Assembly: GCA_021158055.1 (NCBI GenBank)
Contig: JAGGVJ010000005.1
Coordinates: 1 to 35,600 of the forward strand
Direction: 5' to 3'
DNA from: Candidatus Iainarchaeum sp.
GTDB taxonomy: Archaea > Iainarchaeota > Iainarchaeia > JAGGVJ01
DNA length: 35,600 bases
Shown here: piece after piece, positions 1 to 35,600 of the stretch
Layout: every line of letters begins with the position of its first letter
Position numbering within the stretch: the stretch's first letter is position 1
The notes under the pieces: model-generated
Seen by the model: only the letters and a program-made list of their open reading frames with translations
Told to the model about the DNA's origin: nothing
The model's database searches: none
Translations under genes and position numbers: made by a program

Positions 1-168
1 GAGGTCACTGCGGAAGCCACGAGAGTGAGTGATTCAGCTGAATTCGGCCCGTTCGCAGGAACAGGCGGGCAGGTGTCCATTGAAGTCCCGCCTGGGGTTT
101 ATAATATTCAGGCGTGCATTCCTGAATTCGTAAAGTGCAGCTGGAAATATAATGTGGAGCTTGCGTAA
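1..168 (+). CDS. 3' end of a gene cut by the window edge; paralogue of the DUF2341 surface protein at 23003-24883
   Basis: Frame 1 reads EVTAEATRVSDSAEFGPFAGTGGQVSIEVPPGVYNIQACIPEFVKCSWKYNVELA*, 42/55 aa identical to the C-terminus of the 23003-24883 product; not in the ORF track. Confidence 0.9.
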   Translation, partial: EVTAEATRVSDSAEFGPFAGTGGQVSIEVPPGVYNIQACIPEFVKCSWKYNVELA

Positions 169-207
169 GCAATCAGCTGAAAAATTGACAACTGTGTTGG
201 TGGGTAA

Positions 208-1302
208 TTGAACGAATTGAAAGAATTGAAAGAAACGGTTCATGTGGACGGGTCTTTCCTTGAGGGCGGGGGGCAGATTCTCCGCTCGTCAGTTGCGCTT
301 TCGTGCATCACCAAGCAGCCTGTGGAAATCAACAACATAAGAGCCGAAAGAAGAAACCCTGGTCTTGCAGCCCAACACCTGACAGGCATCGGCCTGGCTG
401 CAAAAATGTCCAAGGCAAGCGTTGAAGGGTTGAGGCCGGGTTCAAAGGAGTTAATTTTTTCCCCTGAAAAAATTGCCGGGGGAATGTATTCCGCAAACGT
501 CGGAACCGCGGGGTCAATCACTTTGGTTCTCCAGTCAGCTGTTCCGGTTGCGGCGTTTTCAGATTCAAAAACAAATGTAATGATCTCGGGGGGAACAGAT
601 GTCTTGTGGAGCCCGCCCGTGGATTACACTTCAAACGTGGTTTTTCCGGTTCTTTCAAAAATGGGTTTTTCATGCAGCCTCAAAACCAAGAAAAGAGGAT
701 ATTATCCGCGCGGAGGAGGGCTTGTCAAGTTCTGGTGCCTGCCTGCAAAAGAACTGAAACCGGTTGATTTTTCATTGGGATTAAAAGAAAAGGATTTCAA
801 AGTTGTGAGGGGGATCAGCCACTGCGCAGGGCTTCCTGAAGACATTGCGGAACGCCAGGCAAAGTCAGCGGGAAAAGCCCTTGAAGAAGTTTTCGGTGAT
901 GTGATAATTGACATTGAAGCCGCTCCAAAAAACAGGTCGCAGACCATCGGCTCAGGCATAACTCTTTGGCTTGAGTCAAAAAATGCAGTGATCGGTTCAA
1001 GTTCTCTTGGCGCTCAAGGAAAACCCGCTGAAAAAGTCGGGGCAGAAGCAGCTGAAATTCTCAAAAAAACAATTGAAAGCAAATGCCCGGTCGACGAACA
1101 CGCGTCAGACCAGCTTTTGATTTTCATGGCGCTTGCACGCGGAAGATCCTGCCTGCTCACAGATGTCCTTTCAAGCCATTCAAAGACAAACATGTACATC
1201 ATAGAAAAGTTTCTTCCTGTAAAGTTCAAAACAGAAGAAACCGATTGCGGGATTTTGATAAGTGTTGAAGGAGCAGGCGTCAAAAACCCTGATTTTAAGT
1301 AG
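208..1302 (+). CDS. rtcA: RNA 3'-terminal phosphate cyclase
   Basis: DGSxxEGGGQILR, RxNPGLxxQH, GTAGSITL, GGTDV, RGYYPxGGG, DEHxxDQ and SHxxTN (catalytic His) motifs. Confidence 0.95.
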   Translation: MNELKELKETVHVDGSFLEGGGQILRSSVALSCITKQPVEINNIRAERRNPGLAAQHLTGIGLAAKMSKASVEGLRPGSKELIFSPEKIAGGMYSANVGTAGSITLVLQSAVPVAAFSDSKTNVMISGGTDVLWSPPVDYTSNVVFPVLSKMGFSCSLKTKKRGYYPRGGGLVKFWCLPAKELKPVDFSLGLKEKDFKVVRGISHCAGLPEDIAERQAKSAGKALEEVFGDVIIDIEAAPKNRSQTIGSGITLWLESKNAVIGSSSLGAQGKPAEKVGAEAAEILKKTIESKCPVDEHASDQLLIFMALARGRSCLLTDVLSSHSKTNMYIIEKFLPVKFKTEETDCGILISVEGAGVKNPDFK

Positions 1303-1324
1303 TGGTCGAAAGGAATCAGGCTAT

Positions 1325-1389
1325 TGTTTGGTTTTGTAAAACTATACAATTACCCCCATGTTTGGTTTTGTAAAACCAACCTTTATAAA
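1325..1389 (+). promoter_or_regulatory. Two identical 18-bp boxes TGTTTGGTTTTGTAAAAC followed by a TATA-like TTTATAAA
   Basis: Copies at 1325-1342 and 1359-1376; the second extends to the palindrome TTGGTTTT-GT-AAAACCAA (1362-1379); TTTATAAA at 1382-1389. Confidence 0.55.
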
Positions 1390-1415
1390 TAAGTTTGGCG
1401 TAATTTAACTTTTTC

Positions 1416-1471
1416 GTAAGTCCCCTTCCGAAAGGGGGTAGTTCACTGAGCATTCCCTTGTGGTTGTTTTT
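1416..1471 (+). ncRNA. Candidate small RNA resembling an IS200/IS605 right end (copy 1)
   Basis: GTAAGTCCCCTTCC-GAAA-GGGGGTAGTTCAC (1416-1446) starts ~27 nt after the TATA box, followed by 20 nt and TTTTT; no + strand ORF downstream; second copy at 15214-15246 (-). Confidence 0.5.
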
Positions 1472-1506
1472 ATTAATCTGTTAATGATTTCAAATAAGCA
1501 ATGGAT

Positions 1507-2388
1507 TCAGACAAGCGCAAAGACAAAATACATAAAGTCGCCGATTGCAAGGTTCAAAACCAGTGACAAAAAGATGAACGGCACAAAAGCAGGGCTTCCG
1601 CGGTAAACAGGAAGTGTCTTGATGTCGTGTTTTTTGCATTTTTCAATTATTTTTTCAAGGTCTTTTTGCTCAAGCACTTTTTTCGACCCTGTTTCAAGAA
1701 TGGCCGCGGTTTTTTCGTCGAGAAGCTCGGTTGCAAGGACTTCCTCGTCTTCTATTTCTTCCGGCTTCAGGTTTATTATTATGAATCTTTTGGTAATTTC
1801 ATTCTTGAACGCAAAAGAAAGCGAACCCGCAGCCAAAGGAAGTCCCACAAGAAGCCCCGCAGTGAAAGAGGCGCTGGTTGAAGAAACAAAAAACCAGGTC
1901 AGCCACGCAGTGAATGCAAGCATTGCCAATGCCGTAAGAAGTGTTTTTGCATTTGGTTTGAAATGTCTTGTTTTGTCAAGGAAGATCCTTGCAAGGTAAT
2001 AAGGAGACATGAAGCTCATTGCAAGGTATGCCGATACAAAGATCACTGGCAGTATGAACGGAAGGGAAATTACCATTGTTTCCGGTGCCTGCGCGAAAGG
2101 GTGGGTCGGAAGAAGCAAGACAAGGCCTGTGAAAAGAAGTATGTCTCCGCCGCCCATTTGTCCGGTATAGTAAATGACGTACCCGATTCCGAAAACCAGT
2201 GCAGCCATTGAAAAAGTTGAGATTATATAGGAAAAGTCAAGGGAAGCAAGAGTCAGGATTATCCCGAGCCCGATCATTGAATAAACTGTTTTCTGCGGGA
2301 CAAGTTTTGTTTTGGCATCCACTATTGCAGAGTAAAGCGTTCCGATGACTGCGATGGCTGTTTTTGCGACTGCCAGTTCAAAAATCAT
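1507..2388 (-). CDS. A24-family prepilin/preflagellin peptidase (FlaK/PibD-like)
   Basis: Polytopic membrane protein with N-terminal Asp (AIVD), GGGD motif and C-terminal PAFVPFI; ATGA overlap with pus10. Confidence 0.85.
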   Translation of the reverse strand: MIFELAVAKTAIAVIGTLYSAIVDAKTKLVPQKTVYSMIGLGIILTLASLDFSYIISTFSMAALVFGIGYVIYYTGQMGGGDILLFTGLVLLLPTHPFAQAPETMVISLPFILPVIFVSAYLAMSFMSPYYLARIFLDKTRHFKPNAKTLLTALAMLAFTAWLTWFFVSSTSASFTAGLLVGLPLAAGSLSFAFKNEITKRFIIINLKPEEIEDEEVLATELLDEKTAAILETGSKKVLEQKDLEKIIEKCKKHDIKTLPVYRGSPAFVPFIFLSLVLNLAIGDFMYFVFALV

Positions 2389-3704
2389 TTTTTCTTTCTC
2401 CTGGCAACTGTTTTCTTTGGGATTATCTCAAGCACGTCAAGCTCAACGCATTTGCATTTCGCGCCGAGAACACTTGATACGTTTGGTTTTGTCCGTTCTT
2501 CGTCCCCGCTTACAAGTTCTTTTATGTATGTCCCGGCACTTGCCCTGACAAATAATTCAAATGTTTTTCCCCTTTTTGGTTTTTTCCATTCCATTGAATA
2601 AACGTATTTTTTCCGGCTCAAGTTGGCTCTCCTGTGAAGCACGCGCAAGGGGGTCTGCTGGATTATTTCCGATTCGGTGAATTCGCTGAGTTTTTCAAGC
2701 TCGCTTTTTTTGATTTCCCGCTCGCATTCAACGAGAGCGCGGTAGCTTTTGTCAAATTTTGCAAGTTTTAGCTCGCGTATTTTTTTCCTGCCGCACGATT
2801 CAAGGTTTTTTATTTCAACTGATCCTTTTGCAAAAGAATTGATTTTTTTTTCAAGTTTTTTCAAGTCAGTTTTTCGTTTTTTCGGGTTTTTCAGTTCCAG
2901 AACAAACGGCCTGCCGTCATTAAGCATTAACGCGTCAATGTCTTCTCTTCCTGCCCCGTGAAAGCTTTGGGTTTCGGCGCCGAATTCCTCAAGGCATTTT
3001 GCCGCAATGAGCTCTTCAACGCTTGTTTCATACTGCTTTCCTGTGCCCTTGCATTTTTCGCATCCTTTTCCCCTGCACGCCCTGCAGGGCCATTTTGTCT
3101 GGGGAATCCCTCTTTTCAGCTTGATGTAGTTTGCGCACAAAAACAAGGGGTTTATTTTGATTTCAAGGTCTTGCTCTGTAAAATCAACTATTATGTTTAC
3201 GTCAGGCAAGTCAAAGTCAACTTCTTTATCAAGTTTTTCTGAAATTTGCTTGCCTACCAGCCTGTTGAGGTTTTGTTTCAGCGGTTCGCTTGATTCGATT
3301 CCGATTTCAGTCCACATTGCTTCTTCTTTTTCAACCAGATCTTTTGGCACGCGCGAGCCCACAAGAAAAGTGTCGAATTCAATTCCTTCAAGGCTTTCTG
3401 CAACCCAGTCGGTTATTGTTTTCAGGTTTGTCAGCCCCTTGCAAAATCTGCATTCTGACGGCTCGTTTGCTTTTACCTTGAGTGCTTTTGCAATCTTATT
3501 CCCGCGTTCGCTGTTTGAAGTGCCTTTAACAGTGTTTATGAACTGCCTGCCAAGGCATTCGTTGCATGCTTTTTCTTTCAGCAGGAATTTCGCTTTTTCT
3601 TTCATTTTTTTTGAAAGAACTAAATCCCTGCTTTTTTTCAGGGTTTTTTCTGCTTTTGTTTTTGTCTTTGGTTTTTTCACTGAATCACTGTTCCCTGTGG
3701 TCAA
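2385..3704 (-). CDS. pus10: tRNA pseudouridine(54/55) synthase Pus10
   Basis: CxxCLGRQF Zn site, THUMP-like region, YxKLxRGIPQTKW, HGAGREDID, GRPF, QxTPxRVxHRR and GTYIKELVSGD. Confidence 0.95.
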   Translation of the reverse strand: MTTGNSDSVKKPKTKTKAEKTLKKSRDLVLSKKMKEKAKFLLKEKACNECLGRQFINTVKGTSNSERGNKIAKALKVKANEPSECRFCKGLTNLKTITDWVAESLEGIEFDTFLVGSRVPKDLVEKEEAMWTEIGIESSEPLKQNLNRLVGKQISEKLDKEVDFDLPDVNIIVDFTEQDLEIKINPLFLCANYIKLKRGIPQTKWPCRACRGKGCEKCKGTGKQYETSVEELIAAKCLEEFGAETQSFHGAGREDIDALMLNDGRPFVLELKNPKKRKTDLKKLEKKINSFAKGSVEIKNLESCGRKKIRELKLAKFDKSYRALVECEREIKKSELEKLSEFTESEIIQQTPLRVLHRRANLSRKKYVYSMEWKKPKRGKTFELFVRASAGTYIKELVSGDEERTKPNVSSVLGAKCKCVELDVLEIIPKKTVARRKKK

Positions 3705-4311
3705 GTTCTATGTTGACAAAAGTTATGCATTGGCTTGAAAGGTATTCCTTGTTTCCGAGCGAAACCGGTTTTGCCTTGATTTTTTCAAGCAGTTTTTTTT
3801 GGTTTGGATCAAGCCCTTTGTTGTCGCCCAAAACCCATAAGGAGTTTTTTTCGGATTCTTTGCTTTCAATTTGTTTGATGTCTGTTCCGGCAAAGTCAAG
3901 AAAAAACACGTTTTTGTCTTTTGCAAAAGCCGAGAGCGTTTCTTCAAACCCTTTGTTTTGCACTTCAATTCCCTGAGGGGTTTCGTTTATGGTTTTTTCA
4001 GGCCCGCGTGCGTTTTCAGGCGGTCCGTTTGCAAGGTCAAGCGCTTTTTTTATCGCGAAAGCAATGCTTCTTTCGTCAGGCGAAATGCGTTTCAGTTTTT
4101 CCGGCCTGAAAACAAGGGTCATTGGCGGGTTTGGTTTTCCCCCGAGCACTGCCACGAATTCAGTGTTGTTTCTAAGCGACCCTGACAGCCACAATGCACT
4201 TGACAGGCACCTGCACACAATATCCATTCGCCCGCCTGCGCCCGGCAGGTCTTTTTCGTTCAGGTTTCTCCCTGTAAAAGCGTTGTTTGCGGCAATCAGA
4301 AATGTTTTCAT
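3685..4311 (-). CDS. trmY: tRNA (pseudouridine54-N1)-methyltransferase (SPOUT)
   Basis: GRMDIVCRC, PDERS, LGDxxG and SLG...QCI motifs; overlaps pus10; start chosen at ATG 4311 (4326 possible). Confidence 0.88.
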   Translation of the reverse strand: MKTFLIAANNAFTGRNLNEKDLPGAGGRMDIVCRCLSSALWLSGSLRNNTEFVAVLGGKPNPPMTLVFRPEKLKRISPDERSIAFAIKKALDLANGPPENARGPEKTINETPQGIEVQNKGFEETLSAFAKDKNVFFLDFAGTDIKQIESKESEKNSLWVLGDNKGLDPNQKKLLEKIKAKPVSLGNKEYLSSQCITFVNIELDHREQ

Positions 4312-4605
4312 GTCAGTTCCCTGCATTGGATTTTTTTGCTGGATGTAATCGAATGATAAAAAGTTTATTTTTGGCAAGATAAATGTAAGTGAAATGAATG
4401 GGGCTTACGTTCCTTATAAATATTTGAGGGCCGTTTTGGAAGTTATTAAATATGTGCAACAGTTTAGTTAGATTGGTTTATGCTAGTTAGGTTGGTTTGT
4501 GCGGTCTGGCATTGGCTGACAGTTAAATAAATCAGCAGCATGAATAAAAAGTCGGCATAAATGAAAAAAAATCAGAACAACAAAAATTGTTGACAGAGGG
4601 ATATT

Positions 4606-5160
4606 ATGGATTTTGGACTTATTTTGGGCCTTGGGATTGCAGTAATTATCGCCGGGATATTTGTATATTATTACAACAAAGTAATTCTGCTTTCAAACAG
4701 GACAGATAACGCGTGGTCGCAGATTGACGTCCAGCTCAAGAAAAGGGTTGATTTGGTCCCGAACCTTGTTGAGACGGTGAAGGGTTATGCAAAACACGAA
4801 AAAGCAGCCATTGACAGCGTTACAAAAGCAAGAAAACAGATGATGGGAGCAACGACCCCAAAAGAAGCGGCGGCGGCGGACAATTTGCTTTCGGGCGCGT
4901 TGAAATCAATTCTTGCACTTGCTGAAAACTACCCTGATTTAAAGGCAAACGAGAATTTCAGGCTGCTTCAGGAACAGCTTGAAGGGATTGAAAACAAGAT
5001 CGCTTTTGCAAGGCAGTTTTACAACGATTCCGTGCTTGAGTACAATAACGCAGTCACAATGATCCCGAGTTCATTTATCGCCTCAATCATGAACAAAGCC
5101 CAACGCGAGTATTTTGAGATAGAGGAAACAGGACGCGAACCTGTAGAAGTTTCATTTTAA
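4606..5160 (+). CDS. lemA: LemA family protein
   Basis: N-terminal TM; [31 protein letters not shown], [20 protein letters not shown]. Confidence 0.95.
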
Positions 5161-5204
5161 GGTCTGAAAGTCCAGTGTTGTGACTGTCAGCCGTTGGTGG
5201 GTGC

Positions 5205-6113
5205 ATGGCGACGACTTCATTTTACGATGAAATAAGCAGAAACAAAAGAAATTCAATTTTGCTGACAGGGTTTGTGTTTTTGGTTCTTGCGGCGCTGATC
5301 TATTCTTTTTCTCTTTTCATTGACGACCAGGTAATTTCAACACTGTTTTTGGCTTTTGCATTTGTTTTGGCTTCCGCGCACATTTTTGTTTCCTATAACT
5401 ACGGGGACAAAATAGTTCTCAAATCAGTCGGGGCAGTTGAAGCAAACCGCAACGACGTAAAGGACGTGTATTTTGTAAACACTGTTGAAGGCCTTGCGAT
5501 TGCAGCAGGGCTTCCGGCTCCGAAAGCGTATGTCATCGACTCAGGGGAACTGAACGCTTTTGCAACAGGAAAAGACCCGAAACACGCGTCAATTGCAGTT
5601 ACAAGGGGCTTGATGAAGGTGCTGAAGCGGGAAGAGCTTGAGGGGGTTGTCGCTCACGAGATGAGCCACATCAAGAATTATGACATCAGGTTTGCAACCC
5701 TTATTGCAGTGCTGGTCGGGCTCGTTGCCATATTGAGCCATATGTTTTTGAGGTTCGGCAGGTATGGCCTTGGAGGAAGAAGCAGAGGCAAAGGAGGTGG
5801 GATTGTCGTGCTGATTATTGTTTTTGGGTTTGTGCTTGCGATAATCTCCCCGCTTGTAACAAGGATGGTGCAGGCTTCGATTTCCAGAAAGCGCGAGTTC
5901 ATGGCTGACGCGGGAGGGGCAAAACTTACAAGGTATCCTGAAGGGCTTGCAGGCGCGCTTGAAAAAATATCAAAAACAAACAAGGGGACGCTTAAAGTAA
6001 GCGAGGCGGTTTCGCATTTGTTTTTCGCAGACCCTGTAAGGAGCCATCTTGACGGGCTGTTTGCAACCCACCCGCCGATAGAAAAAAGAATAGAGGTTTT
6101 GCGCTCAATGTAA
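5205..6113 (+). CDS. htpX: M48 zinc metalloprotease HtpX
   Basis: NAFATG, HEMSH (HExxH), SRKREFMAD, FATHPP; lemA-htpX pair. Confidence 0.93.
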   Translation: MATTSFYDEISRNKRNSILLTGFVFLVLAALIYSFSLFIDDQVISTLFLAFAFVLASAHIFVSYNYGDKIVLKSVGAVEANRNDVKDVYFVNTVEGLAIAAGLPAPKAYVIDSGELNAFATGKDPKHASIAVTRGLMKVLKREELEGVVAHEMSHIKNYDIRFATLIAVLVGLVAILSHMFLRFGRYGLGGRSRGKGGGIVVLIIVFGFVLAIISPLVTRMVQASISRKREFMADAGGAKLTRYPEGLAGALEKISKTNKGTLKVSEAVSHLFFADPVRSHLDGLFATHPPIEKRIEVLRSM

Positions 6114-6199
6114 TTGAAGTGACAACTTGCATGAAATGAATGTAAAATGAGTCCGGAAGAAGCAAAGGCAGGATAAGAAGATGATAAAAAAGAAGAAAA

Positions 6200-6221
6200 G
6201 CGGGGCATTTGTCTGCCCCGC
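6200..6221. terminator. GC-rich hairpin between convergent genes
   Basis: GCGGGGCA-tttgtc-TGCCCCGC perfect 8-bp stem; A-rich left flank gives a U-tract on the - strand, and TTT follows on the right. Confidence 0.6.
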
Positions 6222-6264
6222 GTTTGCTTGTCAAATTTTGCCTTTTTTTGCTAGTTTATCTGTT

Positions 6265-6576
6265 TTATTCCAGTTCAATTTCTATCGGGCCGATTTTGCC
6301 TGCTACAAAGTTGTAGAGTAAAGCGCAGACTGCGCTGCCAATGAAACCGAACACGGCATATATTATTGCACCCATGACTGTTCCAATCAACCCGGCAATC
6401 AGGATTCCAATGAAACCGGCGCTTGCATCCAGTCCCATTATTGGAGCCAATGCAGATCCCGACACAGCAACCAGCAATGTTCCCACAACGCCCACTATCA
6501 GCACCATGGTTCCCATAAGGGCAGCTTCTATTTTTGCAAGGGACATTACCCCGATTTTATTTATCTTTTGTGTCAT
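6265..6576 (-). CDS. Small two-TM membrane protein (DUF3566-like)
   Basis: KIGVMSLAKI N-terminus, two hydrophobic helices, LYNFVAGKIGPIEIELE C-terminus. Confidence 0.65.
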   Translation of the reverse strand: MTQKINKIGVMSLAKIEAALMGTMVLIVGVVGTLLVAVSGSALAPIMGLDASAGFIGILIAGLIGTVMGAIIYAVFGFIGSAVCALLYNFVAGKIGPIEIELE

Positions 6577-6679
6577 TTACCATCACTTCCTTTAGTTTTT
6601 GTTATTTTTTCGCTTCCAGTTAAAATTTTTAAGTGATATCTATTAGTTAACACGGTGTTAATAAATGTTGTTTTGCGGT

Positions 6680-7252
6680 TCACGGCGCCTGACGTATTTT
6701 TCCTGAATAGGCAACTGATTCAACCAGGTTTTTTCTTTCATCCAAAAACAGTTTTTTTACTTTGATTTCGACGCTTGATTTTGTTTCCGCCTGTTTTAGC
6801 TCAATCACAGCAACAGACTCTTCCTCGAGTTTTGCAGACCCCCATGCACCGGTTACAGTTCCCGGGTTCACGCAGACAACGCCGTTGATTTCTTTTGCTT
6901 CAAAAGTGTGGGTGTGCCCGCTTACGGCAATGCTGCAGTTCAGCTTTTTTGCGTGTTCTGCAACGGCTTCAATATTTCCGCGGCCAAACTGGTCGCCGTG
7001 CAAAAGAAGAATTTTTATGGATTCCAGTACCTTGATGACTTTCACCCGCTCTATCCCAAGGTTTTCCATGTTGCCGTTTACTGCTTCAACGTGGCCGAAT
7101 TTTTCAAGTGATTTCAAAACAAAGTATTCCGTGTGGTCTCCCGTGCTCAAGACAAGGTCAGGTGAAATCCGGAGGATTTTTTTTGATAACACGCTTGAAA
7201 TGGCTTGTTTTCTTTCAGGGATGTGCAGGTCCCCAAGGCACACAATAATCAA
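6680..7252 (-). CDS. YfcE/MJ0936/Vps29-family metallophosphoesterase
   Basis: GDLHIP, TGD, GNxE, HG, GHTH and NPG motifs. Confidence 0.9.
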   Translation of the reverse strand: MIIVCLGDLHIPERKQAISSVLSKKILRISPDLVLSTGDHTEYFVLKSLEKFGHVEAVNGNMENLGIERVKVIKVLESIKILLLHGDQFGRGNIEAVAEHAKKLNCSIAVSGHTHTFEAKEINGVVCVNPGTVTGAWGSAKLEEESVAVIELKQAETKSSVEIKVKKLFLDERKNLVESVAYSGKIRQAP

Positions 7253-7277
7253 TCAAACACCTTTGACAGCAATTTTT

Positions 7278-8609
7278 TTATGTTCCGGGAAAACCCTGGT
7301 TTTCAAATTTTTTCATCAGCCCGCCGAGGGGACCGCGTTTTCCTTTTTTGAGCATTTTCATCATTTTCTGGGTTTTTTTGAATTCACGCAAAAGCTCGCG
7401 AATCTGCTCCGGTCTTGTGCCTGATCCCCTGCTTATGCGAAGGATTCTTGATTTGTTTAAAATATCTGAATTTAATGTCTCTTCTTCAGTCATGCTGTCT
7501 ATGATGTGCTTGAACCTCTTGAGCTTCTCCTCTGACTTTTTGAGTTCGCTTTTATCCAGCTGACCCCCAAGCCCCATCATCGAGACGACCTTGTTTAAAG
7601 GGCCAATTTTCTTTGCTGCCTCCAGCTGATCATAGAACATTTTCAAAGTAAAGTTGCCTTTCAGCAAATCTTCAGGTGAAAGGTCTGTTTCCGCTGTTAT
7701 CTCACGCACTTTTTCAAGCAGACCTTCAAGGTCTCCGTACCCCATTATTCTTGAAAGGTAGCGGTTTGCGTTGAATTCTTCGATGTCTTCAAGTTTTTCA
7801 CCGGTTCCGATAAAATAAACAGGGGATTCTGTTTTTGCGCACGCGCTTAAGACCCCCCCTCCTTTTGACGAACCGTCCATTTTTGTGACAATGACTCCGG
7901 TAACCCCCAAGGCGTCATGGAAAAGCTGCGCCTGTTTTCCTGCGCTCTGTCCCATGTCTGCTGACAGCACGAGAAGTATTTCGTGTGGCTGCAGTTTTTC
8001 TTTGATTGCCTTGATTTCAGTTATGAGTTCCTGATCAAGTCCGTGCCTTCCTGCGCTGTCAACCATTACCAGATCAAAGCCCTTGAATTTTTCAAGCCCG
8101 TGCCTGATTATCTCTACAGGGTCCTTGTTTTCAGGTTCACCATAGTATGGCACGTTGATTTTCTCGGCGTTTTGTTTGAGTTGTTCAAACGCCGCAGGCC
8201 TCCAGACATCTGCTGCTATGAGCCCGGTTTTCAAACCGCGTTTTGAGTAGTACTTTCCAAGTTTTGCAGTGGTTGTTGTTTTTCCTGCCCCGAACATCCC
8301 TACAAGAAGAACTTTTTTCCCGCGCGCGTCAAAAGTTTTTTTGGATTCGCCTCCAAGCACTTCAACGAGTTCGTCGTAAAATATCTTGACCAGCTGTTCT
8401 TTTCCTGAAAGCCCCATCATGGTTTTTTCCTTGAGGGCTCTTTTTTCTATTTTTTTTGATATTTCAAGGACTGTCTTTATGTTCACGTCGCTTTGAATGA
8501 GTGCACGCTGCATTTCCTTGATTACTTCTTTGACTGTTTTTTCGTCAATGAAAGTGGAGCCGCGTATTTTGTCCATTACCCCTTTTAGTTTTGTCCCAAG
8601 AAAATTCAT
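7278..8609 (-). CDS. srp54: Signal recognition particle 54 kDa protein
   Basis: GxxGAGKTTT, DVWRPAA, DSAGRH, TKMDG, GTGEK and a Met-rich M domain with SMTxxE/RIxRGSG. Confidence 0.96.
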   Translation of the reverse strand: MNFLGTKLKGVMDKIRGSTFIDEKTVKEVIKEMQRALIQSDVNIKTVLEISKKIEKRALKEKTMMGLSGKEQLVKIFYDELVEVLGGESKKTFDARGKKVLLVGMFGAGKTTTTAKLGKYYSKRGLKTGLIAADVWRPAAFEQLKQNAEKINVPYYGEPENKDPVEIIRHGLEKFKGFDLVMVDSAGRHGLDQELITEIKAIKEKLQPHEILLVLSADMGQSAGKQAQLFHDALGVTGVIVTKMDGSSKGGGVLSACAKTESPVYFIGTGEKLEDIEEFNANRYLSRIMGYGDLEGLLEKVREITAETDLSPEDLLKGNFTLKMFYDQLEAAKKIGPLNKVVSMMGLGGQLDKSELKKSEEKLKRFKHIIDSMTEEETLNSDILNKSRILRISRGSGTRPEQIRELLREFKKTQKMMKMLKKGKRGPLGGLMKKFENQGFPGT

Positions 8610-8716
8610 TTTGATCAACGGTATTTATTTTGTCTTTTTATTTTGTCCTTAATAGTTTACTGTTTTTCAGCAATTTAATTGTTTTTCAGCATTGATTTTT
8701 GTTTGCCAATCGGCCA

Positions 8717-8764
8717 TTGCCTGCTTTGCTGTTGGCAATTGTTTGTTTTGCCTGCTTTGCTGTT
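8717..8764. repeat. 17-bp direct repeat TTGCCTGCTTTGCTGTT x2
   Basis: Exact copies at 8717-8733 and 8748-8764 upstream of srp54. Confidence 0.8.
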
Positions 8765-8902
8765 TTGTTTTAATGATTTCCTTTATAACTTTATAATATA
8801 GTATTTGGCTTTTATTACTTCTTTTATTACTATTTGTTTGTCTTCAGGCACTTTTTTTGTCTCAAGACAAACATTTAAATAGCTGCTCTTCTAAGTTTTC
8901 TA

Positions 8903-9010
8903 GTGATGAGTATTATAGTCCCTACACCGAAGGCTAAGTGGAATTCAATGTATGCCTTTAGAGGCATTTGTACAGTCTTGGGAGTGTGGGGGATGAAGGT
9001 ATCTCATTAA
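8903..9010 (+). ncRNA. Candidate ~107-nt rod-shaped RNA (or leaderless 34-aa ORF 8906-9010)
   Basis: TTTAAATA at 8874-8881; nested stems 8904-8910/9003-9009, 8919-8927/8984-8992, 8931-8935/8974-8978, 8952-8957/8962-8967; G-U pairs favour the + strand. Confidence 0.45.
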
Positions 9011-9179
9011 AAGATTACCCGACCCGAAATAACTCAGATAAGTAACTTTTGGTTGATTGGGGGTCTAAAGCTCCTTCTTTAGTATTTTTCTTCTATATTT
9101 GTACCCATTTATAGATTTGGGGGACTCTAAGGGCTTCTTTACCAAAAAGCTTTTATATTAGAGGGGTTATATGTTTAAG

Positions 9180-9361
9180 TGTGGAGGTGGTTGAAGGTCT
9201 GGTTTGGTTTTGCCGGACAAACAACACACATAAGAATAATTGAGAGTGTGCGACGGGAACCATGGCCAAGGTCACCCAGCTAAATGGGAAATCACTGAAG
9301 AAGTGGCAAAAGGTTTTAGTCGATATATCAATTTGTAAAGGCGGGGTTTCCCTGCCTTTTT
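9180..9361 (+). ncRNA. Candidate ~180-nt structured transcript
   Basis: AAAAGC-TTTTATA BRE/TATA-like at ~9145-9157; hairpin 9187-9229; contains the 19-bp repeat; ends in a hairpin plus U-tract. Confidence 0.4.
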
Positions 9362-9460
9362 ATATTATTTTAACTATTAAAATTTAATAGCTATTTAAAC
9401 CCAGTTATCACTGTTTTAGCAGTTTTTATCAGAATTTGAAAAGAGTGTGCGACGGGAACC
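9243..9460 (+). repeat. Perfect 19-bp direct repeat AGAGTGTGCGACGGGAACC x2
   Basis: Copies at 9243-9261 and 9442-9460. Confidence 0.9.
9337..9361 (+). terminator. Hairpin plus T-tract
   Basis: AAAGGCGGG-GTTT-CCCTGCCTTT followed by further T. Confidence 0.55.
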
Positions 9461-9694
9461 GTGTTTGAAGAGCGCCAGGTTTTAAGTAGGAAGGCGGTTC
9501 AAGTGATTCCCATCAAGCTTTGAGAATTCGTAGCATTATTTATGTGGATTCTCCTTTATAAATCTTCCCCAATGTTTTTCGTTGTTTGCCGATACTTTTG
9601 GGCATCCGGGCGGATTTAATATGCGTTCAGCACATGTTTTTTTGTTTGTGTGTTTGCCGGTTGGTTTTTTTCAGAATTATCTTGCAAGATTCGG

Positions 9695-10282
9695 TTAGAT
9701 TAATAAATATATTGCAAGCACAACAAGTATCCTTGAAAGCACCGCAAGTTCGGTCTTGTTGGTTTTGTAAACAATTGCACCAAGTACGAGCCCTTCAGTT
9801 GCCGCAAATAACACGTTTCCAATCATTATGCCGTTGAAAAGCGTTGTTGCAGTCTGGCTCAATGCAAACAAAGCGGTTGTTATTGTTATTGCTGCTTTTG
9901 GGTTCATTTTGCAGCAGAAAAGTTTTTGAAGTGTTCCTCTCCAGAAAAATTCCTGCGCTGTCACAAACAAGAGAGTTCCCGCGAGAACCATCAGATCCAG
10001 TTCGTGCACAGGCCTGTTGAAAAACATGCCGATGCCGATGAATGCAACTGCAAGTGCCGCTGAAGCCGCAAGGCTTATTGCCACCCCGTTTTTGTCAGGC
10101 AGTTTTGGCTCAAAGTTCAGGGTGTAATTTTTTGAATATTTTTTTGTGAAAAAAACAAACGCCCCCAGCATAATGACTGCACTGAATACGTTTGCGATTA
10201 CGTCGTTTAGAAGAGAAAGACCGATAACAATTAAGGCAGTAAAAAATACCAGCCCGAAACTTCCTTTTTGATACCAAAGCAT
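9695..10282 (-). CDS. CPBP/Abi (CAAX-like) family membrane protein with degenerate catalytic motifs
   Basis: AQEFFWRG corresponds to EExxFRG; FALSQ lies at the FxxxH position; multi-TM. Confidence 0.7.
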   Translation of the reverse strand: MLWYQKGSFGLVFFTALIVIGLSLLNDVIANVFSAVIMLGAFVFFTKKYSKNYTLNFEPKLPDKNGVAISLAASAALAVAFIGIGMFFNRPVHELDLMVLAGTLLFVTAQEFFWRGTLQKLFCCKMNPKAAITITTALFALSQTATTLFNGIMIGNVLFAATEGLVLGAIVYKTNKTELAVLSRILVVLAIYLLI

Positions 10283-10284
10283 GT

Positions 10285-11505
10285 TTACTCCTCCACAAGA
10301 TTTTCCGCGAATTCACCTGATTTAAATTTTTTTAAGTCAAAAAGTTCCTGCCCGGTGCCAAAAAAAGCAATCGGCACATGGCTTGAGTGAAATATTGACA
10401 GTGCTGTCCCTCCCTTTACATCTGTGTCAAGCTTGGTTAATATAACTGCGTTTACGTTTGATATTCTCTTGAATGTGTTTATCTGATTGATTATCCCGTG
10501 GCCGGATATTGATTCGCCCACGAACACGGTAAAATCAGGTTTTGACACCTTGACTATTTTGTCAAGCTCCTGCATTAGGTTGTGGCTTGTGTCTTGTCTT
10601 CCCGCAGTGTCTATCAAAACTGCGTCGATTTTTTTTGATTCCGCGGATCTGACCGCGTCAAAAACCACGGCTGCAGGGTCAGCGCCGTAGTCGTGCTTAA
10701 TGAGTTTAATGTCAAGGTTTTTTGCATGGGTTTCAAGCTGTTGAATGGCTGCTGCCCTGAATGTATCTGCCGCGCAAAGAATTGAATTTGTTGAATTGTC
10801 TTTTAGCATTTTTGCTATTTTTGCAATGGTGGTTGTTTTTCCGGCTCCGTTGGGACCGACGAAAAGGACAACGACGGGTTTTTTTCCAGCTGAAGCGCTT
10901 TTGATTTCTCCGATGAGGTCAAATTCGCTTCCCTGCATTGTTTCAAGCAGCACTTTTTTTATTTCCTGTCTGATTCTGCGGGAAATGTTTTCGCCTCTTT
11001 TTATTTCAAGCCCTTCAAGGTGTTCCCCGATATCATGGTTGATTTGCCGGGCGCAGTCCATGGAAACATCGCTTTCAATGAGCCCCAGTTCCAGTTCAAA
11101 CAATGCGTCCTTGAAGTCCTCTTTTTTGACTTTTATGCTCCCGAACACGCTTTGTTTTATTTTGGAAATTGTGTTCAGGCCAAATGTTTTTCCCCGGGAG
11201 ACACCTGTTTTTTCAGCAGGTGTTTCTTTGGCTTCCGCTGGTTTTTCACTGGTTTCCTGTGTGTCTTGCTGAATCAGTTTTTCTTCAGGCACGGCAAGTT
11301 GGGTTTTTGTTTCCGGTGCAACGGGTTCAGTGCCTGTTTTTGGCTCAGGCGCTTCAACTTCGCGTTCGTCGGGAGTGGGTTTTGTTTCCTGAAACGGTTT
11401 TTCAGGCTCTTCAAAAGTTTTTTCAAGCGGTTCCGGAGCAGCAGGGGGTTTATGCGATACTTGTCTGGTGAATTTTTCAATTTTTTTCTTGAGAAAATCA
11501 AACAT
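10285..11505 (-). CDS. ftsY: SRP receptor FtsY
   Basis: Acidic P/E/K/T-rich N-terminus; GPNGAGKTTTIAK, DTFRAAA, DTAGR, TKLD, GTGQ. Confidence 0.96.
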   Translation of the reverse strand: MFDFLKKKIEKFTRQVSHKPPAAPEPLEKTFEEPEKPFQETKPTPDEREVEAPEPKTGTEPVAPETKTQLAVPEEKLIQQDTQETSEKPAEAKETPAEKTGVSRGKTFGLNTISKIKQSVFGSIKVKKEDFKDALFELELGLIESDVSMDCARQINHDIGEHLEGLEIKRGENISRRIRQEIKKVLLETMQGSEFDLIGEIKSASAGKKPVVVLFVGPNGAGKTTTIAKIAKMLKDNSTNSILCAADTFRAAAIQQLETHAKNLDIKLIKHDYGADPAAVVFDAVRSAESKKIDAVLIDTAGRQDTSHNLMQELDKIVKVSKPDFTVFVGESISGHGIINQINTFKRISNVNAVILTKLDTDVKGGTALSIFHSSHVPIAFFGTGQELFDLKKFKSGEFAENLVEE

Positions 11506-11509
11506 AAAA

Positions 11510-11896
11510 TCAGTTGGATTTTTTTAGTATTGCTTGTGCTTTGCTGTCAAGTGTTTTAAGCTGTCCTTCAATTATTGTAATCTGTTTTTCAATTCCCTGT
11601 TTCCTTTCAGTGACCAGTTTAACGGCTTCTTTTATGGGTTTTTCAGCAAGCACGTTCGGACCAAGGTCAATTATTACTTTTTCCTTGTCAGTTGATTTTC
11701 CTTTCAAAAAACAGCCTGATCCCAAGGGAATTAAGATATCTTCTTTTTTTTGTTTTTCAACTGACTGAAGGCTTCCAACAGTCATGTTCATTTGCGTGAC
11801 TGCCTGATGCATTGCTTCAAGCTGTTCTTTCAACTGCTGGCCCTGTTCCTGGATTGACTGCAGCAACGAAGCGTTTTGAGGGTTGCTTTCGTTCAC
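11510..11896 (-). CDS. pfdA: Prefoldin subunit alpha
   Basis: Coiled coil, double beta-hairpin (ILIPLGSG, VIIDLG), coiled coil; conserved position between rpl18a and ftsY. Confidence 0.9.
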   Translation of the reverse strand: MNESNPQNASLLQSIQEQGQQLKEQLEAMHQAVTQMNMTVGSLQSVEKQKKEDILIPLGSGCFLKGKSTDKEKVIIDLGPNVLAEKPIKEAVKLVTERKQGIEKQITIIEGQLKTLDSKAQAILKKSN

Positions 11897-12084
11897 TTGC
11901 TCTCCTCCTCTTTTGATTCCTTTACTGAGTTTATTTTTATGCCGCGCCTTTTTACTTTGTGTTTGCTTCCGATCAAGGAAAGAATTTTTTCCTCAACCAG
12001 TTCTTTGTGGCTTACTTCTATTTCTTTTGTGAATATTTTTTTCTTGTTTGAGTCAATGAATTTCCCGGAAACAATAAATTTCAT
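11893..12084 (-). CDS. rpl18a: 50S ribosomal protein L18Ae/LX (eL20)
   Basis: FTKEI...EKILSLIGSKHKVKR..IKI; conserved operon position. Confidence 0.9.
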   Translation of the reverse strand: MKFIVSGKFIDSNKKKIFTKEIEVSHKELVEEKILSLIGSKHKVKRRGIKINSVKESKEEESK

Positions 12085-12228
12085 GGTTTTTCCTCCGCGT
12101 TTCTTTTTTGTTTTTGCCTGATCAGTTTGCTTTTGTTAAAACAATGGCCTGTTTCTTCTTATAACAACAAATTGCTTCTTGTTAAAATTATCTTTGTTTT
12201 GAACGGTTTTCTTTTGCCATACCGCCTG

Positions 12229-12945
12229 TTAAACTTGCTTTTGGCTGTTTTGTCTTTTTTTTGCTTTCGGTTTTTCTTCAAACAGCAAAGCGTCGTCTAT
12301 CCTTACAAGCTCGAACCCTGTGGTGAGTTTTCCGACAACTACCCCGTGGTTGTTTGAGATTATCGAGTTTCCGACAAAGCCGTCACCGCAGTTTGCTGTT
12401 CCCATTTCCCCTTTTACCTTGAGTATTTTTTCAATTGTTTTCATTTGGTCAGGGCTTGTTTCAGGGTGGGCTAAAAAACCCTTGTTGTTTGCTATGATGG
12501 TTGACCCGACGATGTCGATTTCTCCAGTGGTTGCTATTTTGGCTTCTACATCCAGGGTTTCCTCGATTGTGTCTTTTGCATCTCTTAAAAGGAACTTGTG
12601 CGCGACTGCGCCTTTGTCGTTTGCCGCAATCATGTTGCCTATTGCCGTGTTTCTTGTCGGAACTTTTGCGGCTTCAAAGCCGGTTTCTTTTTTTATGCTT
12701 TGGATTTCGTGTTCTTCAACAGTGCTTGGCAGGAGAATCCCGTTGTTGTTTGCAGCGCAAAACACCCCGATTAAAGGGCTTTCGCAAACAGTTGTTTTTA
12801 TTGCGTTGACGTTCAGGGTTTCCTCAATTGTCTGCATTTCTTTTTTTTGCATTGATAGCGGAACCAGTGCAAATTTGTCAGTTACAAGGCAGAATATCCC
12901 GATGTATGGACTGCCGTGAAAAGAGATGTTTTTTATTGATGACAT
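12229..12945 (-). CDS. eif6: Translation initiation factor 6 (aIF6)
   Basis: GSPYIGIF, LIG...NxNG, GNxIxxNDKG, VGS...NNKG..HP, GTANxG pentein repeats. Confidence 0.94.
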   Translation of the reverse strand: MSSIKNISFHGSPYIGIFCLVTDKFALVPLSMQKKEMQTIEETLNVNAIKTTVCESPLIGVFCAANNNGILLPSTVEEHEIQSIKKETGFEAAKVPTRNTAIGNMIAANDKGAVAHKFLLRDAKDTIEETLDVEAKIATTGEIDIVGSTIIANNKGFLAHPETSPDQMKTIEKILKVKGEMGTANCGDGFVGNSIISNNHGVVVGKLTTGFELVRIDDALLFEEKPKAKKRQNSQKQV

Positions 12946-13011
12946 GGTTTGTCCTGTGTTCCCTGGTTGTTTTCAGCGGTTTTCTGGTTTTTAAGCAACC
13001 GGTTTTGTTGT

Positions 13012-13668
13012 TTATTTTTGAAGTATGTTTACAGTTACGTTTTCATCGGTTTTCATGGTTTTGACTGTTATCTTTGAAGGCGGGTTTCTTGCGCCTCTTT
13101 TCCAGATTTCGGTGTTTAACTCGGTTGAGATAAGAACTTTGTCAACAGGCATTTTCGTGTGCCTTGCCGCGAGCTCCCTGATTATCTTAATTGCTTTTCC
13201 TGCTCTTCTGTTCAACGGAACTTCTTTTGCTTTCCTTAGCGGGAAAGTGTGGACTCGTTCTTCAGCGATTTGTTCTTTTTTCGCAGGCGCCTTTTTCACC
13301 GGCTTTGCTTCCTTTGAGGCAACTCCTTTTTCTGTTGTTTTGGTTTCGGTTTTTGCTTTGGTTTCGGTTTTTGTGCCTGTTGTTTTGGTTTCTTCTGTGG
13401 GTTTTGGTTTTTCGGTTTCTGTTGTTTTGTTTTTTTCAACAGGTTTTTCGTTCACTTCAACATCTCCAGCAGGTTTATCTGCTTCAGCTTTTTGGGTTTC
13501 TTTTGTCTCTTTTTTTGGTTCTGTTGTTTTGGTTTCGGTTTTTGCTTTGGTTTCGGTTTTTGTGCCTGTTGTTTTGGTTTCTTCTTTTGTTTTGGTTTCT
13601 TCTGTGGGTTTTGGTTTTTCGGTTTCTGTTGTTTTGTTTTTTTCAGTTTGTGTTTTTTCTTCAGCCAT
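13012..13668 (-). CDS. rpl31e: 50S ribosomal protein L31e with a long K/T/E-rich N-terminal extension
   Basis: C-terminal ERVHTFPLR...RRAGKAIK...LNxEIWKRG..NPP; ATG 13668 follows an AGGTGA SD. Confidence 0.9.
   Translation of the reverse strand: MAEEKTQTEKNKTTETEKPKPTEETKTKEETKTTGTKTETKAKTETKTTEPKKETKETQKAEADKPAGDVEVNEKPVEKNKTTETEKPKPTEETKTTGTKTETKAKTETKTTEKGVASKEAKPVKKAPAKKEQIAEERVHTFPLRKAKEVPLNRRAGKAIKIIRELAARHTKMPVDKVLISTELNTEIWKRGARNPPSKITVKTMKTDENVTVNILQK
13330..13645. repeat. ~108-bp internal duplication in the rpl31e extension
   Basis: 13330-13438 matches 13519-13645 apart from an 18-bp insert (KEETKT). Confidence 0.85.
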
Positions 13669-13695
13669 GATAATCACCTATGCATTAATTGTGTT

Positions 13696-13890
13696 TTATT
13701 TTTTTGTTATTTTGAGCCGCATTGACCTGATTCCACTCCCGATGTGAGTTGTCCTCCAGTTCTTCAGCCCCATTCTTCCGCGCTTTCGCTGCCTGTTTGT
13801 TTTCATGAACACCCATATTGGCGCGTCTCTTTTTTGCTTATTTTTTTTTATAAGCGATGTTTTAAACATTGATTCCCTGTTTTTTGCCAT
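13696..13890 (-). CDS. rpl39e: 50S ribosomal protein L39e
   Basis: KQxRxxPxWVxxKT...NWR; sits directly upstream of rpl31e. Confidence 0.85.
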   Translation of the reverse strand: MAKNRESMFKTSLIKKNKQKRDAPIWVFMKTNRQRKRGRMGLKNWRTTHIGSGIRSMRLKITKK

Positions 13891-13947
13891 GTGATAACCT
13901 CTTAGTGTTTATGTTATGTGATGATACAATAATCCATTCCTTTCTTT

Positions 13948-14277
13948 TCATACTCTTTTTATGGTGGGTTCCCTTTTGTTTGCAGTGATTTTTGCCAGTA
14001 TCACTTTCAGTTGCTCGTCAGTCACTTTTGATTTTACCTGCCCTGACTGCGCAAGGTAAAGCAAAAGGTCCTCGATTTTTTCTGCTTTTGCAGGGTCTGC
14101 GAGTTTTATGTTGGTAAGCCTGGATTTTGCAGGAGCTGAAAGTATCTGTGAGACCATTGCGTTTTTTTGTTCAGACATGACCTGCTGTGCCTGTTGCTGT
14201 TCTGTGTGTTCAGCTTGCTGTTTTGAGTATTCAGAAAGTTTTTTTCGTTTTATCTCTTCAAGTGGCTCCAAACTCAA
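13948..14277 (-). CDS. PDCD5-like dsDNA-binding protein
   Basis: LEEIKRKKL...QIL...AKSRLxNIKLAxP..A..IE..L..LAQSG; conserved operon position. Confidence 0.9.
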   Translation of the reverse strand: MSLEPLEEIKRKKLSEYSKQQAEHTEQQQAQQVMSEQKNAMVSQILSAPAKSRLTNIKLADPAKAEKIEDLLLYLAQSGQVKSKVTDEQLKVILAKITANKREPTIKRV

Positions 14278-14313
14278 TCAACCCCGTGCCGTGCTTTGAA
14301 ACGCCGGAAACAA

Positions 14314-14751
14314 TTATTTTTTAGCTTCTGCTGCTTCGCTTTCTTTTTTGATTTCTGTCGCGATTTTGTCAAGGAAAGATTTTCCTTTGGCAGTTATAAT
14401 CCGCCCGGTTTTGTTTTCAACAAACCCGACGCTTTCAAACCCCTGCATTATTTTCCTGATGGCGTTGCCGGATGCCTTGCCTTTTTTTTCAGGTTTTGCT
14501 CCGCGGTTTGTTTTTCCCCCGTATACTGATTTAAGGCTTGATGTTCCGATCGGGCCGCTTATGTAAATTTTCCTGAGGATTGAAGCTGCCCTGGTAAACC
14601 ACCAGTCTTCTTTTTCAGGTGCGCGCGTTGAGTGCGGACTGGTTTTCACAAATTTTGCCCATTCAGGGGGCTTGAGTTCGTTGAATCCCTGCAGTTTTGC
14701 AGATACTTTTTCTATTAACTTGGCTGGAGGCACGTCGTAAACTGTTGCCAT
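14314..14751 (-). CDS. rps19e: 30S ribosomal protein S19e
   Basis: MATVYDVP, PEWAKFVKT, WWFTRAASILRKIY, YGG. Confidence 0.96.
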   Translation of the reverse strand: MATVYDVPPAKLIEKVSAKLQGFNELKPPEWAKFVKTSPHSTRAPEKEDWWFTRAASILRKIYISGPIGTSSLKSVYGGKTNRGAKPEKKGKASGNAIRKIMQGFESVGFVENKTGRIITAKGKSFLDKIATEIKKESEAAEAKK

Positions 14752-14775
14752 ATTAAATTCCTCCTTTGAGAAAGG

Positions 14776-15033
14776 TTATTTTTTAAAAATAACAAAAGTG
14801 TTTCCTTTTGTTTCAATTAGTTCAGAATTTGTCCCTTTAAGTACTTCGTCTATTATTTCCTCTTTTTTATCTTTTATACTTTTCTGAATTTTTATTTTTA
14901 TAAGCTTGTTTTTTTCAAATTGTGTTTTCACCTCTGAAACAAAATTGTCGGTAACACCTGATTTTCCCACAAAAAGCGCGGGCTCAAGATGCATTGCCTT
15001 GGATTTCATGGGTTTTTTGCTTTTTGCTTCCAT
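14776..15033 (-). CDS. YhbY/CRS1-family RNA-binding protein
   Basis: HLEP...VGKSGVT...EV...LIKIK...GNTFVIFK; start at ATG 15033. Confidence 0.85.
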   Translation of the reverse strand: MEAKSKKPMKSKAMHLEPALFVGKSGVTDNFVSEVKTQFEKNKLIKIKIQKSIKDKKEEIIDEVLKGTNSELIETKGNTFVIFKK

Positions 15034-15103
15034 AAAGACGCCGTTGTTTGTTTTTTGCCTGCAGTGCAACAATTTGTTTTGCGTTTACCAGGTTTGTTGG
15101 CAG

Positions 15104-15174
15104 TTATTGGCAATATCAATGTTTTATTGGCAATATCAATGTTTTATTGGCAAAATCAATGTTTTATTGACAAA
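15104..15174. repeat. 20-bp tandem repeat TTATTGGCAATATCAATGTT x~3.5
   Basis: Head-to-tail units with 1-2 substitutions and no spacers. Confidence 0.9.
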
Positions 15175-15213
15175 TTGACAAGCAGTAATCAAATCAGGGA
15201 ACCCTTTACGGTT

Positions 15214-15246
15214 GTGAATTGCCCCTTGCTTTCGCAGGGGACTTAC
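15214..15246 (-). ncRNA. Motif resembling an IS200/IS605 right end (copy 2)
   Basis: - strand reads GTAAGTCCCCTGC-GAAA-GCAAGGGGCAATTCAC; AT-rich TATA-like tract at ~15263-15277. Confidence 0.5.
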
Positions 15247-15364
15247 AATAGCTTACAATGGGTTAAATATAATATAACTAAACAGATTTAAAAGCCTTTA
15301 TTTTAAAAGGAAAAGCAGTTAGTTAGTGGACTACAGGTTTTCAGGATATTTAAATCGCTGCAGA

Positions 15365-15920
15365 TTATTTGGGGTTTTGTTTTGAAAGTATTACCAATAG
15401 TTTTTCTACATTTTTTCTGTCTGTTCAAACCGTCTTTCCGATAACTGTCTTTCTTTTTCCCATTGTTCAATTATTTTTCCCATTGTTCAATTATTTTTCC
15501 CATGCTTATAGGTATAACATGATATTTTTCATTTAAAGTGTTGAATTTATCGGATGTTTCAGTTCTGAAAAGATTCATGTAATTCATGCCTGTGGAAAAC
15601 CTTTGCGCCATTTCTTGTTTGGAATCATTATATATTTCATGAAATCCTTTTTCAATGCAATTTTCGTCAATCTGATTACATTTTATATCTTCAACAGATA
15701 CTAAAGGTGCTTCTTTTGGATTTTTTAATGTTATTTTATATTTAAATTCATTTAATGTCTGTTCGTCCCCCATGCACCTTATTTTTACACTTCCATCTGG
15801 TTGGTTTTCTACAGTCCCATCAATCTTTAGTTCTTGTCCTATTTTGGCAACAAAATCTCTATACCCCACCTTTTGGACATTTCCACATATGATAAATTCC
15901 AACGCCTTTACGTTATTCAT
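15365..15920 (-). pseudogene. Acylphosphatase with a C-terminal coiled coil, 3'-disrupted (intact frame 15471-15920)
   Basis: GNVQKVGYR and VENQPDGSV motifs; a 20-bp tandem duplication (15454-15503) creates a premature stop; the helical tail continues out of frame to 15365. Confidence 0.7.
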
Positions 15921-16166
15921 AATGATTTTATAGAGTAATTGATATATAAAAGAACTAATAACCTCTTTTTGGGTTTTTTTTTGTCCGACACAAAACAAAT
16001 GTATAAAAACATTGCAAATCCATAAATTATCAGGGATTCATTGCCTGTCGGTTATTAATCCGTTGGTATTTTATTATTTTAGCTAATATTTAAATTGTTT
16101 ATTTTGTTAATGTTAATCATATTGTTTAATCGTTTATTTTATTAATTGTAACTTAGAGGTGTTTTT

Positions 16167-17162
16167 TTGCGCAATTTTTACGAAGCAGATTACAAAAAGT
16201 ACCTGATTGTACCGCTTGTTTTGTTTATTCTATTCCTGTTCTTGATTCCGATGGTTCCTTTCGGCGTGGATCTCGAGGGGGGCATAATCCTGACTGCCAA
16301 GACAGACCACCCGGTTGATGTCCTGAAAGTGGAGTCCGCTTTTGAAGAAATCGGCGTTGATGCAGTTGTCAAGTCAATCATGTCCGGCGGCGTAATCGTG
16401 GAAGTTTCGCATGACAAAAACCACCTTCAGGCATCAGCCTTGTTTGAAACTGCGTTGTCGGAGAACAACGAGGCAAAAGCAAGACAAGCACTTGAAATGA
16501 TTTCCGTGCCTGACCCGGGTTTTTCTGGTGCTGAACTGTTTGATTTTGTTTCGGAATCAATTTTTGAAAAAAAGACAGAGTATAAGTCAAAACTCATGAC
16601 TGCAGTAAGCTCTTCAACAGGGCTGACTGACAAGTCCGCGTTTTCAATCCAGGAAGTGGGGCCCAGTCTCGGAGCATCTTTTTGGGAGTCTGCAAAACTG
16701 GTTGTGATAATGGCTTTTGTGCTTGTAACACTTTCGATTTTTGCATTTTTCCGCTCGTTTGTGCCTTCAATGGCAGTTGTCCTGGCCATGTTGTTTGATG
16801 TGATGGGTGCCCTTGCGCTTATGACTGTGTTCAACGTTGAATTGTCACTTGCTTCAATTTCAGCATTGCTTATGCTTATCGGTTACTCTGTTGACACAGA
16901 CATCGTGCTCACGACAAGGCTGCTCAAAAGCAGGGGTGGGTTGTCTTCTGAAAAAGTAATGAAAGCCATGGAAACAGGCCTTACGATGACAGGGACCACC
17001 TTAGCCGCTATTACCGTGCTGTTTTTTGTTTCCGCTTTCATGGGTGTTGCAATAATCAGCCAGATTGCAATTGTGCTTCTTTTCGGACTGGTTGCTGACC
17101 TGATCTCAACGTGGATGATGAACGCGCCGATTCTCCTGTGGTTTGTGGAGGGGAGGCGATGA
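16167..17162 (+). CDS. secF: Protein translocase subunit SecF
   Basis: GVDLEGG, VGPSLG, LMLIGYSVDTDIVL, TGLTMTGTT, DLISTWMMNA. Confidence 0.93.
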   Translation: MRNFYEADYKKYLIVPLVLFILFLFLIPMVPFGVDLEGGIILTAKTDHPVDVLKVESAFEEIGVDAVVKSIMSGGVIVEVSHDKNHLQASALFETALSENNEAKARQALEMISVPDPGFSGAELFDFVSESIFEKKTEYKSKLMTAVSSSTGLTDKSAFSIQEVGPSLGASFWESAKLVVIMAFVLVTLSIFAFFRSFVPSMAVVLAMLFDVMGALALMTVFNVELSLASISALLMLIGYSVDTDIVLTTRLLKSRGGLSSEKVMKAMETGLTMTGTTLAAITVLFFVSAFMGVAIISQIAIVLLFGLVADLISTWMMNAPILLWFVEGRR

Positions 17163-18925
17163 GCATGCTGAAAAATTTCAAAGCGCTGAAAAGCTTCAAA
17201 GTTATTTTTTTGATGGTACTTTTGCTGTTTTCAGTCACAGTGATTGCCGTGAAAGGCCTTGAGTTCGGAATTGATTTCAAGGGAGGGACAATGTTCAAGA
17301 TGCATTTTGAAAAAGCACTGACTCCCGAGCAAATGAACGAAGTCAAAAGCACCCTTGAGCAAAGGCTTAACTGGTCGGGTTTAATGGACCTTGACGTAAA
17401 GCCGTGGGGCGACGAGTATGTCCTGATTAACATTGCGGAAACAGACCCTGAAAAAGTGGAAAAAATAGAATCTGTTTTAAGCAAGCAGGGAAAATTCGAA
17501 ACCGCTTTCAACGGCAAAGTGATCTATGACGGAAAAAGCATTATGGACATGCCGTCCGGCGTGCAGAGCGGTTACGGGATAAAACAGGGAGGAAATTTGT
17601 TTGTTGCAACCCTGCCTTTTTCAATTGATTTTGACGCCGCAAAAGCTTTTGCAGAAGCCGCTTACCACACCTGCGAACACGCGGGAATGGGTTCTGACGG
17701 CAAACCGGTTTACGACTGCCCGAGTATCTTTCTTTTCCTTGACAGGCCGAAAGACGCTGTTTTGGTGATGGGCGAAGAATTGTTTGAGACGGAATCAATC
17801 ACCTATTCGGTTCCGGGAAGCGAGTCGACTGAAGTGCTGATAGATGACATAAAAGAAAATTCCGAGAGTGAAATAGTTGTCATTGAAGACACTGACGCAA
17901 ACGTTTCAGCTGAAATTTTAAGCGAGCTTGAGATGCTGTTTGAGGACGGCAGGACTTTGGCAGTGGTTCCGGAAGGAACTTCTGAAAACGTGACAGATTC
18001 CCTTGCCGAGATAGGATATGATGTCCGCGAAGTCCCGAAGACGGGAGAGTACTGGTTGTGGGACGCAACAGGTTTGAAATCCGTGATGAGTATCGGAGAA
18101 GGGCTTGCAAACATGAGTCAGAAAGACAAGTCTTCAATGCAGGTGTACCAAAAGCTGGTCATTACAATGACCAATTCAACGCTTGAAGGCGCCAACCAAG
18201 AGCTTGACAGCATGAGGATTCTTCTGAAATCAGGTTCGCTTCCGCTGCGCGTTGAATCCATTGACAAGGATGTCATTTCACCCGCGCTCGGGCGCGAGTT
18301 CCTTTCAAACGCGATGGTTGCGGGAATTGCGGCAATTCTTGCAGTCGCGTTCGTGTTGTTTTTGAGGTACAGGAGAATCATTTTAACTATCCCGATGATG
18401 TTTACTGCCTTAAGCGAAGTGGTCATCATTATGGGTTTTGCTGCCCTTACCGGGTGGAACCTTGACTTGGCGGCAATTGCCGGAATAATAGCCGCTGTCG
18501 GAACCGGTGTCGACGACCAGATCGTAATCACTGACGAGCTCATGCGCGGGGAAAGAAAAACAGGGGTGAGAAGCATTTTGGGCAAGGTAAAAAACGCGTT
18601 TTTCATTATTTTTGCAGCTGCCTCAACCACAATCGCGGCAATGTTCCCAATAGTGTTTATTGGTCTTGGAATGGGCAAGCTTGTCGGGTTTGCTACAGTG
18701 ACAATTTTTGGGGTTCTTGCGGGCGTGTTTGTGACAAGGCCAGCGTTTGCAGAAATCATGAAAGAAGTGGCTTACAACGAACTTTTCAGGAGAGGCGAAA
18801 AACCTGCTGAAGTTGAAGTGAGCAAGAAACCTGCTGAAGTTGAAGTGAGCAAGAAACCTGCTGAAGATGACGACGAAGCTGTTGAAGATGACAAAGCAGG
18901 CAAGGAATCCTCTGAAAAGCAGTAG
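17159..18925 (+). CDS. secD: Protein translocase subunit SecD
   Basis: GIDFKGG, LKSGSLP, SPALG, GTGVDDQIVI, AAxTT; ATG 17159 overlaps the secF stop (ATGA). Confidence 0.93.
   Translation: MSMLKNFKALKSFKVIFLMVLLLFSVTVIAVKGLEFGIDFKGGTMFKMHFEKALTPEQMNEVKSTLEQRLNWSGLMDLDVKPWGDEYVLINIAETDPEKVEKIESVLSKQGKFETAFNGKVIYDGKSIMDMPSGVQSGYGIKQGGNLFVATLPFSIDFDAAKAFAEAAYHTCEHAGMGSDGKPVYDCPSIFLFLDRPKDAVLVMGEELFETESITYSVPGSESTEVLIDDIKENSESEIVVIEDTDANVSAEILSELEMLFEDGRTLAVVPEGTSENVTDSLAEIGYDVREVPKTGEYWLWDATGLKSVMSIGEGLANMSQKDKSSMQVYQKLVITMTNSTLEGANQELDSMRILLKSGSLPLRVESIDKDVISPALGREFLSNAMVAGIAAILAVAFVLFLRYRRIILTIPMMFTALSEVVIIMGFAALTGWNLDLAAIAGIIAAVGTGVDDQIVITDELMRGERKTGVRSILGKVKNAFFIIFAAASTTIAAMFPIVFIGLGMGKLVGFATVTIFGVLAGVFVTRPAFAEIMKEVAYNELFRRGEKPAEVEVSKKPAEVEVSKKPAEDDDEAVEDDKAGKESSEKQ
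18800..18866. repeat. 27-bp coding tandem repeat (KPAEVEVSK) x2.5 in the SecD tail
   Basis: AAACCTGCTGAAGTTGAAGTGAGCAAG repeated exactly. Confidence 0.9.
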
Positions 18926-18954
18926 GGTGTAACAATAACAGGAACAACTGCCAG

Positions 18955-19644
18955 CTAGCCGATGTTGAACGTTATGCCTTTTCCGGTGACTGTGTAGCTT
19001 ATTTTGGATTCGTTTATTTTTGAAGACTCCATTCTTTTCACAGCGAGTTTTCTCGGGGACTCGAAAAAGGTTTCAATTGTCCCGTCTGTTGCGTGTTCAA
19101 TGAGTTTTTCGTCTTTTTCGTCAAAAATTCCTTTTTGAAGAATAGCAATAGCGACTCCGCGCCCGTTGTTCACCTTGTTTTGGAGAGCGCGCATAAATTT
19201 GAATGCCTCTGCCGGAGAGCTGTTCACCATGAGAGTCGATACATCGTCCACCAGGATTATTCCGCCCCAGTCAGGTTCTTTTTCAAGGACAAAGTCAAGC
19301 TTTTCAAGCACTTTGTTTGGGTCGCTTGGGTTTTTCACCAGATTGATGTGGTCGTTTTTGACTTCTTCGTTTCCTGAACAGTCCACGAAATAAATGCTTC
19401 TTGGGTGTTTTTTGAAGTCCCAGCCGAATTCATTCATTTTTTTGACGATTTTCATTGCGTTTTTTTCAAAGTTTATGATGATGAGCCGTTGGCCGTTTAA
19501 AACAGATTTGAAAGCAATCTGCATGGAAAGAATTGATTTTCCTGTCCCGTGAGGTCCGCAGACAAGAACGGTTTTCCCTCTTGGTATGCCGCCGCCAAGC
19601 ATTGCGTCAAGTGCGGCTATTTCTGTTTCTAAATATTCCAACAA
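18955..19644 (-). CDS. Single-domain KaiC/RAD55-like RecA-superfamily ATPase
   Basis: LDAMLGGGIP, Walker A GPHGTGKS, FGWDF, ILVDD, DGTIE. Confidence 0.85.
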   Translation of the reverse strand: MLEYLETEIAALDAMLGGGIPRGKTVLVCGPHGTGKSILSMQIAFKSVLNGQRLIIINFEKNAMKIVKKMNEFGWDFKKHPRSIYFVDCSGNEEVKNDHINLVKNPSDPNKVLEKLDFVLEKEPDWGGIILVDDVSTLMVNSSPAEAFKFMRALQNKVNNGRGVAIAILQKGIFDEKDEKLIEHATDGTIETFFESPRKLAVKRMESSKINESKISYTVTGKGITFNIG

Positions 19645-19867
19645 AACACCTTTCAGATTCTTTTTATTATTTTGAGTTTATCTATTATATTGAACACAGT
19701 TTGAATTTAACATTTGGTTTTTAAATTGTTTTTTCCATTATTTTCCGTTAAATTAAAATGATTCGTGTTTATTTATTACTTATGTTTAAATATAGCGGGC
19801 TTACGGATAAATTTATGTATAATATAACAAATTATATAATAAGTTGTGAACAGCGAGTTGGATTGAC

Positions 19868-20569
19868 ATGGAACGAGTTTCTACCGGAATAAAGGGATTG
19901 GACGAAATAATCGGCGGCGGGTTTTTGAAGGGTTCAACCACGTTTTTAACAGGGCCGTCAGGTTCAGGCAAATCAATCTGGTCAATGCAGTTTTTGACAA
20001 TGGCTGCGCTTGAGTCCGACGAGAGCGGGATATACATTCCTTTTGATGAAACAACCCGAAACATCACGCAGTCAAGTTGCAATTTTGACTGGAAAATAAA
20101 CGACCTTGCAGAACGCAACAAGGTTGTGATTTACAGGCTGAAACCTGTTGACCTTCACAACTTTGACCCTGACAAGATAGAAAACAATCTGTTGAACAGA
20201 CTTGCATCAGTCATAAAAAAGATAGATGCGACACGCCTGGTGCTTGACTCAATGCTTCCCATAATGCTTCGCATGCAAGACGAGCCGCATAAGTTCTACG
20301 CCATCCTCCAGTATATCACAGACGCGACAAAAGAGGTCAATGTCACGAACATGTTGCTTGCGCCGCAAATGGGCTGTTCTCTTTGCGAAACCGCCCTGAA
20401 GGTAGCCGCTGATAACATAATAGAGCTTTCCTTTGAACCGAAAGGAAACTCTTTTGTCAGGTGCTTTTCAATAAAAAAAATGAAGGGCTTAGACCACCCT
20501 CTTGGAAAACAATGCTTTTCAATAGGAAAAAAAGGAATAACAGTTGACCCTGGAAAAAAGTTCATTTAA
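19868..20569 (+). CDS. Single-domain KaiC/RAD55-like RecA-superfamily ATPase
   Basis: RVSTGIKGLDEIIGGG, Walker A GPSGSGKS, RLVLDS, KMKGxxH. Confidence 0.88.
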   Translation: MERVSTGIKGLDEIIGGGFLKGSTTFLTGPSGSGKSIWSMQFLTMAALESDESGIYIPFDETTRNITQSSCNFDWKINDLAERNKVVIYRLKPVDLHNFDPDKIENNLLNRLASVIKKIDATRLVLDSMLPIMLRMQDEPHKFYAILQYITDATKEVNVTNMLLAPQMGCSLCETALKVAADNIIELSFEPKGNSFVRCFSIKKMKGLDHPLGKQCFSIGKKGITVDPGKKFI

Positions 20570-21282
20570 TTTTTTTGATCTTGTCCTTTTTTGTCTGCTT
20601 TCTGCTTTTCCCAGCTTATTTTTTCTGTTTTGTTCAAAAACAAGTACCAGCAAAAAAGCACAAAAAACGCTGTCAACACCCAGGTTTGCTCGTGAAGAAA
20701 CAGCACCGTGTCTTTTTCAAACATGCCGCTGCTTAAGATTACGACGCTTATTCTCAACGCGTTGAAAAAAAAGATAACAGGCAAAAAAGCAATTGACAAA
20801 ATTTTTTCTTTTGAAGTTGAAGGGTAAGTGAGGATAAGCGCTGCAAAAATAGACATTGACACGACTCCGGTGCAGAGCTGAATGATTGAAAAGTCAAAAC
20901 CGCCAAACAGTATTGATGTTCCGGCAAGCGCTGCTTTTGGCTCGACAATGCTTACAAAAAAATGAACAGTGGCTGCAACCGCTTTTTTCAGCGGTTCAAG
21001 TTCAATAGACGTTGTGAGAAAGTAAAGCACCAAAAACACTGAAAAAAACCTTGCTATTACCACGGAGTTTTTTATTGAAGTGTTTTTTAACAGGGGCTGT
21101 TTTGCGTTGTTTTTTACAGAATCTTTTGTGTTGCCGGCTGCCGGGTGTTCAGCTTTGCCTGCTGTGGGGTGTTTGGCTTTGCCTGCTGTGGGGTGTTTGG
21201 CTTTGCCTGCTGTGGGGTGTTCAGCTTTGCCTGCTGCGGATTGTTTCCCGGTATTTTCCTGTTGTCTGCCGTTCATTGCCAT
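20566..21282 (-). CDS. Exosortase/archaeosortase family protein
   Basis: IIQLCTG (Cys), FNALRI (Arg) and FLHE (His) within a TM bundle; ATG 21282 overlaps the carS TAA. Confidence 0.8.
   Translation of the reverse strand: MAMNGRQQENTGKQSAAGKAEHPTAGKAKHPTAGKAKHPTAGKAEHPAAGNTKDSVKNNAKQPLLKNTSIKNSVVIARFFSVFLVLYFLTTSIELEPLKKAVAATVHFFVSIVEPKAALAGTSILFGGFDFSIIQLCTGVVSMSIFAALILTYPSTSKEKILSIAFLPVIFFFNALRISVVILSSGMFEKDTVLFLHEQTWVLTAFFVLFCWYLFLNKTEKISWEKQKADKKGQDQKN
21143..21236. repeat. 24-bp coding tandem repeat (AGKA[E/K]HPT) x4
   Basis: GGGTGTT(CA/TG)GCTTTGCCTGCTGTG units in the sortase N-terminus. Confidence 0.9.
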
Positions 21283-21821
21283 TACCACGGCACTTTTTTT
21301 AGTTTTAGCTTGAATGCAAGCATGTTTGTTGCAATGTGAATCGGCGGTGTCATAATTACAGCTGTCGCAATGATTGTTATGCTCCAGATCTGGCCAAACC
21401 CGAGCAGATGCAGCGGCAGAGTGAATGCAATGGCCCCGGCTATGAAGTCAAGCTGGTCAAGAATAAACACAGGCTCTCCGCTTTTAATGTTTGTTCTCCT
21501 TTTTATGAAGCTTCCGGCAATGTCTCCGAAAATCGCGCCGGAACACATCAGCAAACCGATAACCGCGACTTCACTCACCGGCCGCACAGGGTTTGCAAAA
21601 TTCAGGGCAAGCGCAACCAAAAACCCCGCAAGCACCCCGAAAAAGCTCCCGGAAAAGGTTTTCCCGTCTCCGAATATGCGTTTTCCGTCGCTCCATTTCC
21701 TGCCAAAGTCAATGGGTTTCCACCCACCAAACACAATGGCTGCCGAGTTTGAGACATAAGCGGGAAATATCAGCAAAAAAGTGTCAAAAATTAAGATTAT
21801 TATTCCGGAAATTTCCATCAA
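21282..21821 (-). CDS. carS: CDP-archaeol synthase
   Basis: PAYVxN, PIDFG...DGKRIFGDGKT, GDxxGSFIKRR, LDQLDF, K.VPW C-terminus. Confidence 0.93.
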   Translation of the reverse strand: MMEISGIIILIFDTFLLIFPAYVSNSAAIVFGGWKPIDFGRKWSDGKRIFGDGKTFSGSFFGVLAGFLVALALNFANPVRPVSEVAVIGLLMCSGAIFGDIAGSFIKRRTNIKSGEPVFILDQLDFIAGAIAFTLPLHLLGFGQIWSITIIATAVIMTPPIHIATNMLAFKLKLKKVPW

Positions 21822-21965
21822 AACACAACTTTATAATGTATGGTATATCTTTATTTTACAACAAACACAATTTGGTTGTTGCCACATAAATAAGATGGTT
21901 GTTACAATAAATATATGTTTTTGGTTTAAAAGTTGCAATGTTGTTTGTTTGTCGAGAGTGGTTTG

Positions 21966-22880
21966 ATGCAAAAGTTGTTTTGGGTGTTTTTGGGTATTTT
22001 TTTTCTGGCAATAGCGATAGGGATTGTTTTTTCCGTGGTTGCTGAGATGAACCGCATTGAATTCCCTTCTTCAACGGGCGCGGTTGCCGTGATCACTATC
22101 AAGGGAGATATATTTTCAGAGTCCTCTGACAGCTTGTTTGCCTATGACTCTGCCTCCGCAAACAGGATAATTCCGCTGCTTGAAAAAGCAGATTCGGATC
22201 CGTCAATAAAAGCTATTTTTCTGGACATAAACACACCAGGCGGTTCTGTAGTTGCATCTTCCCGCATTGAGAAAAAAATAAGTTCAGTTGAAAAACCCGT
22301 TGTCGTGTGGATGGATGAATCAGCCACGTCCGGCGGGTATTACGTGGCAAGTGCTGCCGATTACATATACGCTGACGAAAACACCATTACCGGAAGTATC
22401 GGTGTGATTTCCTCGTTTATGAACATGGAAGAGCTTTTCAGGACCATCGGCGTGAAAATGAATGTGATGACTTCCGGCGAACACAAGGCAATGGGTTCCC
22501 CTTACACCACAATGACTGACAAGGAAAACCAAATGTTTCAGGAAGTGCTTGACGAAATGCACAAAAACTTCAAGGAGCGCATACTTGCGAACAGAAACGG
22601 GAAAATAAGCCGCGAAACCGTCGAAGAAATTGCAGACGGAAGGATAATCCTTGCAACCAAGGCAGTTGAATTCGGCCTTATTGACGAAGTCGGAACAAAA
22701 GAAGACGCAATAAACAAGGCAGCGGAACTTGCAGGCATTAAAGGAAACCCGATTCTTGTTGATTATTCTGTCAGGCCCATTTCTTTTTCAGATTTTTTCA
22801 TGAACGCGGGAACAATGTTTGCAAAAGGAATGATGGGTGAATTTGCAGCCAGTTCAGGTTCCGGGCTTTCAGTGAAATGA
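21966..22880 (+). CDS. sppA: Signal peptide peptidase SppA (S49)
   Basis: N-terminal TM; INTPGG, ATSGGYY, TGSIGV, GEHK, ADGR, GLID. Confidence 0.92.
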   Translation: MQKLFWVFLGIFFLAIAIGIVFSVVAEMNRIEFPSSTGAVAVITIKGDIFSESSDSLFAYDSASANRIIPLLEKADSDPSIKAIFLDINTPGGSVVASSRIEKKISSVEKPVVVWMDESATSGGYYVASAADYIYADENTITGSIGVISSFMNMEELFRTIGVKMNVMTSGEHKAMGSPYTTMTDKENQMFQEVLDEMHKNFKERILANRNGKISRETVEEIADGRIILATKAVEFGLIDEVGTKEDAINKAAELAGIKGNPILVDYSVRPISFSDFFMNAGTMFAKGMMGEFAASSGSGLSVK

Positions 22881-23002
22881 ACTTCAGGGCACTGAATAAG
22901 TTTTAATGATACCTTTTAGTATGCCTTTTTAATTACTTTATTTGTGTTTTGCTGCGCAGAGCCAGTGGGTCTTTTGGTTGAAAGAGGGAAAATGCAGGCA
23001 AG

Positions 23003-24883
23003 GTGTTGTTTTTGAATGTGTTGACTAAATCATTTGTTTTTTTGATTGTTGTTCTCTTTTTGTCCCCTGTTTTTTCAGCGGGCGCATGGTGGGATTCTGG
23101 CTGGGATTACAGGAAACAGGTTACTGTGACTGACACCAGTGGTTCTGATCTGGCTGATTTTCAGGTTTTGGTTGAGTTTAATTCTGCTTCTTTGGTTTCC
23201 GCCGGCACTATGAAGAGTGATTGTGGGGACTTGAGGTTTGCTGACAGTTCCGGCACACAAGAGTTGAGTTACTGGGTTGAGTCGGGTTGCGGCACCACAA
23301 ACACGAAGGTTTGGGTGAAGGTTCCAAGTGTTCCTGCAAACTCTTCAGTTGATATTCACATGTATTACGGCAACGCGGAAGTGGAGAGTGCAAGCGACGG
23401 CGAGGCGACTTTTGAGTTTTTTGATGATTTTGAGGGAACGAGTTTGGATGCCAGTAAATGGGTCAATAGTAAGGGTGTTTCATTGGATACGGTAAATCAT
23501 TATGCAAAAGTTGACGGTATTAGCACTTCAAATAATCAGATTGCTGTTGCTTTAATGTCAAGGAACAAACATGCTTATCCGTTTGTAATGGAGTCAAGGA
23601 CCAAAATAAAAACCGGCGGTTCATATAGTTCATACAATTACCATCATATCGGGACCCGTTCTTGCCAGACCCCAACCTATAGAGGGGATTGCATAAGGGA
23701 TGCATATTACCCTCGCGATACCAGCTGCAGCTGGAATACGAACTTCAGAGTCTATGGAGGCACATCAGTTGCTGGTGTTTTGCCGAAACCAACAGAAGGG
23801 GTTTGGTTTAGAAGCACTGTTCAATTGGCATCCGGTGATAGCAAGGTTATTTTCGGCGGCTCTGTCGCACCCACTGCTGACCCGATAATTGATGTGGATA
23901 ATTATATCTCATTTACAACTCGCTTTTGGGCAGGTGCGCACAATGAACAAATTGGCATTGATTGGACATTCTTGAGAAAGTATGCGTCCACCGAACCGAG
24001 TGTAAGTGTCAGTGTAGAAGGGATGATTAATGCCCCTATTGTTACGGATATCTCATTTGATTTGCCTTCGTTTGAAGTTGGCCAAAGCGTAACTGCAACA
24101 GCCACTGCAACTGATCCAGACGGAAACCCCGTCACTAGCTATGATTTCCGTGTCTTGGATGGTTTGGGAAACGAGGCTTTGAATCCCGCGGCTCAGGGTT
24201 CAGGTGTTTATTCGTTTGTCGCTGAAGGCGAGCCGGGTTTGTGGCAGGTAAGAGCAAAAGCAAGTGATGGTGAGTACTGGGGCGGTGAGTTTTCAAGAGA
24301 AGTGTTTGTGAATGATTCGAGTCTTGCAACTGCAGGTTTGGGTCTGTCTGACGGAGCGCATGACAACACCGAGTTGTCGGAAGGAAAAGTGATTCTTTCA
24401 GGCACGCAGTCAAGCGGGACTTTCACCACAAATGCAATTGAGCCGGTGAATTTCAGCAAGTGGGGTGTCGTGACTTTTTCAAAAACGACGCCTGGAGATT
24501 CAAGGCTTACTGTTGACATATTGGACGCGTCTGATGACAGTGTTTTGGTTTCAAATGTACAAAACGGGCAGAACATTTCAGGCCTTGAAGTTACTGCAAT
24601 TAAGCTGAGGGCAAATTTCACTTCAGGAAGCACTCCGTCTCTGGATTTGTGGGACGTGAGTTATTATACCCAATTCAAAATAACTGTAACTAATTGCTCG
24701 GCTATTTATTCCGGAGACGTCACTGCGGAAGCGGTGAGGGTGAGTGATTCAGAAGAGTTTGGCCTGTTCACCGGCACTGGCGGTCAGGTGTTTGTTGAAG
24801 TGCCGCCCGGGGTGTATAATTTGAAGGCATGTATTCCTGCAAACGAAAAGTGCAACTGGAAGTATAACGTAGAGCTTGCGTGA
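23003..24883 (+). CDS. Secreted DUF2341-domain surface protein (lectin-like middle, Ig-like C-terminal part)
   Basis: Signal peptide; WWDSGWDYRK, DLRF, LSYWVE, VWVKVP, YYGN, FEFFDDF typical of DUF2341; no C-terminal TM. Confidence 0.8.
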   Translation: MLFLNVLTKSFVFLIVVLFLSPVFSAGAWWDSGWDYRKQVTVTDTSGSDLADFQVLVEFNSASLVSAGTMKSDCGDLRFADSSGTQELSYWVESGCGTTNTKVWVKVPSVPANSSVDIHMYYGNAEVESASDGEATFEFFDDFEGTSLDASKWVNSKGVSLDTVNHYAKVDGISTSNNQIAVALMSRNKHAYPFVMESRTKIKTGGSYSSYNYHHIGTRSCQTPTYRGDCIRDAYYPRDTSCSWNTNFRVYGGTSVAGVLPKPTEGVWFRSTVQLASGDSKVIFGGSVAPTADPIIDVDNYISFTTRFWAGAHNEQIGIDWTFLRKYASTEPSVSVSVEGMINAPIVTDISFDLPSFEVGQSVTATATATDPDGNPVTSYDFRVLDGLGNEALNPAAQGSGVYSFVAEGEPGLWQVRAKASDGEYWGGEFSREVFVNDSSLATAGLGLSDGAHDNTELSEGKVILSGTQSSGTFTTNAIEPVNFSKWGVVTFSKTTPGDSRLTVDILDASDDSVLVSNVQNGQNISGLEVTAIKLRANFTSGSTPSLDLWDVSYYTQFKITVTNCSAIYSGDVTAEAVRVSDSEEFGLFTGTGGQVFVEVPPGVYNLKACIPANEKCNWKYNVELA

Positions 24884-24889
24884 TACAGA

Positions 24890-25663
24890 TTACAGCACCA
24901 AAAACAAGTACTGTGCAACAAGCGCACCTGTTAGCGTGCAGAGCAGGTTCACAATCGTATTGTCTATGAACCACCTTTTTTCTATTGTGGCCCCGGCTAT
25001 CGTGTCAATGAGGTTTCCGGTGAAACCGCCCGCAGTAATGGCAATAAAAAGTGCTGCGTTTGATTCTATTTTGGGAAAAGGGCTTATTGAATTCAATCCG
25101 ACAAAAATCGCCGCAACCGCAAGTGCGCCCACAAGACCGGCGCCCATGCCAAGCAGGCTCACAGCCCCGTTTGTTCCGGGTTCAACGCGTTTCAGTCTCG
25201 TGGCGTGAATCGGTTTGCCTTTTGAAAGAACCCCCAGTTCTGAAGAAAGAGTGTCAGCGGTTGCGGCTGCAATCGCGCCTGCAAATGCGACAGGCAGGAA
25301 GTAAATTGCCGCTGTCAACGCGATTATTCCGTTGCCGACAACGTTTGATATCCCGCGGATTCCCTTGTTTTCCTGGCTTGTCTTCATTTCCTCTTTTTGT
25401 TTATACTTGTATTTTGTGGCCGCGTAGGAAACAAGCACAAAAAAAGCAATTGTGGCAAAAGAGACCCACCCGAGAAACCAGGGGATTATGAGCGCCAGCA
25501 CTCCGGAGCCGATTGCCCCAGTGGAGTCAAGTATTTTTTTCTTGTAGGCAATGACAGAAGTTGTTATCGCAGCCCCTATTAATTCAAGAATCAATTGTTT
25601 CACCTTTGCAGCACTCAGTTTTACCTTTGCAGACTTTGCATTTGCGGTTTTGCATGCAAACAC
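24890..25663 (-). CDS. DUF92/TMEM19 (COG1836) membrane protein; start uncertain
   Basis: RGxxNVxGNG, AAATADTLSSELG, VEPGTNGAVSLLG, IDTxxGATIE, NxxVN. Confidence 0.88.
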   Translation of the reverse strand: MFACKTANAKSAKVKLSAAKVKQLILELIGAAITTSVIAYKKKILDSTGAIGSGVLALIIPWFLGWVSFATIAFFVLVSYAATKYKYKQKEEMKTSQENKGIRGISNVVGNGIIALTAAIYFLPVAFAGAIAAATADTLSSELGVLSKGKPIHATRLKRVEPGTNGAVSLLGMGAGLVGALAVAAIFVGLNSISPFPKIESNAALFIAITAGGFTGNLIDTIAGATIEKRWFIDNTIVNLLCTLTGALVAQYLFLVL

Positions 25664-25702
25664 TGCTTGTTTTTGCAGGCAGAATTTCGTGCCAGTGTAG
25701 TT

Positions 25703-26290
25703 TTATTCTTTTTTGACTGCAAGCTCGGTTTTTCTGATTTCAACTCTTCCGACGGGAACCATTTTTTTGGCTTTTTTGTAGATTTCCGCGCCGAGCTTTC
25801 CGAAAATTGCTTCCTGCACTACCTGGTCAGACCTTCTTTTTGTGCCGCGCATCCAGATTTCTTTTTCGGCAAGGGTCCTAAGGCCTTTTTTCTGCTCGGC
25901 AGTAACCTTGTTTTTTGTCACTATCATTGCTTTTACGCGCAGTTTTTCCCCGTCGGTTGTCGGGACTTCCACAACAGCGTTTACCAAAGATTTTTGCCTT
26001 CTTATGTTTCTTTTAAGGTACCCGGGAAGTATTTCATGCCCCACAAGCCGGGTGTATGCTTTTTGCCCTTTGACGTCATACACTTCAAATTTCAGTTTGA
26101 TGTGCGACTTGCTGTAGTCCCCTTTCAGGTCACGCAAAGTGGTTACAAGTCTTCTTCCGATGATCTTGCCTGCGTCGTCTGAAGGTGTTTCACCAAGTTC
26201 AATGCCGTTGAATGATTCCGGTGCAACTATCGTGTACCATTCTTTTTGCTTCCATTTGTCAACTATTTTTTTTGTTCTTTTTTTAGCCAT
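25703..26290 (-). CDS. rps3ae: 30S ribosomal protein S3Ae (eS1)
   Basis: DKWKQKEWYTIVAP, GETP, GR..VTTL.DL.GD, VEIRK; ATG 26290 follows GGTGA. Confidence 0.95.
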   Translation of the reverse strand: MAKKRTKKIVDKWKQKEWYTIVAPESFNGIELGETPSDDAGKIIGRRLVTTLRDLKGDYSKSHIKLKFEVYDVKGQKAYTRLVGHEILPGYLKRNIRRQKSLVNAVVEVPTTDGEKLRVKAMIVTKNKVTAEQKKGLRTLAEKEIWMRGTKRRSDQVVQEAIFGKLGAEIYKKAKKMVPVGRVEIRKTELAVKKE

Positions 26291-26294
26291 AAAT

Positions 26295-26417
26295 TCACCC
26301 TTTAATGCATTTGTCTGCAATAAGCGCGTCGATTTTTTCAAGGGCAACCAAAGTGCCTCTGCATTCAAAAGACCTTGTCTGCGAGTCAATTGAAAGTTTT
26401 GCGCGCACTTTAGTCAT
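26295..26417 (-). CDS. Unannotated 40-aa ORF, possible reduced KEOPS Pcc1
   Basis: MTKVRAKLSIDSQTRSFECRGTLVALEKIDALIADKCIKG*; TAATG overlap with rps15; its stop overlaps the rps3ae SD. Confidence 0.45.
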   Translation of the reverse strand: MTKVRAKLSIDSQTRSFECRGTLVALEKIDALIADKCIKG

Positions 26418-26872
26418 TATTTCACCATGATAGCCGCTTTTTCAGGGTTGTATTTCCATTCAGCAGGAATTTTGCCTGTTTTTTTGTAGTATTTAACAAG
26501 CCTTTTGATTTTTGCTTCAATGAGTTCCAACCCTCTCTTGTTGTGATTGTCTTTCGGGTTTTTTGCCATGTGCTTTCTAAGATTCACGGCCTTGACAATC
26601 AGGTTCATCATGTCTTCCGGGTATTCGACTTTAACACCGTTGTCAGAAAGGATTTCCCCGATTCTTTTGCCTGTAATTAGTTTTGTTGAAGGGACTCCGT
26701 AGTTGTCCCTTAAAATCAACCCGATTTCACTTTGGGTTTTGTCTTCATCGTTCAGGTCAAGTATTGTTTTTTCGATTTCCTTTGTGCTGAACTCAACCCA
26801 CTGTGGGATTGATTTGCTTGCCGGTCTTGTGCTGCCGGATTTTCCTCTTTTTCTAGCGTGCATCCGCGCCAT
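26417..26872 (-). CDS. rps15: 30S ribosomal protein S15 (uS15, S13e type)
   Basis: MARMHARKRGKSGS, IGLILRDxYGVP, PED...AVxLRKH...KD...LxxxExKIxRLxKYYK. Confidence 0.96.
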   Translation of the reverse strand: MARMHARKRGKSGSTRPASKSIPQWVEFSTKEIEKTILDLNDEDKTQSEIGLILRDNYGVPSTKLITGKRIGEILSDNGVKVEYPEDMMNLIVKAVNLRKHMAKNPKDNHNKRGLELIEAKIKRLVKYYKKTGKIPAEWKYNPEKAAIMVK

Positions 26873-27074
26873 TTTTCCACCTCTGGTTTAATTTAACTGT
26901 TTAGTTACATGAATACAATCTGCTCACAACAGCGTGTGGTTTCATGAATGTGTTTTTGTTCTTTAGTTTATTTTTTATTAAAAAACAGCATAAATATAGA
27001 ATGTTATTACTGGGTACATTGTATTTAAAATATTTTTGCTATTTTCGGTCTTTGCGGCGAGAACGGTTGGATTG

Positions 27075-28313
27075 TCAGTCATGTCTTAATGCATCAACAG
27101 GTTTTAGTTTTGATCCCTGATATGCAGGCACGATTCCTGACAGTATGCCCACTATGACCGACACGGATAATGCCAGTATTATTGAGTTTGGTGAAACAAA
27201 TGTTCCGCCTTTTAACATATTTACGTTACCCATCAGTGAAGGTATTGCCCCGGAAAGCATTATTCCAAAAACTGTTCCGATAATGCCGCCTACTAAACCC
27301 AAAAGACCGGCGTAAAGTAAGAATATTAACATAATGTCTTTATTTCGTGCTCCGATTGCTTTCATTATTCCGATTTCTTTTGTTTTTTCAATAACTGATG
27401 TGAACATCGTGTTTGCAATCCCGATGGCACCCACAATCAATGAAACTGCAGCTATGGCTATTAAAAAAACATTCATTGAAGACATCATTTCTGATCTTGC
27501 TTCCTGCATTTGTTTGTTTGAAAATATTGAAAAATCTTTTGTTTTTTCATTAACGTGCCTTACAATCATGAGTTTGTTTTCAATTTTTTCAATTACTTCA
27601 TCCAATTGATTTTCATCTCTTATTTTTATGACGATGGAATCATAGACACCATTTTCCTTATTTTCAAACAGCTGATAAGCTCTCTGTATCGGCATATATA
27701 TTGTGGTAGCGCTATCGTCTAGTATCCCGACAATCCTGAATACATTTTCTTCAATTGTAATCATCTGGTTAATTCCCAATGGCTTGTCAAAATATGATTC
27801 CGCTAATCCCCCGCCGATTACGATAACGTTTTGATCAGCAGAATTAAGCATCCGTCCTTCTTTTAGCTTGGAATTTGTTATTTGAAACCATACTTTTTGA
27901 TCAACCCCGGTCAATGACACGGTTCCTGATTTTCCAAGATAGGACACTTCCACATTGCCGTTGATGTTTGTGTCAATAAGTGCAATGTCAGGTATTAATT
28001 TTAGTGCCTGCACATCTTTTCTGCTTAAAGTGACTTCTGTGGCGGAAGCGATTGAACCGGTCGTTTTACTGCTAAAGTTTTTTCCGCCGCCAAACATAGT
28101 GGTGCTTTTTGAATAACCGGCAGTTAGTGTCAGTATGTCCCCGCTTAAACTGTCCAGCTGGGTATTTAGTGCCTGCTGCAGGCCTTCACCGATTGACACA
28201 ATGGCTATTACTGCCGATACCCCGATTATTATTCCAAGTATGGTCAGCCAGCTTCTCAGCTTGCTATGCACAATCATGTTGAAGGCATGCTTTAAGCATT
28301 TAATGAATTTCAT
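27075..28313 (-). CDS. MacB/FtsX-type ABC transporter permease
   Basis: KLRSWLTILGIIIGV, VGAIGIANTMFTSVxExTKEIGIMKAIGA, PAY...LKPVDALR. Confidence 0.93.
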   Translation of the reverse strand: MKFIKCLKHAFNMIVHSKLRSWLTILGIIIGVSAVIAIVSIGEGLQQALNTQLDSLSGDILTLTAGYSKSTTMFGGGKNFSSKTTGSIASATEVTLSRKDVQALKLIPDIALIDTNINGNVEVSYLGKSGTVSLTGVDQKVWFQITNSKLKEGRMLNSADQNVIVIGGGLAESYFDKPLGINQMITIEENVFRIVGILDDSATTIYMPIQRAYQLFENKENGVYDSIVIKIRDENQLDEVIEKIENKLMIVRHVNEKTKDFSIFSNKQMQEARSEMMSSMNVFLIAIAAVSLIVGAIGIANTMFTSVIEKTKEIGIMKAIGARNKDIMLIFLLYAGLLGLVGGIIGTVFGIMLSGAIPSLMGNVNMLKGGTFVSPNSIILALSVSVIVGILSGIVPAYQGSKLKPVDALRHD

Positions 28314-28353
28314 TTTATTTTCTCTTAAAAAATTATCTGTTTTAAAATTTGAG

Positions 28354-29643
28354 TTATTGGCCTTTCTTTTTATGCCTTAAATAAACCACGGCTACAGCTG
28401 CCAAAATGACTATGGCTGCAAAATACAAGGTGTAATCAGGAGAAGTTGGCTGTGGAGCACCTTTTTTAGAAAAACCAGTGGTAGATTTTGAACTGTCATT
28501 TAAAATCATTAAAGTCTGCTGATTTATAGGCAGTTGTTTTTCAATAAGTTGCCTGGTTCCCATTGTGTCAGTGTAAGCTATTTGCACCTTCAAAACGTTT
28601 GGGGGTTGTGTTTTCTGTTCTTTAACTGATGACTTTTCCTGCAAGTCACTGGCACTTGAAAGTGATTGAGTGGATTGCAGGCTGAAATTTGCAATCGTAT
28701 AATCGCCTTTATTCAAGTTTCCGATTATCATTGAATTTGAACCGGTTATTTTCCAGTCTGGCTGCTGAGGAATTATTACCGAAACAGAAAATGCAGGATT
28801 GCTGCCGATGTTTGCGACAGTAAACAATGTCTGTTCACTTGAAATTTCAGAAAAAGCCACGTCAAAATCAGTTTTCCCTCCGACGTATATTCCTGCAATA
28901 GTGTTGATTACCTGTTCATTTCCGCTTAAAGTGCCGTCATAGCTTAATTGTAATTTCAGTTCATATAGTCCGGCTTCGGCATTTGAATCAGCAATTATCT
29001 GATAATCTAATTCTGCACTTTCGCCGACATCAATGTATTTGATGTGCTTTGTATTGTCGCTGCCTACAGGAAGTATTATTTTGTCCTCGTTTATCCAGCT
29101 GAAGATAATATCTCTAAGCGGAGCAGCGCCAACGTTGTTTATTGTGAATTTAAGCGTATCTTGTTTTCCGGGAACAAGGGTTGTTTTATCAATGTGGATT
29201 ATTTCAGCGTTTTCTTTACTTTTTACGCTGAGAGACAATTTTGTAATCATTTCTGAAGAGTTATCTGAATATGATTTTAGTTTTAGTTCATGGTTTCCTG
29301 CTATTGCGTCTTTGTCTACTTTTAATTTGTATTTGACAATTTTTGTATTGTGCTGCCCCTGATATGCCATTATTGTTCCGATATTTTTAACAGAAGTTTC
29401 TTCAGGAAAAAGTTCAAACGGATAAATCGGTTTAAGTTCTAACATCATATTGGTTGCCGGGTTGCCCCCGCTGTTTGTAACTTCAAAACGAACTTCGACA
29501 GTACCTCCGGCTATTGCGGGATCCGGATCCTGATTTACAAGATTTATTGATATTGCGGCAATATCTGATAAGTCTGCGTGTACCACAGATATTGACATTA
29601 GCATTGTTAAAATTATTATAACAGGGCATATTGATTTTTTCAT
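28354..29643 (-). CDS. COG1361-type S-layer/Ig-domain protein associated with the ABC exporter
   Basis: Signal peptide, QDPDP...G..VE start, repeated Ig-like NxG motifs, C-terminal TM plus basic tail. Confidence 0.75.
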   Translation of the reverse strand: MKKSICPVIIILTMLMSISVVHADLSDIAAISINLVNQDPDPAIAGGTVEVRFEVTNSGGNPATNMMLELKPIYPFELFPEETSVKNIGTIMAYQGQHNTKIVKYKLKVDKDAIAGNHELKLKSYSDNSSEMITKLSLSVKSKENAEIIHIDKTTLVPGKQDTLKFTINNVGAAPLRDIIFSWINEDKIILPVGSDNTKHIKYIDVGESAELDYQIIADSNAEAGLYELKLQLSYDGTLSGNEQVINTIAGIYVGGKTDFDVAFSEISSEQTLFTVANIGSNPAFSVSVIIPQQPDWKITGSNSMIIGNLNKGDYTIANFSLQSTQSLSSASDLQEKSSVKEQKTQPPNVLKVQIAYTDTMGTRQLIEKQLPINQQTLMILNDSSKSTTGFSKKGAPQPTSPDYTLYFAAIVILAAVAVVYLRHKKKGQ

Positions 29644-30383
29644 TTTTTATCCACCTCAGCATTTTCAGTTATATTTATTATTTCTCCGTCTTTCAATTCA
29701 ATTACAGTGTGGGCATATTTAGCCAGCTTAAGATCGTGTGTAACCATGATAATTGTTTTTCCTTGTTCTTTCCATAACCTGCTTAACATATTCAGGAGTT
29801 TTTTCCCGGTAACGCTGTCAAGAGCTCCGGTAGGTTCGTCAGCAAGGATGATTTCGGGATTGCTTACCAAGCTTCTTGCTATTGAAGTCCTTTGTTGCTC
29901 TCCGCCGGATAACTGGTTTGGCCTGTTGTGCATTTTTTCACTGAGACCCACGGTTGACAGTACTTCTTTTACTTTTTCAGTTGCTTTTTTATTGTTGTAT
30001 TCTAAAAATTCCAATGGAAGCATTATGTTTTCAAAAGCAGTCATCGATGGAATGAGGTTATACTGCTGAAAGATGAACCCGATGGTTTTTCCTCTGAGTG
30101 ACGCCAAATCTGATTCGTTGAGCTTGCTTATATTTTGCGATTTAAGGAAAATATCGCCTTTGGAGGGAGTGTCAAGACAGCCCATCAGGTTCATCATTGT
30201 TGACTTCCCGCTGCCTGAAGCACCGATGATGGCCACAAAATCACCGTTTTTGATTTTAACGTTTATTCCTTTCAATGCAGGTGTCTCTACTTTTCCCATA
30301 TTGTAAATTTTCCACACGTCTTTTAAGTGCAGAAGTATTTCAGACTTTGAATCAAGTTTATCAGTTGGGGATTTTTCTTTCAT
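29640..30383 (-). CDS. LolD/MacB-type ABC transporter ATP-binding protein
   Basis: GASGSGKST, GFIFQ, LSGGEQQR, LADEPTGALD, VTHD. Confidence 0.95.
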   Translation of the reverse strand: MKEKSPTDKLDSKSEILLHLKDVWKIYNMGKVETPALKGINVKIKNGDFVAIIGASGSGKSTMMNLMGCLDTPSKGDIFLKSQNISKLNESDLASLRGKTIGFIFQQYNLIPSMTAFENIMLPLEFLEYNNKKATEKVKEVLSTVGLSEKMHNRPNQLSGGEQQRTSIARSLVSNPEIILADEPTGALDSVTGKKLLNMLSRLWKEQGKTIIMVTHDLKLAKYAHTVIELKDGEIINITENAEVDKK

Positions 30384-30401
30384 TTTCAATCATCAATCCG
30401 G

Positions 30402-31976
30402 TTAAACAGACAAAAACAATTTCTTGACGCGGTCAATTCCCACTGCCAGAATAAACGAACCCAGTTTCGGCCCCTTTGGTTTTTCCAAAAGCACAGAATA
30501 GCACGCCAAAAACAACTCTCTTGGTTTTACATCACTGCTTTTTGCGGTTTCAAACACAAGCTGTTGCACTTCGTCAGCTGTTTTGCAGCTGTCAAGATTT
30601 TCAGCGATTTGAGTGAAAAGAGGTTTTAGTTCTTTTACTTCTTCGCGTGTTTCCTGTGAAACGCTTTCAACCACTTTTATGATGACCTGTTCCGGCGCAT
30701 TGGATTCAACCCAGTTTTTCGCAGTGATAAGCCGTATGTTCAAAAGTTTTGTTTCTTCAGCACTCAATTGATTGTCTTGTTTTGCACTCAAAAGCTCTGC
30801 GGCTTTTTCAACCAAAAAATCATTTGGAACAACCTGGACCAAAGTGACTGCTTCTGAAAAAGGTAGCCTTCGCGGCAGTTTTTCAGGGATCATGTTTGTC
30901 TGGCTCAGCTCGTAAAGGCGTTTTTTTTTCTGCATGGCCTTGTCTGCAACAGCACCTGATTTGAATTCAAAATACGCAGTTTCTGCTTCGTCAAAGTAGT
31001 TGTACTTGTTGAAGATATCCATGTCAAAAGGAATGTCTATTGCCTTGTTTACCCTTGCGCCGTACATGAACCTCACAACTTCGGGTTCGTACACTTCAAG
31101 CAAGTCGCTTACGGTTACAACGTTTCCTTTAGACGAAGACATTTTCTCGCTCTGGCCTTTCAGATTAATGAATTCGTACATCGGTCCCACAGGAATTTTT
31201 CCGTCAAATATCTTTTCGCTGATAATTGTGCCGGTGTCCCAAGAGCCGCCGCGGGCCTTGTGGTCTTTTCCTGAGCTTTCAAAATCAACCTCAAAGTAAT
31301 TCCAGCGCGAAGGCCAGTCAACCCGCCATTTGAATTTAACGATTCCTGTTTTTCTGAAATCAATCTTGTTTGAATGGCCGCACTTGCAGGCATATTCAAG
31401 TTCGTAGCCGCCAAGATAAGTGACTTTTGTGGTGTCTTTTCCGCATTTTTCGCAATACGCAACGGCAGGCACCCAGTCTTCTTCAAGCGGCTTGTGCCTG
31501 AATCTGTCAAGGATTTCCCTGATTTCTTTTGTTTTCTCAAAACCTGTCTTGAGGTTTTCTGCAAAAGTGCATTTTTCATACAGTTTTGTTGCCGAAAGGT
31601 ATTTTGGCCTCACACTGATTTTTTCAAGCTCGGATTCCATTTTTTCCTTGAAGTGCGCAGCGTATGAATCGTGGCATCCCCACGGGTCAGGCACTTTGCT
31701 TACAGGCATCCCGATATACTGCTCCCATTTCGGGTTGACTCCTTTCGGGACTTTCCTGAACCTGTCAAAGTCATCCCATATGTACTGAAAAGTTGCCTTT
31801 GTCCCCTTGTCAAGAAGGGCCCTGTAAACTAGTTCCTGAACCATCACTTCGCGGAAGTTCCCGATGTGGACCACGCCGGACGGGGTGATTCCCGATTCAA
31901 CCATGTATTCTTTTTTATCCGGGTTGTTTTCAATCACAACCTGTGCGAATTTATCTGCCCAGTGCAGGTCTTCCAA
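30402..31976 (-). CDS. lysS: Lysine--tRNA ligase, class I
   Basis: HWAD, SGITPSGxxHIGN, WRVDWP, GKDH, KMSSSKG, GPKLG; TTG 31976 follows AGGTGA. Confidence 0.95.
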   Translation of the reverse strand: MEDLHWADKFAQVVIENNPDKKEYMVESGITPSGVVHIGNFREVMVQELVYRALLDKGTKATFQYIWDDFDRFRKVPKGVNPKWEQYIGMPVSKVPDPWGCHDSYAAHFKEKMESELEKISVRPKYLSATKLYEKCTFAENLKTGFEKTKEIREILDRFRHKPLEEDWVPAVAYCEKCGKDTTKVTYLGGYELEYACKCGHSNKIDFRKTGIVKFKWRVDWPSRWNYFEVDFESSGKDHKARGGSWDTGTIISEKIFDGKIPVGPMYEFINLKGQSEKMSSSKGNVVTVSDLLEVYEPEVVRFMYGARVNKAIDIPFDMDIFNKYNYFDEAETAYFEFKSGAVADKAMQKKKRLYELSQTNMIPEKLPRRLPFSEAVTLVQVVPNDFLVEKAAELLSAKQDNQLSAEETKLLNIRLITAKNWVESNAPEQVIIKVVESVSQETREEVKELKPLFTQIAENLDSCKTADEVQQLVFETAKSSDVKPRELFLACYSVLLEKPKGPKLGSFILAVGIDRVKKLFLSV

Positions 31977-32134
31977 AAAATCACCTTTCAATCTGAATTT
32001 TATTAAAATGCAATGCAAGGTGCATTGCATGTTGTTTGTTGTGCTTGTGCATAGTTTTGTTGTACACATGCATAGTAAGGATATATAGTAAGGATTCTGG
32101 ATTTATAAAATATCTTTGTGTTCAGTAACGGGTT

Positions 32135-32779
32135 TCAGGTGTAACGCGCTCTTTTTTCTATTTCAGCTATTTTTTCAATAACTTTTTTATCACAATATCC
32201 TTTTGTCACAGCATTCCAGTTTTTCGGAAAGCCGCGCGAGTGAGTGGACGAAAGGGTTTTTTTAAGCACAAGCAAGTCAACTGCCTTGTCTTCAACTTCT
32301 TTTGAGACAAAGCCGAGCCCGAAGTCAACAAAAGCGATTTTTTTGTTTTCATCTGCTTCTGCCGGTATTATGTTTGAAGTTGACAGGTCGCCGTGAATCA
32401 CGTCTTTTGAATGAAGCTGTTTTATGTTTTTCCCGACTGTTTCCCAGTCCTTTTCCCCGAACTTTTCCAGCGACAGGTCTTTTAACAGAGTGCCTTCCAT
32501 GAACTCCATGCAGATTTCAAAGTTTTTCAAATCCACTGAAAAAACAAGAGGGGTTCTGACACCGCTTTGTTTTGCTTTGCTTAAAAGCCGTGCCTCTGAA
32601 CGCGTGCGTTCCCTTCGAAGCCGCTCGTCAAGTTCTTTCGGGCGGTATGTTTTTTGAATCCGCCGTTTAAGGATTGCTTTTCGGCCGAGAAATTTAGCTT
32701 CAAACACTTCTGCTTCCGCGCATTTTGCAAGCGTTTTTTTTAAAGTGATTTCCAGGTTTTGTTTTTTTTCTTTGATCAT
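32135..32779 (-). CDS. bud32: KEOPS kinase/ATPase Bud32 (stand-alone)
   Basis: AEA, KxRxxKxYR..LD..LR..RT..EA, HGDLxTSN, DFGL, EDKAVDL, RARY end. Confidence 0.92.
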   Translation of the reverse strand: MIKEKKQNLEITLKKTLAKCAEAEVFEAKFLGRKAILKRRIQKTYRPKELDERLRRERTRSEARLLSKAKQSGVRTPLVFSVDLKNFEICMEFMEGTLLKDLSLEKFGEKDWETVGKNIKQLHSKDVIHGDLSTSNIIPAEADENKKIAFVDFGLGFVSKEVEDKAVDLLVLKKTLSSTHSRGFPKNWNAVTKGYCDKKVIEKIAEIEKRARYT

Positions 32780-32845
32780 TTTAATCCTCATTGGTCATTT
32801 TAATCCTCATTGGTTATTTTAATCCTCATTGGTTATTTTAATCCT
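32778..32845. repeat. 19-bp tandem repeat ATTTTAATCCTCATTGGT(C/T) x3.5 over the bud32 start
   Basis: Units begin at 32778, 32797, 32816 and 32835. Confidence 0.9.
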
Positions 32846-32897
32846 GCTTGTGTTTTTTTAGCATTGCCTGAACCTGTATTTTGCAGGTTTTTTAGCA

Positions 32898-34085
32898 TTA
32901 TCGGAACCTGTCCAGTATTTCAGCTGCCAGCAAGCTTTTCGGCATTTCTTCAAGTTCTTCAACCGCATTTTTTGTGATTATGAAAACCTTGTTGTTTTCC
33001 GAGTTTATCGCCTCTTGCGAGTTTGCTATTATCATGTCGCAGTTCTTGTTTTTCAGTTTTTTTACTGCGTTTTCCATAAGGTTTTCGGTTTCAAGCGCAA
33101 ACCCCACAAGTTTTTGGGAACTCGTTTTTCTTCTCCCGATTTCTTTCAGAATATCAGGGTTTTTTGTCAGCTCAAGTTTGAGGGTTGCGTTGTTTTCTTT
33201 TTTTATTTTTTCTCTTGACTCATCCAACACCTTATAGTCAGAGACCGCTGCCGAGCATATCACAAGGTTTTTTCCCGCGAAGTTCTGCATGCAAGCATCG
33301 TACATCTCTTGCGCCGTGTTCACTTCAATCACTTTTACTCCCGGCTTTGCAATGCTTGCGGGACCGATTACCAGCGTGACGTCTGCTCCCATGGCTTTCG
33401 CGGTCTCAGCCAGCGCGTAGCCCATTTTTCCCGAGCTTTTGTTTGTGATGTGCCTTACAGGGTCAATCGGCTCGATTGTGGAACCCGCGGTAATCAGTAC
33501 GCTTTTGTTTTTTAGGGGTTCTTCAAGCAGCACCCTTGCCTTTTTTGCAATGTCGCCCGTGTCTGAAAGCCTTCCTACCGCGTGTCTGTTGCATGCAAGT
33601 CTTCCGGTTGCCGGACCTATGAAGAAATAGCCGAGTTTTTTTAGTTTTCCTGTGTTTTCCCGCATGATTGGGTTTGTGTACATATTGTTGTTCATCGCGG
33701 GTGCAATCAAAATCTTTGCTTTTGAAGCCATAATGGTTGTCGTCAAAAGATCGTCTGCGATGCCGTTTGCAATTTTTCCGATCAGGTTTGCGGTTGCAGG
33801 GGCAACCAGTATCAGGCCGGCTTTGTCTGCAAGAGAAATGTGCCCTATTTTTTCCCTTTCAAGGTAATCCCTGTAAGTCATGCCCGGCTGAAAAAGGCAG
33901 TCGCGCACGGGACAAAGCTTTTGGAATTTTTCAACTTCAATGAGTTTTTTTCCGCTTTGGGTAAGGATCACTTCAATATCGTAGTCCGCGCTCAGCTCTT
34001 TCACAAGCTCTTCTGCCTTGAACGCGGCAATGCTTCCCGTGATTCCAATCACTATCGTTTTTCTTTTTTCGTTTTTTTGTTCCAT
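32898..34085 (-). CDS. coaBC: Bifunctional phosphopantothenoylcysteine decarboxylase/ligase
   Basis: GITGSIAAFK, HI.LA, APATAN, PAMN, LAC...GR, TAGxTxEPIDPVR.I.N.SSGKMG, AAVSDY, GFALET. Confidence 0.96.
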   Translation of the reverse strand: MEQKNEKRKTIVIGITGSIAAFKAEELVKELSADYDIEVILTQSGKKLIEVEKFQKLCPVRDCLFQPGMTYRDYLEREKIGHISLADKAGLILVAPATANLIGKIANGIADDLLTTTIMASKAKILIAPAMNNNMYTNPIMRENTGKLKKLGYFFIGPATGRLACNRHAVGRLSDTGDIAKKARVLLEEPLKNKSVLITAGSTIEPIDPVRHITNKSSGKMGYALAETAKAMGADVTLVIGPASIAKPGVKVIEVNTAQEMYDACMQNFAGKNLVICSAAVSDYKVLDESREKIKKENNATLKLELTKNPDILKEIGRRKTSSQKLVGFALETENLMENAVKKLKNKNCDMIIANSQEAINSENNKVFIITKNAVEELEEMPKSLLAAEILDRFR

Positions 34086-34185
34086 TGCAATCAGTGCATA
34101 ATATTGCAGGTAATTGGTTTAAAACTTTTTCAGGCAGCTTTGGAGTTTTTGAAACAATTTTAAACAACTCAACTCAAATTAATTC

Positions 34186-35424
34186 ATGTGCCTGGCAGTC
34201 ACAGCAAAAATACTAAAACTTGAAGGAAACGGTTTTGCAAAAGCCGATTTCGGAGGGATAACCAAAAGCATTTCAGTCAAGCTTCTTCCGCAAGCAAAGC
34301 AGGGGAGTTTTGTTCTGGTGCACGCAGGCTACGCAATACAGATTGTGTCAAGGCAAGACCACGAGTTTGCGTCAATTCAACCCCTGATTGCGTCAATTGC
34401 AGACCATCCTGTAAAAGAAGCGCGTATAATGCATATTTGCGGAACACACGAGCAAACCATTGCAAAAAGCGGCTTGAGGGATTTGCTTCCAAAAGGAATC
34501 GAGCTTATTTCAGGGCCCGGGTGCCCTGTTTGCGTGACCCATCCCTCAGAAATAAACGCAGCAATAGAAATTGCAGAAAAAGGCGCAATACTTACTTCTT
34601 TCGGAGACATGGTCGGTGTTCCGACAGGCTGCTTTGGGGAAAACTCCATTTCAAAAGCGCGGGAAAAAGGAAGTGATGTGCGCATAGTGTATTCAATAAG
34701 TGATTCAGTTGAGATTGCGCGAAAAAACCCGCAAAAGCAAGTGGTGCATTTTGCAATCGGGCTTGAGACCACGACACCGATGACTGCTTCTGCTCTTCTT
34801 GAAAATCCTCTTGAGAACTTTTCAGTGATCTGCTCGCACAGGCTGACCCCGCCGGCAATGAAAGCGCTTGTCTCTGACACAAAGATTGATGGGTTCTTAG
34901 ATCCCGGGCACGTGGCTTCAGTAGTCGGGCTTTTTCCGTTCAGGGAAGTGAATTCAGGTCTTTTGTCTTCAAAACAGGTTCCGCAGGCAGTAAGCGGTTT
35001 TGAAACAACAGATGTTCTGGTCTCTCTTTTAATGATTCTTGACCAGCTGCACCAGGGAAAACACATTGTTGAAAACCAGTACACAAGAGTGGTTCGGGAG
35101 CACGGCAACACGGATGCAAAACAAGTTATTGAATCTGTTTTTGATGTAAAGGATTCTTTCTGGAGAGGGCTTGGAAAAATCCCTTGTTCAGGGTATTTTC
35201 TGAAAAAAGAGTTTGAAGACTTTGACGCGCTCAAAAGGTTCGGCATTGAACTTGAAGAAAACGAAAACGAGTTTCAGGGCTGCCGTTGCGGGGAACTCCT
35301 GCAGGGAAAAATACACCCAAGCGAGTGCCCTTTGTTTGGCACTGCGTGCAAACCAAGTTCACCGAAAGGACCCTGCATGGTTTCAAGTGAAGGAACGTGT
35401 AGGATTCAGTTTGAAAACAGGTGA
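34186..35424 (+). CDS. hypD: Fused [NiFe]-hydrogenase maturation protein HypC-HypD
   Basis: N-terminal MCLAV...ADFGG...VLVHAGYAI (HypC) in frame with CGTH, GPGCPVC, GxETT, PGHV and the C-terminal CxC...C...C...CMVSSEGxC (HypD). Confidence 0.92.
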   Translation: MCLAVTAKILKLEGNGFAKADFGGITKSISVKLLPQAKQGSFVLVHAGYAIQIVSRQDHEFASIQPLIASIADHPVKEARIMHICGTHEQTIAKSGLRDLLPKGIELISGPGCPVCVTHPSEINAAIEIAEKGAILTSFGDMVGVPTGCFGENSISKAREKGSDVRIVYSISDSVEIARKNPQKQVVHFAIGLETTTPMTASALLENPLENFSVICSHRLTPPAMKALVSDTKIDGFLDPGHVASVVGLFPFREVNSGLLSSKQVPQAVSGFETTDVLVSLLMILDQLHQGKHIVENQYTRVVREHGNTDAKQVIESVFDVKDSFWRGLGKIPCSGYFLKKEFEDFDALKRFGIELEENENEFQGCRCGELLQGKIHPSECPLFGTACKPSSPKGPCMVSSEGTCRIQFENR

Positions 35425-35600
35425 ATAATCGGTTTTTAATAAAAAGTTATATATATAACTAATATGTAGCATATGCTCTGTTGCATAATTCATATAAATT
35501 GAGCCTTGGTTATTGGTTTATGTTCTTATTTTGGCTTCTGCGTAGTCTTTCATGCTTTGGTGTGCCCAGAATTTCATGCGGATTTCGTGAATTATGTTGC

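Follow-up and report, generated by a model that had tools for sequence, protein, structure and literature searches.

The cassette at positions 1405-1446 of the window, i.e., of the whole 35,600-nt stretch that was analyzed (contig C31 of a 1.15-Mb genome in 45 contigs, 94.9% complete), brings together the left and right ends of an IS200/IS605-type element on either side of a single palindrome, as TTAAC is followed by 12 left-end bases, one hairpin and 8 right-end bases. It is very probably a terminal-only PATE, namely a ~37-nt remnant of a tnpB-only IS200/IS605 (IS1341-type) element situated 3' of TTAAC. The left/right anatomy is chimeric, an intact element of the parental type is present in the genome, and the same architecture is found in two subfamilies. 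PATEs have been defined as elements that contain no genes but carry the palindromes found near the ends of IS605-type transposons (Dyall-Smith et al., 2011; PMC3119063). The cassette has the structural features of the terminal-only kind, i.e., related ends, one palindrome, no core and a targeting sequence on the 5' side; such remnants, of which the cassette is a further instance, have already been described in salt-loving archaea.

Anatomy of the Cassette

A first-pass annotation had described a promoter-led, right-end-like cassette, the components of which (TATA box, 31-nt motif, a tail of exactly 20 nt and TTTTT) are all present (Table 1). The motif at 1416-1446 stands as annotated, while the true start of the cassette lies earlier and includes TTAAC and six further bases (1410-1415). 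The 31-mer occurs once in the window at ≤3 mismatches, and none of 100 shuffles matched. The unit proper (1410-1446) is 37 nt long, contains one palindrome and both termini, lacks the core and is too short for a protein. Positions 1403-1436 correspond to positions 1-34, i.e., the left end, of the full-length element on contig C28 (94% identity; blastn of the element against the genome), and the octamer at 1439-1446 forms the last 8 bases of four of the five right-end modules listed (C28, C33b, C20 and C13), the fifth (C33a) ending in TGGTTCAC instead of TAGTTCAC. The octamer also terminates distant TnpB elements.

Under the IS608 guide rule, the right-end foot is expected to pair with TCAC. 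The earlier remark that the foot of the cassette is not the GAxG predicted for a right end was correct: the genuine right ends of this genome have the sequence GGAAG-CCCC..GGGG-TAGTTCAC, i.e., they carry the predicted GAAG foot (GGAAG(C) before the hairpin), while the GTAAGT of the cassette does not suit a right end for the simple reason that it is the left-end foot. From what is known of IS200/IS605 biology, TTAAC would be both the transposon target site and the TnpB TAM.

Table 1. Positions of the cassette, of the second stub and of the neighboring features in the window, and the two ends of the full-length element on contig C28.
Feature	Position	Strand	Remarks
RNA 3'-phosphate cyclase (RtcA) gene	208-1302	+	
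Block absent from a related organism	1288-1505		218 nt; entire spacer between the convergent genes; strand unassigned
16-nt repeat TTTGGTTTTGTAAAAC, two copies	1326-1341, 1361-1376	+	Each partly palindromic; upstream of TATA
TATA-like box TTTATAAA	1382-1389	+	Read on to 1391 as TTTATAAATA, to 1392 as TTTATAAATAA
TTAAC, conserved pentanucleotide	1405-1409	+	Directly 5' of the element; putative target site and putative TAM
Left-end-derived 12 nt TTTTTCGTAAGT	1410-1421	+	Canonical form CTTTTCGTAAGT; match to the start of the C28 element
31-mer motif of the first-pass annotation, GTAAGTCCCCTTCCGAAAGGGGGTAGTTCAC	1416-1446	+	
Single subterminal hairpin CCCCTTCC-GAAA-GGGGG	1422-1438	+	Resembles the C28 left-end hairpin CCCCTTCTGAAAGGGAGGGG
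Right-end-derived terminal octamer TAGTTCAC	1439-1446	+	Transposon end motif; similarity between copies ends here
20-nt tail TGAGCATTCCCTTGTGGTTG	1447-1466	+	Insertion-site flanking DNA; common to no other copy
T5 run TTTTT	1467-1471	+	Possible archaeal terminator
A24-family peptidase gene	1507-2388	-	
Second stub (C31b)	15214-15266	-	Unit 15214-15261; covariance model score 52.7 bits
C31b, motif GTAAGTCCCCTGCGAAAGCAAGGGGCAATTCAC	15214-15246	-	GTAAGT foot, TTCAC end; tail unrelated to copy 1
C31b, TTAAC	15266-15262	-	
C31b, left-end part	15261-15241	-	With 9-nt internal duplication
C31b, hairpin CCCCTGCGAAAGCAAGGGG	15240-15222	-	
C31b, right-end part CAATTCAC	15221-15214	-	
C28 left end: TTAAC, then CTTTTCGTAAGT-CCCCTTCTGAAAGGGAGGGG-ATAGGAATATATG	contig C28	-	ATAGG.., TATA, then tnpB
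C28 right end: GAATCAGGAAG-CCCCATCCATAAGGGCGGGG-TAGTTCAC, element end	contig C28	-	GGAAG foot before the hairpin

Full-Length Elements in the Genome

The search for TnpB-family genes that had been advised found two TnpB genes and one for IscB. The first lies in a tnpB-only element on C28 (28243->26929, minus strand), which, judged from its sequence, is an intact IS200/IS605 (IS1341-type) element with an ISDra2-like and apparently intact TnpB, since both types of end flank one TnpB ORF. This ORF of 414 aa has the Pfam domains OrfB_IS605, Cas12f1-like TNB and HTH_OrfB_IS605, and its residues 9-375 match the solved TnpB structures 8h1j and 8bf8/8exa, which we take to be those of ISDra2 TnpB, with E ~1e-45. 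The alignment shows the motifs GLDLG, VEDLN and DRDTNA, which would carry the RuvC acidic residues. A second TnpB gene is located on C12 behind a subfamily-B-like left end, and C15 harbors a full subfamily-B element with a 468-aa IscB on the opposite strand, which has RRXRR and HNH domains; RRXRR has no other match in the genome. For the Y1 transposase (PF01797), there were no matches in the 94.9%-complete genome.

The ends of these elements bear out the annotation of the motif as IS200/IS605 right-end-like, and the right ends of distant archaeal TnpB elements (from Methanohalophilus, Methanococcoides, a Methanomethylicota MAG and an Aenigmatarchaeota MAG) are alike, reading GAAGCAGGAAG-hairpin-yAGTTCAC.

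Stubs, Subfamilies and Intermediates

The genome scan proposed earlier did yield further copies, with tails that differ between them. A genome-wide regular expression split the sites into class I (right-end), with ..TGAATCAGGAAG-CCCCATCCGTAAGGGTGGGG-TAGTTCAC closing a conserved stretch on its 3' side, and class II (stub), with TTAAC-CTTTTCGTAAGT-hairpin-TAGTTCAC. A covariance model built on seven stubs and run against the genome at E≤1 found 19 sites, comprising five subfamily-A stubs, three subfamily-B stubs, four left ends and seven right-end(-like) modules, so that the stub-based model also matches left and right ends. Two further regular-expression matches were set aside: C23:20105-20136 (GTAAGCCCGTGCGAAGACGGGTTCAAGTTCAC) is unrelated or unclear and was missed by the covariance model at E≤1, and C28:51276-51315 is without a hairpin.

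The subfamily-A stubs are the cassette itself (C31a, 1405-1446), the second stub in the window (C31b, 15214-15266) and one each on C14, C45 and C22. C31b is the second copy that the first-pass annotation had reported to share the foot mismatch, and it indeed does so, with an unrelated tail. Subfamily B is represented on C25, C40 and C45 (28566-28610), where the units begin with CCTCATAGTAAGA after TTAT and end with GGGGTAATTGAC. Altogether, there are eight stubs in the genome, with unit lengths of 37-48 nt. TTAAC is found 5' of all nine subfamily-A left boundaries (five stubs, the C28 and C33 left ends and two metagenome stubs), and beyond it the upstream sequence varies from copy to copy; the flanks are not duplicated and terminal inverted repeats are absent.

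The stubs differ in the point at which left-end sequence changes to right-end sequence, and also in their hairpins. That of C31a is like the left-end hairpin of the C28 element and that of C14 is exactly the right-end hairpin CCCCATCCGTAAGGGTGGGG, while C31b, C45 and C22 share a third, TGCGAAAGCAA-like type that no extant full element has; these three may have spread as stubs or derive from an extinct element. Over seven stubs, hairpin pairing holds in 86.5% of cells, as compared with 52-64% with slid partners, and three of the eight hairpin pairs change on both sides; the hairpin of C22 is decayed. Forms intermediate between full element and stub also exist, as C33:33685-34136 retains the left end, 183 nt from the 5' part of tnpB and the terminal 70 nt at the right end, and C33:7139-7268 just the last 130 nt of the element.

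A pattern scan of metagenomes gave 47 loci, two of which (L024 and L051) are real stubs, namely identical 50-nt units at different loci of one metagenome. Six others (L015, L036, L040, L045, L052 and L053) share an unrelated conserved sequence, and the remaining 39 are chance matches by eye, the pattern being too loose.

Genomic Setting and Relatives

The cassette lies within a 204-nt spacer between convergent genes. As annotated, no plus-strand gene follows it, the next gene being the convergent peptidase gene. The 16-nt repeat upstream of the TATA box adjoins none of the other stubs. A contig from cold-seep run X3 aligns with 604-1287 (56 differences) and 1506-1986 (31 differences), the flanking genes being 92-94% identical, and only GCGGGT joins 1287 to 1506. 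As this contig is without the whole spacer, the repeats, TATA box, stub and T5 run together represent an indel between relatives, and the contig lends no confirmation to the element boundaries and reveals no earlier full-length insertion. A precise empty site, with TTAAC joined directly to the tail (TGAGCATT), was not found in related contigs. The nearest relatives are related at the class level only (genomes of 0.4-1.4 Mb); no orthologous spacer was found among 40 of them, which include no genus- or family-level kin, and a class sample of 150 genomes contained no full stub and three genomes with partial right-end-type matches only.

No Rfam family reached its gathering score in the window, and 1300-1520 gave only chance-level matches at E≤10 (E 3.5-9.7). 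A tRNA or split-tRNA reading was dropped, as ARAGORN found none in the window, and C/D-box, H/ACA and CRISPR-repeat readings were abandoned when the genome-wide copies proved to be insertion-sequence ends.

The position of copy 1 between convergent genes and before a T5 run would suit a hairpin co-opted by the host for 3'-end formation, termination or stability, or as a fixed small RNA that has nothing to do with TnpB; the loop is of the GNRA type and the hairpin is kept in six of the seven aligned stubs. Such a function is nevertheless very improbable. The intergenic surroundings of the stubs vary: most stubs lie upstream of a gene, on its promoter side, or between two divergent genes, and both orientations relative to the neighboring genes occur. 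Moreover, the whole spacer is missing from a relative of ~92% identity. The predicted DNA fold has a 6-bp stem with a GAAA loop, and the fold of copy 1 is no more stable than those of shuffled sequences (z -1.6 as RNA, -0.97 as DNA).

Scaffold, Tail, Promoter and Terminator

Two readings had been offered at the outset, a minimal scaffold-plus-guide RNA acting in trans and a PATE/MITE remnant. The second agrees with the fused termini, which match the C28 tnpB element, while the first is not supported, since there are only 31-37 nt of scaffold with a left-end 5' half, and the tails have no second target. The scaffold of the ISDra2 omegaRNA is 116 nt long and folds into four stems and a pseudoknot of -5..-3 with -103..-105 (Nakagawa et al., 2023; PMC10097598). 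Here, the last 130 nt of the C28 element and of the C33a fragment are 91% identical, and each contains, at -116, a GAACT that is the complement of AGTTC at -7..-3; their pairing would be a plausible counterpart of the ISDra2 pseudoknot. The stub retains only the last 31-37 nt of such a ~116-130-nt scaffold, without the GAACT at -116 and the conserved stems. It does keep the hairpin together with AGTTCAC, the bases next to the guide in a real omegaRNA. The 5' part of the would-be RNA is left-end DNA and not scaffold, and the stub is thus presumably unable to make a functional omegaRNA.

The search for a tail match elsewhere that would share a TAM also came out negative, as the five subfamily-A tails have no second match in the genome beyond chance and the copy-1 tail, the only one compared with the viral contig collection, has no exact match there. 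In the predicted RNA fold of 1416-1471 (z -1.6), the tail is not free but base-paired to the 3' arm of the hairpin.

Weak hints of something beyond a relic are the TATA box of copy 1, the T5 run that C22 shares and the absence of the entire spacer from the ~92%-identical relative. TTTAWAWA peaks 30 nt before ATG in this genome, with 15 occurrences at -30 as compared with 1-3 elsewhere, and the copy-1 box has a PWM score of 9.1 and lies 26-28 nt before the first element base; of 491 non-ORF TTAAC sites, only 1.2% score ≥8. Over the same distance range, the scores of the four further subfamily-A stubs are 4.8, 6.4, 5.0 and -4.9, C22 being the worst, and the combined p (Fisher) against AT-matched TTAAC sites is ~0.01 with the discovery copy and ~0.11 without it, i.e., a TATA promoter is not a family trait of the stubs beyond chance. 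The copy-1 box is located between convergent genes, where a promoter is not needed. In non-ORF DNA, the frequency of T5-run starts is 0.0072 per position and strand, and C22 also has T5 at +21, exactly 20 nt past TTCAC, the chance that at least one other stub does so being ~0.03 (four subfamily-A stubs) or ~0.05 (all seven). TATA box and T5 run do not go together, because in C22 the TATA score is the lowest and the hairpin is decayed. Copy 1 may be transcribed by accident of the neighboring TATA box; a search for RNA runs containing this stretch found none.

That resident TnpB uses in trans a ~55-nt guide RNA running from the TATA box (1382-1392) to the T5 run (1467-1471) is accordingly a reading with very little probability, even though the strong TATA box lies at the distance typical of the genome, T5 follows at +21 in copy 1 and C22, the genome has an apparently intact ISDra2-like TnpB, the hairpin and the guide-adjoining AGTTCAC are retained, and PATE-borne omegaRNAs acting in trans have already been proposed (PMC10055086). 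It conflicts with the missing scaffold (31-37 of ~116-130 nt, neither the pseudoknot partner GAACT nor conserved stems), the left-end origin of the 5' third of the RNA, the unmatched and paired tail, the chance-level TATA scores of the other four stubs (combined p ~0.11), the state of C22 (the other stub with T5 at +21, which has no TATA box) and the absence of an Rfam match. In this improbable reading, stub, TATA box and T5 run would form a natural split guide, a ~55-nt crRNA-like piece made up of the last omegaRNA hairpin, AGTTCAC and a 20-nt guide, which would obtain the rest of its scaffold from an RNA of another locus and target TTAAC plus the 20-nt tail. The splitting of omegaRNA into tracr-like and cr-like parts is the published route from TnpB to Cas12 (Jin et al., 2025, cited in PMC13565253). 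If a functional mini-guide of this kind existed, it would bear on the origin of CRISPR-type guides from transposon RNAs, and a split guide would be a living intermediate between transposon omegaRNAs and such guides in a genome without CRISPR adaptation genes. The units are single, there is no CRISPR array in the window, and the Cas1 model gave only a sub-threshold match of 17.7 bits.

Proposed Origin by Core Deletion

The preferred reading, a core-deleted relic, can be laid out as follows. A tnpB-only insertion sequence would have inserted 3' of TTAAC, and its core was later lost, probably by deletion between short repeats of the two end hairpins (AAG.CCCC and GGGG.TAG), either at the present site or before the last mobilization. 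A 37-nt scar would remain, made up of the first 12 bases from the left terminus, a single hairpin and the 8 terminal bases of the right end, and the 20-nt tail would be the DNA that flanked the old insertion. The stubs are chimeric in different ways, which fits independent deletions at different microhomologies. We infer that the stub does nothing more for TnpB; it is probably also immobile, because there is no TnpA in the genome.

Transposition of the ~40-nt stub itself to this site, by a Y1 TnpA supplied in trans, is unlikely, while it has more than one observation on its side. The identical 50-nt stubs at L024 and L051 and the three stubs with a hairpin type absent from full elements could reflect spreading of the short form, the TTAAC-side and TTCAC-side termini are kept in all stubs, and, in the Haloquadratum study, six strain-specific ISHwa23 insertions are all of the 52-bp version, for which mobilization is suggested (Dyall-Smith et al., 2011; PMC3119063). 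Against it, PF01797 is unmatched in the 94.9%-complete genome, the single hairpin has the left-end foot GTAAGT and not the GGAAG expected to pair with TCAC, the stubs are mutually diverged with differing left-to-right changeover points, and the hairpin of C22 is decayed.

Core deletion could also account for the number of stubs. The TnpB-omegaRNA of a full copy would target the TAM plus flank, so that a clean loss of the element would be cut, while a core deletion keeps the TTCAC-flank junction, loses the TTAAC-flank junction and would be immune to TnpB cutting. Stubs would thus be favored over clean excision because TTCAC next to the flank is safe from TnpB-omegaRNA, and in a polyploid or recombining population, TnpB cutting could explain why stubs build up over precise excisions; end-hairpin deletions keep an end-flank junction that the TnpB guide cannot target. 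There are eight stubs as compared with two or three intact TnpB/IscB elements, and this surplus, together with the lack of a detectable TnpA in the genome, suggests that streamlined genomes shed TnpB/IscB elements by deletion between the end hairpins. For annotation, the case is a caution: a right-end-like hairpin with TTCAC and unique sequence mimics a TnpB guide and can be a dead stub.

Comparison With Known Systems

Terminal-only core deletions of IS605 elements were found in the literature search only in one study (PMC3119063). The IS605-type/IS1341 elements and PATEs of Haloquadratum undergo repeat-mediated core deletion between palindromes, which gives rise to terminal-only forms; HqIRS46 is reduced to 52 bp and the IS1341-type ISHwa23, of 1500 bp, likewise to 52 bp, a form that may still be mobilized (Dyall-Smith et al., 2011; PMC3119063). 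The units described there for H. walsbyi resemble the stubs, by the published description, in that both IS200/IS605-type termini are fused around one palindrome (~40-50 bp), terminal inverted repeats are absent, a 4-5-nt targeting sequence lies on the 5' side, stubs occur alongside full tnpB elements and internally deleted intermediates, and working TnpA is scarce or absent. By that same description, they differ in that the host here is a hydrothermal-vent archaeon with a 1.15-Mb genome and not a haloarchaeon, the units measure 37-48 nt as compared with 52 bp, there are only eight copies, and a sister subfamily is tied to IscB. Terminal-only PATEs, known from haloarchaea, are thus extended to a tiny-genome archaeon.

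Like the ISDra2 omegaRNA/reRNA, the stub has the last hairpin and the guide-adjoining bases followed by flank DNA, while that RNA, with ~116 nt, four stems and a pseudoknot, contrasts with a stub of 31-37 nt that has no pseudoknot partner and a left-end 5' part (PMC10097598). The PATE-like insertion sequences of Geobacillus stearothermophilus are likewise gene-less, have IS200/IS605 ends and would need proteins in trans, but often encode omegaRNAs, for which the stub is too short (Meers et al., 2023, preprint; PMC10055086). With TranC and type V crRNAs, the stub shares a short right-end-derived unit next to ~20 nt of variable sequence, whereas an array is absent, a tracr-like partner is not in evidence and Cas1 stays below the cut-off, and its hairpin is self-contained instead of a repeat pairing with an anti-repeat (Jin et al., 2025, via PMC13565253).

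The stub also resembles REP elements in being a single short intergenic hairpin with a conserved 5' foot. REP elements are single short hairpins of this form that lie in intergenic regions and are tied to IS200/IS605 ends, RAYT being TnpA-like. Unlike the REP/RAYT system, the stubs are found without a Y1/RAYT gene, in eight copies rather than hundreds, and alongside a clear parent insertion sequence.

Right ends and related elements elsewhere in the genome

In the same source genome (G000), a 130-nt right-end fragment at C33:7139-7268 (locus L063) is 91% identical to the intact tnpB-only element on contig C28, retains all of the predicted scaffold of the omegaRNA (with GAACT at -116) and has no tnpB upstream. 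As a candidate stand-alone omegaRNA, this fragment ranks above the copy-1 stub, the probable terminal-only remnant near the start of the window. A tandem pair of hairpin modules occurs on the minus strand at C13:16591-16666, where a right-end-like unit with the end TAGTTCAC is directly followed by TCAAGAAGTCCTTTGTGAAAGCAAGGGGTAGTTTAC.

The element at C15:11714-13179 (locus L064) contains an IscB gene of 468 aa with RRXRR and HNH domains; the genome has no other RRXRR match. Its ends are built like those of the TnpB elements, with TTTAT|CCTCATCGTAAGA-hairpin at one end and hairpin-TAATTGAC at the other, and iscB is encoded on the opposite strand when the element is read from left end to right end. 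A match to the Cas1 model at C21:15443-15619 (minus strand), inside an open frame of 681 aa, is sub-threshold (17.7 bits versus a cut-off of 22.3).

The loose search pattern for stub motifs also picked up, solely by its fit to that pattern, a conserved sequence unrelated to the stubs that contains GTTAGAYAACCCGAAT-GTAAGTCCCGTCAYYGGRYGGGCAGTTCAC-CGGWCCTAAC and precedes a gene start in each of six metagenome contigs (L015, L036, L040, L045, L052, and L053). This sequence might represent a leader or a riboswitch-like element.

Repeats in the window

Beside the copy-1 stub, the two copies of TTTGGTTTTGTAAAAC resemble an operator pair, and this repeat was not found beside the other stubs. GGTTTTGTAAAAC has one further occurrence, on C28.

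Repeats and an adjacent gene in the window
Feature	Position	Strand	Remarks
16-nt direct repeat TTTGGTTTTGTAAAAC	1326-1341, 1361-1376		copies each partly palindromic; just upstream of the TATA box
Three 20-nt tandem repeats TTATTGGCAATATCAATGTT	15104-15173	+	between second stub and start of CRS1/YhbY-domain gene
CRS1/YhbY-domain gene	14776-15072	-	
Four 19-nt tandem repeats TCATTGGTCATTTTAATCC	32769-32863		spacer separating two minus-strand ORFs
166-nt direct repeat	1-166, 24716-24881		80% identity
Internally repetitive stretches	13330-13644, 21094-21237		within ORFs; periods 24-27 nt and multiples

Each copy of the 166-nt repeat lies at the 3' end of a plus-strand ORF and so probably corresponds to the C-terminus of one of a set of paralogous genes, and the internally repetitive stretches probably code for low-complexity repeat proteins.
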